Sequence record: OQ174501.1 | DNA from: Escherichia phage REP2 | Strand: one strand, 5' to 3' | DNA: 64,000 bases | In this document: positions 1-64,000 of the stretch, one piece after another | Numbering within the stretch: the stretch's first letter is position 1 | Layout: each line of letters begins with the position of its first letter | Program-made: the position numbers and the translations under genes | Notes under the pieces: model-generated | What the model saw: the letters and a program-made list of their open reading frames with translations, nothing else | The model's database searches: none | What the model was told of the DNA's origin: nothing

Positions 1-531
1 GCAGGACTAAGTACTATTATGGAAGGTCTGGAACGTTCTCCAGCGTTCATTCCTATTAAAGAAAAAGGAATTCCATACGAGTATTATCGTCTTCATCAAG
101 TAGACCAAATTAAAATTGCTCCTAATTTGCCAACGCAAATTCTTGACCGTTATGTAAATAGCGAAATGCTTGAACGCATGAGTAAATCCGGATTTGGTTA
201 TCAGCTGAGTAAGTTGGACAAAAAATATCTACAACGTTCTTTAGAATATACTCATCTCGAGCTTGGTGCATGTGGAACAATTCCGGTATTTTGGAAATCT
301 ACTGGCGAAAATTTAAAATTCCGTGTTGATAATACTCCTTTGACCTCGCATGATAGCGGTATCATTTGGTTTGATGAAAATGACATGGAATCAACATTTG
401 AGCGTATTAAAGAACTGTCATCTGACCGAACTCTTTATGACCGTGAACGCGAAAAAGCTTATGAATTTTTGTATCAGCATCAAGATTCAAGCTTCTGCTT
501 TAAAGAACAGTTTGACATTATTACAAAATAA
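1..531 (+). CDS. 3' part of a GT-B glycosyltransferase, by position probably the DNA alpha-glucosyltransferase; 5' end lies upstream of the window
   Basis: Frame open from nt 1 to stop at 529-531; LELGACGTIPVFW resembles the sugar-nucleotide binding region of retaining GT-B enzymes; lies upstream of gene 47 as a-gt does in T4. Confidence 0.5.
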   Translation, partial: AGLSTIMEGLERSPAFIPIKEKGIPYEYYRLHQVDQIKIAPNLPTQILDRYVNSEMLERMSKSGFGYQLSKLDKKYLQRSLEYTHLELGACGTIPVFWKSTGENLKFRVDNTPLTSHDSGIIWFDENDMESTFERIKELSSDRTLYDREREKAYEFLYQHQDSSFCFKEQFDIITK

Positions 532-548
532 AGGGCTTCGGCCCTTTA
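532..548 (+). terminator. rho-independent terminator-like hairpin (GGGC-UUCG-GCCC) with short U tract
   Basis: agggcttcggcccttt immediately after the stop codon; UUCG tetraloop hairpin. Confidence 0.45.
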
Positions 549-707
549 GCTTTATACGGAGTTTGATATAATGATATTTCTTGGATATGTGATACTTTTT
601 CTCGCATTTTATCTATTCGCTAGAGCATGTTGGATTGGGTTCTTTAGCACTCCAGATGGATTTATTTCAATAATTTTATTTTGCATTTCAATGACGGTTC
701 TTGATAT

Positions 708-1331
708 ATGAAAAAATATATAACTTATTTAACAATATATAGTGGAGATAAACTTCCTCCTTTTTATATTGGATCTACGTCTTTAGATAGGCATTTAGCT
801 GGATATCATGGTTCAGTTTTATCTAAAAAGTATAAGAAAATTTATAATAAAGAGCTTTCAGATAATCCTCACTTATTTGATTCATGTATTTTAGCTGAAT
901 TTGATACGCGTGAAGAAGCTATTAAATGCGAGTTATATTATCAACGATTGCATGATGCAGTTAAAAATCCATTATTCTTTAATATGTCATATGCTGCTCC
1001 AAAAGGTTCATTTGGAAGAGATAATAAAGGACAAAATCATCCATTATATGGTTCTCATAATTGTAAAGGAAATATACATTCACATGATCCATTAACAGGA
1101 AAATCTGCCTTTTTGCCTTATATTCCAGAAGGTTATGTAAAAGGAAGGTCAAATAAATTTAAAGCTTCATCACATAATAAAGGTAAAAAATGGTATAATA
1201 ACGGAGTTAAGCAAATGTTATGTCATGAACCTCCTGGTCCTGAATGGACAAAAGGAAAAATTAAAGAACTGGTTTCAAAAGCAGCTAAATTAGGATGGAA
1301 AAGACACCATGAAAATACTAAACTTGGGTGA
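708..1331 (+). CDS. putative free-standing GIY-YIG family homing endonuclease-like protein (seg-like)
   Basis: 207 aa; N-terminal YITYLTIY...FYIGST (GIY/YIG-like), downstream conserved R, E and N positions, C-terminal NUMOD-like G-x-NHPLYG and KGKKWYNNG motifs. Confidence 0.45.
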   Translation: MKKYITYLTIYSGDKLPPFYIGSTSLDRHLAGYHGSVLSKKYKKIYNKELSDNPHLFDSCILAEFDTREEAIKCELYYQRLHDAVKNPLFFNMSYAAPKGSFGRDNKGQNHPLYGSHNCKGNIHSHDPLTGKSAFLPYIPEGYVKGRSNKFKASSHNKGKKWYNNGVKQMLCHEPPGPEWTKGKIKELVSKAAKLGWKRHHENTKLG

Positions 1332-2328
1332 TTGGCATTTAGGCGTTAAAGCTGATGATGAGTGGATTCGCGGTATTCAAATTGATGGAATTAAGCAAGC
1401 GATAGAATATTCTAAGAAAAATGGAATTACTGTATGGATTCAATATGGTGATATTTTTGATGTGCGAAAAGCAATCACACATAAAACTATGGAGTTTGCC
1501 CGTGAAATAGTTCAAATGCTTGATGACGCTGGAATCACATTACATACTATTGTAGGAAATCACGATCTCCACTACAAAAATGTAATGCATCCAAATGCCT
1601 CTACTGAGCTTTTGGCTAAATATCCTAATGTTAAAGTATATGATAAGCCTACTACAGTAGATTTTGACGGATGTTTAATTGATTTAATTCCTTGGATGTG
1701 TGAAGAAAATACTGGTGAAATTCTTGAACACATCAAAACTTCATCTGCTTCTTTTTGTGTTGGTCACTGGGAGCTGAATGGATTTTATTTTTATAAAGGA
1801 ATGAAATCTCATGGTCTTGAACCTGATTTCCTTAAGACTTATAAAGAGGTGTGGTCTGGTCACTTCCATACTATCTCTGAGGCTGCTAACGTCAGATATA
1901 TTGGGACACCATGGACACTAACTGCAGGTGACGAGAATGACCCTCGTGGGTTCTGGATGTTTGATACAGAAACAGAACGAATGGAATTTATTCCAAACAA
2001 TACTACCTGGCATCGTAGAATTCATTATCCATTTAAAGGAAAAATTGACTATAAAGATTTTACAAATTTATCAGTACGTGTTATAGTAACTGAAGTAGAC
2101 AAAAATCTGACGAAGTTCGAATCTGAACTAGAAAAAGTTGTGCATTCATTACGAGTTGTGTCAAAGATTGATAACTCTGTCGAGTCAGATGATAGTGAAG
2201 AAGTTGAAGTTCAATCTCTTCAGACGTTGATGGAAGAATACATTAATGCAATTCCAGACATCACTGATTCTGACCGCGAAGCACTTATTCAATATGCAAA
2301 TCAGTTATATGTAGAGGCAACACAATGA
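1309..2328 (+). CDS. 47: recombination endonuclease subunit gp47 (Mre11-like phosphoesterase)
   Basis: 339 aa; LGDWHLG, YGDIFD and GNHD phosphoesterase motifs; directly upstream of the Rad50-like gene 46. Confidence 0.9.
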   Translation: MKILNLGDWHLGVKADDEWIRGIQIDGIKQAIEYSKKNGITVWIQYGDIFDVRKAITHKTMEFAREIVQMLDDAGITLHTIVGNHDLHYKNVMHPNASTELLAKYPNVKVYDKPTTVDFDGCLIDLIPWMCEENTGEILEHIKTSSASFCVGHWELNGFYFYKGMKSHGLEPDFLKTYKEVWSGHFHTISEAANVRYIGTPWTLTAGDENDPRGFWMFDTETERMEFIPNNTTWHRRIHYPFKGKIDYKDFTNLSVRVIVTEVDKNLTKFESELEKVVHSLRVVSKIDNSVESDDSEEVEVQSLQTLMEEYINAIPDITDSDREALIQYANQLYVEATQ

Positions 2329-2588
2329 CTTTTGATGAATTTAAAAATGTTATGATGAGTCAGCATTTTGAATGCGAAGTAAAAGATGATATTGGGCATA
2401 AAGAAATTATTGAATATTGGTTTGAACCGCTAGAGGTTGAAGATAATTGTATTAAAAAGGTTACAGTCTGCACTGACTGGGCTGTATCTTTTAACTTCAA
2501 CATTTTAGATAATGACACACCTAAATCATTACGAGATATGGCTGTATCTTGTATTAAGGATGCATACTGTGAAGTTTTCGACATTTGA
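2325..2588 (+). CDS. hypothetical small protein, N-terminal part of an ORF apparently split by a frameshift
   Basis: 87 aa ORF, ATGA overlap with gene 47 stop; continues in another frame after a 7-bp tandem repeat at 2580-2593. Confidence 0.4.
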   Translation: MTFDEFKNVMMSQHFECEVKDDIGHKEIIEYWFEPLEVEDNCIKKVTVCTDWAVSFNFNILDNDTPKSLRDMAVSCIKDAYCEVFDI

Positions 2589-2775
2589 CATTAATGATGA
2601 ATTCATAGCAAACATTGATTATACCGAAGAAGATTCTAGATATGTTGGAATAATTTATATTACATCAAAAACAGCACAAGGTGTTGTTTGCATGGCTGAA
2701 TTTGATGAATACTTTTTAGATTATGATGATATGATAGAATGGTCTAAAAGATACATTAAAAGGAATCTTTTGTGA
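2512..2775 (+). CDS. hypothetical small protein, C-terminal part of the split ORF or an independent overlapping gene
   Basis: 87 aa ORF overlapping the previous ORF by 77 nt in a different frame. Confidence 0.35.
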   Translation: MTHLNHYEIWLYLVLRMHTVKFSTFDINDEFIANIDYTEEDSRYVGIIYITSKTAQGVVCMAEFDEYFLDYDDMIEWSKRYIKRNLL

Positions 2776-4460
2776 AGAATTTTAAACTAAACCGAGTTAG
2801 GTATCAAAATATAATGTCAGTAGGTGGAAATCCTATTGACATTCAATTAGATAAGGTTCAAAAAACTCTTATTACTGGACGAAATGGCGGTGGTAAGTCT
2901 ACTATGTTAGAAGCCATCACATTTGGGCTTTTTGGCAAGCCATTTCGTGATGTAAAGAAAGGTCAATTAATAAACAGCACAAATAAGAAAGAACTTTTAG
3001 TTGAACTGTGGATGGAATATGATGAGAAAAAGTACTATATCAAAAGAGGACAAAAACCAAACGTTTTCGAAATCACCGTTAACGGTACACGTCTTAATGA
3101 ATCTGCCAGCAGTAAAGATTTCCAAGCAGAATTTGAACAGCTTATCGGAATGTCATATGCCAGTTTCAAGCAGATTGTTGTCCTTGGTACAGCAGGGTAT
3201 ACCCCTTTCATGGGTTTGTCGACCCCTGCGCGAAGAAAGCTTGTGGAAGACCTGCTTGAGGTAGGAACATTAGCTGAAATGGATAAGCTTAATAAAGCAC
3301 TAATACGTGAATTAAATTCGCAGAACCAAGTGCTTGATGTTAAAAAAGATAGTATTATCCAACAAATTAAAATATATAATGATAACGTTGAACGCCAGAA
3401 AAAATTAACGGGTGACAACCTTACACGTCTACAAAATATGTATGATGATTTGGCAAAAGAAGCTAGAACGCTAAAATCGGAAATAGAAGAAGCTAACGAA
3501 AGATTAGTTAATATTGTTTTGGATGAAGACCCGACTGATGCATTTAATAAAATCGGTCAAGAAGCAGTTTTAATTAAATCAAAAATTGACTCGTATAATA
3601 AAGTCATTAATATGTATCACGAAGGTGGATTATGTCCAACCTGTTTGTCACAATTAAGTTCCGGTGATAAAGTTGTTTCTAAAATTAAAGATAAAGTTTC
3701 TGAATGTACGCATTCGTTTGAACAGCTTTCAACACACCGTGATAATTTAAAAGTTCTTGTTGATGAATACCGAGATAATATTAAAACTCAGCAGTCGTTG
3801 GCAAATGATATTCGCAATAAAAAGCAATCTCTAATCACGACGGTAGATAAAGCTAAAAAAGTTAAAGCAGCTATAGAAAAAGCATCTTCTGAGTTTATTG
3901 ACCATGCTGATGAAATAGCACTGCTTCAAGAAGAACTTGATAAAATTGTTAAGACAAAAACTAATTTAGTAATGGAAAAATACCACCGAGGAATTTTGAC
4001 TGATATGCTCAAAGATTCTGGTATTAAAGGTGCTATTATTAAAAAGTACATTCCATTATTTAATAAGCAGATTAACCATTATCTTAAAATAATGGAAGCG
4101 GATTATGTGTTTACATTAGATGAAGAATTTAATGAGACAATTAAATCCCGTGGTCGTGAAGATTTTAGTTATGCTTCATTCAGTCAAGGTGAAAAAGCAC
4201 GAATTGATATTGCTCTTTTATTTACTTGGCGTGATATTGCTGAAAAAGTTTCAGGTGTTAAAATAAGTTGTTTATTTCTTGATGAAGTGTATGACGGTGC
4301 ATTTGATGCTGAAGGCATTAAAAATGTAGCTAAAATTTTAGATGGTTTGAAGGATACCAACTTCTTCATAATTTCGCATAAAGACCATGATCCGCAGGAT
4401 TATGGACAGCATATTAAAATGGAAAAAGTTGGTAGATTTAGTGTTGCCACTATTAATTAA
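2772..4460 (+). CDS. 46: recombination endonuclease subunit gp46 (Rad50/SbcC-like ATPase)
   Basis: 562 aa; Walker A GRNGGGKST, long central coiled-coil, zinc-hook-like CPTC, C-terminal LFLDEV signature region; apparent GTG start. Confidence 0.9.
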   Translation: MKNFKLNRVRYQNIMSVGGNPIDIQLDKVQKTLITGRNGGGKSTMLEAITFGLFGKPFRDVKKGQLINSTNKKELLVELWMEYDEKKYYIKRGQKPNVFEITVNGTRLNESASSKDFQAEFEQLIGMSYASFKQIVVLGTAGYTPFMGLSTPARRKLVEDLLEVGTLAEMDKLNKALIRELNSQNQVLDVKKDSIIQQIKIYNDNVERQKKLTGDNLTRLQNMYDDLAKEARTLKSEIEEANERLVNIVLDEDPTDAFNKIGQEAVLIKSKIDSYNKVINMYHEGGLCPTCLSQLSSGDKVVSKIKDKVSECTHSFEQLSTHRDNLKVLVDEYRDNIKTQQSLANDIRNKKQSLITTVDKAKKVKAAIEKASSEFIDHADEIALLQEELDKIVKTKTNLVMEKYHRGILTDMLKDSGIKGAIIKKYIPLFNKQINHYLKIMEADYVFTLDEEFNETIKSRGREDFSYASFSQGEKARIDIALLFTWRDIAEKVSGVKISCLFLDEVYDGAFDAEGIKNVAKILDGLKDTNFFIISHKDHDPQDYGQHIKMEKVGRFSVATIN

Positions 4461-5170
4461 TGTTTGTGCTTACAGTTATCATTATGCCACCTTGATAAAT
4501 TTCCGAAAGTGGTAACTTTACCGCAATGGACGCAAGTACCAGTCTTTTCAGTTTTCTTGCGTCCATTTGGATTTTTCTTGCAGAAATTTCTATGCGCTGC
4601 GATAACGCATTTCTTGCCTATCATTCCGCAGAATTCGCAGGATGTTTCTTCAAGAACGATTGCTTTAAGCCCGTTTGAGATATTATTTCTGTGTTCTTTA
4701 GACATTGGTGGTCTAACTTTAGGATTAGGGTGATTTGGGCAGTTATCAAAATGCCAACGATTCATATTCCCGCTTAATCCAGACTTACCGCAATGAGGAC
4801 AAGTTAGTCTTGCTTTATTAGCTACTGCATCAGACATTTTCTTTCGTGTCTCTTGGGAGAATTCTTTGTTCTTTTCTATTTCCCAGAGTTTACGACGAAT
4901 CCAACCGAAAGTTTTATTGTTGCGTTTAGCGTATTTCGTAGAAACTGTCATCATGTTAGCAGCATAGACTAATTTTGGTTCAGAAGGATAAATTTTTACT
5001 AAAAGTTGATGAGCTACATAGTGCTCTTCTGGTGTTAAATCTACTAAGTTTGAAGCATCATCACTTCCATTTAAACAGCGCGGTATAATGTGATGAGATT
5101 CAGTATAACAATCAAGTTTTCGAGATTTAGCATTAGAGATTAACTTTTCATAAATTAGTTTATAATTCAT
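4457..5170 (-). CDS. free-standing HNH family homing endonuclease with three C-terminal CxxC zinc-finger repeats
   Basis: 237 aa on the opposite strand to all neighbours; HNH motif SHHIIPRCLNGSDDASNLVDLTPEEHYVAH; repeats CPHCG..RWHFDNC; SD AAGGAT upstream of the ATG. Confidence 0.7.
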   Translation of the reverse strand: MNYKLIYEKLISNAKSRKLDCYTESHHIIPRCLNGSDDASNLVDLTPEEHYVAHQLLVKIYPSEPKLVYAANMMTVSTKYAKRNNKTFGWIRRKLWEIEKNKEFSQETRKKMSDAVANKARLTCPHCGKSGLSGNMNRWHFDNCPNHPNPKVRPPMSKEHRNNISNGLKAIVLEETSCEFCGMIGKKCVIAAHRNFCKKNPNGRKKTEKTGTCVHCGKVTTFGNLSRWHNDNCKHKH

Positions 5171-5221
5171 AATATATCCTTTTGATACAGCGAGTGATAA
5201 ACATATTTATACGGAGGAACT

Positions 5222-5413
5222 GTGGCAGAATATTCAACTGGACAGCATCTATTAACTATTCCTGAAATAAAACGATATATTCTGAGAAATAATTTTTCTA
5301 ATGAAGAGCATATAGTTACTGAATCTATGCTTAGGAATGCATTTAAAGCAGAATATACAAAAATAATGTCCAATAGAAATGAAGCTTGGACTGTTACTGA
5401 TTATTATGACTAA
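5222..5413 (+). CDS. hypothetical small early protein
   Basis: 63 aa ORF with GGAGGA SD and GTG start. Confidence 0.4.
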   Translation: MAEYSTGQHLLTIPEIKRYILRNNFSNEEHIVTESMLRNAFKAEYTKIMSNRNEAWTVTDYYD

Positions 5414-5422
5414 AGGTGTATT

Positions 5423-5812
5423 ATGACTAAAATTACTGTGAATTATACTGTTGATGTAAAAGATATTCAGCCAAAACACGTGCGTTCTGACTCAAATCCG
5501 CAAAACCAAAATAAAATTCGTCGAGCATGGGTTTTGTCTCTTTCTGATAACGCAATGGAAGTTATTCAGAATAAAATTAAATCTGCACCTGCTCGTCATG
5601 CGTATTATGAAGCTATCGATCGTGAAGTAAGTAATAAATGGATTGAACTAATGCGCAAACATACTACAGAATCCCTAAACGCCGGTGCTAAATTTATTAT
5701 GACTTCATGTGGTGAACGCCTTGAAGATGAATATTGCGGTAATGCAGATGAACGTCTAATTGTTGCTGCTCAAATTGTTGCCGAAACAATCGCAGCTGAT
5801 TTTAATCGTTAA
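5423..5812 (+). CDS. rpbA: RNA polymerase binding protein RpbA
   Basis: 129 aa ORF between genes 46 and 45, same size and position as T4 rpbA. Confidence 0.55.
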
Positions 5813-5838
5813 TTGCTTTATTTAATTAGTTATAAAAT
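5811..5838 (+). promoter_or_regulatory. middle-mode promoter for gene 45 (MotA box plus -10)
   Basis: aaTTGCTTTA MotA-box match at 5811-5820 followed about 11 nt later by TATAAA. Confidence 0.45.
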
Positions 5839-5867
5839 TAAATCTCATTTGAATTGAAGGAAATTAC

Positions 5868-6554
5868 ATGAAACTGTCTAAAGATACTACTGCTCTGCTG
5901 AAAAATTTCGCTACTATTAACTCTGGTATTATGCTTAAATCCGGTCAATTTATTATGACTCGTGCGGTTAATGGTACAACTTATGCAGAAGCGAATATTT
6001 CTGACGTTATTGATTTTGATGTAGCAATTTACGATTTGAACGGTTTTCTCGGTATTCTGTCTCTAGTTAATGATGATGCAGAAATTTCCCAGTCAGAAGA
6101 TGGTAATATTAAAATTGCTGATGCTCGTTCAACAATTTTTTGGCCAGCAGCCGATCCGAGTACAGTAGTTGCTCCTAATAAACCAATTCCATTCCCGGTA
6201 GCATCTGTTGTTACTGAAATTAAAGCTGAAGACCTTCAACAACTGTTGCGTGTATCTCGTGGTCTGCAAATTGATACAATTGCTATCACGGTAAAAGAAG
6301 GTAAAATCGTAATTAACGGTTTTAATAAAGTAGAAGATTCTGCTCTGACCCGTGTTAAATATTCTTTGACTCTTGGTGATTATGATGGTGAAAATACATT
6401 TAATTTTATTATCAATATGGCAAATATGAAAATGCAACCAGGAAATTATAAACTTCTGCTCTGGGCAAAAGGTAAACAAGGTGCTGCTAAATTTGAAGGT
6501 GAACACGCGAATTATGTAGTAGCTCTTGAAGCTGATTCTACCCACGATTTTTAA
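5868..6554 (+). CDS. 45: sliding clamp gp45
   Basis: 228 aa; position upstream of 44/62; matches T4 gp45 size. Confidence 0.9.
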   Translation: MKLSKDTTALLKNFATINSGIMLKSGQFIMTRAVNGTTYAEANISDVIDFDVAIYDLNGFLGILSLVNDDAEISQSEDGNIKIADARSTIFWPAADPSTVVAPNKPIPFPVASVVTEIKAEDLQQLLRVSRGLQIDTIAITVKEGKIVINGFNKVEDSALTRVKYSLTLGDYDGENTFNFIINMANMKMQPGNYKLLLWAKGKQGAAKFEGEHANYVVALEADSTHDF

Positions 6555-6556
6555 TA

Positions 6557-6574
6557 GAGGGCTTCGGCCCTTTA
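6557..6574 (+). terminator. rho-independent terminator (GGGC-UUCG-GCCC hairpin plus UUU)
   Basis: agggcttcggcccttt directly after the gene 45 stop. Confidence 0.55.
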
Positions 6575-6605
6575 TAATTTACACTAAAACTTGAATGAGG
6601 AAATT

Positions 6606-7565
6606 ATGATTACCGTAAATGAAAAAGAACACATTCTTGAACAGAAATATCGTCCATCTACTATCGATGAATGTATTCTTCCCGCCTTTGATAAAGAAAC
6701 CTTTAAATCTATTACAAGTAAAGGTAAGATTCCACATATTATTCTTCATTCTCCTTCTCCAGGAACAGGTAAAACAACTGTAGCAAAAGCATTGTGTCAT
6801 GATGTAAATGCTGATATGATGTTTGTGAATGGGTCAGATTGTAAAATTGATTTCGTTCGCGGTCCTTTGACTAATTTTGCCAGCGCAGCTTCATTTGATG
6901 GTCGTCAAAAAGTAATCGTTATTGATGAATTTGACCGTTCAGGGCTAGCAGAGTCTCAGCGACATCTTCGTTCCTTTATGGAAGCTTATAGTTCAAACTG
7001 TAGTATTATTATTACTGCTAACAATATTGATGGTATTATTAAACCACTTCAGTCACGCTGCCGAGTTATTACATTCGGTCAACCGACCGATGAAGATAAA
7101 ATTGAAATGATGAAGCAGATGATTCGTCGATTGACTGAAATCTGCAAGCATGAAGGAATTGCTATAGCTGATATGAAAGTTGTAGCAGCTTTGGTTAAAA
7201 AGAATTTTCCTGATTTTCGTAAAACTATTGGCGAGCTCGATAGTTATTCATCTAAAGGTGTTTTGGATGCTGGTATTTTATCACTGGTTACTAACGATCG
7301 TGGTGCTATTGATGATGTTCTTGAGTCTCTCAAAAATAAAGATGTTAAACAGCTCAGAGCTTTAGCACCAAAATATGCAGCTGATTATTCGTGGTTCGTA
7401 GGTAAACTTGCCGAAGAAATCTATACACGCGTAACTCCGCAAAGTATTATTCGTATGTATGAAATTGTTGGTGAAAATAACCAGTATCATGGAATTGCGG
7501 CTAATACTGAATTACATTTAGCATATCTTTTCATTCAATTGGCATGTGAAATGCAGTGGAAGTGA
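6606..7565 (+). CDS. 44: clamp loader large subunit gp44 (AAA+ ATPase)
   Basis: 319 aa from the ATG at 6606 (GAGG SD); Walker [15 protein letters not shown] Walker B, SRC motif. Confidence 0.9.
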
Positions 7566-7566
7566 T

Positions 7567-8130
7567 ATGAGCTTATTTGAAGATGATATTCAATTAAACG
7601 AGCATCAAGTTGCTTGGTATTCAAAAGATTGGACAGCTGTCCAATCCGCTGCTGATTCTTTTAAAGAAAAAGCTGAAAATGAGTTTTTTGAAATAATTGG
7701 AGCTATTAATAATAAAACTAAATGCTCTATTGCTCAAAAAGATTATTCAAAATTCATGGTTGAAAATGCATTATCACAATTTCCAGAGTGCATGCCAGCT
7801 GTATATGCTATGAATTTAATTGGATCAGGCTTAAGTGATGAAGCCCATTTTAATTATCTAATGGCTGCAGTTCCTCGTGGTAAAAGATATGGTAAATGGG
7901 CAAAACTGGTTGAAGATTCTACCGAAGTATTGATTATTAAGTTACTTGCTAAACAGTATCAAGTTAATACAAATGATGCAATTAACTATAAATCAATTCT
8001 TACTAAAAATGGAAAACTACCTTTAGTATTAAAAGAACTTAAAGGATTAGTCACGGATGATTTTTTGAAAGAAGTGACTAAGAACGTAAAAGAACAGAAA
8101 CAACTCAAAAAACTAGCATTGGAATGGTAA
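7567..8130 (+). CDS. 62: clamp loader small subunit gp62
   Basis: 187 aa from the ATG at 7567; overlaps end of gene 44; T4 synteny. Confidence 0.8.
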
Positions 8131-8131
8131 A

Positions 8132-8500
8132 ATGATTGAAATTACTATTAAAAAACCTGAAGATTTTCTGAAAGTAAAAGAAACTTTGACTCGTATGGGA
8201 ATTGCTAATAATAAAGATAAAGTTCTGTATCAGTCCTGTCATATTCTTCAGAAAAAAGGACTATACTATATCGTTCATTTTAAAGAAATGCTTCGTATGG
8301 ATGGCCGTCAAGTTGAAATGACAGAAGAAGATGAAGTTCGTCGTGATTCGATTGCATGGCTGTTAGAAGATTGGGGACTGATTGAAATCGTTCCTGGACA
8401 AAGAACTTTTATGAAAGATTTAACTAATAACTTCCGAGTTATTTCTTTTAAACAAAAACATGAATGGAAACTCGTTCCTAAATATACGATTGGTAATTAA
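8132..8500 (+). CDS. regA: translational repressor RegA
   Basis: 122 aa; follows gene 62 and precedes gene 43 as in T4. Confidence 0.8.
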   Translation: MIEITIKKPEDFLKVKETLTRMGIANNKDKVLYQSCHILQKKGLYYIVHFKEMLRMDGRQVEMTEEDEVRRDSIAWLLEDWGLIEIVPGQRTFMKDLTNNFRVISFKQKHEWKLVPKYTIGN

Positions 8501-8502
8501 GC

Positions 8503-8526
8503 AAGGGGCTTCGGCCCCTTATTTGG
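8503..8526 (+). terminator. terminator-like hairpin (GGGGC-UUCG-GCCCC) with U-rich tail
   Basis: aaggggcttcggccccttatttgg after the regA stop. Confidence 0.45.
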
Positions 8527-8542
8527 AGTATAATATATCAAG

Positions 8543-8560
8543 AGCCTAATAACTCGGGCT
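8543..8560 (+). promoter_or_regulatory. gene 43 translational operator RNA hairpin (5-bp stem AGCCU/GGGCU, 8-nt loop AAUAACUC)
   Basis: agcct-aataactc-gggct about 20 nt upstream of the gene 43 ATG, next to the SD; matches the known autoregulatory gp43 binding hairpin. Confidence 0.7.
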
Positions 8561-8578
8561 ATAAACTAAGGAATATCT

Positions 8579-11275
8579 ATGAAAGAATTTTATATCTCTA
8601 TCGAAACAGTCGGAAATAACATTGTTGAACGTTATATTGATGAAAATGGAAAGGAACGTACTCGCGAAGTAGAATATCTTCCAACTATGTTTAGACATTG
8701 TAAGGAAGAGTCAAAGTACAAAGACATCTATGGTAAAAATTGCGCTCCTCAAAAATTTCCATCAATGAAAGATGCTCGAGATTGGATGAAGCGAATGGAA
8801 GACATCGGTCTCGAAGCTCTCGGTATGAACGATTTTAAACTCGCTTATATCAGTGATACGTATGGTTCAGAAATTGTTTATGACCGAAAATTTGTTCGTG
8901 TAGCTAACTGTGACATTGAGGTTACTGGTGATAAATTTCCTGACCCAATGAAAGCTGAATATGAAATTGATGCTATCACTCATTACGATTCAATTGATGA
9001 TCGTTTTTATGTTTTCGACCTTTTGAATTCAATGTACGGTTCAGTATCAAAATGGGATGCAAAGTTAGCTGCTAAGCTTGACTGTGAAGGTGGTGATGAA
9101 GTTCCTCAAGAAATTCTTGACCGAGTAATTTATATGCCATTTGATAATGAGCGTGATATGCTCATGGAATATATTAATCTCTGGGAACAGAAACGACCTG
9201 CTATTTTTACCGGTTGGAATATTGAGGGATTTGACGTTCCGTATATCATGAATCGTGTTAAAATGGTTCTCGGTGAACGTAGTATGAAACGCTTCTCTCC
9301 AATCGGTCGAGTAAAATCTAAACTAATTCAAAATATGTATGGTAGCAAAGAAATTTATTCTATTGATGGCGTATCTATTCTTGATTATTTAGATTTGTAC
9401 AAGAAATTCGCTTTTACTAATTTGCCGTCATTCTCTTTGGAATCAGTTGCTCAACATGAAACCAAAAAAGGTAAATTACCGTATGATGGTCCTATTAATA
9501 AACTTCGTGAGACTAATCATCAACGATACATTAGTTATAACATCATTGACGTAGAATCAGTTCAAGCAATTGATAAAATTCGCGGGTTTATCGATCTAGT
9601 TTTAAGTATGTCTTATTATGCTAAAATGCCTTTTTCCGGTGTAATGAGTCCTATTAAAACCTGGGATGCCATTATTTTTAACTCATTGAAAGGTGAACAT
9701 AAGGTTATTCCTCAACAAGGTTCGCATGTTAAACAGAGTTTTCCGGGTGCATTTGTGTTTGAACCTAAACCAATTGCTCGTCGATATATTATGAGTTTTG
9801 ACTTGACGTCTCTGTATCCGAGCATTATTCGTCAGGTTAACATTAGTCCTGAGACTATTCGTGGTCAGTTTAAAGTTCATCCAATTCATGAATATATCGC
9901 AGGAACAGCTCCTAAACCAAGTGATGAATATTCTTGTTCTCCGAATGGATGGATGTATGATAAGCATCAAGAAGGTATCATTCCAAAGGAAATCGCTAAA
10001 GTATTTTTCCAGCGTAAAGATTGGAAAAAGAAAATGTTCGCTGAAGAAATGAATGCCGAAGCTATTAAAAAGATTATTATGAAAGGCGCAGGGTCTTGTT
10101 CAACTAAACCTGAAGTTGAACGATATGTTAAGTTCAGTGATGATTTCTTAAATGAATTATCGAATTACACTGAATCTGTTCTTAATAGTCTGATCGAAGA
10201 ATGTGAAAAAGCAGCTACACTTGCTAACACAAATCAGCTGAACCGTAAAATTCTTATTAACAGTCTTTATGGTGCTCTTGGTAATATTCATTTCCGTTAC
10301 TATGATTTGCGAAATGCTACTGCTATCACAATTTTCGGCCAAGTTGGTATTCAGTGGATTGCTCGTAAAATTAATGAATATCTGAATAAAGTATGCGGAA
10401 CTAATGGCGAAGATTTCATTGCAGCAGGTGATACTGATTCGGTATATGTTTGTGTAGATAAAGTTATTGAAAAAGTTGGTCTTGACCGATTCAAAGAGCA
10501 GAACGATTTAGTTGAATTCATGAATCAGTTCGGTAAGAAAAAGATGGAACCTATGATTGATGTTGCATATCGTGAGTTATGTGATTATATGAATAACCGC
10601 GAGCATCTGATGCATATGGACCGTGAAGCTATTTCTTGCCCTCCACTTGGTTCAAAGGGCGTTGGTGGATTTTGGAAAGCGAAAAAGCGTTATGCTCTGA
10701 ACGTTTATGATATGGAAGATAAGCGTTTTGCTGAACCACATCTAAAAATCATGGGTATGGAAACTCAGCAGAGTTCAACGCCTAAAGCGGTCCAAGAAGC
10801 TCTCGAAGAAAGTATTCGTCGTATTCTTCAGGAAGGTGAAGAGTCTGTCCAAGAATATTACAAGAACTTCGAGAAAGAATATCGTCAACTTGACTATAAA
10901 GTTATTGCTGAAGTAAAAACTGCGAACGATATAGCGAAATATGATGATAAAGGTTGGCCAGGATTTAAATGTCCGTTCCATATTCGTGGTGTGCTAACTT
11001 ATCGTCGAGCTGTTAGCGGTTTAGGTGTAGCTCCAATTTTGGATGGAAATAAAGTAATGGTTCTTCCATTGCGTGAAGGAAATCCATTTGGTGACAAATG
11101 CATTGCTTGGCCGTCGGGTACAGAACTTCCAAAAGAAATTCGTTCTGACGTACTGTCTTGGATTGACTACTCAACTTTGTTCCAAAAATCGTTTGTTAAA
11201 CCGCTTGCGGGTATGTGTGAATCGGCTGGCATGGACTATGAAGAAAAAGCTTCGTTAGACTTCCTGTTTGGCTGA
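8579..11275 (+). CDS. 43: DNA polymerase gp43 (family B, with 3'-5' exonuclease)
   Basis: 898 aa; exo motifs (FDIE-like, YNIIDVESV), polymerase motifs DLTSLYPS, KILINSLYG, GDTDS. Confidence 0.95.
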   Translation: MKEFYISIETVGNNIVERYIDENGKERTREVEYLPTMFRHCKEESKYKDIYGKNCAPQKFPSMKDARDWMKRMEDIGLEALGMNDFKLAYISDTYGSEIVYDRKFVRVANCDIEVTGDKFPDPMKAEYEIDAITHYDSIDDRFYVFDLLNSMYGSVSKWDAKLAAKLDCEGGDEVPQEILDRVIYMPFDNERDMLMEYINLWEQKRPAIFTGWNIEGFDVPYIMNRVKMVLGERSMKRFSPIGRVKSKLIQNMYGSKEIYSIDGVSILDYLDLYKKFAFTNLPSFSLESVAQHETKKGKLPYDGPINKLRETNHQRYISYNIIDVESVQAIDKIRGFIDLVLSMSYYAKMPFSGVMSPIKTWDAIIFNSLKGEHKVIPQQGSHVKQSFPGAFVFEPKPIARRYIMSFDLTSLYPSIIRQVNISPETIRGQFKVHPIHEYIAGTAPKPSDEYSCSPNGWMYDKHQEGIIPKEIAKVFFQRKDWKKKMFAEEMNAEAIKKIIMKGAGSCSTKPEVERYVKFSDDFLNELSNYTESVLNSLIEECEKAATLANTNQLNRKILINSLYGALGNIHFRYYDLRNATAITIFGQVGIQWIARKINEYLNKVCGTNGEDFIAAGDTDSVYVCVDKVIEKVGLDRFKEQNDLVEFMNQFGKKKMEPMIDVAYRELCDYMNNREHLMHMDREAISCPPLGSKGVGGFWKAKKRYALNVYDMEDKRFAEPHLKIMGMETQQSSTPKAVQEALEESIRRILQEGEESVQEYYKNFEKEYRQLDYKVIAEVKTANDIAKYDDKGWPGFKCPFHIRGVLTYRRAVSGLGVAPILDGNKVMVLPLREGNPFGDKCIAWPSGTELPKEIRSDVLSWIDYSTLFQKSFVKPLAGMCESAGMDYEEKASLDFLFG

Positions 11276-11288
11276 TAGAATAAATCTA

Positions 11289-11309
11289 GGGACCTCCGGG
11301 TCCCTTTTT
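11289..11309 (+). terminator. rho-independent terminator (GGGACC-UCCG-GGUCCC plus U5)
   Basis: gggacctccgggtcccttttt after the gene 43 stop. Confidence 0.7.
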
Positions 11310-11391
11310 CATACAAGTAATATAAATCTATACTTATGAAAAACAGATGATTCTGGACCTTTAGAATTCCCTAAAAAATTTTCACAAAACT

Positions 11392-11421
11392 GTTTACAAG
11401 ACTGTTCTTCCATGGTACTAT
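11392..11421 (+). promoter_or_regulatory. T4-type early promoter (GTTTAC -35, 18-bp spacer, TACTAT -10)
   Basis: gtttac 11392-11397 and tactat 11416-11421; part of a roughly 85-bp cassette repeated at 38521-38607. Confidence 0.5.
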
Positions 11422-11455
11422 ACAACTATCAACTAATACGGATTTGGAGAATAAA

Positions 11456-11692
11456 ATGAAAATTATTATGGGATGCTTAGCAGTTTGTTTAGTTGCATTA
11501 GCAGCAGTTCCATTTGTTAGTGTTGAAAATGATACTCAACCTGTGATTGAATCTAGCACCGTTATTCACACTAATGGTAAAATATCAGTTAAAATTGATG
11601 ATAATCTTCATGTGAATACAAATGGATCTTTAGGTGTGCAAATGGGTAATACCTGCATAAGCACTACTGGAGTAATTACTACTTGCATTTGA
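11456..11692 (+). CDS. hypothetical secreted small protein (signal-peptide-like N-terminus)
   Basis: 78 aa from the ATG at 11456 with GGAG SD; hydrophobic N-terminus MKIIMGCLAVCLVALAAVPF. Confidence 0.5.
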   Translation: MKIIMGCLAVCLVALAAVPFVSVENDTQPVIESSTVIHTNGKISVKIDDNLHVNTNGSLGVQMGNTCISTTGVITTCI

Positions 11693-11702
11693 GGAAATTA
11701 TT

Positions 11703-12083
11703 ATGAAAATCGCTATTTTGGTTATTGCATTAGGTCTTACTGGTTGTGTAGCTCAAGGACCGGTAGTAAATCAGTCTGATGTAGGAAAAATTGTAAATTG
11801 TTCAAGCAAATTTTATAATCCTAATGTCAAGTGTTATAAAGAAGCTCCAAAACAGACAGTAGAACAAATGCAGGCGAATTTTGACGAAGCTATTCGTCCA
11901 GATGAATCTGCTCAAGCATATCGTAATTCTGATGTAATTACACGCGAAGAAAAAATTGAAAACTACTGCGCCGAAATTTGGGCTAATTGGGCTAATAATT
12001 ACCAATGGCGTACCGGTAAAAATGCTCCGATGGAGTATGTAGTGAATTCTTATAATTCATGTGTAAAAAATTTGACTAAGTGA
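11703..12083 (+). CDS. hypothetical lipoprotein
   Basis: 126 aa; lipobox-like LTGC after a hydrophobic signal (MKIAILVIALGLTGC). Confidence 0.55.
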   Translation: MKIAILVIALGLTGCVAQGPVVNQSDVGKIVNCSSKFYNPNVKCYKEAPKQTVEQMQANFDEAIRPDESAQAYRNSDVITREEKIENYCAEIWANWANNYQWRTGKNAPMEYVVNSYNSCVKNLTK

Positions 12084-12090
12084 GGAAAAC

Positions 12091-12342
12091 ATGGAAACTT
12101 TAGTAGCAGGTTCAATTTTTATGGTTTTAGTTTCAGGTGTGTTGGCTATTATTATATACATGCTTCCATGGTTTATCGCCTTGATGCGTGGGTCAAAATC
12201 GACAGTAGGAATCTTTTTCACATCTTTACTGTTTAACTGGTCAATTATTGGTTGGTTTATTACATTTATTTGGTCAATTGCGGGTGAAACTAAAAAGTCT
12301 GCACAACCAAATCAGGTAATTATCATCAGAGAGAAGGAATGA
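12091..12342 (+). CDS. imm: superinfection immunity membrane protein Imm
   Basis: 83 aa, two hydrophobic segments, located between genes 43 and 42 as T4 imm. Confidence 0.7.
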   Translation: METLVAGSIFMVLVSGVLAIIIYMLPWFIALMRGSKSTVGIFFTSLLFNWSIIGWFITFIWSIAGETKKSAQPNQVIIIREKE

Positions 12343-12488
12343 AAAGCAAAATTATAGCAGTGTTGCTTTTAATCTTGATGATTATAATAAGTATATACTA
12401 TAGTGTAACGGTTCCTCTTATGATTCCAACTATTATTTTAGGCTGGGGTTTATTACTGTTACAAGTTAAATATGAATGTATCAATTGA
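12339..12488 (+). CDS. hypothetical small membrane protein
   Basis: 49 aa hydrophobic ORF, ATGA-coupled to the imm stop. Confidence 0.35.
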   Translation: MKSKIIAVLLLILMIIISIYYSVTVPLMIPTIILGWGLLLLQVKYECIN

Positions 12489-12495
12489 GGTTTAA

Positions 12496-13236
12496 ATGAT
12501 TAGTGACTCTATGACAGTTGAAGAAATCCGTCTTCATTTGGGGCTTGCATTAAAAGAAAAAGATTTCGTAGTTGATAAAACTGGCGTTAAAACTATTGAA
12601 ATTATTGGCGCATCATTTATAGCAGATGAACCGTTTATTTTTGGCGCTCTTAATGATGAATACATTCAGCGTGAACTTGAATGGTATAAATCTAAGAGCT
12701 TGTTCGTTAAAGATATTCCGGGTGAAACACCGAAGATTTGGCAACAAGTAGCATCTTCTAAAGGTGAAATTAACTCGAATTATGGCTGGGCTATCTGGTC
12801 AGAAGATAACTATGCCCAGTATGATATGTGTTTAGCTGAACTTGGTCAAAATCCTGATTCTCGACGTGGTATCATGATTTATACTCGTCCATCCATGCAA
12901 TTTGACTACAATAAAGATGGTATGTCAGATTTCATGTGTACTAATACAGTACAGTACCTGATTCGTGATAAGAAAGTCAATGCGGTTGTTAGCATGAGAA
13001 GCAATGATTGCTGGGCAGGCTATCGTAATGATTATGCTTGGCAAAAATACGTACTAGATAAATTAGTATCTGATTTGAATGCAGGCGACCCATCGCGGCA
13101 ATATAAAGCAGGTTCTATTATATGGAACGTTGGAAGTCTTCATGTGTACGAAAATCAGTTTTATTTAGTTGACCATTGGTGGAACACCGGTGAGACTCAT
13201 ATTGCTAAAAAGGATTATACTGGAAAATGGAAGTAA
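12496..13236 (+). CDS. 42: dCMP hydroxymethylase gp42
   Basis: 246 aa; thymidylate-synthase-like fold signatures; T4 synteny and size. Confidence 0.9.
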   Translation: MISDSMTVEEIRLHLGLALKEKDFVVDKTGVKTIEIIGASFIADEPFIFGALNDEYIQRELEWYKSKSLFVKDIPGETPKIWQQVASSKGEINSNYGWAIWSEDNYAQYDMCLAELGQNPDSRRGIMIYTRPSMQFDYNKDGMSDFMCTNTVQYLIRDKKVNAVVSMRSNDCWAGYRNDYAWQKYVLDKLVSDLNAGDPSRQYKAGSIIWNVGSLHVYENQFYLVDHWWNTGETHIAKKDYTGKWK

Positions 13237-13867
13237 ATGTGCCACATGTTTATAAGTATAAACATCCTAAAACTAAAAAGTGGTATATAGGAAGTCATGA
13301 TGGTCACAACCCGAATTATGATGGTTCGGGTGTAGTTTGGCAACATGCTAAAAAGAAATATGGAATAAAATCCTTTAATAAAGAAATATTATATGAAGGA
13401 CCAATGTTTAGACAGGTTGAAGAAATTATTTTAACTTGTTTAGATGCTGCTAATTGTCCGGATTCATATAATTTAAAGAATGAAGCATGGGGAGGAAGTT
13501 TTCCAGGCAAATTAAATGGAATGTACGGTAAAAACTATCTCCAGAAGAAAGATATAAGTGCGGAAATGCCTTTCGTGGAATCAAGCGTCCTGATCATTCT
13601 AAAAGAATGAAAGGCGAAGGTAATCCAATGTATGGTAAAAATGAGCAGGCATATGGAATTATAAATCGAGCCAAGGAAAATTCTGGTAAAACTTATGAAG
13701 AAATTTTTGGCGTAGAAAAAGCTAAAATAATTAAAGAAACGATGTCTAAAAATCGTAAAGGAAAACCTCATAATTTGATAGAAAAAATATGTCCGCATTG
13801 CGGACTAAAAGGACGTGGGCCAAATATGACAAGATACCATTTTGACAAATGTAAGGCACTTAAATGA
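13227..13867 (+). pseudogene. GIY-YIG homing endonuclease (seg-like) interrupted by a frameshift (frame 0 13227-13610, frame +2 13532-13867)
   Basis: N-terminal VYKYKHPKTKKWYIGS GIY-YIG motif; NUMOD-like GMYGKN / GNPMYGKN repeats continue across a frame change at the A5 run 13530-13534; C-terminal CPHCG..RYHFDKC zinc finger. Confidence 0.6.
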
Positions 13868-14706
13868 TTCAATTCGTAATTCCAAGTTATCAGCGTGTAG
13901 GGGCAGTTTCTGCCCTTAATATGTTTCCGACTGATTATGAACCCCATATTGTAGTGCGTGAACACGAAGAAAAAGCTTATTATGATGCTTATGGGTCTAG
14001 AGCTAAAATTATAACTATTCCTGATGATGTAAACGGAATTGCCGGTACTCGTAAAGCAATTACTGATATGTATGCAGGCCAACGAATCTGGATGATTGAC
14101 GATGATACTACTATTCGTATGAGTTCAATGCGAAAAAGAGATGACCGTCGTTGCGTGGATAAAGTCAATCAATTGACTCATGAACAGTTCTATGAATTGA
14201 TTCAATACGTCGAAGATGCCATGGATTGCGGGTATTATCACGGTCATGCTCGCCTACCAATTTTTAAAATTACTTCATCTTGGGGTAATTATCGTGAAAA
14301 TTCATATGGATTCACGAATACATGGTATGACCTTGGAAAACTTACGACAGAACAAATTGGGTATGGAAAAATTGATTTGTGCGAAGATATGTATGCATTT
14401 CTTAATTTAATTAATCAAGGTTATCCGCATTTGGCCTTGTTCAAATATCTGGTTGTATCTGGAAAAGCGCAAGCTCCTGGTGGGTGTAGTTCAATTCGTA
14501 GTAATTCTAAACATAATAGAGCGCTTGAGCAAATCAATAGAGAGTTTCCAGAGCAAGCTCGTTGGAAAACTTCTAATATCGAAAAACGAAAATCGTTGGG
14601 TGAAGAAGACGAGCCATTAAAGGTTCTTCGCATGTGTGTTTCGCGTAAAGAAAAATCAGAAGCATTTCATAAGTTTAATGCTATTCATCCAATAGCAGTT
14701 GATTAA
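13864..14706 (+). CDS. putative GT-A fold (GT2-like) glycosyltransferase, candidate DNA hydroxymethylcytosine sugar transferase
   Basis: 280 aa; N-terminal FVIPSYQR, acidic IITIPDD and DXD-type WMIDDDT motifs; occupies the slot between gene 42 and uvsX where T4 has beta-gt. Confidence 0.55.
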   Translation: MIQFVIPSYQRVGAVSALNMFPTDYEPHIVVREHEEKAYYDAYGSRAKIITIPDDVNGIAGTRKAITDMYAGQRIWMIDDDTTIRMSSMRKRDDRRCVDKVNQLTHEQFYELIQYVEDAMDCGYYHGHARLPIFKITSSWGNYRENSYGFTNTWYDLGKLTTEQIGYGKIDLCEDMYAFLNLINQGYPHLALFKYLVVSGKAQAPGGCSSIRSNSKHNRALEQINREFPEQARWKTSNIEKRKSLGEEDEPLKVLRMCVSRKEKSEAFHKFNAIHPIAVD

Positions 14707-14783
14707 TGCCTAAATTTATTGTGTTATAATTACTCTATCTTTAACCAGTGAGGAAAATATAATGATGCCTATGGAAAAAATGA

Positions 14784-15965
14784 ATGTCTATTGCAGATTT
14801 AAAATCCCGTTTGATTAAAGCTTCCACTTCTAAAATGACTGCTGAACTGACTACATCTAAATTCTTTAATGAAAAGGATGTAATTCGTACAAAAATTCCA
14901 ATGCTTAATATTGCTATTTCTGGTGCAATTGATGGCGGTATGCAGTCTGGTTTAACTATTTTCGCAGGGCCTTCTAAACACTTTAAATCAAATATGTCTT
15001 TGACTATGGTTGCGGCATATTTGAACAAATATCCTGACGCGGTTTGTCTATTCTATGATAGCGAATTTGGTATTACTCCAGCTTATTTGCGATCCATGGG
15101 AGTTGACCCGGAACGTGTAATTCATACGCCAATTCAGTCAGTTGAACAACTGAAAATTGATATGGTGAACCAGCTTGAAGCTATTGAGCGTGGTGAAAAG
15201 GTTATTGTATTCATCGACTCAATCGGTAATATGGCTTCTAAGAAAGAAACGGAAGATGCCTTGAATGAAAAATCTGTGGCAGATATGACTCGTGCTAAAT
15301 CACTGAAGTCATTATTCCGTATTGTTACTCCTTACTTTAGCATTAAAAATATTCCATGTGTTGCGGTTAACCATACAATTGAAACAATTGAAATGTTTAG
15401 TAAAACCGTGATGACAGGTGGTACAGGCGTAATGTATTCGGCTGATACTGTATTCATTATCGGTAAGCGTCAGATTAAAGATGGTTCTGATCTTCAGGGG
15501 TATCAATTTGTTCTAAATGTAGAAAAATCTCGTACCGTTAAAGAAAAAAGTAAATTCTTTATTGATGTTAAATTTGACGGTGGTATCGATCCTTATTCTG
15601 GATTGTTAGATATGGCTCTAGAATTAGGATTTGTAGTAAAACCTAAGAATGGTTGGTATGCTCGTGAATTTCTTGACGAAGAAACCGGCGAGATGATTCG
15701 CGAAGAAAAATCTTGGCGTGCAAAAGATACCAACTGCACTACATTCTGGGGTCCTTTATTTAAGCATCAACCATTCCGAGATGCTATTAAACGCGCTTAT
15801 CAGTTAGGTGCTATTGATAGTAATGAAATTGTTGAAGCTGAAGTTGATGAATTGATTAACTCAAAGGTTGAAAAATTTAAATCTCCAGAAAGTAAAAGTA
15901 AACCAGCAGCTGATTTAGAAACTGACCTCGAGCAGTTAAGTGATATGGAAGAATTTAATGAATAA
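14784..15965 (+). CDS. uvsX: recombinase UvsX (RecA/Rad51 family)
   Basis: 393 aa; Walker A GPSKHFKS, RecA-like core, acidic C-terminus. Confidence 0.9.
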   Translation: MSIADLKSRLIKASTSKMTAELTTSKFFNEKDVIRTKIPMLNIAISGAIDGGMQSGLTIFAGPSKHFKSNMSLTMVAAYLNKYPDAVCLFYDSEFGITPAYLRSMGVDPERVIHTPIQSVEQLKIDMVNQLEAIERGEKVIVFIDSIGNMASKKETEDALNEKSVADMTRAKSLKSLFRIVTPYFSIKNIPCVAVNHTIETIEMFSKTVMTGGTGVMYSADTVFIIGKRQIKDGSDLQGYQFVLNVEKSRTVKEKSKFFIDVKFDGGIDPYSGLLDMALELGFVVKPKNGWYAREFLDEETGEMIREEKSWRAKDTNCTTFWGPLFKHQPFRDAIKRAYQLGAIDSNEIVEAEVDELINSKVEKFKSPESKSKPAADLETDLEQLSDMEEFNE

Positions 15966-16302
15966 AGATGATTTAGATTTAGATCTAGAAATTATCGATG
16001 AATCCCCCTCTTCGGAGGGGGAAGAAGAAAGAAAAGAACGTCTTTTTAATGAATCTCTTAAGATAATTAAATCTGCCATGGAAAATGTTATCCAGGAGAT
16101 TGTCATTAAACTAGAAGATGGTTCTACACACATTGTGTATGTGACAAAATTAGATTGGGTTGATGGAAAGGTTGTAATGGACTTTGCTGTTCTTGACCAA
16201 GAAAGAAAAGCTGAGTTAGCTCCTCATGTAGAAAAATGTATTACAATGCAACTACAAGATGCATTTAATAAAAGGTCAAAGAAAAAATTTAAATTCTTTT
16301 AA
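15958..16302 (+). CDS. 40: gp40 head vertex assembly protein (small early protein between uvsX and 41)
   Basis: 114 aa from the ATG at 15958, overlapping the uvsX stop; T4 synteny. Confidence 0.5.
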   Translation: MNKDDLDLDLEIIDESPSSEGEEERKERLFNESLKIIKSAMENVIQEIVIKLEDGSTHIVYVTKLDWVDGKVVMDFAVLDQERKAELAPHVEKCITMQLQDAFNKRSKKKFKFF

Positions 16303-16311
16303 GGAGTAAGT

Positions 16312-17739
16312 GTGGTAGAAATTATTCTTTCTCATCTTATATTTGATCAAGCTTATTTTTCAAAAGTTTGGCCATATATGGATTCAGAATATTTTGAAAG
16401 TGGTCCAGCTAAAAATACATTCAAATTAATTAAATCTCATGTTAATGAGTACCATAGCGTTCCATCTATTAATGCGCTAAATGTTGCATTAGAAAATAGT
16501 TCATTTACTGAAACAGAATATTCTGGTGTAAAAACACTTATTTCAAAACTGGCTGATTCTCCAGAAGACCACAGCTGGTTAATAAAAGAAACAGAAAAAT
16601 ATGTTCAGCAAAGGGCGATGTTTAATGCTACGTCTAAAATAATCGAAATTCAAACCAATGCTGAGCTTCCTCCAGAAAAACGAAATAAGAAAATGCCAGA
16701 TGTAGGTGCTATTCCTGACATCATGCGCCAAGCATTATCAATTTCATTTGATAGCTACGTTGGCCATGATTGGATGGATGACTATGAAGCACGTTGGCTA
16801 TCTTATATGAATAAAGCTCGTAAGGTTCCATTTAGACTCAAAATTCTAAATAAAATTACAAAAGGCGGAGCTGAAACAGGAACACTGAACGTTTTAATGG
16901 CTGGCGTTAACGTTGGTAAATCATTAGGACTTTGTTCATTAGCAGCAGATTATTTGCAGCTTGGTCATAACGTTCTTTATATCTCCATGGAAATGGCAGA
17001 AGAAGTCTGTGCTAAACGTATTGATGCTAATATGCTTGATGTTTCTCTTGATGACATTGATGATGGACATATTTCTTACGCTGAGTATAAAGGAAAAATG
17101 GAAAAATGGCGTGAGAAATCTACTCTCGGTCGTTTAATCGTTAAGCAATATCCTACTGGTGGAGCAGACGCTAATACATTTCGATCACTTTTAAATGAAT
17201 TGAAGCTCAAAAAGAATTTTGTTCCAACAATCATTATTGTCGACTATCTAGGTATTTGTAAATCTTGCCGCATCAGAGTTTATTCAGAAAATAGTTACAC
17301 AACTGTTAAAGCTATTGCAGAGGAATTACGTGCTCTGGCTGTTGAAACAGAAACTGTTCTTTGGACTGCAGCACAGGTTGGTAAACAAGCTTGGGACTCT
17401 TCTGATGTTAACATGAGTGATATCGCAGAATCTGCTGGTCTTCCAGCAACAGCTGATTTTATGCTTGCAGTCATTGAAACCGAGGAGCTAGCAGCTGCTG
17501 AACAACAACTCATTAAGCAAATCAAATCACGATATGGTGATAAGAATAAGTGGAATAAGTTTTTGATGGGTGTTCAAAAAGGAAATCAAAAATGGGTAGA
17601 AATTGAACAAGATTCTACTCCAACAGAAGTGAGTGAAGTAGCGGGTTCACAACAGATTCAGGCTGAACAGAATCGCTATCAAAGAAACGAATCAGCTCGA
17701 GCTCAGTTAGATGCTTTGGCAAATGAATTAAAATTTTAG
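16312..17739 (+). CDS. 41: replicative DNA helicase gp41 (DnaB family)
   Basis: 475 aa; Walker A GVNVGKS; GTG start preceded by AAGGAG. Confidence 0.9.
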   Translation: MVEIILSHLIFDQAYFSKVWPYMDSEYFESGPAKNTFKLIKSHVNEYHSVPSINALNVALENSSFTETEYSGVKTLISKLADSPEDHSWLIKETEKYVQQRAMFNATSKIIEIQTNAELPPEKRNKKMPDVGAIPDIMRQALSISFDSYVGHDWMDDYEARWLSYMNKARKVPFRLKILNKITKGGAETGTLNVLMAGVNVGKSLGLCSLAADYLQLGHNVLYISMEMAEEVCAKRIDANMLDVSLDDIDDGHISYAEYKGKMEKWREKSTLGRLIVKQYPTGGADANTFRSLLNELKLKKNFVPTIIIVDYLGICKSCRIRVYSENSYTTVKAIAEELRALAVETETVLWTAAQVGKQAWDSSDVNMSDIAESAGLPATADFMLAVIETEELAAAEQQLIKQIKSRYGDKNKWNKFLMGVQKGNQKWVEIEQDSTPTEVSEVAGSQQIQAEQNRYQRNESARAQLDALANELKF

Positions 17740-17768
17740 TTTACAAGCTGACAAGACTATGGTATAGT
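17739..17768 (+). promoter_or_regulatory. T4-type early promoter embedded in an inverted repeat (PeSL-like)
   Basis: gtttac 17739-17744, tatagt 17763-17768; caagacta/tagtcttg inverted repeat flanks the -10. Confidence 0.5.
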
Positions 17769-17797
17769 AGTCTTGTTGGTTAAATGAGGAGATTGTT

Positions 17798-17980
17798 ATG
17801 GAATTGGTAAAGGTAGTTTTTATGGGGTGGTTTAAGAATGAAAGCATGTTTACTAAAGAAACCACAATGATGAAAGATGACGTTCAATGGGCTACTACTC
17901 AATATGCTGAAGTTAATAAAGCATTAGTTAAAGCTTTCATTGATGACAAGAAAGTATGTGAAGTAGATTGCCGAGGATAA
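17798..17980 (+). CDS. dmd: Dmd-like protein (antitoxin against host RnlA/LsoA, T4 gene 61.5 position)
   Basis: 60 aa ORF immediately downstream of gene 41, same size and position as T4 dmd. Confidence 0.55.
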   Translation: MELVKVVFMGWFKNESMFTKETTMMKDDVQWATTQYAEVNKALVKAFIDDKKVCEVDCRG

Positions 17981-17981
17981 T

Positions 17982-18239
17982 ATGCATATTGTTTTATTTA
18001 AACCTACTCCATATAACGTCAGGAAAAATACGCAATTCAAAGCACTTATTGCAGATACATGGGAATTGGTGCTAGATATTCCAGCAGAAGAAAGTCCTCC
18101 ATTTGGTCGAGTGGAATTTATTAAGTTTGCTGTACGTCCTACGAAGAGGCAGATTCGTCAATGCAAAAGATATTTTCGTAAGATCGTTAAGTTAGAGAAA
18201 CAGTTTGTAACATGTGATTATGCAGAAGTTTTAAAATAA
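17982..18239 (+). CDS. hypothetical protein (61.4-like position)
   Basis: 85 aa ORF. Confidence 0.4.
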   Translation: MHIVLFKPTPYNVRKNTQFKALIADTWELVLDIPAEESPPFGRVEFIKFAVRPTKRQIRQCKRYFRKIVKLEKQFVTCDYAEVLK

Positions 18240-18241
18240 CT

Positions 18242-18271
18242 ATTTACTTTTGTTGGAAATTGAGATACTAT
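18242..18271 (+). promoter_or_regulatory. T4-type early promoter
   Basis: atttac, 18-bp spacer, tactat, upstream of the sp-like gene. Confidence 0.45.
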
Positions 18272-18299
18272 ATAAACATAAACTACTGAGGAGATTATC

Positions 18300-18593
18300 A
18301 TGAAAAAATTTATTTTTGCTACAATTTTTGCTTTAGCTTCTTGTGCTGCTCAGCCTGCTATGGCAGGTTATGATAAAGATTTGTGTGAATGGTCTATGAC
18401 TGCGGATCAGACTGAAGTTGAAACTCAAATTGAAGCAGATATTATGAATATCGTTGAGCGCGATCGCCCTGAAATGAAAGCTGAAGTGCAAAAACAGCTT
18501 AAGTCTGGCGGTATCATGCAGTACAATTATGTTTTGTATTGCGATAAAAACTTCAATAATAAAAATATCGTAACCGAAATCACAGGTGAATAA
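18300..18593 (+). CDS. sp: spackle-like periplasmic protein Sp
   Basis: 97 aa with N-terminal signal peptide (MKKFIFATIFALASCAAQPAMAG); same size and position as T4 sp. Confidence 0.6.
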   Translation: MKKFIFATIFALASCAAQPAMAGYDKDLCEWSMTADQTEVETQIEADIMNIVERDRPEMKAEVQKQLKSGGIMQYNYVLYCDKNFNNKNIVTEITGE

Positions 18594-18594
18594 T

Positions 18595-19230
18595 ATGATT
18601 TATTATATGCACAAAAATCCACCGTTTAAATACGGTAAATTTCCTGATGCACAATGTTATAATATAACGCCGAATGAAAATAATAACGGATATCATATTG
18701 GTGTAATTTTTGTAATTGTTAAAGATAACGAAATCGTTGCCTGGGCAGATTTTAAAGGTACAACATATGATGTTAATCCTGTGCCTTTCACATATTACAA
18801 TATAATGGATTTGGCATATGATTATAATTGGTTTAATCATGACGCGTTGGCTCATATTGAAGGTGTAGGATTTGACATCTCTTATTCTAGCTATTCATTA
18901 TGTCCTATGAGCCGAGCTCACGGTAAAGATGTATCATATCTTTCAATTCGGAAACGTGTAATCTTCAAACGTAGTACAGAGTATGTTGGCGGGCTCTTTG
19001 TTAAAGATAATAAAATAACCCGCATTAGTTATCCTTTAAGTGTAGATCAAAAAGATGTTGATGTTGATTTAGACTTAACTGAAAATAACATTAATCGTAT
19101 TGCTTCTGTGTATTTTGATATCGATGAAAAAATTGTAGTGTGTGGATACGAATTACCAGCAGAAAAACAGTCTAAAGTAAATGTTTCTATTGATGACCAA
19201 ATTTTTAATGCTTTTATGAATAGAGGTTAA
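18595..19230 (+). CDS. hypothetical protein (61.2-like position)
   Basis: 211 aa from the ATG at 18595. Confidence 0.5.
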   Translation: MIYYMHKNPPFKYGKFPDAQCYNITPNENNNGYHIGVIFVIVKDNEIVAWADFKGTTYDVNPVPFTYYNIMDLAYDYNWFNHDALAHIEGVGFDISYSSYSLCPMSRAHGKDVSYLSIRKRVIFKRSTEYVGGLFVKDNKITRISYPLSVDQKDVDVDLDLTENNINRIASVYFDIDEKIVVCGYELPAEKQSKVNVSIDDQIFNAFMNRG

Positions 19231-19231
19231 T

Positions 19232-19396
19232 ATGAAAACATATAAAGAATTTATTAAAGAAGATATGGTTGCTGGAGATTCAGGTGGTAATCTTGAAAAT
19301 ATCTCTACTGGAACAACATCAGGTGCTGTAGTAAATAAAGGTCCTGAACAAATTCCTAAAAAGAAAAAAGAGGAATCTAAAGAAAAAGAAGAGTAA
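19232..19396 (+). CDS. hypothetical small protein with lysine/glutamate-rich tail
   Basis: 54 aa ORF filling the gap before gene 61. Confidence 0.35.
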   Translation: MKTYKEFIKEDMVAGDSGGNLENISTGTTSGAVVNKGPEQIPKKKKEESKEKEE

Positions 19397-19398
19397 AA

Positions 19399-20427
19399 AT
19401 GTCATCAATACCTTGGATTGATAATGAGTTTGCATACCGTGCATTAGCTCATTTACCTAAATTCACACAAGTAAATAATAGTTCAACTTTTAAATTGCGG
19501 TTTAGATGCCCTGTTTGTGGAGATTCAAAAACCGACCAAAATAAAGCTCGTGGATGGTATTATGGTGATAATAATGAAGGAAATATTCATTGTTATAACT
19601 GTAACTATCATGCACCAATCGGAATATATTTAAAGGAGTTTGAACCCGATTTATATCGTGAGTATATCTTTGAAATAAGAAAAGAAAAAGGTAAAAGTCG
19701 TCCAGTAGAAAAACCTAAAGAACTTCCTAAACAACCTGAGAAGAAAATAATTAAATCTCTTCCGTCATGTGTTAGATTAGATAAACTGGCGGAAGACCAT
19801 CCAATTATAAAATACGTAAAAGCTCGTTGTATTCCAAAGGATAAATGGAAATATCTTTGGTTTACAACCGAATGGCCTAAATTAGTTAATAGCATAGCAC
19901 CAGGAACATACAAAAAGGAAATTTCTGAGCCTCGTCTTGTTATTCCAATTTATAATGCTAATGGAAAAGCTGAGTCTTTTCAAGGGCGTGCATTAAAGAA
20001 AGATGCTCCTCAAAAATATATCACCATTAAAGCTTATCCTGAGGCAACAAAAATATATGGAGTCGAACGAGTTAAAGATGGTGATGTATATGTTCTAGAA
20101 GGACCTATAGATTCACTTTTTATTGAAAATGGTATAGCTATTACGGGTGGTCAATTAGACCTAGAAGTTGTTCCATTTAAAGATAGACGAGTGTGGGTTT
20201 TAGATAATGAACCTCGTCACCCTGACACTATCAAGCGAATGACTAAATTAGTTGATGCAGGAGAAAGGGTTATGTTTTGGGATAAATCTCCCTGGAAATC
20301 AAAAGATGTCAATGATATGATTAGAAAGGAAGGTGCAACCCCTGAACAAATTATGGAATATATGAAAAATAATATTGCCCAGGGGTTGATGGCTAAAATG
20401 CGGCTATCTAAATATGCTAAGATTTAA
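19399..20427 (+). CDS. 61: DNA primase gp61
   Basis: 342 aa; zinc ribbon CPVCGDS...HCYNCNYH followed by a Toprim-like core. Confidence 0.9.
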   Translation: MSSIPWIDNEFAYRALAHLPKFTQVNNSSTFKLRFRCPVCGDSKTDQNKARGWYYGDNNEGNIHCYNCNYHAPIGIYLKEFEPDLYREYIFEIRKEKGKSRPVEKPKELPKQPEKKIIKSLPSCVRLDKLAEDHPIIKYVKARCIPKDKWKYLWFTTEWPKLVNSIAPGTYKKEISEPRLVIPIYNANGKAESFQGRALKKDAPQKYITIKAYPEATKIYGVERVKDGDVYVLEGPIDSLFIENGIAITGGQLDLEVVPFKDRRVWVLDNEPRHPDTIKRMTKLVDAGERVMFWDKSPWKSKDVNDMIRKEGATPEQIMEYMKNNIAQGLMAKMRLSKYAKI

Positions 20428-20624
20428 ATTAACCCAACTAAAGCAAATGCTAAATCTACAAATGTATCAAGAGTAACTACTGGAATATTAACACCATGCG
20501 CAATTGCAATTGGTGATAAAATAAAGTTCCAGAGTAAAATTCCTACCATAGCAGAAATAGTAAAAGCTATACGTTTCTTATTACCTTTGATGGCATTAAC
20601 AAGTGCCATTAATTTTTGTACCAT
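20424..20624 (-). CDS. hypothetical small membrane protein encoded antisense to the early genes
   Basis: 66 aa, two hydrophobic segments; strong SD AGGAGG 4 nt upstream of the ATG on the minus strand. Confidence 0.5.
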   Translation of the reverse strand: MVQKLMALVNAIKGNKKRIAFTISAMVGILLWNFILSPIAIAHGVNIPVVTLDTFVDLAFALVGLI

Positions 20625-20695
20625 ATGTCCTCCTTATTGCTTTATATATTTATTGTATAATTAATCTACTAACCCATGAATTGAAAGGAAAAATA

Positions 20696-21214
20696 ATGGC
20701 TTACTTTAACGAATGTAGTCAACTGATTGAAGGCGCTGATAAAGCTCAAAATGAATATTGGGATATTCTCGGTGATGAAAAAGACCCGCTACAGGTTATG
20801 CTTGATATGCAGAAATCTTTACAGATTCGTTTAGCTAAAGATAAACCTGAATATAATCGTCATCCTGATGATTTGGCTACTGCCGGTGAAGTTGTTGATT
20901 GGTTGCGTAATCAGAAAGATTATATTGATGATGAATTCCGTGAACTTCTGACTTCTCTTGGTGGTATGAGTAATGGTGAAAAAGACGCATCTGCTGTATG
21001 GAAACCTTGGAAGTCGCAGCATGGTGAACGTCGTGAAACTCTGATTACTGATTTGTCTCCGCAAGACCAACTGGAAATTAAGTTTGAAATGATTGATATT
21101 CTCCATTTCGTTCTGAACATGTTCCAAGGTCTTGGTCTTACAGCAGAAGAAATCTTTAAACTTTATTACCTGAAAAATGCTGAAAATTTCGCACGTCAAG
21201 ACCGAGGTTATTAA
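20696..21214 (+). CDS. 56: dCTP pyrophosphatase gp56 (MazG-like)
   Basis: 172 aa from the ATG at 20696; MazG-like EExxE-type helices; T4 synteny. Confidence 0.8.
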   Translation: MAYFNECSQLIEGADKAQNEYWDILGDEKDPLQVMLDMQKSLQIRLAKDKPEYNRHPDDLATAGEVVDWLRNQKDYIDDEFRELLTSLGGMSNGEKDASAVWKPWKSQHGERRETLITDLSPQDQLEIKFEMIDILHFVLNMFQGLGLTAEEIFKLYYLKNAENFARQDRGY

Positions 21215-21244
21215 CAGCTCGTCTTAAAAGCCGCGAGAATTTAT

Positions 21245-21252
21245 TATAAATA
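21245..21252 (+). promoter_or_regulatory. late promoter (TATAAATA) for soc
   Basis: exact TATAAATA 31 nt upstream of the soc ATG. Confidence 0.6.
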
Positions 21253-21282
21253 ATCATGTAATTTAAATAAAAGGAGAATTAC

Positions 21283-21540
21283 ATGGCTAGTACTCGCGGT
21301 TATGTTAATATTAAAACATTTGATCAAACAGTTGATGGTGGTACAATTCAGGGTAAAGAAATTTCTGTAGCTTTCCCTCTTTATTCTGATGTTCACAAAA
21401 TTTCTGGTGCTCATTATCAGACATTCCCTTCTGAAAAAGCAGCATATTCTACAGTATATGAAGAAAATCAGCGTACTGAATGGATCACTGCTAATGAAGG
21501 TCTTTGGACTGTTACACCTACACCAGGTGTAGGTGGTTAA
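21283..21540 (+). CDS. soc: small outer capsid protein Soc
   Basis: 85 aa; MASTRGYVNIKTF...SVAFPLYSDVHKISGAHYQTFPSEKAAYSTVYEENQRTEW matches Soc. Confidence 0.85.
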   Translation: MASTRGYVNIKTFDQTVDGGTIQGKEISVAFPLYSDVHKISGAHYQTFPSEKAAYSTVYEENQRTEWITANEGLWTVTPTPGVGG

Positions 21541-21547
21541 ATAATTT

Positions 21548-21574
21548 AAGGAATCCTTCGGGATTCCTTTTTTC
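21548..21574 (+). terminator. rho-independent terminator (GGAAUCC-UUCG-GGAUUCC plus U6)
   Basis: aaggaatccttcgggattccttttttc after soc. Confidence 0.7.
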
Positions 21575-21582
21575 ATTTTATG

Positions 21583-21612
21583 GTTTACATGTCAAAATGA
21601 GTGTGGTATAAT
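21583..21612 (+). promoter_or_regulatory. T4-type early promoter
   Basis: gtttac, 18-bp spacer, tataat. Confidence 0.5.
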
Positions 21613-21638
21613 AAAAATATCTTATAGAGGAGAACACT

Positions 21639-21851
21639 ATGTTAAATCGTTGGATTAAACCAAATGAAGACCTTCAGAAGGTTCTTGATAAAGCTATCTC
21701 TGATAAATGGGGTATGAAAAGCTGGGATTGTGATGTCGTCACGCATTCATTCATGATGCATGTGGATGGTTCAGTCGAGTTCAATGCTGAAATGCGATAT
21801 ACTGACTGGGATGGATTTCAAAGAGTCGAATTTCAAAGAGGATTTTTGTGA
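21639..21851 (+). CDS. hypothetical protein
   Basis: 70 aa ORF with GGAG SD. Confidence 0.45.
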   Translation: MLNRWIKPNEDLQKVLDKAISDKWGMKSWDCDVVTHSFMMHVDGSVEFNAEMRYTDWDGFQRVEFQRGFL

Positions 21852-22192
21852 TGTTTATCTTTAAATGGTTTAAAAATTTCTTTACGGATTTTTTCTCTAC
21901 GACTCCTGGAGAAGGTGTAGTTCCTATTTCAAATGACTATCTTCCTTTAACTGTAGTTGAGTATGTTTATATGGGAGATGGAACAGTAGAAGCAGTTACT
22001 ATGACTTATGAAGAAGCCCAAGAATATTATAAAAATCCTTGGCGCTGGTCAGTACCTACTACATCATCTAATGCACAGAATACACAGTCTAGTTCTGATT
22101 TATATGATACTAATGTTCCTGTTCATGTATGGACGGGCGATTCATGTGGAAGTTCTTGTGATTCTAGTTGTTCATCTACATCTTGTGATTGA
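21848..22192 (+). CDS. hypothetical protein with Cys/Ser-rich C-terminal tail
   Basis: 114 aa; C-terminus [17 protein letters not shown]. Confidence 0.45.
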
Positions 22193-22200
22193 GGAAAATT

Positions 22201-22695
22201 ATGGAAGCAATTTTGTTTGAAATGTTTATCAATAGTATTAGTACGGTGTTTGTCAAGGATGTTCCAATTACTGTAGCAGTAATGATTGACAAAAGATATG
22301 ACAATAGCATGTATCTAGTAGAAGATTTTATTTCAATGCCAGTTCCAGAAGATGTTGAAATAAAACTTAAAAAGATCGGAATTATTGAAACTGTACAAAA
22401 TTCTCCGTTTACGTCAATTCAAGCATTTACTAAATCTAACTATATTGATGCTGGTGAAGCATTTTATAACAATAAACCGTTGTCCTTCTATTCATATGAT
22501 TCAGTACATGACTGGAAAATAGATAAGGGAGATAAGGGAAATAAATTCATAATTGCGGAAGAAATTGCGCTATCATATTTTATTACTTCTTTATGGAATA
22601 AATTAACTCCAAATTTGCTAAAAATTCATAAATTTGACGATGCTCCTACTGTTGTTTTAGGTAAAACAAATGAAAGCTCTGAAGAAGATGCTTGA
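22201..22695 (+). CDS. hypothetical protein
   Basis: 164 aa from the ATG at 22201 with GAGGA SD. Confidence 0.5.
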
Positions 22696-22873
22696 ATGGT
22701 TCAATAGACCAAACTCAATGTATATTGATGATGGTTGGGTTGAACAGGCAAATAAAGAAATGCAGAACGAATCAGAAGAATGGATGAAATCAATGATTAG
22801 TGCTGAGAAAGAAAAGAAATTAGAACGCTCAGCGCTTAAATTAATGAGAGACATCTATGGGGATAAATCGTGA
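22670..22873 (+). CDS. hypothetical small protein
   Basis: 67 aa ORF. Confidence 0.35.
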
Positions 22874-23026
22874 ACAGAGATATGATATTAGAAGAGGCTA
22901 AAGCTAAAGCAAATGAAGCAATGGATTTGCTTCTTAAAATTGGCAGTAAAATGATGGAAGAAAATGAGAAATATATCCAGGAAAACAAAATTCCTGACGG
23001 TCCATTAGTAGGCAAGAGGAAATCGC

Positions 23027-23497
23027 ATGATTGAAGTAGCAAAACATTATTCAATAGAATTTATGTCTAAAGAAGGTAAATCAGTAAATGCACTTGATAA
23101 AAAATGCTCATTAATTATTCCTTTAGCAGAAAATCCGGATCTTTTAATTAAAGATATAAAAGAAAGAAAATATCCAGAAAATGTTATTCTAATTATAAAG
23201 CATACTGAAGATATTTTACAGAATACTGATTCACCGTTTTCTTCTTCTGAAGCTTTAACTATTAAAGGCTATAAAAGAGCCCATGAATATGGTCTTTTTG
23301 ACCTGTTTGAAGACGATAAAGTTAAATTAGCGAGTCAACCTTCTAAAAGTAAATCATTCATTATTGAAGATATTAAAGATATAAATGCATTTGTTAAGAT
23401 GGTCTGGGCTCATTTTGATGTTGGACTACGCTGGAGAATGTCTGAAGAAGAAAGAAAGATTATTGAAGCTAATCGTTATTTTGGTTTTTATCGCTAG
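23027..23497 (+). CDS. hypothetical protein (mrh-region ORF)
   Basis: 156 aa ORF. Confidence 0.45.
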
Positions 23498-23505
23498 GAA
23501 TTAAT

Positions 23506-23688
23506 ATGGATTTATTTGAGATGTTAGAAGATAATCATTCTACGAATATCCAGAATGATTCTAGTGATTATAAGAAAGAGTACCGTATAGTATTACAGAA
23601 TTATGGAATTGAAGCCCCAGATGCTCTTCTAGAAGAACTAGCTTCATACCATCTTGACCCTCCGCCTTGGGCTCCCTGGGCAAAATAA
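23506..23688 (+). CDS. hypothetical small acidic protein
   Basis: 60 aa ORF. Confidence 0.35.
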   Translation: MDLFEMLEDNHSTNIQNDSSDYKKEYRIVLQNYGIEAPDALLEELASYHLDPPPWAPWAK

Positions 23689-23699
23689 TTCAAAAAGTT

Positions 23700-23729
23700 G
23701 TTTACTTTCCTTCCTAACAATGATATGAT
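23700..23729 (+). promoter_or_regulatory. T4-type early promoter
   Basis: gtttac, 18-bp spacer, tatgat. Confidence 0.45.
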
Positions 23730-23755
23730 AGCTTCTGAAGTATATGGAGGCTATC

Positions 23756-24379
23756 ATGATTATTAATCTCACAGATGTTGAACAGTTATCTATAAAAGCT
23801 GAAAGTGTCGATTTTCAATATGATATGTACAAAAAGGTCTGTGAAAAATTTACTGACTTTGAACAGTCAGTTCTTTGGCAGTGTATGGAAGCCAAAAAGA
23901 ATGAAGCTCTTCATCGGCAGTTGAATAAAATCGTTAAAAAGCATTTAACTAAATCGCCTTATCAGCTATATCGTGGTATATCAAAATCGACAAAAGAACT
24001 CATTAAAGATTTACAAGTTGGAGAAGTGTTTTCAACGAACAGAGTAGATTCATTTACTACTAGTTTGCACATAGCATGTGGTTTTTCTTATGTTGAGTAT
24101 TTCACTGAAATAATATTTCGCTTAAAAACTGATAAAGCTTTTAATTATTCTGACCATATCAGCGATATTATACTTTCTTCTCCTAATACTGAATTTAAGT
24201 ATACATATGAAGATACTGATGGATTAGATTCAGAACGTACTGATAACTTAATGATGATTGTACGTGAACAAGAATGGATGATTCCAATTGGAAAGTATAA
24301 AATAACTTCTATTTCAAAAGAAAAATTACACGATTCATTTGGAACATTTAAAGTGTATGATATTGAGGTAGTTGAATGA
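23756..24379 (+). CDS. modB: ADP-ribosyltransferase ModB
   Basis: 207 aa from the ATG at 23756 (GGAGG SD); R-S-E ART motifs (YRGIS, STN, EQEWMIP). Confidence 0.7.
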   Translation: MIINLTDVEQLSIKAESVDFQYDMYKKVCEKFTDFEQSVLWQCMEAKKNEALHRQLNKIVKKHLTKSPYQLYRGISKSTKELIKDLQVGEVFSTNRVDSFTTSLHIACGFSYVEYFTEIIFRLKTDKAFNYSDHISDIILSSPNTEFKYTYEDTDGLDSERTDNLMMIVREQEWMIPIGKYKITSISKEKLHDSFGTFKVYDIEVVE

Positions 24380-24978
24380 AATACTCAGTAATGCAACTAA
24401 AAGATTTTAAAATAAAATCAATGGATGCATCGGTGCGTGCTTCTATTCGTGAAGAATTACTTTCCGAAGGATTTAATTTATCTGAAATTGAACTTTTAAT
24501 TCATTGTATTACTAATAAACCAGACGATCATTCTTGGTTAAATGAAATAGTCAAATCTCGTTTGGTTCCAAACGATAAACCTCTTTGGAGAGGTGTTCCA
24601 GTTGAGACTAAACAGGTGTTAAATCAAGGAATTGATATTATTACATTTGATAAAGTAGTATCAGCTTCATATGATAAAAATATAGCTCTACATTTTGCTT
24701 CTGGATTAGAATACAACACACAAGTTATTTTTGAATTCAAAGCTCCTATGGTGTTTAATTTCCAGGAGTATGCTATAAAAGCTTTACGTTGTAAAGAATA
24801 TAGTCCGAGTTTTAAGTTTCCGGATAGCCATCGCTATCGTAATATGGAATTAGTTTCAGATGAACAAGAAGTAATGATACCAGCTGGAAGTGTATTTAGA
24901 ATTGCGGATAGATACGAGTATAAAAAGTATTCAACATACACTATCTATACTCTTGATTTTGAAGGATTTAATCTATAA
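24376..24978 (+). CDS. modA: ADP-ribosyltransferase ModA
   Basis: 200 aa; R-S-E ART motifs (LWRGVP, SAS, EQEVMIP); tandem paralog of modB. Confidence 0.7.
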   Translation: MKYSVMQLKDFKIKSMDASVRASIREELLSEGFNLSEIELLIHCITNKPDDHSWLNEIVKSRLVPNDKPLWRGVPVETKQVLNQGIDIITFDKVVSASYDKNIALHFASGLEYNTQVIFEFKAPMVFNFQEYAIKALRCKEYSPSFKFPDSHRYRNMELVSDEQEVMIPAGSVFRIADRYEYKKYSTYTIYTLDFEGFNL

Positions 24979-25032
24979 TGGAAGGACTTAGATTCATTAT
25001 ACCATGAAAGTTTTAAAGCATTTTTCATAAAG

Positions 25033-25062
25033 TTGTTTACAAGCTGAAGTAAAAATGTTATA
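25033..25062 (+). promoter_or_regulatory. T4-type early promoter
   Basis: gtttac, 18-bp spacer, tatagt. Confidence 0.5.
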
Positions 25063-25094
25063 GTATAAGTAGTTAACCCGTCCGTGAGAAAAAT

Positions 25095-25841
25095 ATGAAA
25101 CTGTCTAAAAATCAAATTCGTAAAATTACACGTCGTCTAGAGCACACTCAGGCATCTGCTAAAAGACGTTCTAAAGATTTTAACTTAGACTTCAATTACA
25201 TTAAGAACATTTTAGATCAGAAAGTTTGCGCTTACTCAGGAGAACCTTTTGATAATCGTATTGAAGGAGAGAAATTATCATTAGAACGTTTTGATAATAA
25301 CGTTGGATACATTAAAGGGAATGTTATTGCAGTAAAGAAAAAGTACAATACATTTCGTTCTGATTATACTTTAGAAGAGTTGATTGAAAAGCGTGATTTA
25401 TTTGCTTTGCGAATTGGTCGTTCATCTGCGAAAAAAGTTTATAAACTAAATTTAGATGAAAAGAAATGGGCTAAAATCAAAAAGACTTATAATCAAATTA
25501 AAGCTATACAGAAAAAACGTGAAAACCGAATTGAGCACATTTCTCAGCTTTCTAAATCAAAACAGACCTCTGACGTTAAGCTAACGATTGTAGCACTCAA
25601 AGCTCGTATTGATGGTTCTCGTATAGCAGAAGGAACTGAAGTTGTTAAATTGAACGTTCTTCTTAAAGGCTCGGATTGGAAAACTGTGAAAAAGTTGTCA
25701 GAAGCAGAAATGCAATATGATATGTGTGATAAAATTATTCAAGGTGTAGAGCGGTATCAAAACTTGTCTTTTATTGATAAACTTAAACTGAAAAGAGGAT
25801 ACCCGCTAAATTGTTCAATTTTTAAACTTATCCGAGGATAA
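25095..25841 (+). CDS. srd: Srd-like protein (position of T4 srd)
   Basis: 248 aa basic protein between modA and dda. Confidence 0.4.
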   Translation: MKLSKNQIRKITRRLEHTQASAKRRSKDFNLDFNYIKNILDQKVCAYSGEPFDNRIEGEKLSLERFDNNVGYIKGNVIAVKKKYNTFRSDYTLEELIEKRDLFALRIGRSSAKKVYKLNLDEKKWAKIKKTYNQIKAIQKKRENRIEHISQLSKSKQTSDVKLTIVALKARIDGSRIAEGTEVVKLNVLLKGSDWKTVKKLSEAEMQYDMCDKIIQGVERYQNLSFIDKLKLKRGYPLNCSIFKLIRG

Positions 25842-25842
25842 T

Positions 25843-26154
25843 ATGGTTTATGTATATGCGATAGTTTACCGAGACAAAGACGGATTTACGGCGCCAGTTC
25901 CACTTGATGAACATCGTCCTGCTGTATTTTTTGAAAGGGAGATTGCTGATAAAGTATTTACTACTCTTAAAGAGCAGTATCGACTAGCTTTAGGTATGGG
26001 AATTCCGAGATTAGTTGAGACTCCACGCAAGTTTTGGTTTAATAAAATAGAAGTTAAACATGTTAAGCCTGATGTAGACACACAAAGATTATATCGGCGA
26101 ATTTTAGATACTGGGCGTATTGTTAGTATACCAATTGCAGGGAATTTACGATGA
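25843..26154 (+). CDS. hypothetical protein (dda.1-like position)
   Basis: 103 aa ORF. Confidence 0.45.
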   Translation: MVYVYAIVYRDKDGFTAPVPLDEHRPAVFFEREIADKVFTTLKEQYRLALGMGIPRLVETPRKFWFNKIEVKHVKPDVDTQRLYRRILDTGRIVSIPIAGNLR

Positions 26155-27470
26155 CATTTGATGATTTGACCGAAGGTCAGAAAAATGCCTTTAACATTGT
26201 TATGAGGGCTATCAAAGAAAAGAAACATCATGTGACTATTAATGGACCTGCCGGTACTGGTAAGACTACTCTTACCAAGTTCATCATTGAAGCCTTAATA
26301 TCTACAGGCGAAACTGGCATTATTTTAGCAGCTCCTACACATGCAGCTAAAAAGATTCTTTCAAAACTATCAGGGAAAGAAGCGAGTACTATTCACAGTA
26401 TTCTTAAAATTAACCCAGTAACATATGAAGAAAACGTTCTTTTTGAACAAAAAGAAGTACCGGATTTAGCTAAATGCAGAGTATTAATCTGCGACGAAGT
26501 GTCAATGTATGATAGAAAGCTATTCAAAATTCTACTTTCAACTATCCCGCCATGGTGTACTATAATTGGAATAGGGGATAATAAGCAAATTAGACCTGTT
26601 GACCCAGGAGAAAACACTGCTTATATCAGTCCATTCTTTACACATAAAGATTTTTATCAGTGTGAACTCACTGAAGTTAAACGCAGTAATGCTCCTATTA
26701 TTGATGTAGCTACTGATGTTCGCAACGGTAAGTGGATTTATGATAAAGTTGTTGACGGCCATGGAGTACGTGGATTTACTGGTGATACCGCTTTACGCGA
26801 TTTTATGGTAAATTATTTTTCAATCGTAAAATCACTAGACGATTTGTTTGAAAATCGCGTAATGGCATTTACAAATAAATCTGTTGATAAGTTAAATAGC
26901 ATTATTCGCAAAAAGATTTTTGAAACTGATAAAGATTTTATCGTTGGTGAAATTATTGTAATGCAGGAACCATTAATTAAAACATATAAAATTGATGGAA
27001 AGCCTGTGTCAGAAATTATTTTTAATAACGGACAATTAGTTCGTATTATAGAAGCAGAGTATACATCAACATTTGTTAAAGCTCGCGGTGTTTCTGGAGA
27101 ATATCTAATTCGTCATTGGGATTTAACAGTAGAAACTTACGGCGATGATGAATATTATCGTGAAAAGATTAAAATAATTTCATCTGATGAAGAGCTGTAT
27201 AAGTTTAACTTATTTTTAGGTAAAACGGCAGAAACTTATAAAAATTGGAATAAAGGTGGAAAAGCTCCGTGGAGTGATTTTTGGGATGCTAAATCACAGT
27301 TTAGTAAAGTGAAAGCACTTCCCGCATCAACATTCCACAAAGCTCAGGGCATGTCTGTAGACCGTGCTTTCATTTATACGCCTTGTATTCATTATGCAGA
27401 CGCTGAACTAGCTCAGCAGCTTCTTTATGTTGGTGTTACTCGTGGTCGTTATGATGTGTTTTATGTGTGA
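26151..27470 (+). CDS. dda: SF1B DNA helicase Dda
   Basis: 439 aa; Walker A GPAGTGKTT, Walker B LICDEVSM. Confidence 0.9.
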   Translation: MTFDDLTEGQKNAFNIVMRAIKEKKHHVTINGPAGTGKTTLTKFIIEALISTGETGIILAAPTHAAKKILSKLSGKEASTIHSILKINPVTYEENVLFEQKEVPDLAKCRVLICDEVSMYDRKLFKILLSTIPPWCTIIGIGDNKQIRPVDPGENTAYISPFFTHKDFYQCELTEVKRSNAPIIDVATDVRNGKWIYDKVVDGHGVRGFTGDTALRDFMVNYFSIVKSLDDLFENRVMAFTNKSVDKLNSIIRKKIFETDKDFIVGEIIVMQEPLIKTYKIDGKPVSEIIFNNGQLVRIIEAEYTSTFVKARGVSGEYLIRHWDLTVETYGDDEYYREKIKIISSDEELYKFNLFLGKTAETYKNWNKGGKAPWSDFWDAKSQFSKVKALPASTFHKAQGMSVDRAFIYTPCIHYADAELAQQLLYVGVTRGRYDVFYV

Positions 27471-27476
27471 GGATAT

Positions 27477-27737
27477 ATGATTAACATCAATTCAAAATAT
27501 TTAAATCGTCTAATAGATGGTATAAAGAAGCATACTGATAAGCAAGATAACCTCAGTGTTATGGTAACAGGAGCTGAGCTCCTTTATAAACTTAATCTTA
27601 TAAGTGATACTATACTAGCAATTAAACGAATTGAAAAACAATCATATCATAGTAATACAGACACGGTAATTACATTAGATGAAAGTGTCTGTAAGCTGCT
27701 GATTAAATTTGAGGAAGCTATTCGTGGAAATAACTAA
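27477..27737 (+). CDS. hypothetical small protein (first of three tandem paralogs)
   Basis: 86 aa ORF. Confidence 0.4.
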   Translation: MININSKYLNRLIDGIKKHTDKQDNLSVMVTGAELLYKLNLISDTILAIKRIEKQSYHSNTDTVITLDESVCKLLIKFEEAIRGNN

Positions 27738-27969
27738 AGACCAGTTTTATCTGCTTCAAGATAAAGTGAGCGAAATTTATGAAATTGCTTATAGCAAAAA
27801 TCGTGAAACTGTAAAAATAGAATCTAGTAAGTTGAGGCTTCAATTAGAAGAAATTGAACGAGATTTAATTGCGTTAGAATTCTTTTGTGGTGAAGTGAAA
27901 ACTGTTACAATCAATGATTATATTTTAGGCGAAATTAGCTATCTTTATAAGGCGATTATTAATGATTGA
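27709..27969 (+). CDS. hypothetical small protein (second tandem paralog)
   Basis: 86 aa; shares LEEIxxDL...DYxLGEI pattern with the next ORF. Confidence 0.4.
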   Translation: MRKLFVEITKDQFYLLQDKVSEIYEIAYSKNRETVKIESSKLRLQLEEIERDLIALEFFCGEVKTVTINDYILGEISYLYKAIIND

Positions 27970-28204
27970 ATTGAGTTGGTACCAGTTTAAATCTCTTATG
28001 ACAAATGTTAAAGCTGTCATTGAAGAAAATCCGGGTCCTGAAAATATTACTATTCGCGAAAAAGCTTCAAAGATAGTATACAGTCTTGAAGAGATACAAA
28101 AAGACATTGAATCTATGGCAAAATTTATTGATGAGCCTATTAATAAAGTTTATATTCAAGACTATACTGTAGGTCAAATTCGCGATTTAGCAAGGAAAAT
28201 TTAA
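27962..28204 (+). CDS. hypothetical small protein (third tandem paralog)
   Basis: 80 aa ORF. Confidence 0.4.
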   Translation: MIELSWYQFKSLMTNVKAVIEENPGPENITIREKASKIVYSLEEIQKDIESMAKFIDEPINKVYIQDYTVGQIRDLARKI

Positions 28205-28887
28205 TGTTTGATTTTATTATAGATTTTGAAACAATGGGAAGCGGCGAAAAGGCAGCTGTTATTGATTTAGCTGTAATTGCTTTTGACCCTAATCCAGAAG
28301 TCGTTGAAACATTTGATGAATTAGTTTCACGTGGCATTAAAATCAAGTTTGATTTAAAAAGCCAAAAAGGACATCGTCTTTTTACTAAAAGTACTATCGA
28401 ATGGTGGAAGAATCAATCCCCTGAAGCTCGAAAAAATATTGCACCATCAGATGAAGATGTAAGCACCATCGATGGTATTGCAAAATTTAATGATTACATC
28501 AATGCACATAATATCGATCCTTGGAAATCTCAAGGCTGGTGCCGTGGAATGTCGTTTGATTTTCCAATTTTAGTCGATCTCATTCGTGATATTCAACGTC
28601 TTAATGGTGTTTCTGAGAATGAGCTTGACACATTTAAGTTAGAACCGTGTAAATTCTGGAATCAGCGTGATATTCGTACCAGAATTGAAGCACTTCTGCT
28701 TGTTCGTGATATGACCACATGTCCTCTTCCAAAGGGAACTTTAGATGGATTCGTTGCACATGATTCTATTCATGACTGTGCGAAAGACATCCTGATGATG
28801 AAGTATGCTTTGCGATATGCTATGGGTCTTGAAGATGCTCCGTCAGAGGAAGAGTGCGATCCTCTGTCTCTTCCAACAAAACGATAA
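28204..28887 (+). CDS. dexA: exonuclease A DexA (DEDD family)
   Basis: 227 aa; N-terminal FIIDFETMG DEDD exonuclease motif. Confidence 0.8.
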   Translation: MFDFIIDFETMGSGEKAAVIDLAVIAFDPNPEVVETFDELVSRGIKIKFDLKSQKGHRLFTKSTIEWWKNQSPEARKNIAPSDEDVSTIDGIAKFNDYINAHNIDPWKSQGWCRGMSFDFPILVDLIRDIQRLNGVSENELDTFKLEPCKFWNQRDIRTRIEALLLVRDMTTCPLPKGTLDGFVAHDSIHDCAKDILMMKYALRYAMGLEDAPSEEECDPLSLPTKR

Positions 28888-28893
28888 AAAGTT

Positions 28894-28923
28894 GTTTACT
28901 TCCTCGGTTAGTTGTGGTATTAT
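28894..28923 (+). promoter_or_regulatory. T4-type early promoter
   Basis: gtttac, 18-bp spacer, tattat. Confidence 0.45.
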
Positions 28924-28950
28924 AACACCATAGCTACTGAGGATAATAAA

Positions 28951-29451
28951 ATGAAAATTTATCGTGTTGAATCATCGTTTAGTATTCTTGATTATGAAGA
29001 TGCTATAACAATACGTCGAAATCTTTGTGTTCAAATAACGCCGTACAGGAGTATAATAGATTCATGGAGCGAAGAGTGGCTATTACACGTAGGTTATGAC
29101 AGACCTAATTTTATGCATCATAGCGATAATAATAAAAGAATTCCTTTACCACACGAAGATAAACTATTAGTTAAAAACGCTAATATAGTAATTAATACTA
29201 AGTTCAAGAAAGATTATGTTGGAGTAGAATATCATATTCCCGGATGGTTTATAGCTCTTTATCATTTTGCTTTTGCTAGCGAATATGATATGATGAGATG
29301 GTTCACACGAGAAGAGCGTGAAGAATTATCTTCGAAAGGATTTTATCTTGCTGTATACGAAGTACCAGATGACCAAGTTATCGTTGGCGGGCATCAAGTA
29401 ATGTTCCGCAAATCTCATGCCGAACTAAAAGGCTTTATTACCTTAGATTAA
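28951..29451 (+). CDS. MotB-like early protein (position of T4 motB)
   Basis: 166 aa from the ATG at 28951 with GAGGA SD. Confidence 0.45.
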   Translation: MKIYRVESSFSILDYEDAITIRRNLCVQITPYRSIIDSWSEEWLLHVGYDRPNFMHHSDNNKRIPLPHEDKLLVKNANIVINTKFKKDYVGVEYHIPGWFIALYHFAFASEYDMMRWFTREEREELSSKGFYLAVYEVPDDQVIVGGHQVMFRKSHAELKGFITLD

Positions 29452-29461
29452 AGAGAAAATT

Positions 29462-29965
29462 ATGATTAAAAATAATGCTGTTTATCAATTGAAAAAATTT
29501 GATGAAATTAAGAATTTTCCGGTACTGTCTAATACAGCTCATAATAAGTTTTGTGAACTTCTTGCTTTAACTGGCGGATATCCTTTTACTGTTATTAGTG
29601 TTAATAGCGGAATTCTTATCGGCATGATGTATATTGAAATTAGAAACTATTATGGAATGGTGTCATCGCTTATTATTTATGAAAAAGATTTTAGTCTATT
29701 GACAGAAATTGAAAAAGAAGAACAGGAAAAATCCCATATTGATATGGATTTAGTTTCTATGTATGTGGCACCAGTTGAAAAAATTGAAGACCCGACTGAT
29801 TTGTTGTGTAAGGCAGTTTACATTCGTCGTCCATTCGCGAATCCGGTCGGTGGTTGGGTAACTGACCAGTGGATTGAAGATGGCGTTGAACTTCTGAACG
29901 TAGTTCATGCTGGAGAATACTCTGTAGTTCCTCGTAGCGCAGTGATTAATGTTCGTGTAAGCTAG
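29462..29965 (+). CDS. hypothetical protein, paralog A with conserved C-terminal TDQW(I/V)EDGV module
   Basis: 167 aa ORF. Confidence 0.5.
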   Translation: MIKNNAVYQLKKFDEIKNFPVLSNTAHNKFCELLALTGGYPFTVISVNSGILIGMMYIEIRNYYGMVSSLIIYEKDFSLLTEIEKEEQEKSHIDMDLVSMYVAPVEKIEDPTDLLCKAVYIRRPFANPVGGWVTDQWIEDGVELLNVVHAGEYSVVPRSAVINVRVS

Positions 29966-29994
29966 TTTACAAACTCTTGGGACCAGAGTATAAT
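29965..29994 (+). promoter_or_regulatory. T4-type early promoter with inverted repeat around the -10 (PeSL-like)
   Basis: gtttac 29965-29970, tataat 29989-29994; gggacca/tggtcc inverted repeat flanks the -10. Confidence 0.55.
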
Positions 29995-30038
29995 GGTCCT
30001 GTGGAGTATAAAATCTTTTTAACAAGTGAGAGATAATT

Positions 30039-30530
30039 ATGAATATTAATATCGGCGAAATTGCTCGTGTATCTGATAAATCCCGTTCTAAAGCAGCAGG
30101 AAAATTGGTCGAAGTTGTAAGCATTCAGCTTAAACACGGTGTTAAAGATGAAGATTCTGAAGTAAAAGTACGTATCATTGCTAAAGATGGAATGTCTAAG
30201 CCCCAGTTTGGTTATGTTCGATGGAAATTTCTTGAGCCTGCGTTTTTGAAAGCTGTTCCTGCTAAAGGAATTGAAACGATTGATACTTCGCATGTAGGTG
30301 TAGACTTTAAGTGGAAACTTGGTCAAGCTATCAAGTTCATTGCTCCTTATGAGTTTGAATTTATCGAAGGTGGACAACCACTTCCTCGGCGTACTCGCGC
30401 TATGTGTGCATACATTACTGATCAATGGGTAGAAGATGGCGTTAAGTTATACAACGCGGTATTTTTAGGAACATACAAAGTCATTCCTGAAAGTTGGATT
30501 AAACACTATAGCAAAGCTCGCTATGCATAA
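30039..30530 (+). CDS. hypothetical protein, paralog B with conserved C-terminal TDQW(I/V)EDGV module
   Basis: 163 aa ORF. Confidence 0.5.
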   Translation: MNINIGEIARVSDKSRSKAAGKLVEVVSIQLKHGVKDEDSEVKVRIIAKDGMSKPQFGYVRWKFLEPAFLKAVPAKGIETIDTSHVGVDFKWKLGQAIKFIAPYEFEFIEGGQPLPRRTRAMCAYITDQWVEDGVKLYNAVFLGTYKVIPESWIKHYSKARYA

Positions 30531-30702
30531 AGTTTAAAATTTTTTCATAAAACTATATACATCAGTAGTTGATTATGGTACTATATCAATATCAACTACT
30601 GATATAGAAAATAATTTGGAGAATAAAATGGAAAATTTGCTAAAGGTGCTGCTACTCTTCTGAAACGCATCGCTCCAATGTTCAATTAACGAGGAAATTG
30701 TA

Positions 30703-30918
30703 ATGAAACGTAAAATTGTTCAGAACTGCACTAATGACGAATTTGAAGATGTGTTATTCGATCCAGATTTGGTAGTAGTTCAAAAGGAACACACTGCTAA
30801 GTTTACTCACTTGACTTCGGTTTATGTGTATGAAAAGGTTGGGGATAAACAACCAATTTACGGTGTATTTCGTGAAATCACTGAAGATGGTACAACTTAC
30901 TGGAAGGAAATTTATTAA
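30703..30918 (+). CDS. hypothetical small protein
   Basis: 71 aa ORF with GAGGA SD. Confidence 0.45.
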
Positions 30919-31337
30919 TGGCTATTAAATTTGAAGTTAATAAATGGTATCAATTTAAAAATAAACAAGCTCAAGAAAATTTTATTAAAGACCATACTGA
31001 TAACGGAATCTATGCGCGGCGTTTAGGTATGGAACCTTTTAAAGTTATAGATATTGACCATCTTGGTCGTCCTACTAAAATTGTGACATCTACTGGAAGA
31101 TTGGCGTTATCCTCCGGTAAAGATATTTTGGATGAAGATTTTATTTGGCTTTCAACGAGCGAAGCTGAGTTCTTTAATGAAGTGGAAAATCCATATCAGG
31201 CAGCTGAAGAACAAGAGCAGGAAGAGCAAGAACAAATAGAAGATTTCACAGAATTCCCGATCATGAAAGTTACTATTGAAAATAATGAACAAGCATGGTC
31301 CTTGTATCAGATGTTGAAAGCACACTTTAAGGAATAA
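30918..31337 (+). CDS. hypothetical acidic protein
   Basis: 139 aa; [10 protein letters not shown] acidic stretch. Confidence 0.45.
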
Positions 31338-31339
31338 TT

Positions 31340-31516
31340 ATGCCAATGTATGATTATAAATGCCAATCCGAAGATTGCGGGCATGAATATGAAAAAATTA
31401 AAAAGATTTCTGAACGAGAAAATGATGTTTGCCCTAAATGTCATCGTCTGTCTACTCGTCGGCCTTCTGCTCCTAAGCATGTGAATGGTGGATTTTACGA
31501 CTTACTTAAAGGGTAA
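31340..31516 (+). CDS. small zinc-ribbon protein
   Basis: 58 aa; YKCQSEDCGHEY and CPKCH CxxC pairs. Confidence 0.4.
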   Translation: MPMYDYKCQSEDCGHEYEKIKKISERENDVCPKCHRLSTRRPSAPKHVNGGFYDLLKG

Positions 31517-31518
31517 TT

Positions 31519-31890
31519 ATGTTTAAAATCGGTAAGAAATATCGCATTCGTGAAGGTGAAGAACAGAAATATCTACTTTCTGCTAGTAATAGGAATAGTT
31601 CTATTAATGCTGTAATATTGACTAGTGAATTTATCGTTGAAGATATGAAAGGTCATAATGTTACAATGATTAGTACAGCATCTGGAAATGATGGAAAAAT
31701 TCTTCACAGTTTTCAGAGTAATGTTCTAATATATGATGAAGAATTTGACCTATTCGAAGAAGTCCCCGAAGGTTTTGATTTTGAATGCACTATCACTATG
31801 AAATCTGGTGACCCTCTTTCATTTACGGTTAAAGATGAAAGAAGTCGCTTGAGAATTATTAGTCTCCTTCAAGCCATTAAATTTGAGTGA
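31519..31890 (+). CDS. hypothetical protein
   Basis: 123 aa ORF. Confidence 0.45.
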   Translation: MFKIGKKYRIREGEEQKYLLSASNRNSSINAVILTSEFIVEDMKGHNVTMISTASGNDGKILHSFQSNVLIYDEEFDLFEEVPEGFDFECTITMKSGDPLSFTVKDERSRLRIISLLQAIKFE

Positions 31891-31894
31891 AATT

Positions 31895-32155
31895 ATGAAA
31901 TATATTAATCGTTCTATCGCAGCATTAGTATTAGCAGTGTCTTTAGCAGGATGTACTGATACTGATAATGCAACCAAAATTTTGTCATCAAGCGGTTTTA
32001 CTAATATTGAAATCACTGGATACAACTGGTTCGGTTGCTCTGAAAATGATTTCCAACATACTGGATTTCGTGCTATTGGACCTACTGGGCAGAAAGTAGA
32101 AGGAACCGTGTGTTCTGGTCTATTCTTCAAGGATTCGACTATCCGTTTTAAATAA
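31895..32155 (+). CDS. hypothetical lipoprotein
   Basis: 86 aa from the ATG at 31895; signal plus lipobox LAGC. Confidence 0.45.
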   Translation: MKYINRSIAALVLAVSLAGCTDTDNATKILSSSGFTNIEITGYNWFGCSENDFQHTGFRAIGPTGQKVEGTVCSGLFFKDSTIRFK

Positions 32156-32175
32156 AAGGCCTTCGGGCCTTTAGC
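32156..32175 (+). terminator. terminator-like hairpin (GGCC-UUCG-GGCC) with U-rich tail
   Basis: aaggccttcgggcctttagcttt; same hairpin-ctttagcttt architecture as at 532-556. Confidence 0.4.
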
Positions 32176-32224
32176 TTTATGATTACCGGAGTATAATATT
32201 CCCGAAACCAAACGAGGATAAGTG

Positions 32225-34042
32225 ATGATTAAGAATGAAATTAAAATTCTGAGCGATATTGAACATATCAAAAAGCGTAGCGGCATGTATATTGGCTCTT
32301 CTGCTAATGAAATGCATGAGCGCTTTCTGTTTGGTAAATGGGAAAGTGTTCAGTATGTACCTGGTCTTGTTAAGCTTATTGATGAAATTATCGATAACTC
32401 AGTAGATGAAGGTATTCGTACTAAGTTTAAATTCGCAAATAAAATTAATGTTACTATTAAAAACAATCAAGTAACAGTTGAAGATAACGGTCGCGGTATT
32501 CCACAAGCGATGGTTAAAACACCTACCGGTGAAGAAATTCCTGGTCCTGTTGCTGCATGGACTATTCCAAAAGCAGGTGGTAACTTTGGTGATGATAAAG
32601 AACGCGTCACTGGCGGTATGAATGGTGTTGGTTCTAGTTTGACAAACATTTTTTCTGTGATGTTTGTCGGTGAAACTGGTGATGGTCAAAATAATATTGT
32701 AGTTCGTTGTTCAAATGGCATGGAAAATAAATCATGGGAAACTATTCCTGGAAAATGGAAAGGAACTCGTGTTACTTTCATTCCTGATTTTATGTCATTT
32801 GAAACTAATGAGCTGTCCCAAGTTTATCTTGACATTACACTAGATCGTCTCCAGACACTTGCAGTAGTTTATCCTGATATTCAATTTACCTTTAATGGTA
32901 AAAAGGTTCAGGGCAATTTTAAGAAATATGCACGCCAATATGATGAGCATGCTATTGTTCAAGAACAAGAAAATTGCTCTATTGCGGTTGGTCGTTCACC
33001 GGATGGTTTTCGTCAATTAACTTATGTGAATAACATTCACACTAAGAATGGTGGCCATCACATTGACTGTGTTATGGATGATATTTGTGAAGACCTTATT
33101 CCACAAATCAAACGTAAGTTCAAAATTGATGTGACTAAAGCACGCGTTAAAGAATGTTTGACTATCGTTATGTTTGTTCGTGATATGAAAAACATGCGAT
33201 TTGATTCTCAAACTAAAGAGCGTTTGACTTCTCCATTTGGTGAAATCCGTAGTCATATTCAGCTTGATGCTAAAAAGATTTCACGTGCTATTTTGAATAA
33301 TGAAGCAATTCTGATGCCAATTATTGAAGCTGCACTAGCTCGTAAATTGGCGGCGGAAAAGGCAGCAGAAACTAAAGCAGCTAAAAAGGCTTCTAAAGCT
33401 AAGGTTCATAAACATATTAAAGCGAATCTTTGTGGTAAAGATGCTGACACTACTCTTTTCTTGACTGAGGGTGATTCGGCTATCGGATATCTTATTGATG
33501 TTCGTGATAAAGAACTTCACGGTGGTTATCCATTGCGCGGTAAAGTTCTCAACAGTTGGGGTATGTCTTATGCAGATATGCTTAAAAACAAAGAACTATT
33601 TGATATTTGCGCAATCACTGGATTAGTTCTCGGTGAAAAAGCTGAAAACTTGAATTATCATAATATTGCTATTATGACTGATGCTGACCATGATGGTCTA
33701 GGAAGCATTTATCCTTCTCTGCTCGGATTTTTTAGTAATTGGCCAGAATTGTTTGAGCAAGGACGAATTCGCTTTGTCAAAACTCCTGTAATCATCGCTC
33801 AGGTCGGTAAAAAACAAGAATGGTTTTATACAGTCGCTGAATATGAGAGTGCCAAAGATGCTCTACCTAAACATAGCATCCGTTATATTAAAGGACTTGG
33901 CTCTTTGGAAAAATCTGAATATCGTGAGATGATTCAAAATCCAGTATATGATGTTGTTAAACTTCCTGAGAACTGGAAAGAGCTTTTTGAAATGCTCATG
34001 GGAGATAATGCTGACCTTCGTAAAGAATGGATGAGCCAGTAG
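32225..34042 (+). CDS. 39: DNA topoisomerase II large subunit, uninterrupted gene 39 plus 60 (GyrB-like ATPase and Toprim)
   Basis: 605 aa; GHKL ATPase region, Toprim TEGDSA and DADHDG; the residues around the T4 gene 60 bypass site (DADHDG-LGSIYPSL) are encoded contiguously. Confidence 0.85.
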   Translation: MIKNEIKILSDIEHIKKRSGMYIGSSANEMHERFLFGKWESVQYVPGLVKLIDEIIDNSVDEGIRTKFKFANKINVTIKNNQVTVEDNGRGIPQAMVKTPTGEEIPGPVAAWTIPKAGGNFGDDKERVTGGMNGVGSSLTNIFSVMFVGETGDGQNNIVVRCSNGMENKSWETIPGKWKGTRVTFIPDFMSFETNELSQVYLDITLDRLQTLAVVYPDIQFTFNGKKVQGNFKKYARQYDEHAIVQEQENCSIAVGRSPDGFRQLTYVNNIHTKNGGHHIDCVMDDICEDLIPQIKRKFKIDVTKARVKECLTIVMFVRDMKNMRFDSQTKERLTSPFGEIRSHIQLDAKKISRAILNNEAILMPIIEAALARKLAAEKAAETKAAKKASKAKVHKHIKANLCGKDADTTLFLTEGDSAIGYLIDVRDKELHGGYPLRGKVLNSWGMSYADMLKNKELFDICAITGLVLGEKAENLNYHNIAIMTDADHDGLGSIYPSLLGFFSNWPELFEQGRIRFVKTPVIIAQVGKKQEWFYTVAEYESAKDALPKHSIRYIKGLGSLEKSEYREMIQNPVYDVVKLPENWKELFEMLMGDNADLRKEWMSQ

Positions 34043-34071
34043 TTTACTTTACTACAAGGATGTGGTATAAT
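34042..34071 (+). promoter_or_regulatory. T4-type early promoter
   Basis: gtttac, 18-bp spacer, tataat. Confidence 0.5.
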
Positions 34072-34096
34072 TAATTGGGCAAATGAGGATATTGAA

Positions 34097-34300
34097 ATGA
34101 AATCATATAAAGTAAATTTAGAACTTTTTGATAAAGCAGTTCATCGAGAATATAGAATCATTCAACGCTTTTTCGATATGGGAGAAGCCGAAGAATTTAA
34201 AAACCGCTTTAAGGATATTAGAGATAAAATTCAATCCGACACTGCAACTAAAGATGAACTACTAGAAGTTGCTGAAGTTATTAAACGCAATATGAATTAA
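34097..34300 (+). CDS. hypothetical small protein (rIIA.1-like position)
   Basis: 67 aa ORF. Confidence 0.4.
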
Positions 34301-34310
34301 TGAGGAAATT

Positions 34311-36488
34311 ATGATTATCACCACTGAAAAAGAAACAATTCTTGGCAATGGTTCTAAATCAAAAGCATTTAGCATCACAGCATCTCCTAAAGTATTTAAA
34401 ATTCTGTCATCTGATTTGTATACAAACAAGATTCGTGCAGTAGTCCGTGAATTAATTACTAATATGATTGATGCCCATGCACTTAATGGAAATCCTGAAA
34501 AATTTATCATACAAGTTCCAGGACGATTAGATCCGCGATTTGTTTGTCGAGATTTTGGTCCGGGTATGAGTGATTTTGATATTCAGGGTGATGATAATTC
34601 TCCTGGGTTATATAATTCATACTTCAGTTCATCTAAGGCTGAATCTAATGACTTTATTGGCGGGTTTGGTTTAGGTTCTAAATCTCCGTTTAGTTATACT
34701 GATACATTTAGTATTACTTCGTATCATAAAGGTGAAATTCGTGGTTATGTAGCTTACATGGATGGTGATGGTCCACAGATTAAACCTACATTCGTAAAAG
34801 AAATGGGTCCAGATGATAAAACTGGTATTGAAATCGTAGTTCCAGTTGAAGAAAAAGACTTTAGAAACTTTGCTTATGAAGTTTCTTATATCATGCGACC
34901 ATTCAAAGATTTGGCTATCATTAATGGTCTTGACCGCGAAATTGATTATTTTCCGGATTTTGATGACTATTACGGTGTAAATCCAGAAAGATACTGGCCT
35001 GATCGTGGTGGATTATATGCTATCTATGGCGGTATTGTTTATCCTATCGATGGTGTTATTAGAGACCGTAACTGGCTAAGCATTCGCAATGAAGTGAATT
35101 ACATTAAGTTTCCAATGGGTTCACTTGATATTGCTCCATCTCGCGAGGCTCTTTCACTGGATGATCGTACTCGTAAAAATATTATTGAACGAGTTAAAGA
35201 ACTCAGTGAGAAAGCATTTAATGAAGATGTAAAACGATTTAAAGAATCCACATCTCCCCGTCATACATATCGTGAATTGATGAAGATGGGGTATTCTGCT
35301 CGAGATTATATGATTAGTAATTCAGTCAAATTTACGACTAAAAATCTGTCATATAAGAAGATGCAAAGCATGTTTGAACCTGATAGTAAGTTATGCAATG
35401 CAGGAGTTGTGTATGAAGTAAATCTTGACCCTCGACTGAAGCGCATTAAGCAAAGTCATGAAACTTCAGCCGTTGCATCAAGTTATCGTCTGTTTGGTAT
35501 TAATGCAACAAAAATTAATATCGTTATTGATAATATTAAAAATCGTGTTAATATTGTCCGTGGATTAGCACATGCGTTAGATGATAGTGAATTTAATAAC
35601 ACTTTGAATATTCATCACAACGAACGCCTTCTGTTTATTAATCCAGAAGTAGAATCGCAGATTGATTTGCTTCCTGATATTATGGCGATGTTTGAAAGTG
35701 ATGAAGTTAACATTCATTATTTGTCAGAAATTGAAGCTTTAGTTAAAAGCTATATTCCAAAGGTAGTTAAAAGTAAAGCTCCTCGTCCTAAAGCTGCTAC
35801 AGCATTTAAGTTTGAAATTAAAGACGGGCGCTGGGAAAAAGAGGAATTATTTACGCTCACATCAGAAGCAGATGAAATTACTGGGTATGTAGCGTATATG
35901 CATCGTTCTGATATTTTCTCTATGGATGGTACTACATCTCTTTGTCATCCATCTATGAATATTTTGATTCGTATGGCTAATCTTATTGGCATTAATGAGT
36001 TTTATGTTATTCGTCCGCTTTTGCAGAAAAAGGTAAAAGAACTCGGTCAGTGCCAATGTATTTTTGAAACTCTGCGTGATTTATATGTAGATGCTTTTGA
36101 TGATGTAGATTATGATAAGTACGTAGGTTATTCAAGTTCAGCTCAACGATATATTGATAAAATTATCAAGTATCCTGAACTAGATTTTATGATGAAGTAC
36201 TTCAGTACAGATGAAGTTTCTGAAGAATATACACGACTCGCTAATATAGTTAGTTCATTGCGCGGTGTATATTTTAATGGTGGAAAAGATACCATCGGTC
36301 ATGACATCTGGACAGTAACTAATCTTTTTGATGTATTATCAAATAATGCTTCAAAAAACAGTGATAAAATGGTTGCTGAGTTTACCAAGAAATTCCGTAT
36401 TGTTTCCGACTTCATCGGATATCGCAACTCTTTAAGTGATGATGAAGTTTCTCAAATCGCTAAAACTATGAAGGCCCTTGCGGCCTAA
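34311..36488 (+). CDS. rIIA: rIIA protein
   Basis: 725 aa; size and position match T4 rIIA, upstream of rIIB. Confidence 0.85.
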
Positions 36489-36499
36489 TAAGGAAAATT

Positions 36500-37438
36500 A
36501 TGTACAATATTAAATGCCTGACCAAAAACGAACAAGCTGAAATTGTTAAGCTGTATTCAAGTGGTAATTACACCCAACAGGAATTGGCTGATTGGCAAGG
36601 TGTATCGGTTGACACAATCCGTCGTGTTTTGAAAAATGCTGAAGAAGCTAAACGCTCTAAAGTTACTATTAGCGGTGACATTACAGTTAAAGTTAATAGC
36701 GATGCAGTTATTGCTCCAGTTGCTAAATCTGACATTATTTGGAATGCATCTAAAAAATTCATTTCAATTACTGTTGACGGTGTAACTTATAACGCAACTC
36801 CTAATACTCATTCAAACTTCCAGGAAATTCTTAATCTGCTCGTAGCAGATAAGTTAGAAGAAGCGGCACAAAAAATTAATGTTCGTCGCGCTGTTGAAAA
36901 ATATATTTCCGGCGATGTTCGAATTGAAGGCGGAAGCTTGTTCTATCAAAATATCGAATTACGGTCTGGTTTAGTTGATCGTATTCTCGATTCGATGGAA
37001 AAAGGCGAAAACTTTGAATTTTATTTTCCATTCTTGGAAAATTTGTTGGAAAACCCAAGCCAAAAAGCGGTATCTCGACTCTTTGATTTCTTGGTAGCAA
37101 ATGATATTGAAATTACAGAAGATGGTTACTTCTATGCTTGGAAAGTAGTTCGCAGCAATTACTTTGACTGTCATTCAAATACTTTTGATAACAGTCCTGG
37201 TAAAGTAGTTAAAATGCCACGTACTCGTGTGAATGACGATGATACACAAACTTGTTCTCGTGGTCTGCATGTGTGTTCTAAATCTTATATTCGTCACTTT
37301 GGCAGTTCAACCAGCCGAGTTGTAAAAGTTAAAGTACATCCGCGTGATGTAGTATCAATTCCGATTGATTACAACGATGCTAAAATGCGTACCTGTCAAT
37401 ACGAAGTAGTTGAAGACGTTACTGAACAATTTAAATAA
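36500..37438 (+). CDS. rIIB: rIIB protein
   Basis: 312 aa; size and position match T4 rIIB. Confidence 0.85.
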   Translation: MYNIKCLTKNEQAEIVKLYSSGNYTQQELADWQGVSVDTIRRVLKNAEEAKRSKVTISGDITVKVNSDAVIAPVAKSDIIWNASKKFISITVDGVTYNATPNTHSNFQEILNLLVADKLEEAAQKINVRRAVEKYISGDVRIEGGSLFYQNIELRSGLVDRILDSMEKGENFEFYFPFLENLLENPSQKAVSRLFDFLVANDIEITEDGYFYAWKVVRSNYFDCHSNTFDNSPGKVVKMPRTRVNDDDTQTCSRGLHVCSKSYIRHFGSSTSRVVKVKVHPRDVVSIPIDYNDAKMRTCQYEVVEDVTEQFK

Positions 37439-37450
37439 GGGCTTCGGCCC
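37439..37450 (+). other. GGGC-UUCG-GCCC stem-loop after rIIB (possible terminator or RNA stability element, weak U tract)
   Basis: gggcttcggccc directly after the rIIB stop. Confidence 0.35.
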
Positions 37451-37466
37451 TTAACTAAGGAAAATT

Positions 37467-37661
37467 ATGTTAGGTTATCAAGCACGAGTAAAAGAAGAAT
37501 ACGATCAATTAATGCTCAAAATTAATGCACTGAGCAAATTTTTAGAAAGCGCAAAGTTTCTAACAGTTAGTGCAGTTGAGCAAGAACTGTTACTTTCGCA
37601 GTTTATCTCAATGAAATCTTATGCTGACTGTTTAGAGAAAAGAATTGAACAATTCAAATAA
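37467..37661 (+). CDS. hypothetical small protein
   Basis: 64 aa ORF. Confidence 0.4.
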   Translation: MLGYQARVKEEYDQLMLKINALSKFLESAKFLTVSAVEQELLLSQFISMKSYADCLEKRIEQFK

Positions 37662-37671
37662 ATAAATAAAT

Positions 37672-37695
37672 AAGGGCTTCGGCCCTTTTGTTTTA
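37672..37695 (+). terminator. rho-independent terminator (GGGC-UUCG-GCCC plus UUUUGUUUU)
   Basis: aagggcttcggcccttttgtttt. Confidence 0.6.
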
Positions 37696-37704
37696 AGGTA
37701 AATT

Positions 37705-38034
37705 ATGATTTATTGTATGAATATCGGTGACACCGACATAAAAGAAATTTCTCTACATGGTAATCATTACGCTAATATTGTGTACTGCAATAAATTCGAG
37801 TTTGGGCATGAAAAACTTGGAGTTCTTTACTGCAATGATGTTATAGTCATGGACAAAAAGAATCTCGATGAACTTGATCGTAATTCTTTAGATGAAAATG
37901 ATCGAATTTACTATGGTACTCTTAAAGTGTATAACGCTTATCTTAGTGGTAAAAAGGAAAGTTTAAATGCAGAAAACGAATCCGGGGTTACAGAGACTAT
38001 TTCAGATTCCGACATTTACCCTATCGAACAGTGA
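37705..38034 (+). CDS. hypothetical protein
   Basis: 109 aa ORF; overlaps the next ORF by 68 nt. Confidence 0.4.
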   Translation: MIYCMNIGDTDIKEISLHGNHYANIVYCNKFEFGHEKLGVLYCNDVIVMDKKNLDELDRNSLDENDRIYYGTLKVYNAYLSGKKESLNAENESGVTETISDSDIYPIEQ

Positions 38035-38524
38035 CTTGACTAGTGAAATGAAGGTCAAAATTGCTGATACAGCAAGATACTCTTTAAAACAAAACCCGAA
38101 CCAGGATAAAGCAGAAGTTATTGAAAGATGTCGTATCGCGGTGTACGCAGAGTTTTTTGTAGCAGATTGGCTAAACGGGTATGTTAACAAAGGACAAGAG
38201 GATGTTAATGACCCGTATACATACGCATGGGATGTATTGGCGCATCCAAGATACTGCGGGCTTCGTGTAGAAGTTAAGACACATCAAACTGACTCGCGTT
38301 GGATTTCTGTAACAACAGGATGCAGCGGAGAGTATCCATACGGTTCTGGAATAAATCTAGGGCCCATTCTGAATCATCAGGTCGCTGACTGTATAATTAT
38401 ATTCAACACTAAAGAAATTCACCCAGGTGTCATCCAGTACACTCCGAAGTTCATCGGTGATAGAGAAGACCTTCGTAAGGTTGTAAGAAAAAGCAACTAC
38501 AACGGATGGTATCTTTCCATTTAA
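37967..38524 (+). CDS. denB: endonuclease IV DenB-like
   Basis: 185 aa, matching T4 denB size and position downstream of rIIB. Confidence 0.5.
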   Translation: MQKTNPGLQRLFQIPTFTLSNSDLTSEMKVKIADTARYSLKQNPNQDKAEVIERCRIAVYAEFFVADWLNGYVNKGQEDVNDPYTYAWDVLAHPRYCGLRVEVKTHQTDSRWISVTTGCSGEYPYGSGINLGPILNHQVADCIIIFNTKEIHPGVIQYTPKFIGDREDLRKVVRKSNYNGWYLSI

Positions 38525-38540
38525 AAATTTTCACAAAACG

Positions 38541-38570
38541 GTTTACATACCACAAGGACCGTGGTACTAT
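38541..38570 (+). promoter_or_regulatory. T4-type early promoter (cassette copy)
   Basis: gtttac, 18-bp spacer, tactat; roughly 85-bp similarity to 11372-11458. Confidence 0.5.
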
Positions 38571-38604
38571 ACAACTATCAACTGATACGGATTTGGAGAG
38601 TAAA

Positions 38605-38868
38605 ATGAAATTTAAATTTTATTATGCTAAGCATAAAATAACTGATGAGTTTGTGTCAGTTGAATATTCTAGCGATGATGAAGGCATGATTTATACTCGC
38701 TTAGGATTATCGCATTGGGAGTCCGATCAGCCTTATTTTTCAACTCCTGAAGAAATTACACGCTTAGTTAATGGTCATATGAATGACCACTGGAATGTAA
38801 TTCTTTCAGATAGTCTTAAAGCGGCTATTAATAGTAATGAAATGAAAATCGCTGAGATTGAACTATGA
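38605..38868 (+). CDS. hypothetical protein
   Basis: 87 aa from the ATG at 38605 with GGAG SD. Confidence 0.45.
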   Translation: MKFKFYYAKHKITDEFVSVEYSSDDEGMIYTRLGLSHWESDQPYFSTPEEITRLVNGHMNDHWNVILSDSLKAAINSNEMKIAEIEL

Positions 38869-38951
38869 GTTCACTATGGTGGTGTTTTGTTTGGTTAATT
38901 AGTATTCCAGTAATTTGTTTAACATTTACTTTTGTGATGAGGTTATTATGA
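38865..38951 (+). CDS. tiny hydrophobic peptide (28 aa)
   Basis: ATGA-coupled to the upstream stop; MSSLWWCFVWLISIPVICLTFTFVMRLL. Confidence 0.3.
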   Translation: MSSLWWCFVWLISIPVICLTFTFVMRLL

Positions 38952-39046
38952 AAATTTTTAATTCTGTACTTATTGCTTGTGCGTGGTGGGTTGCACAAGT
39001 TTCGGCAGTAGTGATTGGTATTCACATTTATTACGAATATTTTTAA
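38948..39046 (+). CDS. tiny hydrophobic peptide (32 aa)
   Basis: ATGA-coupled; MKIFNSVLIACAWWVAQVSAVVIGIHIYYEYF. Confidence 0.3.
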   Translation: MKIFNSVLIACAWWVAQVSAVVIGIHIYYEYF

Positions 39047-39053
39047 AAAAGTT

Positions 39054-39083
39054 GTTTACAAGACTGTTCTTCCGTGGTACTAT
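39054..39083 (+). promoter_or_regulatory. T4-type early promoter
   Basis: gtttacaagactgttcttccgtggtactat, a 30-bp near-identical copy of 11392-11421. Confidence 0.5.
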
Positions 39084-39111
39084 TACCCTATCAACTACGG
39101 AGGAACAGAAA

Positions 39112-39225
39112 ATGAAAAAGATTGTTAAAGCTATATGGAATGTAGTTATAATACTAATAGTTTTGAGTATATTCCCAATCGTTTTAATGATTGATGTATT
39201 AAACGCTTACTTTGGATTTATGTGA
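39112..39225 (+). CDS. tiny hydrophobic membrane peptide (37 aa)
   Basis: GGAGG SD; MKKIVKAIWNVVIILIVLSIFPIVLMIDVLNAYFGFM. Confidence 0.4.
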   Translation: MKKIVKAIWNVVIILIVLSIFPIVLMIDVLNAYFGFM

Positions 39226-39232
39226 GGAAAAT

Positions 39233-39430
39233 ATGAAGCGTAAAAGCACTGCGTTTACATTTATTGAATGGTTTTTCGATAATATTTTTCCGGCTTTATT
39301 CATTTTCATGCTGATTTTTGCCTTAGGTTCAGTTGTAGTTGGAATCTATTTGATGGCGGTAGTTGGAATGGACATTCATCAAAATGGTTTAAAATCCGTG
39401 GTTGAAACAATTTGGAATGGTGTAAAATGA
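39233..39430 (+). CDS. small membrane protein (65 aa)
   Basis: GAGGA SD; one long hydrophobic segment. Confidence 0.45.
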   Translation: MKRKSTAFTFIEWFFDNIFPALFIFMLIFALGSVVVGIYLMAVVGMDIHQNGLKSVVETIWNGVK

Positions 39431-39537
39431 TGAATTTGCTGAGCGGTTGGTTTTATATTCTTATGTTTTACATTGGCGCAAATTTCCCATATTGGATGGG
39501 ATGGTCAACAACTGCGTTTGGATTTTATACTCCTTGA
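39427..39537 (+). CDS. tiny hydrophobic peptide (36 aa)
   Basis: ATGA-coupled; MMNLLSGWFYILMFYIGANFPYWMGWSTTAFGFYTP. Confidence 0.3.
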   Translation: MMNLLSGWFYILMFYIGANFPYWMGWSTTAFGFYTP

Positions 39538-39545
39538 GGTGAATT

Positions 39546-39761
39546 ATGAAAATCTTTAAAGATGTAAAAGTTGGTGAAATTTTTTGTTTAGATAATGGTG
39601 ATCAGTTAATTCGTATTTCACCTCTTAAGAGCACTAGCGAGAAACCGACAGTTAATGCTACTTTAGCAAATAACAGTAATGAACGTTTCTGTATTGAAAA
39701 TGATACTGAAACTTATACTGTAGAAGAGTTTTGGGAATTGAGCGTCGACTGCGACGATTAA
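39546..39761 (+). CDS. hypothetical small protein
   Basis: 71 aa ORF with GAGG SD. Confidence 0.45.
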
Positions 39762-39819
39762 TTTAATGGCCGCGTATTCATGCGGCCTTGGAGTAGAAAA
39801 TAATTTAGAGGAAATTAAT

Positions 39820-40278
39820 ATGAAATACATGACTGTTACTGATCTGAACAACGCAGGCGCTACTGTTATTGGTACAATCAAGGGTGGTGAGTGGTTTTTA
39901 GGAACTCCGCATAAAGATATTTTATCTAAACCTGGATTTTACTTTTTAGTAAGTAAATTAGATGGTCGTCCATTTAGTAATCCATGTGTGTCTGCACGAT
40001 TTTATGTAGGTAATCAGCGTTCTAAGCAAGGATTCAGTACAGTTCTAAGTCATATTCGTCAACGTCGGTCTCAGCTTGCACGTACTATTGCAAATAACAA
40101 TATGGTATACACAGTATTTTATCTGCCTGCTTCTAAGATGAAACCTCTGACGACAGGATTTGGTAAAGGTCAGTTAGCTTTGGCGTTTACCCGTAATCAT
40201 CATTCCGAGTATCAAACACTTGAAGAAATGAACCGTATGTTGGCTGATAACTTTAAATTCGTTTTGCAGGCATATTAA
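39820..40278 (+). CDS. ndd: Ndd-like protein (nucleoid disruption; assigned by size and position immediately upstream of stp)
   Basis: 152 aa from the ATG at 39820 with GAGGA SD. Confidence 0.4.
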
Positions 40279-40358
40279 TGAGTAATTTCCACAACGAACA
40301 CGTGATGCAGTTCTATCGTAATAATCTTAAAACTAAAGGCGTCTTCGGACGCCAGTGA
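40278..40358 (+). CDS. stp: Stp peptide (26 aa activator/modulator of the host PrrC anticodon nuclease system)
   Basis: 26-codon [32 protein letters not shown] overlapping the upstream stop; matches the size and position of T4 stp. Confidence 0.65.
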
Positions 40359-40365
40359 GGAAAAT

Positions 40366-40524
40366 ATGAATATTGCAAAATTATTAGGAGTTATTTCATT
40401 TATTTGTTGGATAGTAGCATGTGTTTTAACTATCTGTATTGATGCCAGCAGTGTGTTTTCGCAAGCTTTAGCTCAGGGTATGTGTGCATATTTAACATTT
40501 GTGTTGTTATCTACTAATGATTAA
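40366..40524 (+). CDS. ac: Ac-like small membrane protein (acridine sensitivity locus position)
   Basis: 52 aa hydrophobic ORF between stp and gene 52. Confidence 0.4.
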   Translation: MNIAKLLGVISFICWIVACVLTICIDASSVFSQALAQGMCAYLTFVLLSTND

Positions 40525-40657
40525 GAAAATCTTGGGCTATTCATTAGCCCTTGCTATTTTATTGATAGCATTATATTACGGAATAATGTTCGGATTAATT
40601 CAAGTCGTGCTTTTCATTTCTGATGTTATTATGGCACTACATTCACTAGTATGGTAA
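40517..40657 (+). CDS. tiny hydrophobic membrane peptide (46 aa)
   Basis: ATG overlaps the previous stop; MIKKILGYSLALAILLIALYYGIMFGLIQVVLFISDVIMALHSLVW. Confidence 0.35.
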   Translation: MIKKILGYSLALAILLIALYYGIMFGLIQVVLFISDVIMALHSLVW

Positions 40658-40661
40658 ATTT

Positions 40662-41990
40662 ATGCAACTGAATAATCGTGATTTAAAAAGTATCATTGAT
40701 AATGAAGCATTGGCTTATGCTATGTACACGGTTGAAAATCGTGCTATCCCAAATATGATTGATGGATTTAAGCCAGTTCAACGATTTGTTATTGCTCGAG
40801 CTCTTGATTTGGCACGAGGAAATAAAGATAAGTTTCACAAACTCGCTTCTATTGCAGGTGGTGTAGCAGACCTTGGATATCATCATGGTGAAAACTCTGC
40901 ACAAGACGCAGGTGCTTTGATGGCTAATACTTGGAATAATAACTTTCCTCTGTTAGATGGTCAAGGAAACTTTGGTTCTCGTACCGTTCAAAAAGCAGCG
41001 GCAAGTCGTTATATTTTTGCTCGTGTAAGTAAAAATTTCTATAGCGTATATAAAGATACTGAATATGCTCCGGTACATCAAGATAAAGAACACATTCCGC
41101 CTGCTTTCTATTTGCCTATTATTCCTACTGTTCTTCTTAATGGTGTTTCCGGTATTGCAACTGGTTATGCAACTTATATTCTTCCTCATAGTGTTTCTTC
41201 TGTCAAGAAAGCTGTATTGCAAGCTCTTCAAGGAAAGAAAGTAACTAAACCGAAGGTAGAATTTCCAGAATTTCGCGGTGAAGTCGTTGAAATTGACGGT
41301 CAATATGAAATTCGTGGAACGTACAAGTTTACTTCACGAACTCAAATGCATATCACTGAGATTCCGTATAAGTATGATCGTGAAACTTACGTGAGCAAAA
41401 TTTTAGACCCGCTTGAAGATAAAGGCTTTATTACGTGGGATGATGCTTGCGGTGAGCATGGGTTTGGCTTTAAAGTTAAATTCCGTAAAGAATACTCTTT
41501 GAGCGATAACGAAGAAGAACGCCATGCAAAAATTATGAAAGACTTCGGGTTGATTGAGCGTCGTTCCCAGAATATTACCGTCATTAATGAGAAAGGAAAG
41601 CTGCAAGTTTACGATAATGTAGTTGATTTAATCAAAGACTTCGTTGAAGTTCGTAAAACTTATGTCCAAAAACGAATTGATAACAAAATCAAAGAAACTG
41701 AATCAGCATTTCGTTTAGCCTTTGCCAAGGCGCATTTCATTAAGAAAGTAATTTCAGGTGAAATTGTTGTGCAGGGTAAAACTCGCAAAGAACTGACCGA
41801 AGAACTTTCTAAAATTGATATGTATTCTTCTTATGTTGATAAACTAGTCGGAATGAATATTTTTCATATGACTTCCGACGAAGCAAAGAAACTTGCTGAA
41901 GAAGCTAAAGCTAAGAAAGAAGAAAACGAATATTGGAAAACTACTGATGTAGTTACCGAATACACTAAAGATTTAGAGGAAATCAAATGA
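40662..41990 (+). CDS. 52: DNA topoisomerase II medium subunit gp52 (GyrA-like)
   Basis: 442 aa; GyrA-type breakage-reunion domain. Confidence 0.9.
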   Translation: MQLNNRDLKSIIDNEALAYAMYTVENRAIPNMIDGFKPVQRFVIARALDLARGNKDKFHKLASIAGGVADLGYHHGENSAQDAGALMANTWNNNFPLLDGQGNFGSRTVQKAAASRYIFARVSKNFYSVYKDTEYAPVHQDKEHIPPAFYLPIIPTVLLNGVSGIATGYATYILPHSVSSVKKAVLQALQGKKVTKPKVEFPEFRGEVVEIDGQYEIRGTYKFTSRTQMHITEIPYKYDRETYVSKILDPLEDKGFITWDDACGEHGFGFKVKFRKEYSLSDNEEERHAKIMKDFGLIERRSQNITVINEKGKLQVYDNVVDLIKDFVEVRKTYVQKRIDNKIKETESAFRLAFAKAHFIKKVISGEIVVQGKTRKELTEELSKIDMYSSYVDKLVGMNIFHMTSDEAKKLAEEAKAKKEENEYWKTTDVVTEYTKDLEEIK

Positions 41991-42136
41991 GTCCATTCAT
42001 AGGTATTACAAGCGCTGCATTAGTATCTGGTGGCATTTTACTGGCGGGTTTAGGTGTTGTTCCTGCCGTAGCAGGAGGTCTTCTTGCGTTCGGAATTCAA
42101 CGTGTTATCATGATAGTTATCACAGTCATGCAGTAA
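41987..42136 (+). CDS. tiny hydrophobic membrane peptide (49 aa)
   Basis: ATGA-coupled to the gene 52 stop; glycine-zipper-like GGILLAGLGVVPAVAGGLLAFG. Confidence 0.35.
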   Translation: MSPFIGITSAALVSGGILLAGLGVVPAVAGGLLAFGIQRVIMIVITVMQ

Positions 42137-42140
42137 TTTT

Positions 42141-42167
42141 AGGGAGAGCCTCGGCTCTCCCTTTTTT
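42141..42167 (+). terminator. rho-independent terminator (GGGAGAGCC...GGCUCUCCC plus U6)
   Basis: agggagagcctcggctctccctttttt. Confidence 0.75.
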
Positions 42168-42191
42168 ATTTTAAAATTTTTTCACAAAACG

Positions 42192-42221
42192 GTTTACAAC
42201 CAAAGCATACTGTGGTACTAT
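42192..42221 (+). promoter_or_regulatory. T4-type early promoter (cassette copy)
   Basis: gtttac, 18-bp spacer, tactat; leader ctatcaaataaatgaactgaaac repeated at 42567-42590. Confidence 0.5.
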
Positions 42222-42270
42222 ACAACTATCAAATAAATGAACTGAAACAAACAACCCGGAGATACAAAAA

Positions 42271-42498
42271 ATGAAATTTAAAATCGAAAACGAAATCGTT
42301 AAAGCTAAAAATGCTCTGACTGCTAACAAACTGGTTGTAGATGGTATTGAATATGATATCTGTGGAGTTCGTGAAGAAAAACCTGGTGTTCTGACTTTCT
42401 TCACAATGATTTTTAAATTTAAAGGTGACACAGAATTCAAACAGTTTGATTTTGCCCATGAAGACGAAATCGAAGTTCGTAATCTGAACATTAAGTAA
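42271..42498 (+). CDS. hypothetical small protein (motA.1-like position)
   Basis: 75 aa ORF. Confidence 0.45.
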   Translation: MKFKIENEIVKAKNALTANKLVVDGIEYDICGVREEKPGVLTFFTMIFKFKGDTEFKQFDFAHEDEIEVRNLNIK

Positions 42499-42537
42499 GT
42501 ACTTTATTAGAGCTCTTGAAAAAGAGTGCAAAAAAGT

Positions 42538-42566
42538 GTTTACTTCTGCTTTAAACATGATACTAT
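42538..42566 (+). promoter_or_regulatory. T4-type early promoter for motA
   Basis: gtttac, 17-bp spacer, tactat. Confidence 0.5.
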
Positions 42567-42603
42567 AGACCTATCAAATAAATGAACTGAAACGGAGATT
42601 AAA

Positions 42604-43239
42604 ATGTCTAAAGTAACTTACATCATCAAAGCTTCTAACGATGTTCTGAATGAAAAAACTGCTGCGATTTTAATTACCATTGCTAAGAAAGATTTCATTA
42701 CAGCCGCAGAAGTTCGTGAGGTGCATCCAGATTTAGGTAATGCAGTAGTTAATAGTAATATTGGGGTATTGATTAAAAAAGGCCTGGTGGAGAAATCTGG
42801 TGATGGATTAATCATTACTGGTGAAGCTCAGGATATTATTTCAAATGCAGCAACTTTATACGCACAGGAAAACGCTCCGGAACTGCTGAAAAAACGAGCA
42901 ACTCGTAAAGCTCGCGAAATTACTTCTGATATGGAAGAAGATAAAGACTTCATGTTAAAACTTTTAGATGAAAATGGATTTGTTCTTAAAAAGGTTGAAA
43001 CTTACCGCAGTAACTATCTCGCTATTTTAGAAAAACGCACTCACGGAATTCGTAATTTTGAAATTAACAACAATGGAAATATGCGAATTTTTGGATACAA
43101 AATGATGGAACATCATATTCAGAAATTTACTGATATCGGAATGTCATGTAAAATCGCTAAAAACGGTAATGTGTATCTTGACATTAAACGCTCGGTAGAA
43201 AACATTGAAGCTGTAATCACTGTAGCATCTGAACTGTGA
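42604..43239 (+). CDS. motA: middle transcription activator MotA
   Basis: 211 aa; size and position match T4 motA. Confidence 0.8.
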   Translation: MSKVTYIIKASNDVLNEKTAAILITIAKKDFITAAEVREVHPDLGNAVVNSNIGVLIKKGLVEKSGDGLIITGEAQDIISNAATLYAQENAPELLKKRATRKAREITSDMEEDKDFMLKLLDENGFVLKKVETYRSNYLAILEKRTHGIRNFEINNNGNMRIFGYKMMEHHIQKFTDIGMSCKIAKNGNVYLDIKRSVENIEAVITVASEL

Positions 43240-43249
43240 GGAATAAATA

Positions 43250-43579
43250 ATGAACAAGTTAGAAATTGTCAATGAACTTCGTCGTTGTGCAGAACCCACT
43301 CAAGAGGGGTGGGACATCTGGTACCATGGAGCTTATCTTGGAACTATCGTAAAGATTAAGACTGGTAAATACATGATTATTCGTGAAAGTAAAGATGCTC
43401 CAGTAGGTATTCGCAATAATTTTATGGCAGCGATAAGTTCATTTACGGATGCAGCTTACGAAATTTACCTTGCTGATTATAAAGAATTCCAGGAATCTCA
43501 ACCAGTTATTCGTTCAATTGGTGTTAACAAAGCTCAACAGAAAACTTTGTGGCAGCGTATTAAAGGATGGTTTAAATGA
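43250..43579 (+). CDS. hypothetical protein
   Basis: 109 aa ORF. Confidence 0.45.
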
Positions 43580-44040
43580 AAACATTTGAAGAAAGACTTG
43601 AAATGCTAAACGTTGCATTATCTCGTGAGACTCCAGAGAGTTTAGCCGAAAAATTTAAATCAGCAGGTTATACTAATTATACGGAAGAAGATGTTCTGAA
43701 AGAAGTTCCTGAAATCTGTTGGCAGCCTGCATACTGGGATGAAAACCAAAAGTATCAACGACGAATTGTATGTGCTGCTAATCGGTTTAAATTAAAGGAT
43801 GGTGGAACTCTTGTTATTCCTGGTGCTCGTCATTATTCTAAAGATATGGCAGCAGTTTTAGATGTAGTTAAACCTCAATTAGTTACTCAACAAGTTTGTG
43901 ATGATGACCAAGGGTTTATTGACCAATATAGTAATTATTGGACACGTGAAGAAGCAATGATTATTGCAACTTACGCTGGACAAGTACGTATTGAACGTGG
44001 TGGTAGTGAAAAAGAACTTTACTCTGAGGACCTTTACTAA
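43576..44040 (+). CDS. hypothetical protein
   Basis: 154 aa ORF. Confidence 0.5.
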
Positions 44041-44336
44041 TGAATATTAAAAAGTTTCAAATTGATGGAATTATGAATCAAATCCAGGCGCTGGAATATG
44101 CCAATAAAATGATGTCAACTAATTGGGGAATTTATACCAATGAACCGGGATTTAAATTCTGTGATATGGAATTAACTAAAAAGCTCGTAGGAAAAGATTA
44201 TGTATGTCCATTTAGTTCTCCAGTAAATGGAATGTTAAAACCTGCTTTACGCGATCTTTATATTGCGATGAACGAAGAAATGATAAAAGAATTAAAACGT
44301 CAACTGAAGGTGATTCAATTTGGCCAGGGAAATTAA
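44040..44336 (+). CDS. hypothetical protein
   Basis: 98 aa ORF. Confidence 0.45.
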   Translation: MNIKKFQIDGIMNQIQALEYANKMMSTNWGIYTNEPGFKFCDMELTKKLVGKDYVCPFSSPVNGMLKPALRDLYIAMNEEMIKELKRQLKVIQFGQGN

Positions 44337-44538
44337 TTCAAAATCTGACTATTTTAATTCTCTCAATGATAAAGATAAAAATCTAATACGGCATTTTATT
44401 GTTGAGATGGGATATATTGATACACGTGATTTAAGAGAACATATATTTGAATGTGGTGTAGCTAAAAAGTTTTCATTCACATGCAAATGTTTGAGAGAGG
44501 TAATTCAGCACTATGAACAATTTAGTCGCAAAACATAA
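44320..44538 (+). CDS. hypothetical small protein
   Basis: 72 aa ORF. Confidence 0.35.
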   Translation: MAREINSKSDYFNSLNDKDKNLIRHFIVEMGYIDTRDLREHIFECGVAKKFSFTCKCLREVIQHYEQFSRKT

Positions 44539-44621
44539 TTTTAATAAAGCTTCTGTTCATAAGGATAAGAAGAAAGCGTTTAAAGAATCTAATCGCAAAC
44601 AGAAACATAAGGGGAAGGTCT

Positions 44622-44900
44622 ATGATTATTGATTCTCAATCTGTGGTTCAATACACAATCAAAATTGATATTCTAGAAAAGCTATATAAGTTTCTACCAA
44701 ATTTATACCACTCAATTGTTAATGAATTAATTGAAGAACTACATCTTGAGAATAATGATTTCTTGATTGGAACTTATAAAGACCTCTCAAAAGCAGGATA
44801 TTTTTACGTAATTCCAGCTCCAGGAAAAAGTATTGATGATGTATTAAAAACTATAATGATTTATGTCCATGATTATGAAATTGAAGATTATTTCGAATGA
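44622..44900 (+). CDS. arn: Arn-like acidic protein (anti-restriction DNA mimic position)
   Basis: 92 aa acidic ORF adjacent to asiA. Confidence 0.5.
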   Translation: MIIDSQSVVQYTIKIDILEKLYKFLPNLYHSIVNELIEELHLENNDFLIGTYKDLSKAGYFYVIPAPGKSIDDVLKTIMIYVHDYEIEDYFE

Positions 44901-45049
44901 GTCATAATCTTGAAAAAGTAATCGAGCATAATGTAGCTCAGGAACGCGAGTCGTTCAAGGAATTCGTAGAAAAAATTTTTGAAGAAAATAACACAGACCA
45001 GTTTACAAATCAAGCGTCTGATGATATTATAATAAAGTCAACTAATTGA
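44897..45049 (+). CDS. hypothetical small acidic protein
   Basis: 50 aa ORF, ATGA-coupled to the arn stop. Confidence 0.3.
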   Translation: MSHNLEKVIEHNVAQERESFKEFVEKIFEENNTDQFTNQASDDIIIKSTN

Positions 45050-45061
45050 GTGGTATAGTTA

Positions 45062-45334
45062 ATGAATAAAAACATTGATACAGTTCGTGAAATTATTACT
45101 GTTGCGTCTATTTTGATTAAATTTTCCAGAGAAGATATTGTTGAAAATCGTGCTAATTTTATTGCATTTCTGAATGAGATTGGAGTAACGCATGAAGGTA
45201 GAAAGTTAAATCAGAATTCATTCCGTAAAATTGTTTCTGAATTAACCCAAGAAGATAAGAAAACCCTCATCGACGAATTCAACGAGGGTTTTGAGGGTGT
45301 ATATCGATATCTAGAGATGTATACAAACAAATAA
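45062..45334 (+). CDS. asiA: anti-sigma70 factor AsiA
   Basis: 90 aa; size and position match T4 asiA. Confidence 0.8.
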   Translation: MNKNIDTVREIITVASILIKFSREDIVENRANFIAFLNEIGVTHEGRKLNQNSFRKIVSELTQEDKKTLIDEFNEGFEGVYRYLEMYTNK

Positions 45335-45991
45335 TTATTTAGCCCTTCCTAATATTCTGGCCGCCTGAGAACATATTGATTCAAGGCGGTCATTACTTAT
45401 ATGATCATTTCTATACCAGTACATGGTTATTGTTCCAGCATAGATATTATCCAAATTGAAATATGGACAACTGTACATGTAATTTATTTCGGGAGTAGGC
45501 TTTTTAGTTGGTAAAAAAGCAAATTTTGAGTCGGAATAATAATGACGTCCATTTAAATGAACTGCATATTCATCCATAGTTTTATCAACAGGATATCCTC
45601 CAAGTGATTTTTCGCTTATTGTTGAAGGTAATTTTCCTTCGTATGCTATAATATCAACAAAATAGTTTAAGTTTTTAGGGCGGAAAGAATATACCGCACT
45701 AAAGTCTGCCTCAGATGATATATGAACTATCTGGAGTTGTTCCAGGGCGACAGATTCAAAGCGTGCATTTCTTTCCTTTTCAATAATTTCGCTGTATGTT
45801 TCATACTTTGATTGCTTATAGTACTCAAAGAAACTATCTCCCCTATACCAAACAATCGCCATTATAAACAAAAGAATTACGACAGCTACCCGGGAAGCAA
45901 GAACTTTCCCGGTAGCATTATCTTTGAACAAGCGATCTAGAACACCAAATAGAATATCAGAGGGCGAAAATGATATTCTAGGTGCTGCCAT
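45335..45991 (-). CDS. t: holin T
   Basis: 218 aa; single N-terminal TM segment and large periplasmic domain; adjacent to gene 38. Confidence 0.85.
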   Translation of the reverse strand: MAAPRISFSPSDILFGVLDRLFKDNATGKVLASRVAVVILLFIMAIVWYRGDSFFEYYKQSKYETYSEIIEKERNARFESVALEQLQIVHISSEADFSAVYSFRPKNLNYFVDIIAYEGKLPSTISEKSLGGYPVDKTMDEYAVHLNGRHYYSDSKFAFLPTKKPTPEINYMYSCPYFNLDNIYAGTITMYWYRNDHISNDRLESICSQAARILGRAK

Positions 45992-46021
45992 AGACCCTCC
46001 TTTTAAGGGTATTTATTCACA

Positions 46022-46804
46022 TTATACTCTTGGACCATATATTGCTCCAACATTTTGCCATGTTGGAGCGGACCCTATGACAGCATAACCAGCAGCACCG
46101 CCATCATATTCAGATCCTTGACCGCGAATATTGCATCTACCTCCCGCGGAACCTACTTCACCACCGTTTCCGCCATTATAGATACCATTCACGGATCCTG
46201 AGCCAGGTGCAGAAATAGTACCACCAGTCGCGCCTGATTGCATATCAATAGATCCGCCTGGCGCACCAAAAGGACGACCGCCACCGCCGCCAAAGGTCAA
46301 TCTCATTTGTGAAAAAGGAGAATAATATCCGCCGCCACCGCCACCGCCGCCGCCTGCAATAGCTCCGCCATTATTAATTCTTAGTCTCCCACCAATATCG
46401 TTTTGAATACAATGACCCCCAGCTGAGCCAGGACTATTGCTACCACCATTACCTCCACGACCATACATCGTTACGCCATGTATATTTAACTGAACATATT
46501 CATTTGGTGTATCTCCGTACATGAAGAATAAAGGAACATCTTTAGAATATGATACTAAATCACCTGTAATATTAAACACTATAGGTGCACTACCGGCCTC
46601 AAAACATCTATCTCGGAACCATTGACCATTGAAGTTATGGTCTGCTCCAAGTGTATGAATAATTTCTCGTGAGCGACCTGCAAATTGACTCATCCAGCAA
46701 GGAACACCCAATCTTAATTGACCAGCCGCTTGACTCATCCATCGTTGCCCTGTTTCATTTGCGGCTGAACTTCCAATCCAACCAGGAACACCAACTACTG
46801 CCAT
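46022..46804 (-). CDS. 38: gp38 long-tail-fibre tip adhesin, T2/T6 type with glycine-rich motifs
   Basis: 260 aa; poly-Gly runs (GGGGGGGGG, GGGGG) separating variable segments; downstream of gene 37. Confidence 0.8.
46085..46459 (-). repeat. glycine-rich motif region of gp38 (GGN-type low-complexity coding repeats)
   Basis: runs such as ccgccaccgccaccgccgccgcc on the plus strand encode poly-Gly. Confidence 0.6.
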
Positions 46805-46839
46805 AATTTATCTCCAAAGGGGGCGTTGCCCCCTTGTTG

Positions 46840-49785
46840 TTAGAATTTAAAATATTTACTAATTTTGCGAGCAATTTTAGTAAAGAAAGGAGTTTTCAAT
46901 TCTTTAATTTCTTCACTCATTTCCTGAATAGCCTTAATTAAAAGAGCATTCACAGCAGAGTTAGAAATTGTCAGAACATCAGATCCATCAACTTCAACTT
47001 TAGATACAGCTTCCGGTAATTCCTTTTCAAGGTCCTGAGCAATAATACCAACTTCACGTTTAATAACGCTACGGTCTTTAATAGACTTAACTTTATCGTA
47101 AATATAAACTTTCAGTCGGCATACTTTTTCGACTGCTCCATATTCTAATTCTTCTTTATTAATCTTGAGACGGGAGTCAGAACGAATATACACATCGCTA
47201 AAGCTACCATTTCCTGGTGTATAAAAGAATCCATCATGATGGAATTCAAACACAGCTTGTGGGTGTCCAGCATCAGGAGAAGCCTCCGTGGATCCGACAC
47301 GAATGATTGCTTGCCCCCACTGTGATGGAATACGACGCATACCAAAGTCAACAGCGGTGCTATATCCTTGATTGGTTATAACGCTTCTTGCTTTAAGAAT
47401 AGGATAATAACAATCCTGTGAAACATAACCATGATCAACGAATAATGGAGCTTCTACTCGCCATTGGTTGCCCCAATCACCCGGTTGTCTAGCAATCCAT
47501 CCAGAACCGTTAATGTGTACACGGTCGCGGTTAACGTTAACCATTGCGGTATTTTGCGGGTTTAACGCAATCTCACCATTGTTTGTGATATGTACTGCCG
47601 CCTGAGAAGCATAGCTATAAAATGCTAGCGAATTATCAGCACCACCCTTGCCAATATACCAGTTACCAGTCCCGTCTATGTCACCGCGAATATGCAAAGA
47701 ATTACTAGCAGTTGTTGATAATACAATAGAATCATTAGGTGCATTGATTGTTAACCGACCTGTCATCGTATCACCGCCTTTACCTACGCGAGTATTCAAG
47801 GCAGCATCTAAATTTGTCGCATTGTTATATTTCTTCCAGATTGAACCGGCAATATTACCATCTGTATTAAGGAACGCATCACCGACATATACACGTCCTG
47901 GAGATTTAAAATAACCTGACGGCATGAAAGTCCATTGTTTTAACCCATCTGCTGTTCCATTAGCGGATAAATCACCCTGAGCAATGATCTTATATTCGGA
48001 TGTACCTATAGCCATACCAGTGGCAAAGGTGATATTACTTACAGTATTTTTCTGTTTAACAATTGGCGCAAACTGGTTTTTATTTGAATCGTCAATAGCC
48101 TGATATAATGGCGCAATGGTAGTATTCTGATTTGCGTAAGTATTAGAACCAGAACCGCTAGCAGGGGCTTGAATATATGCTCCTGGAGCAAGTGAAATTT
48201 TCTGATTAGCACCAAGATTAACAGCAGCAGTGATATTCAGCAATCCCCTAAAGTTTTGTTGAGCAGTCCAAGTATGTGATCCGTCTTCAAGAACAACACG
48301 GCGACAAGTATTAGTCCTACTTCCTGGATTACCAGCGATACGAACAACGAAATAACGGTAGTTTGTCTGGGATACAGTACCGCGCCAAACCTGAACAGTA
48401 CGCCCTGTGCCAGTGTGTTCGCTAGGACCAACGGAAAACATAACCAAGTTTCCGTCAATCGTCCCCCAATCCATATTTGCTGGCATGTTCTTTATTTTGT
48501 TCAAAGGAACGCTAAACATACTACCAGGAACAAAATCAAAGGTTTGCCAATCTAACTCCGCTAATTGAGCTTTAATACCACCCATACCCAAAGTAATTGG
48601 CAGAGAGTAAGATGTATATACTTCGTTCCATGCACCCCACGCACCACCAGTATATGCACGCTCAAAAATACGTCCGCGAGTAGTTGCGCCTGTTCCGGCA
48701 GTAGTAAATTTTTGGAAAATAGCACCACCAGAAGCACGCTGTTTAACTTCCAGCAAACCAACAATAACAGGCGGCAAACCTTCACCTGTAGGGCAGTTAA
48801 TAACGGCATCGGTGCCTAAAATATTATATAACCCAGGAGTTTTAAAATCATTAAGGTCACCATCATAGAAAGTCGCTGGTGTGCCATGACCAACCTGCTT
48901 CCATTCCTCCCACTTAGGTGCACTAGCATCCCATGCAGCAGCGAGACAACGAGTATAAACCATACCCATGCGGGTAGTATAACGCTGAGTTCTCGTGTAT
49001 AAACCACCTTCAAATATTTCTAAAAATCCTTGTGCGGCTGATCCTTCTTCTGGATAATGGCGATCAAATGATGCGATTGCGCTTGAACTGTTTCGCCATA
49101 AGCCACAATGTTCTAATTCTCCCAAGCTATCAAGGTCAATCGTTTGTGAAAGTGGACGAGTTGACGCTTGAACATTACGCCACACACCCCATGGACCATC
49201 GACGCCATTCCATTTAGCAGATAAGGAACGAATATAGACGTTACCAGATCTTACAGTATAACGCTGAGTGCCAGCAAATTGGCCGGCCACAAACACTTCT
49301 AGTACACCTACGGCATTTTCTTCTGGGAATTTATTTGCTGGTTGCGCATTTGTTGAAGTAGATTTCGACCAAACACCAAGATATTCTTCAATGGGCCCAT
49401 ACGTATCTAAATTAGCATCAGTAGGTAATTCGCCATTATTTTTTATAAATGTTGTGCTATTGACATTTATGTCAGATGGAGTTAAGGTAATGTCTTTTGA
49501 CCCATCAAAAGATATACCATTAATTTTCCTAGGTGTTTGCAATTTAGTAGCTGTGCTAGAATTTCCAATTAAAGTTCCAGTTATATTTTCTGTAACCTCT
49601 AAAGACCCATTTATAGTTCCTCCATATTTTAAACCTAATTCTATAACACTACCTGAGTCATCTTTTGTGAAAATTGTTTTATCTTTTAAGTTTATAGCCA
49701 ATTCACCTTCGGCTAATACTGAAGCAGCAGGACGTTGACCTGCAGTTTTGCTTCTTTTAAATTGTATTTGTTTTAAAGTAGCCAT
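46840..49785 (-). CDS. 37: long tail fibre distal subunit gp37
   Basis: 981 aa fibrous protein between genes 36 and 38. Confidence 0.85.
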
Positions 49786-49793
49786 AAGTCCTC

Positions 49794-50444
49794 TTAATAA
49801 TAGCCGAAATCTTGAACAGAATCCTTAATTACGATTTGGTCAAATCGTGGAACGTGTGAAGGTTGAGATGCAGGATTCTGTGAAAAAAGGTTTGGCGCAG
49901 TTAAATTTCCTGTCATAGTGTCTCCAGAGCGTAATACCCTAGAGTTTGCATTTGTTGTAACAGTATTTATTGCTCCATCAACATAATCTTTACGAGTAAC
50001 ATCAGATGCTGCGGAAGGAGTAGATGTAACAGTTACAGATGGAGCCGTTACAGCCCTGGTAAATGTTGTCAAACCTTCTGGTGTAATAGTAATTTGTCCA
50101 GTAGTGATTTCACTACCTGCAGGTCTAAAACTAATACCGCCGGAAGAGCCACCAACTACAAGAGTATTACCGGTACCGCCACCAGAACGAATTCGAATGG
50201 GGGTTTCATTATTACTTAATTGAAGATAACTATTTACCCCGTAATTAATAGTAATTGGACCGGTGTAAGTACCACCATTAGCTTTAGAAACGAAATCGTT
50301 ATCAGCTGCCTGCGGTTTATTATATTCTGAATATATTTTAAATGATTTGTAGAGTACATCGTCACCGGCTGAATTCAATGGAAAATTTCCTTGATGCCAA
50401 ATGACAGATCCACCTACAGTTGAACCTACTTTTAAATCAGCCAT
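49794..50444 (-). CDS. 36: long tail fibre subunit gp36
   Basis: 216 aa; position between genes 35 and 37. Confidence 0.8.
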
Positions 50445-50467
50445 TATATGCCCCTTTATTTTAATAT

Positions 50468-50475
50468 TATTTATA
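50468..50475 (-). promoter_or_regulatory. late promoter (TATAAATA on minus strand) for genes 36-37-38
   Basis: plus-strand tatttata; 23 nt upstream of the gene 36 ATG. Confidence 0.55.
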
Positions 50476-50482
50476 AAGAAAA

Positions 50483-50501
50483 AGGGAACCCGAAGGCTCC
50501 C
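50483..50501 (-). terminator. rho-independent terminator after gene 35 (minus strand GGGAGCC-UUCG-GGUUCCC plus U-run)
   Basis: plus-strand gggaacccgaaggctccc preceded by aaaaag. Confidence 0.55.
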
Positions 50502-50506
50502 TCAGT

Positions 50507-51622
50507 TTAAACTTCTCTAAATTCTTGCCCAAACACTTTGCCAGTTTTAGAAGAGGCTTGTGTAGGAAGTACCATTATATCTGGAGGTGAAGCCGATTCG
50601 CAGACATAATTAACGCGAATACCGTTGACGCCAAATTCGGCAGGTTTTGAAATGCCGCCATTTCTTGATACTTCAGAAAAGCTTAAATTTCTCATGCCGC
50701 CTTGACCTGCTTGGGCAGTTCTTTGTGCATATATCGTAAATCCTACTGCATTTTCAGGAACAACTACATAATCTTCTTTTAATTCCCAAGACCCAGCTTG
50801 CCCAGTAAACTCAGCTTGGGTCGAGGAAATATATCCATTTGATGCATCATAAAAACGAATAGATATATTTGTAGTTCCAAGATCAAGTAAATCAGCATCA
50901 GCATATAGTTGTGCTTTAAGATAAAGAACATCACCAGGAATTAAATTGTAGTCAGAAAGTTTACTTATAGCAGCTGAAGTTGGCAATCGCGCAATTTCAT
51001 TATTAGTTCCTCCAACCGCAGACATAAATTGCTCAACGCTTTCGTATGTTCTTTTAGGAAATCCTGTAGCTCCGACGTCTTCTAAACTATCAAATACAAC
51101 ATCTAAAATAGTTTGATAATCATCTGTGCTTTTTCTATTACTTAGTTTAACATGCTCTAATGCAATAGCTCTTTTAGAAGAAGTATAAAAAGCAGCATAT
51201 GACACGTCAAATCTTGACAATACTGAATCTGATGGAAAAACTGAAGTTCCTGCTCCCCTTAACCAAGATACCACTTCAGGAGGAAAATTAACCTTTCCGC
51301 TAGTTAATATAGCAACAAGTCTATTGTTTGACAAAGAATTCATGAAACTGACAAAAGCGGCAGATGTTGTATTGTTTGAAGCAGAAAAAGCATATGACTT
51401 GCTATCAACTAATGCTCCCGTAGAAGGGTCAAAAACTCTTAAATGAAGACCTGCACTAAATGTTTGATTTCCAACGGGATTATCCTGAAATTTAACATAT
51501 GGTCCCGCAGTAGAAAGCGGGCAAGAACCCGCTATGCTTATTTTATATCTTACTGAATTGCTTTCCGATAAAAATGGCGTTTGGACATATCCTTGTCCAA
51601 ACTCTGCCATAAATTTTTCCAT
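50507..51622 (-). CDS. 35: long tail fibre hinge protein gp35
   Basis: 371 aa; position between genes 34 and 36. Confidence 0.8.
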   Translation of the reverse strand: MEKFMAEFGQGYVQTPFLSESNSVRYKISIAGSCPLSTAGPYVKFQDNPVGNQTFSAGLHLRVFDPSTGALVDSKSYAFSASNNTTSAAFVSFMNSLSNNRLVAILTSGKVNFPPEVVSWLRGAGTSVFPSDSVLSRFDVSYAAFYTSSKRAIALEHVKLSNRKSTDDYQTILDVVFDSLEDVGATGFPKRTYESVEQFMSAVGGTNNEIARLPTSAAISKLSDYNLIPGDVLYLKAQLYADADLLDLGTTNISIRFYDASNGYISSTQAEFTGQAGSWELKEDYVVVPENAVGFTIYAQRTAQAGQGGMRNLSFSEVSRNGGISKPAEFGVNGIRVNYVCESASPPDIMVLPTQASSKTGKVFGQEFREV

Positions 51623-51630
51623 AATACCTC

Positions 51631-54600
51631 TTATTCAATCCACTCAAATTTAACAGTTTTATTCACTGGGTCAGGAATAATGCGAACATTACCAATTCGC
51701 AAGAAATCGCGAATAGTAAGATTACCTATTATTCCATTATCAGATGGGATCGCTCCTATATCTGAAGGTTGAGGAGGGTTACCTCCGTCAAATACCTGAA
51801 CAAAACTTGACCAAGAGTTTTTGGTTTTCTGCCATGTACGTGTCCAGCGAGTGGTACGTGCTTCTGGGGTCGTTGGATAAGTAATCCAATCTTGGTAAAG
51901 TGAATCAAGTGTGTTACCAAACTGAGTCAATGTACCAGGAGATTTAACTTCTTCACCACGTTCTAAGTATGGAAGTCCAGTCACTTCATTAGTTTTTTCA
52001 ACCATTTTAAAATAACCCGGGAACTGGTTATAAGTGGCTGAATCATTAATATCGATTGACCAGAATCCTACTGTATCAGATGTTGGCGCACGGGTATATA
52101 AATCAGAGGTTTTAGTACCCTGAGAACGAATTCTCGAGTTAACAGTCAAACCACCCGAACTTATAGTAGCACCTTTTGCAATGATTAAGCTTTCACCAAT
52201 CGTTACTTGGCCAGATGCATTATTAATAGCTAAAGGACGCAATCCATTAAATCCGCCAGTCTGATCACCCGATGCAGTAAGCATAAAATTCGTTACTGAC
52301 CCGTCATTGCGAACAATGAAACCATAATTTCCGCTAATAGCACGGAAAGCATTTGCGCTTCGAGAAATAATTTCACCAGTTGCAGTGACTGAATTACCAA
52401 ATGTTGCTACACCATTTGCATTCAATGTTCCTGAAGCATTAACATTTATCGGTGTTACTGTACCGTTGATATTAAATGTTATATTTCCAGCTTTATTACG
52501 CTGAGAATAAAAATGACTAGACGTTTCATCACTAACTTCAAATACGGTAGAACGTGTTGTGTCTGATTCCCCACTAAATTGATTTCCCCACACTCTGACT
52601 GTCATCGTTTGAGCTGGGTTTGTTCCAGTTTGAGGTCCTTTCTCAAAAATCAGACGAGTTGCCGTTCCAGTATTAGAAATAGTTAATGTACTATTTGCTG
52701 AAACTGATCCACCGAATGTAGCAGTACTAGATGATACAAGAGGGGCACTCAGATTCGTTTGTTGGGTTAAGGTTAGTGAACCATTAACTGTTTGTGCAAT
52801 ATCCCTACGAATGAACTGGAGCGAATCTAGACCATCTAATAAATTACTATCTACAGCTTTTGCTTTTAATGGCAAATAATTTGCTAATACGCGATTTAAT
52901 TCATATGGTGATACTGCATAACCATTTTTCTCATATGATTCTAATGGCTGTGTTGAACCTACCGTATCATTACCAACGAATGTAATTGAACCAGATGAAG
53001 TTTTAACAAAACCTCTTATCGCAGTAGTCGCTGCCCAAGTAGGTTCACTCTGCACAATCCATTTTAAATTTTTTGGAGATACAGCAGTATTTGCTGACGT
53101 TCCAGCTACAGTTTCAGACCGAGTTGCAACTTTAATAACGCCTTCCTGTGCTTCAGTAGATTTAGTACCTAAAAGCTTTTTAGGAGTTATTAGAACATTA
53201 TCTAATGTTCCTGCAGCAGCTTCAACTTGTGTAGCTACACGAAGTGTACCACGCTGTGTCTCATTTGCTTCAAGAATATTAAGGGTATAATGGTCCCAGA
53301 GAGTTCCTGATTCAACTAATCCAGATAGAGCAACAACAGAAGTACGATCAGTACTATTAAATCTGGTTTTAATTTTTAATGGTGTAGAGATACGAGTATC
53401 GTCGACGCCTGCGTCGAATTCAACCTGTGTAGCAATTTCAGCTATACCACTTAAACTTTCAGTTGCTCTACGGTCATTTAAAGTTTTAGGAGTGACTGCA
53501 CGAGTATAATCAGTTCCTGTATTAACTTCACTTTGTGTAGCAATTTCAATTAAACCAATTCTTGCATCAGTTGATGTCTTTTTATGTAACGTTTCTGGCG
53601 TTACAACCGCATTTGCCCATCCTTCTTGGCTTTGTCCAGCAATTACTTCACTTTCAACTGCTAAAATTACTGCGCCTTGTTGCGTTGGAGTAGCTTTATA
53701 CTGATCCAAAGCTTTAGGTGAAACAACTAAATTATTAGTGTTTTTATTATAAACATTCGTACCATTTAATTCACGACTAGAAGCTGGAGTAGCTCCTGCG
53801 GTAGATACAAAAGTTACAATACCAGATAATGATTCAGAACCTTGACGAGCTTGAAGCTTTTTAGGAGTGATGATTGTAGTATCATCAGTACCTGTATTAG
53901 TTTCCTGCTGCGTAGCAATTTCAGCGACACCTCTACGAGTTTCTGTAGCAGTTCTTTCATTCAGCTTTTTAGGAGTGATGATAAGGTCATCTGCAAAAGA
54001 GAATGTAGTGTTCTGATTTACTTGAGCAGTAGTTGCTATTCTTGCAATACCTCTGCGAGTTTCAGTAGCAGTACGATTAGCTAACGTTTCTGGAGTAATT
54101 GCCAATTCTTTTTGCGGAGAATTTTCTAAATCAGCATTTGCTTGAGCTTGTGTAGCTAAAGCAATTACGCCTAATCTTGCTCTAGTAGAATTATTTAAAG
54201 AATCGACTCTTTCAACTGTTGGAACGTTTTGCTGTACAACCCAGTATTTTCCATCAGAATCTTCTATATAAGCAAGTTGCAAAACTGGTACATAATTAGT
54301 TTCACCATTAAAAACTAATTCTTGAACTGTTACCCATTCAGCTTCAGGCGGATATTCTGAACGTTTTGGAAATTGCAGCAATTGAACTGAAGAAGCAATT
54401 TTATCTTCACCGGCAGCTTTGATTTTAACTGTTTGTCCTTTTCTCATATAATTCATGGAAATCTTAACAGTATCACCGATAGAAATATCAGTTGGAAGCT
54501 GAAGTTCAATCGTTTGAGTTGTTCCATTATTCGCGCCAAATACCATGACTTCTTCATTTGGACGAATATTAGAATTAGTCGTTATAATGCGTAAACGTGC

Positions 54601-55500
54601 TTTACTATCCCCGTCAAACAATCTCCACAATTTCTCATTATCATCAAACATCAAGAAACCATCAATAGATGTACGACCTTCAATGGAATGAGTTCCAACT
54701 TCTTGTACAGAAGTAGTTTCATCGTATGTAGTAACGATAGTATGATATAACGGATTTAATTTATCTAAATCAACGAAATTAATGATATCTCCATGATTGG
54801 CAAATCTTGGAAGTTTAACATTAATCGGTGCGGCAGAAGTAAATCTACGTACGATAAAATCATTAGATTGTGCTTGATATGCAGTCGATGGAGTAACAAT
54901 TGCAGCTTCTCTGCTATAATCAGCAATATACATTTGCCACAAACGGTTATTAAAAATGAATACCATCTGTGACTTTGGATGAGTCATTAAAACTGAACGT
55001 ACTTGTTCACCTCTAAAATTGACAATACTCTGATTTGAAGAATTTATTTTAACCTGATTTATGCCAGGTTTTCCACCGATATCTTGAATTATTACGGTTT
55101 CTCCATCAAGCGGAGAAGGTGGTAAAGTAAACTCAATGTCATTGCCAACTGATGTATCTACTGAAATTGCTTCTCCAGATTTTAATTGATATGGTCCAGA
55201 TGATACAGTTGTATATACAGCATCAGTACGTAATGCTTTCCAACGAATTCTATTAAAATTTCCAGCAGGTTTTGGAATATTATCCGTTGCTGCCCAAAAA
55301 CGATTATTATAAATGATTACAAAATCTTTTAAATATCCACGAGTTGGATCATATTGCTGAACTGTGTTTTCTTGAATTAAGTAATCAACGTTAACACCGT
55401 CAGTTCCTACGGTACGATCAGCTAAAGCTACGTTGATTATTTTATCGCCACCTGCGTCCAGACCATCTTCTGCTCTGAACTTTCTTTTAATCTCGGCCAT
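51631..55500 (-). CDS. 34: long tail fibre proximal subunit gp34
   Basis: 1289 aa fibrous protein with internal tandem repeats. Confidence 0.85.
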   Translation of the reverse strand: MAEIKRKFRAEDGLDAGGDKIINVALADRTVGTDGVNVDYLIQENTVQQYDPTRGYLKDFVIIYNNRFWAATDNIPKPAGNFNRIRWKALRTDAVYTTVSSGPYQLKSGEAISVDTSVGNDIEFTLPPSPLDGETVIIQDIGGKPGINQVKINSSNQSIVNFRGEQVRSVLMTHPKSQMVFIFNNRLWQMYIADYSREAAIVTPSTAYQAQSNDFIVRRFTSAAPINVKLPRFANHGDIINFVDLDKLNPLYHTIVTTYDETTSVQEVGTHSIEGRTSIDGFLMFDDNEKLWRLFDGDSKARLRIITTNSNIRPNEEVMVFGANNGTTQTIELQLPTDISIGDTVKISMNYMRKGQTVKIKAAGEDKIASSVQLLQFPKRSEYPPEAEWVTVQELVFNGETNYVPVLQLAYIEDSDGKYWVVQQNVPTVERVDSLNNSTRARLGVIALATQAQANADLENSPQKELAITPETLANRTATETRRGIARIATTAQVNQNTTFSFADDLIITPKKLNERTATETRRGVAEIATQQETNTGTDDTTIITPKKLQARQGSESLSGIVTFVSTAGATPASSRELNGTNVYNKNTNNLVVSPKALDQYKATPTQQGAVILAVESEVIAGQSQEGWANAVVTPETLHKKTSTDARIGLIEIATQSEVNTGTDYTRAVTPKTLNDRRATESLSGIAEIATQVEFDAGVDDTRISTPLKIKTRFNSTDRTSVVALSGLVESGTLWDHYTLNILEANETQRGTLRVATQVEAAAGTLDNVLITPKKLLGTKSTEAQEGVIKVATRSETVAGTSANTAVSPKNLKWIVQSEPTWAATTAIRGFVKTSSGSITFVGNDTVGSTQPLESYEKNGYAVSPYELNRVLANYLPLKAKAVDSNLLDGLDSLQFIRRDIAQTVNGSLTLTQQTNLSAPLVSSSTATFGGSVSANSTLTISNTGTATRLIFEKGPQTGTNPAQTMTVRVWGNQFSGESDTTRSTVFEVSDETSSHFYSQRNKAGNITFNINGTVTPINVNASGTLNANGVATFGNSVTATGEIISRSANAFRAISGNYGFIVRNDGSVTNFMLTASGDQTGGFNGLRPLAINNASGQVTIGESLIIAKGATISSGGLTVNSRIRSQGTKTSDLYTRAPTSDTVGFWSIDINDSATYNQFPGYFKMVEKTNEVTGLPYLERGEEVKSPGTLTQFGNTLDSLYQDWITYPTTPEARTTRWTRTWQKTKNSWSSFVQVFDGGNPPQPSDIGAIPSDNGIIGNLTIRDFLRIGNVRIIPDPVNKTVKFEWIE
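53056..54189 (-). repeat. intragenic tandem repeats of about 30-40 aa in gp34 (ITPKKL...TETRRG...IATQ units)
   Basis: at least seven degenerate copies between about aa 438 and 815. Confidence 0.55.
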
Positions 55501-55534
55501 TCTCCCGGGCTCCTATTGTGTTTTCAATAATAAG

Positions 55535-55542
55535 TATTTATA
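55535..55542 (-). promoter_or_regulatory. late promoter (TATAAATA on minus strand) for gene 34
   Basis: plus-strand tatttata, 35-42 nt upstream of the gene 34 ATG. Confidence 0.55.
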
Positions 55543-55545
55543 CCT

Positions 55546-55575
55546 GTTTACTTTAAGATTTAGATAGTATATAAT
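55546..55575 (+). promoter_or_regulatory. T4-type early promoter for rnh
   Basis: gtttac, 18-bp spacer, tataat. Confidence 0.5.
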
Positions 55576-55604
55576 AGAAATCTCACTAATTGAACGAGGT
55601 TCAT

Positions 55605-56522
55605 ATGGATTTAGAAATGATGCTGGATGAAGATTACAAAGAAGGAATTTGCTTTATTGACTTTAGTCAAATTGCTCTTTCAACTGCTCTGGTAAACTTC
55701 CCAGATAAAGAAAAAATTAATTTATCGATGGTTCGTCATTTGATATTGAACTCAATTAAGTTTAATGTCAAAAAAGCAAAAACGCTTGGATACACTAAAA
55801 TTGTACTGTGTATTGATAACGCGAAATCTGGATATTGGCGTCGTGATTTCGCTTATTATTATAAGAAAAACCGTGGAAAAGCACGAGAAGAATCTACTTG
55901 GGACTGGGAAGGTTATTTTGAATCCAGTCATAAAGTTATAGATGAATTGAAAGCTTATATGCCATACATTGTTATGGATATTGATAAGTATGAAGCAGAT
56001 GACCACATTGCTGTTCTTGTTAAAAAGTTCTCTTTAGAAGGACACAAGATTTTAATCATTTCATCGGATGGTGACTTTACTCAACTTCACAAATATCCAA
56101 ATGTTAAGCAATGGTCACCGATGCACAAGAAATGGGTTAAAATTAAAAGCGGTTCTGCTGAAATTGACTGTATGACTAAAATCCTTAAGGGCGACAAAAA
56201 GGATAACGTTGCTTCGGTTAAAGTACGATCTGATTTTTGGTTTACCAGAGTTGAAGGTGAACGAACTCCTTCAATGAAAACTTCAATAGTTGAAGCTATT
56301 GCTAATGACCGTGAGCAAGCTAAGGTGCTTCTCTCAGAATCTGAGTATAATCGTTATAAAGAAAATTTAGTTCTAATTGATTTTGATTATATTCCTGATA
56401 ATATTGCTTCAAACATTGTGAATTACTATAATTCATATAAATTACCACCGCGTGGCAAAATTTATTCATATTTTGTAAAAGCGGGTCTTTCTAAATTAAC
56501 TAATAGCATTAATGAATTTTGA
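55605..56522 (+). CDS. rnh: RNase H (5'-3' exonuclease, FEN family)
   Basis: 305 aa from the ATG at 55605; FEN-type acidic clusters (CIDNAK, DDHIAV, SSDGD). Confidence 0.9.
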   Translation: MDLEMMLDEDYKEGICFIDFSQIALSTALVNFPDKEKINLSMVRHLILNSIKFNVKKAKTLGYTKIVLCIDNAKSGYWRRDFAYYYKKNRGKAREESTWDWEGYFESSHKVIDELKAYMPYIVMDIDKYEADDHIAVLVKKFSLEGHKILIISSDGDFTQLHKYPNVKQWSPMHKKWVKIKSGSAEIDCMTKILKGDKKDNVASVKVRSDFWFTRVEGERTPSMKTSIVEAIANDREQAKVLLSESEYNRYKENLVLIDFDYIPDNIASNIVNYYNSYKLPPRGKIYSYFVKAGLSKLTNSINEF

Positions 56523-56530
56523 GGTGAATA

Positions 56531-56800
56531 ATGGCTAAAAAAGAAATGGTTGAATTTGATGAAGCTATCCATGGCGAAGACTTGGCTAAATTTATTAAAG
56601 AAGCATCTGATCATAAACTGAAAATTTCCGGTTATAATGAACTGATTAAAGATATTCGAATTCGTGCCAAAGATGAACTTGGCGTTGATGGTAAGATGTT
56701 TAATCGTCTATTAGCTTTGTATCATAAAGATAACCGTGATGTGTTTGAAGCTGAAACTGAAGAGGTAGTTGAACTTTATGACACAGTTTTCTCTAAATGA
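56531..56800 (+). CDS. dsbA: DsbA (double-stranded DNA binding protein)
   Basis: 89 aa; position between rnh and gene 33. Confidence 0.6.
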   Translation: MAKKEMVEFDEAIHGEDLAKFIKEASDHKLKISGYNELIKDIRIRAKDELGVDGKMFNRLLALYHKDNRDVFEAETEEVVELYDTVFSK

Positions 56801-57116
56801 TATTCGTCCGGTCGATGAGACCGGTCTTTCAGAAAAAGAACTTTCAATTAAGAAAGAAAAGGATGAAATTGCAAAGCTTCTTGACCGTCAAGAAAACGGA
56901 TTTATTATTGAAAAAATGGTAGAAGAGTTTGGAATGAGTTATCTTGAAGCTACGACAGCATTCTTGGAAGAAAACTCTATTCCTGAAACTCAATTTGCTA
57001 AATTTATTCCTTCGGGGATAATTGAAAAAATCCAGTCAGAAGCTATTGACGAAAATCTTTTACGTCCTTCTGTTGTTCGTTGTGAAAAAACTAATACATT
57101 AGATTTTCTACTATGA
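56778..57116 (+). CDS. 33: late transcription co-activator gp33
   Basis: 112 aa from the ATG at 56778; position upstream of gene 59. Confidence 0.7.
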   Translation: MTQFSLNDIRPVDETGLSEKELSIKKEKDEIAKLLDRQENGFIIEKMVEEFGMSYLEATTAFLEENSIPETQFAKFIPSGIIEKIQSEAIDENLLRPSVVRCEKTNTLDFLL

Positions 57117-57766
57117 TTAAACTCCGCATGCCTGCTGGTGGTGAAAGATATATTGATGGTAAATCAGTTTATAAATTATACTTAATGATAAAACAACATA
57201 TGAATGGAAAGTATGATGTAATTAAGTATAATTGGTGCATGCGGGTGTCTGATGCCGCTTATCAAAAGCGAAGGGATAAGTATTTTTTCCAGAAGTTATC
57301 AGAAAAATATAAATTAAAGGAACTTGCTTTAATCTTTATAAGCAATCTGGTTGCTAACCAAGATGCTTGGATTGGTGACATCTCTGACGCTGATGCACTT
57401 GTGTTTTATCGTGAATATATCGGACGCTTAAAGCAAATTAAATTTAAGTTTGAAGAAGATATTCGCAACATTTATTATTTTAGTAAAAAAGTTGAAGTTT
57501 CTGCTTTTAAAGAAATCTTTGAGTATAATCCAAAAGTTCAGTCGAGTTATATTTTTAAACTACTTCAATCGAATATAATTTCGTTTGAGACGTTTATCTT
57601 GCTTGATTCGTTTTTAAATATAATCGATAAACATGATGAACAGACTGATAATTTAGTTTGGAACAATTATTCTATAAAGTTAAAAGCTTATAGAAAAATT
57701 TTAAATATTGATTCACAGAAAGCTAAAAATGTTTTCATTGAAACTGTGAAATCTTGCAAGTATTAA
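57113..57766 (+). CDS. 59: helicase loader gp59
   Basis: 217 aa; immediately upstream of gene 32. Confidence 0.85.
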   Translation: MIKLRMPAGGERYIDGKSVYKLYLMIKQHMNGKYDVIKYNWCMRVSDAAYQKRRDKYFFQKLSEKYKLKELALIFISNLVANQDAWIGDISDADALVFYREYIGRLKQIKFKFEEDIRNIYYFSKKVEVSAFKEIFEYNPKVQSSYIFKLLQSNIISFETFILLDSFLNIIDKHDEQTDNLVWNNYSIKLKAYRKILNIDSQKAKNVFIETVKSCKY

Positions 57767-57791
57767 TTGCTTATTATAAATAGATTATAAT
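57765..57791 (+). promoter_or_regulatory. middle-mode promoter-like element for gene 32 (MotA-box-like TTGCTTA plus TATAAT)
   Basis: ttgctta at 57767-57773 and tataat at 57786-57791. Confidence 0.35.
57775..57782 (+). promoter_or_regulatory. late promoter (TATAAATA) upstream of gene 32
   Basis: exact TATAAATA. Confidence 0.5.
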
Positions 57792-57799
57792 TATCTCAC

Positions 57800-57865
57800 T
57801 GACCAGCTATGAGGTCATACATCGTCATAGCACCAACTGTTAATTAAATTAAAAAGGAAATAAAA
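57800..57865 (+). promoter_or_regulatory. gene 32 autoregulatory translational operator: H-type RNA pseudoknot followed by unstructured AU-rich leader
   Basis: stem1 TGACC/GGTCA (57800-04 / 57813-17) interleaved with stem2 GCTATG/CATAGC (57806-11 / 57826-31), then ttaattaaattaaaaaggaaataaaa before the ATG. Confidence 0.7.
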
Positions 57866-58774
57866 ATGTTTAAACGTAAATCTACTGCTGAACTCGCTGC
57901 ACAAATGGCTAAACTGGCTGGAAATAAAGGTGGTTTTTCTTCTGAAGATAAAGGCGAGTGGAAACTGAAACTCGATAATGCGGGTAACGGTCAAGCAGTA
58001 ATTCGTTTTCTTCCGTCTAAAAATGATGAACAAGCACCATTCGCAATTCTTGTAAATCACGGTTTCAAGAAAAACGGTAAATGGTATATCGAAAATTGCT
58101 CATCTACCCACGGTGATTACGATTCTTGCCCAGTATGTCAGTACATCAGTAAAAATGATCTGTACAACACTGACAATAAAGAGTACAGTCTTGTTAAACG
58201 TAAAACTTCTTACTGGGCTAACATTCTTGTTGTAAAAGACCCAGCTGCTCCAGAAAACGAAGGTAAAGTATTTAAATATCGTTTCGGTAAGAAAATCTGG
58301 GATAAAATCAATGCAATGATTGCAGTTGATGTTGAAATGGGTGAAACTCCGGTTGATGTAACTTGCCCGTGGGAAGGTGCTAACTTTGTACTGAAAGTTA
58401 AACAAGTTTCTGGTTTTAGTAACTACGACGAATCTAAATTCCTGAATCAATCTGCGATTCCAAACATTGACGATGAATCTTTCCAGAAAGAACTGTTCGA
58501 ACAAATGGTTGACCTTTCTGAAATGACTTCTAAAGATAAATTCAAATCATTTGAAGAACTGAGCACTAAATTCAGTCAAGTTATGGGAACTGCTGCAATG
58601 GGTGGTGCCGCTGCAACTGCCGCTAAGAAAGCTGATAAAGTTGCTGATGATTTGGATGCATTCAATGTTGATGACTTCAATACAAAAACTGAAGATGATT
58701 TTATGAGCTCAAGCTCTGGCAGTTCATCTAGTGCTGATGACACAGACCTGGATGACCTTTTGAATGACCTTTAA
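57866..58774 (+). CDS. 32: single-stranded DNA binding protein gp32
   Basis: 302 aa; basic N-terminus, zinc-binding core, acidic Ser/Asp-rich C-terminus. Confidence 0.9.
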
Positions 58775-58796
58775 TAGATTATATTACTAATTAATT

Positions 58797-58821
58797 GGGG
58801 ACCCTAGAGGTCCCCTTTTTT
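58797..58821 (+). terminator. rho-independent terminator (GGGGACC...GGUCCCC plus U6)
   Basis: ggggaccctagaggtccccttttttatttc after gene 32. Confidence 0.75.
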
Positions 58822-58845
58822 ATTTCAAAAATTTTTCATAAAACG

Positions 58846-58875
58846 GTTTACATCCTTGTCCTTCCATGGTACTAT
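58846..58875 (+). promoter_or_regulatory. T4-type early promoter (cassette copy)
   Basis: gtttac, 18-bp spacer, tactat; shares ccatggtactatacaactatca with 11411-11432. Confidence 0.5.
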
Positions 58876-58918
58876 ACAACTATCAGCAATACTGCTGATA
58901 ATTAAAGAGGAAAATAAT

Positions 58919-59149
58919 ATGGCTAAAGTTGATATTGACATCGTTGATTTTGAATATATTGAAGAAATTATTCGTAATCGTTATCCTGAACTTAGTATCA
59001 CAAGTATTCACGATGATCCCAATTATTGCAATTTTTCTATTGTCATTGAAGGTCCTCTTGAAGACCTCACCCGCTTTATGGCTAATGAATATTGTGATGG
59101 TATGGATTCTGAAGACGCAGAATTTTACATGGGATTGATTGAACAATAA
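58919..59149 (+). CDS. hypothetical small acidic protein
   Basis: 76 aa from the ATG at 58919 with GAGGA SD. Confidence 0.45.
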
Positions 59150-59195
59150 TTATCAAGGGGGCTATTACAAGCCCCGTTAAAATGAGGAAAACGTA

Positions 59196-59561
59196 ATGTA
59201 TATTGGCAAAAAGTATGAGCTTGTTCCAAGACTTATTGATACATTTATTAATTATCGCCCACGTTCTAATTCATCAATAGTTAAAATTATTCAAGAAAAT
59301 GGTGGATGGTTTGAAGTTAAAGAAGCTTTCTTTGTTGATGGATTTAGAGTAATAAAACACATTGAATGCGCAAATGGAAAGCATTTTTACTTTAACGTTT
59401 GTGAAGACGAATTTCATTGTTTCCGCGAATATAAAGAACCTACTTCTGAAGAGGATGAAGTTAAAGACAAGGTTTCTGGCGTAACAAAAATTCACTGCAT
59501 TGTTGACGAAAATAATGTAGATGAAATCATTGAACTTTTGCGAAAAACTTTCAAAAAGTAG
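59196..59561 (+). CDS. hypothetical protein
   Basis: 121 aa ORF. Confidence 0.5.
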   Translation: MYIGKKYELVPRLIDTFINYRPRSNSSIVKIIQENGGWFEVKEAFFVDGFRVIKHIECANGKHFYFNVCEDEFHCFREYKEPTSEEDEVKDKVSGVTKIHCIVDENNVDEIIELLRKTFKK

Positions 59562-59590
59562 TTTACAACAGGGTAGTAGTGTGATACTAT
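59561..59590 (+). promoter_or_regulatory. T4-type early promoter within an imperfect inverted repeat (PeSL-like)
   Basis: gtttac, 18-bp spacer, tactat; gggtagtag/ctattaccc arms. Confidence 0.45.
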
Positions 59591-59620
59591 TACCCTATCA
59601 AAACTAATGGAGAAAAGAAA

Positions 59621-59689
59621 ATGTTCGCACCTTATATTATGGCAGCAGTTATGTTGGTCTGTTTATATCTTTTGATTAAAGCTTGCTAA
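59621..59689 (+). CDS. tiny hydrophobic peptide (22 aa)
   Basis: GGAG SD; MFAPYIMAAVMLVCLYLLIKAC. Confidence 0.3.
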   Translation: MFAPYIMAAVMLVCLYLLIKAC

Positions 59690-59699
59690 GGAGAATAAA

Positions 59700-59942
59700 A
59701 TGAGATTACAACGCCAGAGCATCAAAGATTCGGAAGTTAGAGGTAAATGGTATTTTAATATCATCGGTAAAGATTCTGAACTCATTGAAAAAGCTGAACA
59801 TCTTTTACGTGATATGGGATGGGAAGATGAATGCGATGGATGTCCTCTTTATGAAGATGGAGAAAGCGCAGGATTCTGGATTTACCATTCTGATGTTGAT
59901 CAGTTTAAAGCTGATTGGAAAACTGTGAAAAAGTCTATTTGA
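59700..59942 (+). CDS. hypothetical small protein
   Basis: 80 aa ORF with GGAG SD. Confidence 0.45.
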   Translation: MRLQRQSIKDSEVRGKWYFNIIGKDSELIEKAEHLLRDMGWEDECDGCPLYEDGESAGFWIYHSDVDQFKADWKTVKKSI

Positions 59943-59952
59943 GGAAAATATT

Positions 59953-60296
59953 ATGTCTGACATTCATGTAACTGGAATTTCTCAAGTAAAAATTCGTTGC
60001 CAACTTAAAACCGCGCCTGGGACGGCTTTTATTAATTTATCACACGACATAGATTCCCGTGAAAGCCAGTTAATGGGTGTAATTACATTTTACGCTGGAT
60101 TTGGCGGAAACAAATTTACTGTAGGGGAAATTGTCGGCCGTAAATTAAAAGTTCAGAAGAACGTGTTAGAACTTTTTAATGATCTTTACGATGATAGTGA
60201 TGAAGTTTTTGATGAAATCGCACAAGCAGTTAACAGAGGAATGGTAACTTTAGTTAAAATGATTGACGCTAGCGGATATGCTCATGACTCTTTTCA

Positions 60297-60312
<16 letters not shown>
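59953..60312 (+). CDS. hypothetical protein
   Basis: 119 aa ORF. Confidence 0.5.
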
Positions 60313-61138
<826 letters not shown>

Positions 61139-61157
61139 AATAACACGTGGCGGAAAT

Positions 61158-61505
61158 ATGAATTTTAATTATTACCCTATTCTATTAGAAAAAGACGAGA
61201 AACAGCCAAAGTGGCAGGGTCCTCAGTTTATTAAAGGTGTCTATCAATTAGTAGTTCCTAAAGACAAGATTTATAGCAGTTGTTTCACTGAATCCGCTTG
61301 CAGTATTTTCGGTAATAGTTCTCCATATTGGAATTTTGACATAAAGCTGGATAGAAATATCGATATTTGGTTGAAAGCTATGGATATTGGTAATATCACG
61401 TTTGATGAGAATAATTATCATATTATTGGTCGCTTTTCCAAACGCGGTAAAGAATTATATTTCACGCCTGAAATTGAGAGAAAATTTGATGCTAAACCGT
61501 ATTGA
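61158..61505 (+). CDS. hypothetical protein between frd and td
   Basis: 115 aa ORF. Confidence 0.45.
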   Translation: MNFNYYPILLEKDEKQPKWQGPQFIKGVYQLVVPKDKIYSSCFTESACSIFGNSSPYWNFDIKLDRNIDIWLKAMDIGNITFDENNYHIIGRFSKRGKELYFTPEIERKFDAKPY

Positions 61506-61550
61506 TTATTTAGCTTCATAAAATGTATTATAATTTATATAAGGTACTAA

Positions 61551-62411
61551 ATGAAACAATACCAAGATTTAATTAAAGACATTTTTGAAAATGGCTATGA
61601 AACCGATGACCGAACGGGCACAGGAACAATTGCTCTGTTCGGTACTAAATTGCGTTGGGATTTAACTAAAGGCTTTCCTGCAGTAACAACTAAAAAGCTC
61701 GCCTGGAATGCATGCATTGCTGAGCTAATATGGTTTTTATCAGGAAGCACAAATGTCAATGATTTACGATTAATTCAACATGATTCATTAATTCAAGGCA
61801 AAACAGTCTGGGATGAAAATTACGAAAATCAAGCAAAAGATTTAGGATACCATAGTGGTGAACTTGGTCCAATTTATGGAAAACAGTGGCGTGATTTTGG
61901 CGGTGTAGACCAAATTATAGAAGTTATTGATCGTATTAAAAAACTGCCAAATGATAGGCGTCAAATTGTTTCTGCATGGAATCCAGCTGAACTTAAATAT
62001 ATGGCATTACCGCCTTGTCATATGTTCTATCAGTTTAATGTGCGTAATGGCTATTTGGATTTGCAGTGGTATCAACGTTCGGTAGATGTTTTCCTCGGTC
62101 TTCCATTTAATATTGCATCATATGCTACGTTAGTTCATATTGTAGCTAAAATGTGTAATCTTATTCCTGGAGATTTGATATTTTCTGGTGGTAATACTCA
62201 TATCTATATGAATCACGTAGAACAATGTAAAGAAATTTTACGTCGTGAACCTATGGATTTATGCGAATTACAATTAAAATTTCCAGATGAATTTGATGAA
62301 TGGGACACAGAATCGCAGGTATTTTGGTTGAGTCAATTTGCAAAGCCTCATAATTTTGTTCTTAACAACTATGAATCACATCCTCCTATTAAAGGAAAGA
62401 TGGCGGTGTAA
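61551..62411 (+). CDS. td: thymidylate synthase Td, uninterrupted (no group I intron)
   Basis: 286 aa continuous ORF; catalytic LPPCH motif. Confidence 0.9.
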
Positions 62412-62419
62412 TTTTATTA

Positions 62420-62695
62420 TTGCGAGGATATATGATTTTACGATTTAAAGATACTTCTGGTGTAGTTCTTTTTACACTTCCTAACCCAAGCGAGTTAGAA
62501 GTTCCAGGACCAAATCAGCCTATTATCATTTATGGCAAAAAATATTATACTCATAAAATGACCCGTGAGTATTTTGATAATAAAATTTCCACAGTTAAAA
62601 CTTCTTCTGACTGTTACTACGATATTACTGTTTTAACGGAAGAACAATATGAACACTTACAACCGCGCAGGCCGTATATGCCGAGTAGTGAATAA
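62420..62695 (+). CDS. hypothetical small protein
   Basis: 91 aa ORF. Confidence 0.4.
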
Positions 62696-62975
62696 ATACA
62701 AATCCGACTTTGATGTTAATATTCACCGCGGTACATTTTGGGGAAATTACGTCGGTAAAGATGCTGGCAGCCGAGAGGCTGCCATTGAATTATTCAAAAA
62801 AGATTTTATACGTCGAATTAAATCCGGAGAAATAACTAAAGCACATTTAGAGCCTTTACGTGGAATGAGGCTAGGATGCACATGTAAACCAAAGCCGTGT
62901 CATGGTGATATAATAGCTCATATAGTTAACCGATTGTTTAAAGACGATTTTCAAGTTGAGGACTTATGCAATTAA
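62649..62975 (+). CDS. hypothetical protein
   Basis: 108 aa ORF ending at the nrdA start. Confidence 0.4.
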
Positions 62976-64000
62976 TTAATGTTATCAAAAGTAGTGGTGT
63001 TTCTCAGAGCTTTGACCCGCAAAAAATTATTAAAGTTTTATCTTGGGCAGCTGAAGGAACATCTGTAGATCCTTATGAATTATATGAAAATATTAAATCA
63101 TATCTCCGTGATGGAATGACCACTGATGACATTCAGACTATTGTCATTAAGGCTGCTGCGAATTCTATTTCAGTTGAAGAGCCTGATTATCAATACGTAG
63201 CTGCACGCTGTTTAATGTTTGCTCTTCGTAAGCATGTTTACGGGCAATATGAACCACGTTCATTTATTGACCATATTTCTTACTGTGTAAATGAAGGTAA
63301 ATATGACCCCGAATTATTGTCAAAATATTCAGCAGAAGAAATTACATTTTTAGAATCAAAAATTAAGCACGAACGGGATATGGAATTTACTTATTCCGGG
63401 GCGATGCAATTAAAAGAAAAATATCTAGTTAAAGATAAAACCACTGGTCAAATTTATGAAACTCCACAGTTTGCATTTATGACTATTGGAATGGCATTGC
63501 ATCAAGATGAACCTGTTGATAGATTAAAACATGTTATTCGTTTTTATGAAGCAGTATCTACTCGACAGATTTCACTGCCAACTCCTATTATGGCTGGTTG
63601 CCGTACTCCGACTCGACAGTTCAGTTCATGCGTTGTTATTGAGGCAGGAGATTCATTGAAGTCTATCAATAAGGCTTCCGCTTCGATTGTTGAATATATC
63701 TCTAAACGCGCTGGAATTGGTATTAACGTTGGTATGATTCGTGCTGAAGGTTCTAAGATTGGCATGGGTGAAGTACGCCATACTGGTGTTATTCCTTTTT
63801 GGAAACATTTTCAGACTGCAGTTAAATCATGTTCACAGGGTGGAATTCGTGGCGGCGCTGCTACTGCTTATTATCCTATTTGGCATTTGGAAGTTGAAAA
63901 TCTTCTTGTTTTGAAAAATAACAAAGGCGTAGAAGAAAACCGCATTCGTCATATGGATTATGGTGTTCAACTGAATGATTTGATGATGGAACGTTTTGGA
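62966..64000 (+). CDS. nrdA: ribonucleotide reductase large subunit NrdA, 5' part (continues beyond window)
   Basis: ATG at 62966, frame open to the window end (345 codons); N-terminal ATP-cone and class I RNR core; downstream of frd-td as in T4. Confidence 0.85.
   Translation, partial: MQLINVIKSSGVSQSFDPQKIIKVLSWAAEGTSVDPYELYENIKSYLRDGMTTDDIQTIVIKAAANSISVEEPDYQYVAARCLMFALRKHVYGQYEPRSFIDHISYCVNEGKYDPELLSKYSAEEITFLESKIKHERDMEFTYSGAMQLKEKYLVKDKTTGQIYETPQFAFMTIGMALHQDEPVDRLKHVIRFYEAVSTRQISLPTPIMAGCRTPTRQFSSCVVIEAGDSLKSINKASASIVEYISKRAGIGINVGMIRAEGSKIGMGEVRHTGVIPFWKHFQTAVKSCSQGGIRGGAATAYYPIWHLEVENLLVLKNNKGVEENRIRHMDYGVQLNDLMMERFG

Follow-up and report, generated by a model that had tools for sequence, protein, structure and literature searches.

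The small hydrophobic early genes ndd.6 to ndd.2 of Escherichia phage REP2: identity, organisation and possible roles

For decades, the annotation of phage T4 has carried the genes ndd.2–ndd.6 under the label 'hypothetical predicted membrane proteins'. Their transcripts were classed as early and their proteins were undetected in the proteome, in which the Ndd.1 protein was detected early (PMC9697503 Table S2). Upon CRISPRi-ART knock-down in laboratory E. coli, all of ndd.2–ndd.6 were scored 'Not Fit', i.e., no fitness defect was observed, and rIIB, a gene of the same neighbourhood, counters RexAB (PMC11879866). Shuffling cassettes with a promoter-early stem-loop (PeSL) have been described for T4-like phages (Arbiol 2010, PMC2839356; Comeau 2014, PMC4122927), and the exchange of ndd.4/ndd.5 between T4 and PST is the example shown in Fig. 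6A of Comeau et al. (PMC4122927). No T4 ribosome-profiling study was found in a literature search, Ojima et al. and Silas et al. make no mention of the ndd.2–ndd.6 genes, and a full-text search for the gene names returned only papers on neurodevelopmental disorders, in which 'NDD.' precedes a reference number.

Here, the corresponding locus was analyzed in a stretch of 64,000 nucleotides from Escherichia phage REP2 (OQ174501.1), referred to as the window. The window belongs to a Tequatrovirus, and the region in question is 100% identical to that of phage REP3.

Identity and conservation of the five reading frames

By sequence comparison, the five tiny hydrophobic ORFs were identified as T4 ndd.6, ndd.5, ndd.4, ndd.3 plus ndd.2a (a single 65-codon gene) and ndd.2:

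38865..38951, + strand: ndd.6, 28 aa, single hydrophobic helix; phrog_8851, E 1.6e-17
38948..39046, + strand: ndd.5, 32 aa, single hydrophobic helix; phrog_5011, E 9.2e-26
39112..39225, + strand: ndd.4, 37 aa, strongly hydrophobic helix preceded by an N-terminal KK..K; phrog_3098, E 3.9e-21
39233..39430, + strand: ndd.3/ndd.2a (ndd.3/2a), one 65-aa gene (DUF7248); PF23906, phrog_2401
39427..39537, + strand: ndd.2, 36 aa, uncharged, aromatic-rich hydrophobic peptide; phrog_4135, E 1.7e-24

A first-pass annotation of the window had listed ORFs of 28, 32, 37, 65 and 36 codons, and all five were present on the + strand with these lengths. Their placement between denB and ndd was borne out, except that the interval also holds the 87-codon orf87 and ndd.1. 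The locus has position (denB ... ndd), order, lengths and junctions in common with T4 (NC_000866, T4p275–T4p270), with 92–100% amino-acid identity; ndd.6 lies where T4p275 does, directly after denB or orf87. Since the T4 annotation is decades old, recognising the five ORFs adds nothing categorically new. With 37 aa, ndd.4 is shorter than in the T4 annotation, where 42 aa are counted from an ATG inside the Shine-Dalgarno sequence (SD) that is absent in most relatives, and ndd.2 comprises 35 aa where its first ATG is replaced by ATA. The T4 reference splits the 65-codon gene into ndd.3 (26 aa, out of frame) and ndd.2a (40 aa, from the internal Met26) because one G is missing in codon 2–3 (one-base gap). 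This 'frameshift' is absent from resequenced T4. Hence, ndd.3 and ndd.2a are to be handled as one gene, and guide or knock-out designs derived from NC_000866 aim at an artefactual ORF.

The T4 families of the five peptides are PHROGs 8851, 5011, 3098, 2401 and 4135 and, in Pfam, DUF7248 and Phage_T4_Y16N. In a profile search, all five peptides gave full-length PHROG matches: residues 1–28 of the 28-position profile for ndd.6, 1–32 of 32 for ndd.5, 1–37 of 37 for ndd.4, phrog_2401 for ndd.3/2a (E 1.8e-29) and phrog_4135 over its full length for ndd.2, whose start overlaps the ndd.2a stop. In addition, ndd.3/2a matched PF23906 over residues 13–63 (69.0 bits, gathering cut-off 27), and PF26889 (Phage_T4_Y16N) has been assigned to the Sf25 ndd.4 fusion and to a metagenomic orthologue. 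None of the five has a homologue of known function, and the families, all of them small, occur in T4-like phages only. Nothing was found for the peptides in NCBIfam, PADLOC and Rfam searches; the sole PADLOC match was that of one transmembrane (TM) helix to KwaA (13.8 bits, E 0.008), which does not make the peptide a defence component. An exhaustive HMMER search with the 65-aa protein yielded three credible clusters among 1.84 billion representative proteins; four of its seven hits were discarded, being either a fragment or hydrophobic parts of very large proteins without relation to it. We also considered whether the five peptides are paralogues and rejected this: the best pair in Smith-Waterman comparison against shuffles, ndd.4 and ndd.3/2a, reached a z of 2.8, and the kinship of ndd.4 and ndd.2 suggested by a common 'FP' motif a z of only 0.9.

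Many gene callers omit ndd.6 and ndd.2, and the GenBank labels 'outer membrane protein', 'periplasmic protein' and 'naphthalene 1,2-dioxygenase' found on ndd.2–ndd.6 ORFs are not credible.

The five ATG-ORFs tile 89% of positions 38865–39537. The 2000 dinucleotide shuffles averaged 33% coverage and peaked at 87%; 0/2000 reached the observed value. Each peptide is encoded full-length in 493–647 phage records: ndd.6 in 647 (tblastn), ndd.4 in 595 (about 100 of them in other genera at <60% identity), ndd.2 in 509 plus 25 Klebsiella T4-like phages at about 45–49% identity, ndd.3/2a in 496 and ndd.5 in 493. Loss of the frames in close relatives, which had been named as the outcome that would speak against the genes, was not seen: of the 17 relatives retrieved, nearly all had the frames intact, with occasional frameshifts among the compared sequences (EC121, IMG/VR and the T4 reference). 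The relatives were drawn from the GenBank phage collection; an Ndd-anchored search of IMG/VR gave only five loci.

Substitutions fell mainly on third codon positions, with 2/0/10 polymorphic sites per codon position in ndd.5 and 3/2/22 in ndd.3/2a. Within the genus, pN/pS was 0.06–0.18 (ndd.5, 0.06; ndd.3/2a, 0.08; ndd.6, 0.16; ndd.2, 0.18). This frame conservation partly reflects a short divergence time, since the sequences differ by only about 5%. The objection is answered for ndd.6, ndd.4 and ndd.2 by orthologues outside Tequatrovirus. Cross-genus pN/pS was 0.33–0.44 at near-saturated pS, i.e., 0.33 for ndd.4 versus Dhakavirus, 0.41 for ndd.2 versus a Klebsiella phage and 0.44 for ndd.6 versus RB69. 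For ndd.6, the orthologues of RB69 (z 12.5) and Dhakavirus (z 7.1) stood well above shuffles, and RB69 also has the orf87–ndd.6 pair with its ATGA overlap. The orthologues from Mosigvirus, Dhakavirus and Klebsiella T4-like phages retain length, position and motifs. At 45–58% identity, SIFPIV-MID (ndd.4), IPVIC (ndd.6), PYW-GWS (ndd.2) and FIEWFF-NIFPA...NGLKSV..T.WNG.K (ndd.3/2a) survive. An ungapped comparison of ndd.4 with its Klebsiella-phage orthologue was out of register and was set aside. No cross-genus orthologue was found for ndd.5; the 36-aa ORF of RB69 at the ndd.5 position had no detectable similarity to it.

At the level of sequence, substitutions are distributed as in coding sequence that is under purifying selection. 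The five ORFs are genuine early genes and not chance ORFs, and their description as real genes of a variable early region was confirmed by the full-length conservation and the selection pattern. This includes ndd.6, whose Mosigvirus and Dhakavirus orthologues are unannotated.

Two promoter-headed chains

The following features flank or divide the five genes:

38541..38570, + strand: early promoter, T4-type (GTTTAC-N14-GTGGTACTAT), zero-mismatch, driving orf87, ndd.6 and ndd.5
38605..38868, + strand: orf87 (RB69ORF270c-like, phrog_2390), soluble acidic protein of 87 aa, head of the first chain
39054..39083, + strand: second T4-type early promoter, zero-mismatch, driving ndd.4, ndd.3/2a, ndd.2, ndd.1 and probably ndd
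39546..39761, + strand: ndd.1, acidic soluble protein of 71 aa (phrog_2183), end of the second chain
39768..39787, + strand: GC-rich hairpin GGCCGCGU-AUUC-AUGCGGCC, lying between ndd.1 and ndd and lacking a U-tract
39820..40278, + strand: ndd (nucleoid disruption protein), downstream landmark

The first-pass annotation had proposed one translationally coupled cluster of five with ATGA overlaps or strong SDs. The junctions were as proposed, and the single uninterrupted chain was not: the 65-nt spacer between ndd.5 and ndd.4 contains promoter 39054–39083, and the first ORF is joined to orf87, which is not hydrophobic. Thus, there are two chains, orf87→ndd.6→ndd.5 and ndd.4→ndd.3/2a→ndd.2→ndd.1.

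Stops and starts lie as close together as expected of coupled genes, with three ATGA overlaps (orf87/ndd.6, ndd.6/ndd.5 and ndd.3/2a–ndd.2) and two TGA stops inside the next SD. Of the latter, the ndd.4 stop lies in the SD (TGAGG) of ndd.3/2a, which starts 7 nt downstream, and the ndd.2 stop in that of ndd.1 (TGAGGTG). The ndd.4 gene has the SD GGAGG 8 nt before its ATG and ndd.5 has GAGG; the SD of ndd.2 is poor, and ndd.6 is almost without one of its own. The ATGA, TAATG and TGAGG junctions were kept in all relatives, including the ATGA overlap of ndd.6 and ndd.5; in one clade, TAATG replaces ATGA between ndd.3/2a and ndd.2. T4 lacks orf87, and the in-frame deletion leaves an 8-codon mini-ORF, MKIAEIEL, that still overlaps ndd.6 by ATGA. 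Retention of such a remnant is expected if the nearly SD-less ndd.6 depends on upstream translation, and translation of the downstream genes is probably coupled to that of the upstream genes.

The T4 early-promoter pattern had 10 matches in the window, compared with 0.04 expected. Promoter 39054 was conserved in 17/17 relatives, bears a T4 early-promoter annotation in phage SA21RB and equals promoter 11392 at 29/30 positions, spacer included. Promoter 38541 has a leader, SD and ATG nearly identical to those of promoter 11392, and the three promoters are mosaics of one another. The hairpin downstream of ndd.1 had a centroid fold of -14.5 kcal/mol, and a rho-independent terminator is annotated at its place in SA21RB.

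Compared with PeSL cassettes, both promoters fit the T4/PST consensus TTTACW-N17-TAYWAT. The gene content between them varies, with orf87 missing in T4 and an extra ORF in RB14, REP4 and SA21RB; as in these cassettes, an early promoter adjoins indels between close relatives. Immediately upstream of promoters 38541 and 39054, no stem-loop or terminator was found, while promoters 42192, 58846 and 21583 of the window do carry a stem-loop. The two promoters of this locus are therefore regarded as promoter repeats without the 'SL' half.

Membrane character of the peptides

Each peptide is built on one hydrophobic, membrane-spanning-like helix, with ndd.2 as the weakest case. As a TM segment we counted a single hydrophobic stretch, free of charges and at least about 19 residues long, with a Kyte-Doolittle value above about 1.6. 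The best 19-residue windows (KD19) reached 2.33 (ndd.6), 2.18 (ndd.5), 3.06 (ndd.4) and 2.71 (ndd.3/2a). With 1.17, ndd.2 remained below the classical TM threshold; it is uncharged and 33% aromatic, and only the Wimley-White octanol scale rates it favourable (sum -14.6 kcal). The content of W, F and I was 26–32% in each peptide. Thus, the claim of single TM-like segments rich in W, F and I stood for four peptides by KD19 and for all five by composition, and was weak for the ndd.2 segment. Hydrophobicity by itself is weak evidence because about one fifth of spurious small ORFs are equally hydrophobic in this A+T-rich genome: 19% of the + strand ATG-ORFs of 25–70 aa in the window reached a KD19 of at least 2.0.

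Given N-terminal Lys/Arg in ndd.5, ndd.4 and ndd.3/2a, the positive-inside rule predicts inner-membrane insertion with the N-terminus in and the C-terminus out. In ndd.3/2a, an N-terminal KRK is followed by a short helix, a kink at Pro20 and a long TM helix running into a conserved C-terminal tail; its AlphaFold model (pLDDT 80.7) is one long helix, with helices assigned at 6–17 and 19–64. Translation, membrane insertion and topology are predicted for the five peptides; at this size and hydrophobicity, they would be expected to elude standard LC-MS/MS. Residues 8–11 of ndd.5 (LIAC) fit a lipobox, yet a tiny lipoprotein was judged unlikely, as a Cys at position 11 leaves too short a signal peptide.

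Possible roles and comparison with known systems

With moderate confidence, we regard the locus as five early genes in two promoter-headed blocks that encode conditionally useful inner-membrane micro-proteins acting on host or prophage membrane proteins. The first block leads from promoter 38541 through orf87, ndd.6 and ndd.5, and the second from promoter 39054 through ndd.4, ndd.3/2a, ndd.2 and ndd.1, probably on into ndd. The peptides (28–65 residues) would insert into the host inner membrane, each through one hydrophobic helix, and most likely bind host or prophage inner-membrane proteins early in infection. A benefit may arise in particular hosts only, e.g., by blunting membrane-based exclusion or defence, or by adjusting envelope physiology. 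We infer this functional statement as a whole.

The first-pass annotation had offered host takeover, superinfection exclusion or anti-defence functions, which is a guess. These roles are consistent with early transcripts, dispensability on laboratory E. coli and neighbours that counter or interact with defence, namely rIIB, denB.1 (T4 Y16O) and stp. The 64-aa gene at 37467–37661 (denB.1) belongs to the Sequestin family of anti-Thoeris sponges, and activity has been demonstrated for its T4 orthologue Y16O; stp, ac and 52.1 lie downstream of the cluster. The anti-defence idea is drawn entirely from this neighbourhood, and the knock-down without measurable effect argues against host takeover or a toxin. 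A more specific form is a long shot, namely that the coupled chains deliver the peptides in fixed proportion to a hetero-oligomeric inner-membrane complex neutralising membrane-embedded host or prophage immunity. If so, the target would be of a Rex-like, Kiwa/Zorya-like or TM-effector kind, and rIIB–ndd would form a contiguous counter-defence island directed against Rex (rII), Thoeris (Sequestin) and membrane sensors or effectors (ndd.x).

Among the alternatives, superinfection exclusion or a change in small-molecule permeability is unlikely but the best placed. T4 Imm blocks DNA entry of later-arriving phages, and Ac is reported to affect small-molecule permeability. In such a role, one or more of the five peptides would modify the inner membrane of the infected cell or its periplasmic face. 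In favour are early expression, the prediction of single-pass peptides, with a conserved periplasmic C-terminal tail in ndd.3/2a, and the presence of two more small hydrophobic early peptides, ac and 52.1, in the interval; a null knock-down in single-phage infection is what an exclusion function would give. Against exclusion, the PHROG and Pfam scans matched none of the five to Imm, Sp or any family of known function, and T4 already owns the dedicated imm and sp.

It is quite improbable that the peptides are host shut-off toxins that damage or depolarise the membrane in the manner of type I toxins or holins and thereby aid takeover. Known small membrane toxins have a similar size and composition, and the peptides are short, very hydrophobic, single-helix and early. 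However, knock-down of each T4 gene gave no fitness defect, and for most of its cycle T4 relies on an energised membrane. Holins, which set the timing of lysis, are expressed late, whereas these transcripts are early and the ORFs follow early-promoter matches. A type I toxin-antitoxin pair would join a small hydrophobic toxin to an antisense or overlapping regulatory RNA; in the region 37000–41000, no Rfam family, known antitoxin RNAs included, was matched at E <= 1. Moreover, the genes are stably carried by hundreds of phages, and no report of toxicity was found in the papers searched.

Still less probable is that the ORFs are translated spacers, i.e., that their translation sets ndd.1/ndd expression or mRNA stability and the peptide sequence is largely irrelevant. 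The tight stop/start coupling along the whole chain and the T4 remnant ORF, kept purely in coupling position, fit this explanation. A variant invokes a nucleotide-level element in the ndd.4 region: ndd.4 has an unusually low nucleotide diversity, with 3/114 segregating sites within the genus versus 9–21% in neighbouring genes, and its region forms a somewhat more stable fold than shuffled sequences do (z -2.56). The low diversity may mark a functional RNA or DNA element overlapping ndd.4. However, amino acids are conserved while synonymous sites vary, both within and between genera, the peptide motifs persist in distant orthologues, and ndd has its own SD, located behind the hairpin.

Finally, it is scarcely credible that these are chance or decaying ORFs whose conservation merely reflects the roughly 95% identity of the compared phages: low within-genus divergence, the frequent skipping of ndd.6 and ndd.2 by gene callers, the hydrophobicity common among spurious small ORFs and the frameshifts in EC121, IMG/VR and the T4 reference are outweighed by the tiling, the third-position bias, the orthologues in Mosigvirus, Dhakavirus and Klebsiella T4-like phages and the resequenced T4, and for ndd.6, ndd.4, ndd.3/2a and ndd.2 cross-genus conservation under purifying selection refutes the idea.

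Conditionally useful inner-membrane micro-proteins remain the preferred reading. In the best-studied phage, ndd.2–ndd.6 rank with the smallest genes that are conserved, and they adjoin proven counter-defence genes; small membrane peptides are systematically missed by gene callers and proteomics. Functional work would best start from ndd.4, ndd.2 and ndd.6, because these three are the widely conserved ones.

Several small membrane proteins provide a frame of comparison. T4 Ac (52 aa) and gp52.1 (46 aa, DUF7396) come from the same early region and size class; their genes overlap each other, and each protein has one or two hydrophobic helices, without sequence similarity to the five peptides. The product name that the T4 record gives for ac points to acridine resistance upon mutation, whereas no such phenotype is attached to the five. 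T4 Imm and Sp are small early envelope-acting proteins that are dispensable in single infections, a pattern that the five would share, with Imm being larger and having two TM segments. In bacteria, AcrZ, MgrB, MgtS, CydX and KdpF comprise 30–50 residues with one TM helix and bind a larger membrane protein. Here, the likeness is a 'works like' analogy only and not homology, and the five peptides differ in being phage-encoded and made early.

Gene order and promoter layout between denB and ndd

The region at 38500–39850 matched Escherichia phage REP3 at 100% identity and some 490 Tequatrovirus genomes (T4, T2, T6, RB14 and others) at 94–99%. The order on the + strand is rIIB, a 64-aa ORF, a 109-aa ORF, denB, orf87, five small ORFs, ndd.1, ndd, stp, ac, 52.1 and gene 52. 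The five tiny ORFs that the first-pass annotation had placed between denB and ndd were present as described. They are genes already known from T4, namely ndd.6 to ndd.2, with full-length PHROG matches for all five and a match of the 65-aa protein to DUF7248.

Features of the locus (window coordinates)
37467–37661, + strand: denB.1/Y16O orthologue, 64 aa, PF21825
38605–38868, + strand: orf87, 87 codons
38865–38951, + strand: ndd.6, 28 aa
38948–39046, + strand: ndd.5, 32 aa
39054–39083, + strand: early promoter, second of two at the locus, zero-mismatch pattern match
39112–39225, + strand: ndd.4, 37 aa
39233–39430, + strand: ndd.3 and ndd.2a as one gene (ndd.3/2a), 65 aa
39427–39537, + strand: ndd.2, 36 aa
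39768–39787, + strand: GC hairpin in the ndd.1/ndd gap, 8 bp, without U-tract
40366–40657, + strand: ac and 52.1, small hydrophobic early ORFs

The genes ac (52 aa) and 52.1 (46 aa; DUF7396) overlap each other by 8 nt; counting them, seven micro-membrane ORFs lie between denB and gene 52.

The five genes had been described as one translationally coupled run. ATGA overlaps were indeed found at orf87/ndd.6, ndd.6/ndd.5 and ndd.3-2a/ndd.2, GGAGG is the Shine-Dalgarno sequence (SD) of ndd.4, and the SDs of ndd.3/2a (TGAGG) and ndd.1 (TGAGGTG) contain the TGA of ndd.4 and ndd.2, respectively. However, a promoter-bearing spacer of 65 nt interrupts the run between ndd.5 and ndd.4. The T4 early-promoter pattern GTTTAC-N14-GTGGTAYTAT matched this gap with zero mismatches and matched again upstream of orf87; within the window, 10 matches were observed vs. 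0.04 expected. Because of these two matches, two promoter-headed chains were assigned. The first runs from its promoter through orf87 and ndd.6 to ndd.5, so that orf87 heads it and ndd.6 is its second gene, not its first. The second runs from its promoter through ndd.4, ndd.3/2a and ndd.2 to ndd.1, followed by the hairpin, which is stable and might serve in partial termination or in stabilising the mRNA, and then ndd.

The dispersed early promoters at 39054–39083, 38541–38604 and 11392–11460 are mosaics of each other. Those at 39054 and 11392 have 29 of 30 positions in common, the 14-nt spacer included, and the leader, SD and ATG after 38541 are nearly identical to those after 11392. Such promoter repeats could mediate indels of the ndd region. 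Comeau et al. (2014, PMC4122927 Fig. 6A) illustrate promoter-cassette shuffling with ndd.4/ndd.5, which are exchanged when T4 is compared with PST.

Conservation of the reading frames

The five ORFs cover 89% of their interval, exceeding all 2000 dinucleotide shuffles (mean 33%, max 87%). Loss of the frames in close relatives was not seen; all five were intact across 17 relatives apart from isolated indels: one IMG/VR contig has 2 nt inserted in ndd.6, EC121 has 2 nt inserted in ndd.2, and ndd.3/2a of the T4 reference has a one-base gap. Polymorphic sites at codon positions 1/2/3 numbered 3/0/5 in ndd.6 (pN/pS 0.16), 2/0/10 in ndd.5 (0.06), 3/2/22 in ndd.3/2a (0.08) and 5/4/13 in ndd.2 (0.18). 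By tblastn, the full peptide was found in a single frame in 647 (ndd.6), 493 (ndd.5), 595 (ndd.4), 496 (ndd.3/2a) and 509 (ndd.2) phage records. Purifying selection acts on the peptides, and the five ORFs are almost certainly genes; chance ORFs are a very improbable explanation.

The gene ndd.4 showed 3 segregating sites in 114, all non-synonymous, vs. 9–21% in adjoining genes (18 Tequatrovirus sequences). This low-diversity valley spans about 39100–39310. The RNA fold of the ndd.4 region was modestly better than that of shuffles (z −2.56), and the region matched no Rfam family. The valley could stem from a promoter-plus-ndd.4 cassette that swept recently or from nucleotide-level constraint, 18 sequences being too few to choose. 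In a rival and improbable reading of the locus, the ORFs serve as relays or overlap a nucleic-acid element; for it, the ATGA junctions and the modest fold have to be set beside the selection on the peptides.

Several differences concern the T4 reference NC_000866. It is without one G in codon 2–3 (ATGAA-CGT) of the 65-codon gene (L004, the T4 reference locus, 166432–166628) and was therefore annotated with two ORFs, an 'ndd.3' of 26 aa that is out of frame and an 'ndd.2a' of 40 aa that starts at internal Met26. The intact 65-aa ORF is present in T4 strain 147, in resequenced T4 (MT984581) and in about 496 other records. Since the one-base gap splits the gene, guides and annotations based on NC_000866 hit an artefact. 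As annotated in T4, ndd.4 (42 aa) starts at an ATG, absent from most relatives, within the SD. A frame-preserving deletion between two AAATGAAA repeats removed orf87 from T4. The 8-codon mini-ORF left behind (MKIAEIEL, then stop) retains the orf87 SD and the ATGA overlap with ndd.6, a remnant which suggests that ndd.6 translation may depend on coupling.

Phage vB_EcoM-101112UKE3-1 carries a 55-nt insertion after the ndd.6 stop and before ndd.5, where a 48-aa ORF is annotated. The insertion encodes FNIYFCDEVIM, a peptide that the window also specifies immediately before ndd.5, within an ORF starting with TTG; the insertion may therefore have arisen by local duplication of the ndd.6/ndd.5 junction. 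The GenBank names 'naphthalene 1,2-dioxygenase', 'putative baseplate wedge subunit', 'dNMP kinase', 'outer membrane protein' and 'periplasmic protein' attached to these ORFs are mistakes copied from record to record or dated guesses at localisation.

Orthologues beyond Tequatrovirus

Three of the five genes (ndd.6, ndd.4 and ndd.2) are conserved outside Tequatrovirus; only ndd.5 is restricted to the genus, and ndd.3/2a nearly so. An unannotated RB69 orthologue of ndd.6 (MSSKMWIGIWLLSIPMICIIFSIVLRYL; L022, the RB69 locus, 165382–165465, minus strand, 28 aa) follows the orf87 homologue with an ATGA overlap. Two Dhakavirus loci (L020 2901–2978 and L021 2635–2712) have unannotated 25-aa orthologues, each immediately behind the orf87 homologue. 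The alignments exceeded shuffles with z 12.5 for RB69 and z 7.1 for Dhakavirus. In RB69, another unannotated hydrophobic ORF (36 aa) follows, again with an ATGA overlap. REP3, the window's own record, and RB14 also leave ndd.6 unannotated.

Orthologues of ndd.4 were found in Dhakavirus and in Kosakonia, Edwardsiella, Enterobacter and Klebsiella T4-like phages, and those of ndd.2 in Klebsiella T4-like phages. Cross-genus pN/pS was 0.33–0.44, with pS near saturation. A metagenomic relative of ndd.3/2a (76 aa, about 55% identity) retains FIEWFF-NIFP and NGLKSV..T.WNG.K. The reduced interval of the T4-like Klebsiella phage HMGUkp2 (L023 2383–2608) comprises an early promoter, ndd.4-like (35 aa) and ndd.2-like (35 aa) ORFs and then ndd, which suggests ndd.4 and ndd.2 as a core pair. 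At the syntenic position, Shigella phage Sf25 (MF327009; L025 1501–1689) carries a natural in-frame ndd.4::ndd.3/2a fusion of 62 aa, made up of ndd.4 residues 1–31 and ndd.3/2a residues 35–65.

Peptide properties and possible role

The best 19-residue Kyte-Doolittle means (KD19) were 2.33 (ndd.6), 2.18 (ndd.5), 3.06 (ndd.4), 2.71 (ndd.3/2a) and 1.17 (ndd.2), and W+F+I made up 26–32% of the peptides. The proposed single transmembrane-like segments rich in W, F and I were recovered as one dominant hydrophobic stretch each, but ndd.2 is a weak case; it has zero charged residues and 33% aromatic ones, and only the Wimley-White octanol scale rates it as favourable. By itself, hydrophobicity does not carry much weight, since KD19 ≥ 2.0 is reached by 19% of all small + strand ORFs of the window, in an A+T-rich genome. 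By the positive-inside rule, the N-terminal Lys/Arg residues of ndd.4 (KK..K), ndd.3/2a (KRK) and ndd.5 (K) point to an N-in topology. For the 65-aa protein, AlphaFold predicted a short helix (6–17), a kink at Pro20 and a long helix (19–64), with pLDDT 80.7. The products are, with good confidence, membrane peptides. No relationship was detectable among the five as mutual paralogues.

In a T4 time-course omics study, ndd.2, ndd.2a, ndd.3, ndd.4, ndd.5 and ndd.6 transcripts were classed as 'early'; the ndd.2–ndd.6 proteins were not detected (class NA), whereas Ndd and Ndd.1 were detected early (PMC9697503 Table S2). Genome-wide dCas13d knock-down of T4 scored ndd.2–ndd.6 all as 'Not Fit', i.e., no fitness defect in the laboratory host (PMC11879866). 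The literature search returned no paper giving any of the five a function.

A conditional and accessory role is probable. The peptides would enter the host inner membrane in the first minutes of an infection and bind larger membrane proteins, either those of the host or those of resident prophages, with the advantage confined to some hosts. Imm-like exclusion or permeability control is an unlikely rival that would likewise suit membrane peptides; toxic shut-off peptides are another unlikely one, to be weighed against a knock-down without fitness defect. A specifically anti-defence role is rather doubtful. The initial interpretation is partly supported: its structural part holds, and its functional part is conjectural.

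The nearby genes would be in keeping with a theme of counter-defence or exclusion, but location is suggestive only. RexAB is countered by rIIB (PMC11879866), and stp interacts with the PrrC system. The denB.1 (Y16O) gene between rIIB and denB, labelled merely hypothetical in REP3, matched PF21825 with 68.8 bits; this family comprises the 'Sequestin' 3'cADPR sponges, and T4 Y16O cancels type I Thoeris (bioRxiv 10.1101/2025.07.12.664507).

Follow-up and report, generated by a model that had tools for sequence, protein, structure and literature searches.

Micro-ORFs are packed closely around topoisomerase gene 52 of Escherichia phage REP2 (OQ174501.1), together with a stable RNA hairpin and an apparent stp gene. 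The question this locus raises is whether these elements are genuine, whether any of them is new, and what part they might play in expression of the locus and in the encounter with host defence. We addressed this in the window, that is, the whole 64,000-nt stretch of phage DNA that was analysed.

The region is 100% identical to Escherichia phage REP3 (Tequatrovirus) over 2901 nt and ~97% identical to T4, and 487 phage records span at least 80% of the query region. The T4 annotation (NC_000866) likewise lists stp, ac, 52.1, 52 and motA.1 in this order, and searches with ORFs of the block against curated families gave E-values of 2e-21 to 2e-30. We consider it very probable (about 0.95) that this is the ndd–stp–ac–52.1–52–motA.1 block of early genes in a T4-type phage, each ORF being the orthologue of an annotated T4 gene, and no observation speaks against these gene assignments. 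The features of the block are as follows.

39820..40278, + strand: ndd, nucleoid disruption protein, 152 aa (Pfam PF06591, E=6.9e-94; REP3 and T4 annotation)
40278..40358, + strand: stp, 26 codons, 26-aa Stp peptide (T4 identity, PF08133, PHROG 6763)
40338..40353, + strand: C(UUCG)G tetraloop hairpin, GGCGUC-UUCG-GACGCC (MFE and centroid folds)
40357..40368, + strand: ac ribosome-binding site, GAGG, 5-nt spacer, ATG (alignment across lineages)
40366..40524, + strand: ac, 52-aa two-helix membrane protein, acridine sensitivity (PHROG 2501, E=3.7e-25; T4 comparison)
40517..40657, + strand: 52.1, 46-aa hydrophobic protein (Pfam DUF7396, T4 identity)
40662..41990, + strand: gene 52, topoisomerase II medium subunit (GyrA-like), 442 aa (Pfam PF00521, E=9.5e-77; annotation)
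41987..42136, + strand: motA.1, 49-aa Gly/Ala-rich hydrophobic peptide (PHROG 3487, E=2e-30; T4 identity)
42141..42172, + strand: intrinsic terminator closing the block (terminator scan)

The block is tightly packed from its first gene, ndd, whose stop overlaps the stp ATG (TAATG). Gene 52.1 starts with the ATG at 40517, in an 8-nt overlap with the ac stop (ATGATTAA), and ends 4 nt 5' of gene 52, and the motA.1 ATG overlaps the gene 52 TGA (ATGA; coordinates 41987 and 41990). This arrangement suggests tight translational coupling, which would run from TAATG through the hairpin and Shine-Dalgarno sequence, the ATGATTAA overlap and the 4-nt gap to ATGA, with transcription of the block predicted to stop at the strong terminator at 42141. 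The terminator consists of a 9-bp G+C-rich stem with a CUCG loop and a subsequent U-run; it is kept in T4 with a loop change, and the phage G4500 record annotates a terminator (-17.7) there. An Rfam scan of 39000-43500 gave no match near the gathering score, and elsewhere in the stretch there were only two sub-threshold matches (24.4 vs 41 bits and 21.6 vs 111 bits).

Every sequence feature described in a first-pass annotation of this DNA was found in the ORF map and the sequence, at the positions given for it. Because the region is a long-annotated T4-type block, the micro-genes and the hairpin are real yet already known: they are described features of T4, and the 'further micro-ORFs' of the first-pass annotation, although present, are not new but are genes 52.1 and motA.1, annotated in NC_000866.

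Stp and Ac

The 26-codon ORF noted at the stp position encodes T4 Stp. The first-pass annotation had allowed for a Stp too divergent from that of T4 to function; when aligned with T4 Stp (NP_049878), the peptide proved identical over 26/26 aa, the two nucleotide differences both being synonymous, and this objection fell away. The peptide matches Pfam PF08133 (anticodon nuclease activator) with 75.3 bits (cut-off 25 bits; E=2e-21), residues 1-26 on profile 1-26, and its gene lies directly 3' of ndd and 5' of ac/52.1/52, as in T4-type genomes. The functional part of Stp comprises the N-terminal 18 residues, the last 8 codons can be deleted, and suppressor mutations cluster at residues 4-14 (PMC3014915). 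In REP2 these 18 residues are identical to those of T4, and comparison of the first 18 codons with siphovirus K1ind2 gave 0 nonsynonymous and 9 synonymous differences. As judged by such codon comparison, this part of stp is under purifying selection.

Published work shows Stp to be an inhibitor of type Ic restriction (EcoprrI, EcoR124I) that thereby activates the latent tRNA-Lys anticodon nuclease PrrC (PMC3014915). Given the 100% identity to the published peptide, we infer that REP2 Stp likewise inhibits restriction and activates PrrC in prr+ cells. It would bind the host type Ic restriction complex and block DNA restriction, as shown elsewhere for the identical peptide. In prr+ hosts this block would unmask PrrC, which would cut tRNA-Lys 5' of the wobble base, and the cleaved tRNA would then be healed and sealed by phage Pnk and RNA ligase 1. 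The first-pass annotation had Stp either triggering or counteracting PrrC; it triggers the nuclease (PMC3014915), the counter-measure being Pnk and RNA ligase 1. Its view of the locus as defence-relevant stands in the classical sense, in that Stp inhibits type Ic restriction and so activates PrrC (PMC3014915). The identical phage REP3 encodes Pnk and Rnl1 outside the window; pseT/pnk had been expected within the window and was absent from it, its REP3 location being ~6.7 kb past the window end. As a discovery this carries little weight, the phage carrying the T4 Stp peptide unchanged. Stp and PrrC are the textbook example of how a phage peptide directed against restriction sets off an abortive-infection nuclease of the host.

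The 52-aa membrane protein described as ac-like is T4 Ac (NP_049877, 51 aa) plus one Thr, inserted three codons before the stop. Its two hydrophobic segments and its membership of PHROG 2501 agree with a two-helix protein of ~51 aa, and a Pfam search gave no family. The +Thr variant is reported to be common and fully functional, and PP01, which has the same +Thr Ac, to be acriflavine-sensitive with unchanged susceptibility (bioRxiv 10.1101/2025.06.30.662393). As a two-helix membrane peptide, Ac would cause infected cells to accumulate acridines. A block of AcrAB-TolC efflux by Ac was proposed, as yet unproven, in a 2025 preprint, so a link between Ac and AcrAB-TolC is not a novel idea.

The C(UUCG)G hairpin within stp

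The GGCGUC-UUCG-GACGCC hairpin reported in the stp coding region lies at 40338-40353, within stp codons 21-26, and ends 3 nt 5' of the ac Shine-Dalgarno sequence (GAGG, 40357-40360). The MFE fold of its 131-nt context contains this hairpin, which has an isolated dG of -11.5 kcal/mol and is identical in T4. With a UUCG loop, a C-G closing pair and a Watson-Crick stem on the transcribed strand, it is a C(UUCG)G hairpin. It was in T4 mRNA that UUCG tetraloops were originally discovered (Tuerk et al. 1988, summarised in PMC4371310). Counting stems of at least 5 bp, we found nine C(UUCG)G hairpins on the + strand of the window; 200 dinucleotide shuffles gave 0.33 on average and 4 at most, so that the enrichment is ~27-fold. 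Seven of the nine are in short intergenic gaps, just after or overlapping a stop codon, and one other than that in stp (16003-16022) is also inside an ORF. The stp hairpin belongs with the C(UUCG)G hairpins that recur in T4 early mRNAs, and it is encoded in dispensable C-terminal stp codons.

None of the 6 pairs is broken in six aligned sequences, which represent four Straboviridae sequence variants, and two pairs vary, on one side each (G-C to G-U, C-G to U-G). The covariation test on these six sequences found 0 compensatory double changes; hence the case for a conserved structure is confined to wobble-compatible changes and low synonymous divergence. The hairpin is missing from T2-type and siphovirus Stp, and it is not essential, since T2-type stp belongs to the same genus. 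The ac ribosome-binding site is part of UGAGGAAAAUAUG, which is invariant across lineages (alignment columns 34-46) though the downstream gene differs. At the boundary between the stp and ac cistrons, the hairpin may act as a highly stable local fold of the RNA, which would shield the upstream message from 3' exonucleases and/or leave the ac ribosome-binding site unpaired. Together with the invariant UGAGGAAAAUAUG junction, it may be a selected cis-element that uses the dispensable last stp codons, and this element may set mRNA stability and the translation of whichever small membrane protein fills the variable 'ac slot'.

The hairpin could also be a chance by-product of the Gly-Val-Phe-Gly-Arg codons, without a role at the RNA level. 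Such an origin is consistent with the lack of two-sided compensatory covariation, the changes seen being one-sided G-C to G-U only, and with the Stp of T2 and TOPO13 (Tequatrovirus), where the C-terminus differs and there is no hairpin (dG -3, z ~0). However, siphovirus Stp has the same KGVFG peptide, yet its codons do not fold into a hairpin (dG -1.3 and -1.9), and therefore the peptide does not force the structure. Furthermore, the residues of the 3' arm (RQ, RP or R-stop) vary between lineages while pairing is kept, the stem codons show 0-1 third-position differences between lineages whereas upstream stp codons have pS of 0.5-0.7, and the enrichment of UUCG hairpins is on the same strand; we therefore regard a chance origin as doubtful. 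Still less probable is an intrinsic terminator or attenuator between stp and ac, as in the automated annotation of phage G4500 (MK327945), which reads 'putative transcriptional terminator, -10.30'. The stem is indeed stable and G+C-rich, and a pattern scan calls the hairpin terminator-like, but it does so on the minus strand only, where a T-rich tail follows, whereas the sense strand continues with AGUGAGGAAAAUAUG and has no U-tract. Termination here would also precede essential gene 52 and three other genes, and a scan from the hairpin to these genes found no strong sigma-70-type promoter, only a MotA-box-like match at 40608. Finally, the loop reads UUCG on the + strand only, like the other eight G+C-rich hairpins of the class.

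Small proteins flanking gene 52

The 46-aa hydrophobic peptide noted upstream of gene 52 is T4 gp52.1 (NP_049876; 43/46 identical). It matches Pfam DUF7396 with 78.3 bits (cut-off 27), and also PHROG 3595. The gene is carried by 886 phage records, and in the sampled genera of the Tevenvirinae 4–6 nt separate it from gene 52 downstream (Tequatrovirus, Gaprivervirus, Dhakavirus, Mosigvirus, Jiaodavirus and Karamvirus, with an Enterobacter phage). Compared with other genera, gp52.1 has pN/pS ~0.15 at pS 0.4-0.55 and is, by this measure, under purifying selection.

The 49-aa peptide is T4 MotA.1 (NP_049874; 47/49 identical) and is ATGA-coupled to gene 52 as the first-pass annotation had it; the description as a glycine zipper fits only loosely. 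Its composition includes 8 G and 6 A, and its small-xxx-small motifs are relaxed runs only. A motif scan of MotA.1 found neither a strict GxxxG nor a canonical [GAS]xxxGxxx[GST] glycine zipper, and there was no Pfam match at E<=1, hence no Gly-zipper family either. The canonical pattern does occur in gp52.1 (ALYYGIMFG). A Pfam search with a 75-aa ORF gave no family. motA.1 is present in 476 phage records, every one at 80% identity or more, and many of these label it a 'transcriptional regulator', which nothing in the sequence supports and which was apparently carried over from the gene name. A literature search for motA.1 found a single incidental mention and no functional work. In other genera the slot after gene 52 is filled by unrelated hydrophobic micro-ORFs: VR7-type phages have one of 32 aa and KP182 an unannotated one of 23 aa, each joined to the gene 52 stop by an ATGA overlap. 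In Enterobacter phage MY742 a divergent 49-aa MotA.1-like peptide is coupled in the same way.

It might be argued that 52.1 and motA.1 do not code for proteins and arose by chance in AT-rich DNA, in which ORFs of 20-50 codons are abundant in all six frames (a 5.5-kb segment has 73 with 20 aa or more). Conservation effectively refutes this: there are curated matches (DUF7396, PHROG 3595, PHROG 3487), hundreds of phage records and the low pN/pS of gp52.1, and start/stop coupling with the neighbouring genes is conserved. Both are genuine small membrane proteins of the expressed type and flank the topoisomerase medium subunit. Whether they go further and are membrane partners of that subunit, for example tethering or regulating it, is a separate matter. 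The constant position of gp52.1 homologues in the sampled groups, under purifying selection, and the recurrence of ATGA-coupled hydrophobic peptides in VR7-type phages, KP182 and MY742 point in this direction. However, small membrane ORFs are abundant in T4-type early regions (e.g. ndd.2 to ndd.6) and therefore the base rate of such adjacency is high; moreover, Mosigvirus and Karamvirus lack the coupled downstream peptide, and neither is present in Acinetobacter, Shewanella, Aeromonas and KVP40 phages. gp52.1 and the interchangeable peptides at the gene 52 stop may be membrane partners of the T4-type topoisomerase, although taken by itself we find this improbable. The wider proposal, in which the hairpin with UGAGGAAAAUAUG is a selected cis-element and gp52.1 with the gene-52-coupled peptides are topoisomerase partners, reaches past textbook knowledge and is put forward as a tentative and rather unlikely one.

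New here are the placement of the hairpin in dispensable C-terminal stp codons with its wobble-compatible conservation, the spacing of gp52.1 to gene 52 across Tevenvirinae and the unrelated micro-ORFs after gene 52. There is value for annotation, stp being absent from the REP3 record and most deposited T4-like genomes and MotA.1 being widely mislabelled. Two modest, testable leads emerge, namely the conserved hairpin/Shine-Dalgarno junction, and the linkage of gp52.1 to gene 52 with variable peptides at the gene 52 stop. These leads touch two conserved micro-proteins, gp52.1 and MotA.1.

Comparison with T4

REP2 Stp shares with its T4 counterpart the position between ndd and ac, the TAATG overlap with ndd and the embedded hairpin; it differs in that stp is unannotated in the REP3 record and in most of the deposited T4-like genomes listed. 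Ac has the same two hydrophobic segments and the same overlap with 52.1 as T4 Ac, and differs by the extra Thr of the common variant shared with PP01. Like T4 gp52.1, the REP2 protein has 46 aa and is encoded 4 nt upstream of gene 52; its membrane segment differs conservatively at three residues (I/A, I/V, I/V). MotA.1 resembles that of T4 in its 49 aa, its ATGA overlap with the gene 52 stop and the same terminator downstream, and differs by two substitutions (G/S, I/T). The stp hairpin has in common with the C(UUCG)G hairpins of T4 mRNA a C-G-closed UUCG loop, a G+C-rich stem, the early-transcript strand and a place at a cistron boundary; in contrast to them, it is part of a coding sequence, not of an intergenic gap, and no U-run follows.

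Genes of the stp-ac-52 locus

The locus was read and its ORFs were listed over 39800-42600, giving the following features.

40278-40358, +: stp, 26 codons; its ATG overlaps the upstream ndd stop by a single base (TAATG)
40366-40524, +: ac, a 52-aa hydrophobic ORF
40517-40657, +: 52.1, a 46-aa hydrophobic ORF; its ATG (40517) overlaps the ac stop (ATGATTAA), with a 4-nt gap to gene 52
40662-41990, +: gene 52, 442 aa (Pfam DNA_topoisoIV, E=9.5e-77)
41987-42136, +: motA.1, a 49-aa ORF; its ATG overlaps the TGA of gene 52
42141-42172, +: strong terminator-like hairpin with a T-run, 3' of motA.1

By megablast, 39700-42600 matches 759 phage records, the best being Escherichia phage REP3, a Tequatrovirus (100% identity over all 2901 nt). 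The gene order is the same in T4 (NC_000866), namely ndd, stp, ac, 52.1, 52, motA.1 and motA, and stp-ac-52.1 aligns with T4 at 97% nucleotide identity. Two nucleotide differences in stp are both synonymous, and Stp belongs to Pfam PF08133 (75.3 bits, cut-off 25) and PHROG 6763. gp52.1 retains 43/46 T4 residues, with conservative I/A and I/V changes, and falls in Pfam DUF7396 (78.3 bits, cut-off 27), while MotA.1 (PHROG 3487) retains 47/49.

The first-pass annotation had placed a 26-codon ORF at the stp position, a 52-aa ac-like membrane protein and a 46-aa hydrophobic peptide upstream of gene 52. All three are present, the last being gp52.1. Aligned with T4 as it had suggested, Stp proved identical in peptide sequence and Ac (PHROG 2501) identical but for a single added Thr codon, in frame and three codons ahead of the stop. 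Its "further micro-ORFs" exist, not as extra genes but as T4 52.1 and motA.1, since T4 gene order, alignments and family matches agree. The 49-aa peptide had been described as a glycine-zipper peptide with ATGA coupling to the gene 52 stop; this coupling is there (41987/41990) and a canonical zipper motif is not. MotA.1 is Gly/Ala-rich, a motif scan found neither strict GxxxG nor a canonical zipper pattern, and no Pfam family matched, so that "glycine zipper" is at best a descriptive label. Collectively, the named features are all known, annotated T4 features carried unchanged by a sequenced phage; the earlier observation was correct and its interpretation essentially right.

Stp and Ac

Stp is both required and sufficient for activation of PrrC, a latent tRNA-Lys anticodon nuclease. 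It works by targeting the PrrC-associated type Ic restriction enzyme EcoprrI, and it inhibits restriction by this enzyme and by EcoR124I (Uzan and Miller review, PMC3014915). The phage answer to tRNA cleavage is Pnk plus RNA ligase 1 (PMC3014915), both encoded by REP3 outside the window. Stp therefore triggers PrrC and does not counteract it, which keeps one half of the earlier "triggers or counteracts". Suppressor mutations cluster in residues 4-14, the first 18 residues hardly vary, and loss of the last 8 codons lowers activity only moderately (PMC3014915).

Stp-like sequences occur in 817 phage records (tblastn), among them the siphoviruses Rtp (Rtpvirus), Kagunavirus K1ind2 and other T1-like phages. 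In the siphovirus loci compared (L005, Rtp, 1-775; L006, K1ind2, 701-775; L019, L021, L022 and L024) the N-terminal 18 residues match those of T4 Stp exactly or almost exactly, and the first 18 codons show 0 nonsynonymous and 9 synonymous differences from K1ind2. In Rtp a polynucleotide kinase gene lies ~450 nt upstream of stp, a proximity that echoes the T4 Stp/Pnk logic. As stp is not annotated in REP3's own record, and the match region carries the ndd label alone in most records of the tblastn listing, stp is routinely missed by gene callers, an annotation gap rather than biological novelty.

Ac occurs in 492 records. Its expression makes E. coli acriflavine-sensitive, T4 without ac is resistant, interference with AcrAB-TolC efflux has been proposed, and the extra-threonine variant, the same as in the window, is common and functional in PP01 (2025 preprint, bioRxiv 10.1101/2025.06.30.662393); the efflux assumption is repeated in a 2026 PNAS paper. 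Natural truncations are found in phage G4500 (L008, 889-960; 23 codons) and an IMG/VR contig (L026; 33 codons), and in the T2 laboratory-strain record PV958097 (L003, ~829-861) the 11th ac codon is a stop (TCA to TAA). These fit with ac being dispensable and easily lost.

Surroundings of gene 52

gp52.1 occurs in 886 records, with pN/pS ~0.15 at pS 0.4-0.55 against other genera. Homologues of 44-46 aa, with the C-terminal motif VLFISDVI..L.W, precede gene 52 by 4-6 nt in Tequatrovirus, Gaprivervirus, Dhakavirus, Mosigvirus, Jiaodavirus, Karamvirus and Enterobacter phage MY742; the Acinetobacter, Shewanella, Aeromonas, Krischvirus and KVP40 phages sampled have none. MotA.1 occurs in 476 records, all with at least 80% identity, and is therefore essentially confined to Tequatrovirus. 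The peptides after the gene 52 stop are as follows.

Tequatrovirus: MotA.1
MY742: 49-aa divergent homologue of MotA.1
VR7-type phages: 32 aa, unrelated
Klebsiella phage KP182 (L031), 3332-3403: 23 aa (MIEFYLIIGSVIAVLGLILLLLS), unannotated

All four types are hydrophobic and ATGA-coupled to that stop; Mosigvirus and Karamvirus have no such peptide. No functional work on gp52.1 or MotA.1 was found in the literature. It is conceivable that gp52.1 and the topoisomerase are linked in function, and we rate this low because the early regions of such phages are rich in small membrane ORFs. Within 52.1, ~30 nt before the gene 52 ATG, 40608-40632 resembles a MotA-box middle promoter (TGCTTTTCA ... TATTAT), on pattern alone (the window has 32 such matches, where 14.5 are expected).

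Two labels deserve comment. The KP182 Ndd homologue (1176-1631) carries the annotation 'naphthalene 1,2-dioxygenase', apparently a mislabel. Many deposited genomes call MotA.1 a 'transcriptional regulator', seemingly after the name of the gene; the 49-aa hydrophobic sequence lends this no support.

Between motA.1 and motA lies a 75-aa ORF (42271-42498; PHROG 10955, unknown function) that T4 lacks. On either side of it stands a copy of a 36-nt direct repeat (42213-42248 and 42558-42593, 92% identical), each covering the leader and the end of an element resembling an early promoter (GTTTAC...TACTATA); 42193-42603 has the look of a gene cassette flanked by promoters and brought in through recombination between promoter copies. 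The topoisomerase II large subunit (32225-34042) is one unsplit ORF of 605 aa. In T4 this subunit is split into gene 39 and gene 60, so the present phage would not have the gene 60 arrangement associated with translational bypassing. In the REP3 record (L032, 54721-57889) a homing endonuclease gene stands between two ORFs (330 and 477 aa) annotated as the ribonucleotide reductase large subunit, which suggests a split nrdA; the window end (62966-64000) falls in the last piece.

The stp hairpin

The hairpin reported within the stp coding region is present and appears in predicted folds.

40338-40353, +: GGCGTC-TTCG-GACGCC, stp codons 21-26

It occurs in both the minimum-energy and centroid folds of a 131-nt context, has a dG of -11.5 kcal/mol in isolation and stops 3 nt short of GAGG in the ac ribosome-binding site. 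Its variants are listed below.

T4 type: Stp ...GVFGRQ*, GGCGUC-UUCG-GACGCC
RB68, a Dhakavirus, two IMG/VR contigs: Stp ...GVFGR*, GGCGUC-UUCG-GACGCU
VR7 (Gaprivervirus): Stp ...GVFGRP*, GGCGUC-UUUG-GACGCC
Two further contigs: Stp ...GVFGRP*, GGUGUC-UUCG-GACGCC

In six aligned sequences (RNAalifold) all six pairs are kept and none is broken; two become G-U by one-sided change and none is changed on both sides. T2 and TOPO13 lack the hairpin, and their Stp C-termini differ (NFGILGFKK, NFGILGSKNS). Siphovirus stp encodes KGVFGK* in codons that do not fold into a hairpin (dG -1.3 to -1.9). Judged from the compared stp loci, the structure is not dictated by the peptide. That it is purely a by-product of coding sequence is somewhat unlikely. 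The hairpin falls exactly within the functionally dispensable part of Stp, its 3' arm being the source of the variable extra residues.

An intrinsic terminator, as the automated annotation of G4500 has it, is unlikely because the sense strand has no U-tract after the hairpin and essential genes lie downstream. The next 13 nt after the hairpin, UGAGGAAAAUAUG (stop, SD, start), are invariant across the compared hairpin lineages, despite which the small gene in the ac position varies, being Ac or unrelated-looking 49-55-aa two-segment membrane proteins. We infer that the hairpin is a stable boundary structure that may shield the upstream message and/or hold the ac ribosome-binding site open.

A second hairpin (GGGCUA-UUCAU-UAGCCC, 40534-40550) lies in the N-terminal codons of 52.1, with a T-rich stretch after it; G4500 labels it 'putative terminator -10.1'.

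The first report of C(UUCG)G hairpins in T4 mRNA is said to be that of Tuerk et al. 1988. Nine with stems of at least 5 bp lie on the + strand of the window, the strand of the early transcripts (529, 6558, 8503, 16003, 21548, 32155, 37436, 37672 and 40338), all with G+C-rich stems and a C-G closing pair; dinucleotide shuffles gave 0.33 on average and at most 4. Of all 256 tetraloops, none is commoner in window hairpins (stem at least 5 bp) than UUCG and its complement CGAA. The hairpin at 16003-16022 (TCCCCCTC-TTCG-GAGGGGGA, 8-bp stem) lies in the 5' part of a 114-aa ORF (15958-16302, annotated head vertex assembly chaperone), ~40 nt beyond the end of the upstream recombinase gene, and is a second member that sits within coding sequence close to a cistron boundary. 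The class was first noticed in T4 mRNA (PMC4371310); 7/9 of those here occupy short intergenic gaps, directly past or overlapping a stop codon, whereas the stp hairpin lies within coding sequence.

Follow-up and report, generated by a model that had tools for sequence, protein, structure and literature searches.

The window analysed here is a stretch of 64,000 nucleotides from Escherichia phage REP2 (OQ174501.1), which contains the genes 36, 37, 38 and t in this order on one strand. Gene 38 occupies positions 46022..46804 of the minus strand, including the stop codon, and codes for a protein of 260 amino acids, which is assigned as the receptor-recognising adhesin gp38 based on the open reading frame, its Pfam matches and its identity to deposited gp38 sequences. 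The initial annotation had put a gp38 of 260 aa at this place without naming the strand. Coordinates and length are borne out by the reading frame, which starts with ATG and spans the interval exactly from start to stop codon, and the strand is the minus strand. A Shine-Dalgarno sequence, GGAG, can be read at 46812..46815 (minus strand), 7 nt upstream of the ATG, and the record of phage U115 annotates a ribosome-binding site at the matching place.

With 63 glycines (24.2%), gp38 is by far the most glycine-rich product among the 47 open reading frames of at least 150 aa in the window; its glycine fraction of 0.242 is followed by 0.111 for the next protein, and the median is 0.057. [quoted passage not shown] The longest run comprises nine residues (aa 151-159), which agrees with the maximum reported in the initial annotation, and is accompanied by a run of five (aa 172-176) and eleven GG pairs. 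Runs of at least nine glycines arose in 77 of 200,000 shuffles when the composition of the whole protein was used, and in 646 of 200,000 when the glycine-rich C-terminal domain alone was shuffled. The runs are encoded by a mixture of GGC, GGT and GGA codons and are therefore no simple DNA repeat; across a family alignment of 57 sequences, residues G152-G156 and G173-G176 do not vary. The GC content of gene 38 is 46%, that of its C-terminal half 50%, and that of the window 35%. This increase is due to the GGN glycine codons, and a foreign origin of gene 38 need not follow from it.

Neighbouring genes and transcription signals

Gene 38 is preceded by gene 36 (49794..50444, minus strand) and gene 37 (46840..49785, minus strand) and followed by the holin gene t (45335..45991, minus strand). 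Gene 37 encodes a protein of 981 aa with a match to the Pfam family gp37_trimer. Its residues 1-868 (47182..49785, minus strand) would correspond to the mature part, the distal half-fibre trimer that carries gp38 at its tip and ends with DVYIR (aa 864-868). The remaining residues 869-981 (46840..47181, minus strand) constitute a C-terminal intramolecular chaperone, which is predicted to be cut off and which matches Peptidase_S74 over aa 869-927 (E=6.2e-10). Both parts meet within the motif DVYIR/SDSRLKI at aa 864-875. For the closely related fPS phages, this motif was predicted to be a self-cleavage site by alignment with the S16 structure, and the DVYIR tip of the trimer, once exposed, would take up tryptophan residues of the gp38 N-terminal domain (PMC7917993). 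Mature gp37 of the window is likewise predicted to end at R868, which would leave the docking site for gp38 exposed.

A GC-rich intergenic stem-loop, GGGGGCAACGCCCCC, which is followed by UUU, is predicted at 46819..46833 (minus strand) between the stop codon of gene 37 (46840-46842) and the Shine-Dalgarno sequence of gene 38. Stem-loops formed by different sequences are also present at the 37/38 junction of T6, T2, T4 and PST, with a UUCG tetraloop in T2 and T4; the element is therefore kept regardless of whether gp38 is an adhesin or the T4 chaperone. The hairpin of the window folds only modestly better than shuffled sequences (z=-1.9), and its conservation across the T-even phages is the better evidence. 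In the record of phage fPS-65, a 'terminator' is annotated at the same place. The stem-loop may set the ratio at which gp37 and gp38 are expressed, or it may stabilise the mRNA.

The T4 late-promoter motif TATAAATA is located at 50468-50475 (minus strand), 23 nt upstream of the start codon of gene 36, and is preceded by a terminator-like hairpin with a UUCG loop at 50482-50503 (minus strand). The placement of both elements suggests a late transcription unit comprising 36-37-38(-t). Across the window, TATAAATA is not enriched (5 found vs 10 expected), and the one suggestive feature is its location upstream of gene 36; sigma-70-like sites between 45200 and 50600 are fewer than in shuffled sequences (8 vs 15.5) and thus uninformative. 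Terminator-like hairpins are somewhat enriched in the latter interval (10 vs 4.0 in shuffles), and two that fall within the glycine-codon stretches of gene 38 are probably artefacts of composition. A terminator-like hairpin of 14 bp with a T-rich tail is found at 45260-45292 (minus strand), a short distance downstream of the stop codon of the holin gene t. It lies inside the anti-sigma factor gene asiA (45062..45334, plus strand), in opposite orientation, and may terminate the late transcript of the tail-fibre and holin genes.

Family, fold and domains of gp38

Two Pfam families are recognised in gp38. GP38 (PF05268) is matched over its entire length (profile positions 1-218 of 218; E=1.4e-71; 241.3 bits at a cut-off of 25), and Gp38_N (PF21721) covers aa 1-42 (E=6.2e-20; 71.4 bits at a cut-off of 25). 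The sequence also matches the two gp38 adhesins with solved structures, the receptor-binding domain from phage PP01 (9V85, E=7.8e-79) and the gp38 of the tip complex from phage S16 (6F45, E=1.2e-49). An AlphaFold2 model, which was built on 57 homologues, reached a mean pLDDT of 91.5 and a pTM of 0.82. When the PDB was searched with this model using Foldseek, the same two entries were retrieved with a probability of 1.00, namely 9V85 (E=1.4e-26, 66% identity, rmsd 2.4 A, TM 0.86 on the target) and 6F45 (E=1.9e-22); no further PDB entry matched in this search, the next one having an E value of 2.5. The predicted fold of gp38 is that of a beta-helix combined with a polyglycine-II sandwich. Within the specificity domain, the model is least confident for aa 161-170 and 221-230, which lie within two hypervariable loops. 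The adhesin-type architecture proposed in the initial annotation is thus supported by the two Pfam families and by the matches to 9V85 and 6F45, both at the level of the sequence and of the predicted fold.

The protein can be divided into three domains. The N-terminal attachment domain (aa 1-46; 46667..46804, minus strand) contains the Gp38_N match and, by homology, would dock on the tip of the gp37 trimer. The gp38 of the window has the tryptophans W9, W22 and W37, of which the first two do not vary among the 57 homologues; in S16 and the fPS phages, conserved tryptophans have been described to dock onto the gp37 tip (PMC7917993). It is followed by a conserved domain (aa 47-114; 46463..46666, minus strand) with low column entropy, for which beta strands are predicted with pLDDT values of 92-96 and which is called the beta-helix domain after PMC12892980. 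The specificity domain, a putative polyglycine-II sandwich, comprises aa 115-260 (46025..46462, minus strand) and is supported by entropy, predicted fold and identity to Tsx-dependent adhesins.

Trojet et al. described a design of five glycine-rich motifs (GRMs) and four hypervariable segments (HVSs) for gp38 (PMC3157838). An entropy profile of 110 near-full-length gp38 homologues, which were obtained by a protein search, places GRM1 at aa 115-121, HVS1 at aa 122-129, GRM2 with the G9 run at aa 130-158, HVS2 at aa 159-171, GRM3 with the G5 run at aa 172-180, HVS3 at aa 181-210, GRM4 at aa 211-222, HVS4 at aa 223-234, and GRM5 together with the C-terminus at aa 235-260, of which aa 235-244 form a conserved block. 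In this alignment, the mean column entropy between aa 116 and 260 is 0.48 bits for glycine positions and 1.47 bits for all others, and the conserved glycine-rich motifs, for example GRM2, are not pure glycine runs. The short variable segments that had been postulated between the glycine runs are readily found as variable blocks at about aa 122-129, 159-171, 181-210 and 223-234. That receptor specificity resides in them, as the initial annotation further assumed, fits their variability in the alignment and was assigned by published genetics and structures (PMC3157838, PMC12892980). In the crystal structure of PP01 gp38, a lattice of polyglycine-II helices is built by the GRMs, and the five distal loops, A-E, are made up of the HVSs (PMC12892980). 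When transferred by alignment, these loops map approximately to aa 121-127, 160-171, 184-190, 204-209 and 225-233 of gp38.

In phage T4, the product of gene 38 is a tail-fibre assembly chaperone, which remains outside the virion, while the receptor is bound by the tip of gp37. The gene name and the slot between gene 37 and t are common to T4 and the window, and would be expected if gp38 were a chaperone of this type; however, the likeness does not extend beyond name and genomic position. The initial annotation had raised an alignment to the T4 chaperone as the outcome that would speak against an adhesin, but a BLASTP comparison with T4 gp38 yielded a match of 12 residues (E=1.7), and thus no detectable sequence similarity. 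T4 gp38 is indeed shorter, as had been stated, with 183 aa compared to 260 aa, and has no Pfam match, whereas GP38 and Gp38_N are both found in the window's gp38 and in T6 gp38. Furthermore, gp37 of the window has its own Peptidase_S74 chaperone domain, and a note in the T4 record itself says that T4 gp38 is not the adhesin. The chaperone identity was ruled out by BLASTP and Pfam, and there is very little chance that it applies. The odd composition of the gene, with 24% glycine and a GC content well above that of the window, could also be produced by a chance or low-complexity frame that is no real gene. Against this stand the conservation of the frame, and its annotation as a gene, across hundreds of phage genomes (837 matching records, of which 266 span 80% or more of the query), its Shine-Dalgarno sequence and ATG start codon, two crystal structures of homologues and a fold prediction of high confidence; this explanation is refuted by these findings, and its probability is practically negligible.

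Receptor class

An alignment with gp38 proteins of other phages, which had been proposed as the way to infer the receptor class, points to the T6 class, whose receptor is Tsx. In the specificity domain (aa 116-260), gp38 is 97.9% identical to that of T6 (S165P, D187N, A199S), 99.3% to that of RB14 (A199S), 99.3% to that of WilhelmHis (D234N), 98.6% to those of KarlGJung and U115 (G194A, D234N) and 96.6% to that of RB5 (five substitutions). Wherever gp38 differs from one of these Tsx-dependent adhesins, its residue occurs in another one. The comparators for other receptor classes included M1, FL08, FL18 and AV119 for the OmpA type, T2 for FadL and, in addition, wV7 and KIT03; K3 and Ox2 were left out. 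The identity to labelled adhesins of non-Tsx type (T2, M1, Ac3, FL18, FL08, AV119, wV7, KIT03, Bp7, MX01 and BF15) ranges from 38 to 78% over aa 116-260 and amounts to 48% for T2, 73% for FL18, 54% for FL08 and AV119, and 54% for wV7 and KIT03. It is 70% for M1, the receptor class of which we take to be OmpA.

Several of the near-identical adhesins belong to phages whose receptor has been studied by genetic means. The T6-like RB phages, including RB14, depend on Tsx (PMC3157838), and a tsx mutant was complemented in the case of WilhelmHis (PMC8594841). When tsx is deleted from the host, phage U115 can neither plate nor adsorb, and complementation brings both back (PMC7414163). Tsx was also reported as the receptor of KarlGJung and Paracelsus (PMC13353012). 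Furthermore, Lutz et al. reported that the receptor can be predicted from a gp38 phylogeny if the N-terminus is omitted, and that Tsx represents the largest class (PMC12032242). Because of the near-identity to adhesins of phages with tested Tsx dependence, the nucleoside channel Tsx is most likely the primary E. coli receptor of gp38, as judged from the sequence. A literature search for phages with 100% identical gp38 (KEP10, G4498, HEMP5, REP3 and Ptacy1496) found no receptor data. The near-identity is strong evidence and yet falls short of proof, since the specificity can be broadened by as few as two or three substitutions in HVS2 and HVS3, as Trojet et al. described for PST (PMC3157838). 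The substitutions that distinguish PST, a phage that uses OmpA as well and plates on Yersinia, have been linked to the recognition of OmpA and of Yersinia (PMC3157838) and are Q166R, M167I and G207I in the numbering of the window; they are absent from gp38, which keeps Q166, M167 and G207.

The protein might also be a tip adhesin whose effective receptor is not Tsx, or not Tsx alone. S165, D187 and A199, at which it departs from T6, could permit the recognition of OmpA, of an LPS core or of some structure on the Yersinia surface, similar to PST and the relatives that infect Yersinia. After REP3, the nearest relatives of the gene 36-t DNA are the Yersinia phages PYps47T and PYps32T (about 99%), and the gp38 of fPS-65, which infects Yersinia pseudotuberculosis, is two residues away. 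Phage fPS-65 was isolated on this species, of which only the LPS inner-core mutants hldE and hldD are resistant, and its receptor there is heat-stable (PMC7917993). However, gp38 lacks all three PST substitutions, each residue that distinguishes it from one Tsx-dependent adhesin is common to another, and U115 and KarlGJung, which have the gp38 sequence of fPS-65, strictly require Tsx on E. coli K-12 (PMC7414163, PMC13353012). The dependence on the LPS core in Yersinia may also reflect the short tail fibres instead of gp38. A receptor other than Tsx, or one in addition to it, is thus quite improbable for gp38 of the window.

The gp38 of fPS-65 is identical to that of U115 (positions 101-883 in the fPS-65 record and 101-883 in the U115 record), and according to Trojet et al., Y. 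pseudotuberculosis does not possess a Tsx homologue (PMC3157838). One and the same adhesin thus serves U115 on E. coli and fPS-65 on a species reported to have no Tsx, and hosts of phages with this type of adhesin need not carry Tsx. It could be speculated that the combination of S165, D187, G194, A199 and D234 in the HVSs adds a second specificity for an LPS-core or non-Tsx outer-membrane target and allows crossing into Yersinia, as fPS-65 and the PYps phages do; this is unlikely, and if true, adhesins of the T6 type would be polyvalent by nature and not limited to Tsx. The product of gene 38 is best read as a T2/T6-type gp38 tail-fibre tip adhesin of a T6-like Tequatrovirus, whose primary receptor in E. 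coli is most likely Tsx, and a probability of about 90% is given to this reading.

Proposed mechanism and comparison with known gp38 systems

The following mechanism can be proposed for the adhesin. The gp37 protein would trimerise with the aid of its own C-terminal Peptidase_S74 chaperone domain, which, by homology to S16 and the fPS phages, would then be cut off after DVYIR868 and thereby expose the flat tip of the gp37 trimer. As in S16, gp38 would dock on this tip with aa 1-46 via the conserved tryptophans, and a monomer of gp38 would cap the long tail fibre. In the specificity domain, the glycine-rich motifs would form polyglycine-II helices that are packed into a rigid sandwich, as supported by the match of the predicted fold to 9V85 and 6F45. 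This sandwich would present the hypervariable segments as five distal loops, which would bind to the extracellular loops of an outer-membrane beta-barrel. As the loop set is that of T6, this receptor would most likely be Tsx. The reversible binding of gp38 would then let the baseplate trigger, and changes in the loops would be expected to shift the host range.

In most T-even-like phages, gp38 is the protein that chiefly determines the host range, and it is a preferred target when therapeutic phages are engineered. Knowledge of the receptor class predicts the likeliest route to resistance, the loss of tsx, which also confers resistance to albicidin (PMC8245764), and it shows which phages would make useful partners in a cocktail. 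The gp38 of the window is itself already known: its sequence is identical to deposited ones, and the family, fold, mechanism and probable receptor are established. It therefore adds no new biology.

The gp38 proteins of REP3, KEP10, vB_EcoM_G4498, HEMP5 and Ptacy1496 are 100% identical to that of the window over all 260 residues and show no difference at all. In reverse-complement orientation, the window corresponds to Escherichia phage REP3 (OQ174502.1), with 100% identity over the stretches compared, 45300-50500 and 1-25000; gene 38 is annotated in REP3 as 'tail fiber protein; host specificity'. Among the matches listed, 60 phage records each contain a copy that is at least 97% identical. 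The gp38 proteins of RB14, WilhelmHis (Bas35), KarlGJung (Bas37) and U115 have the same length, architecture and gene 37-38-t context as the one described here, and WilhelmHis gp38 carries five further changes in its N-terminal half.

The classical Tsx adhesin, gp38 of T6, on which Trojet et al. carried out genetic work in 2011, is 95% identical overall and has the same five GRMs, four HVSs and Pfam domains. It differs in its length of 261 aa, which results from an extra glycine after position 109, in 11 substitutions within aa 1-115 and in three within the HVSs. The two parts of the protein have different closest counterparts: aa 1-115 are 100% identical to M1 gp38 and 89.7% to T6 gp38, whereas aa 116-260 are 70% identical to M1 and 97.9% to T6. 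This mosaic of an M1-like part (46463-46804) and a T6-like part (46025-46462) points to recombination near GRM1, which would shuffle specificity domains between backbones. An exchange of specificity domains by recombination has been described (PMC3157838) and is consistent with this pattern.

PP01 gp38 (9V85) has the same fold of beta-helix and polyglycine-II sandwich, shares 66% identity over 220 aligned positions and hardly differs between aa 43 and about aa 158; however, its loops A-E are unrelated in sequence, and its receptor is OmpC of E. coli O157 (PMC12892980). The gp37-gp38 complex of Salmonella phage S16 (6F45) agrees in domain order and fold at 43% identity, and its gp37 likewise contains a cleavable chaperone domain. 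S16 nevertheless belongs to another genus, has other loops and uses OmpC as its receptor, and its gp37 shaft is unrelated to that of the window up to the last five tip residues (PMC7917993).
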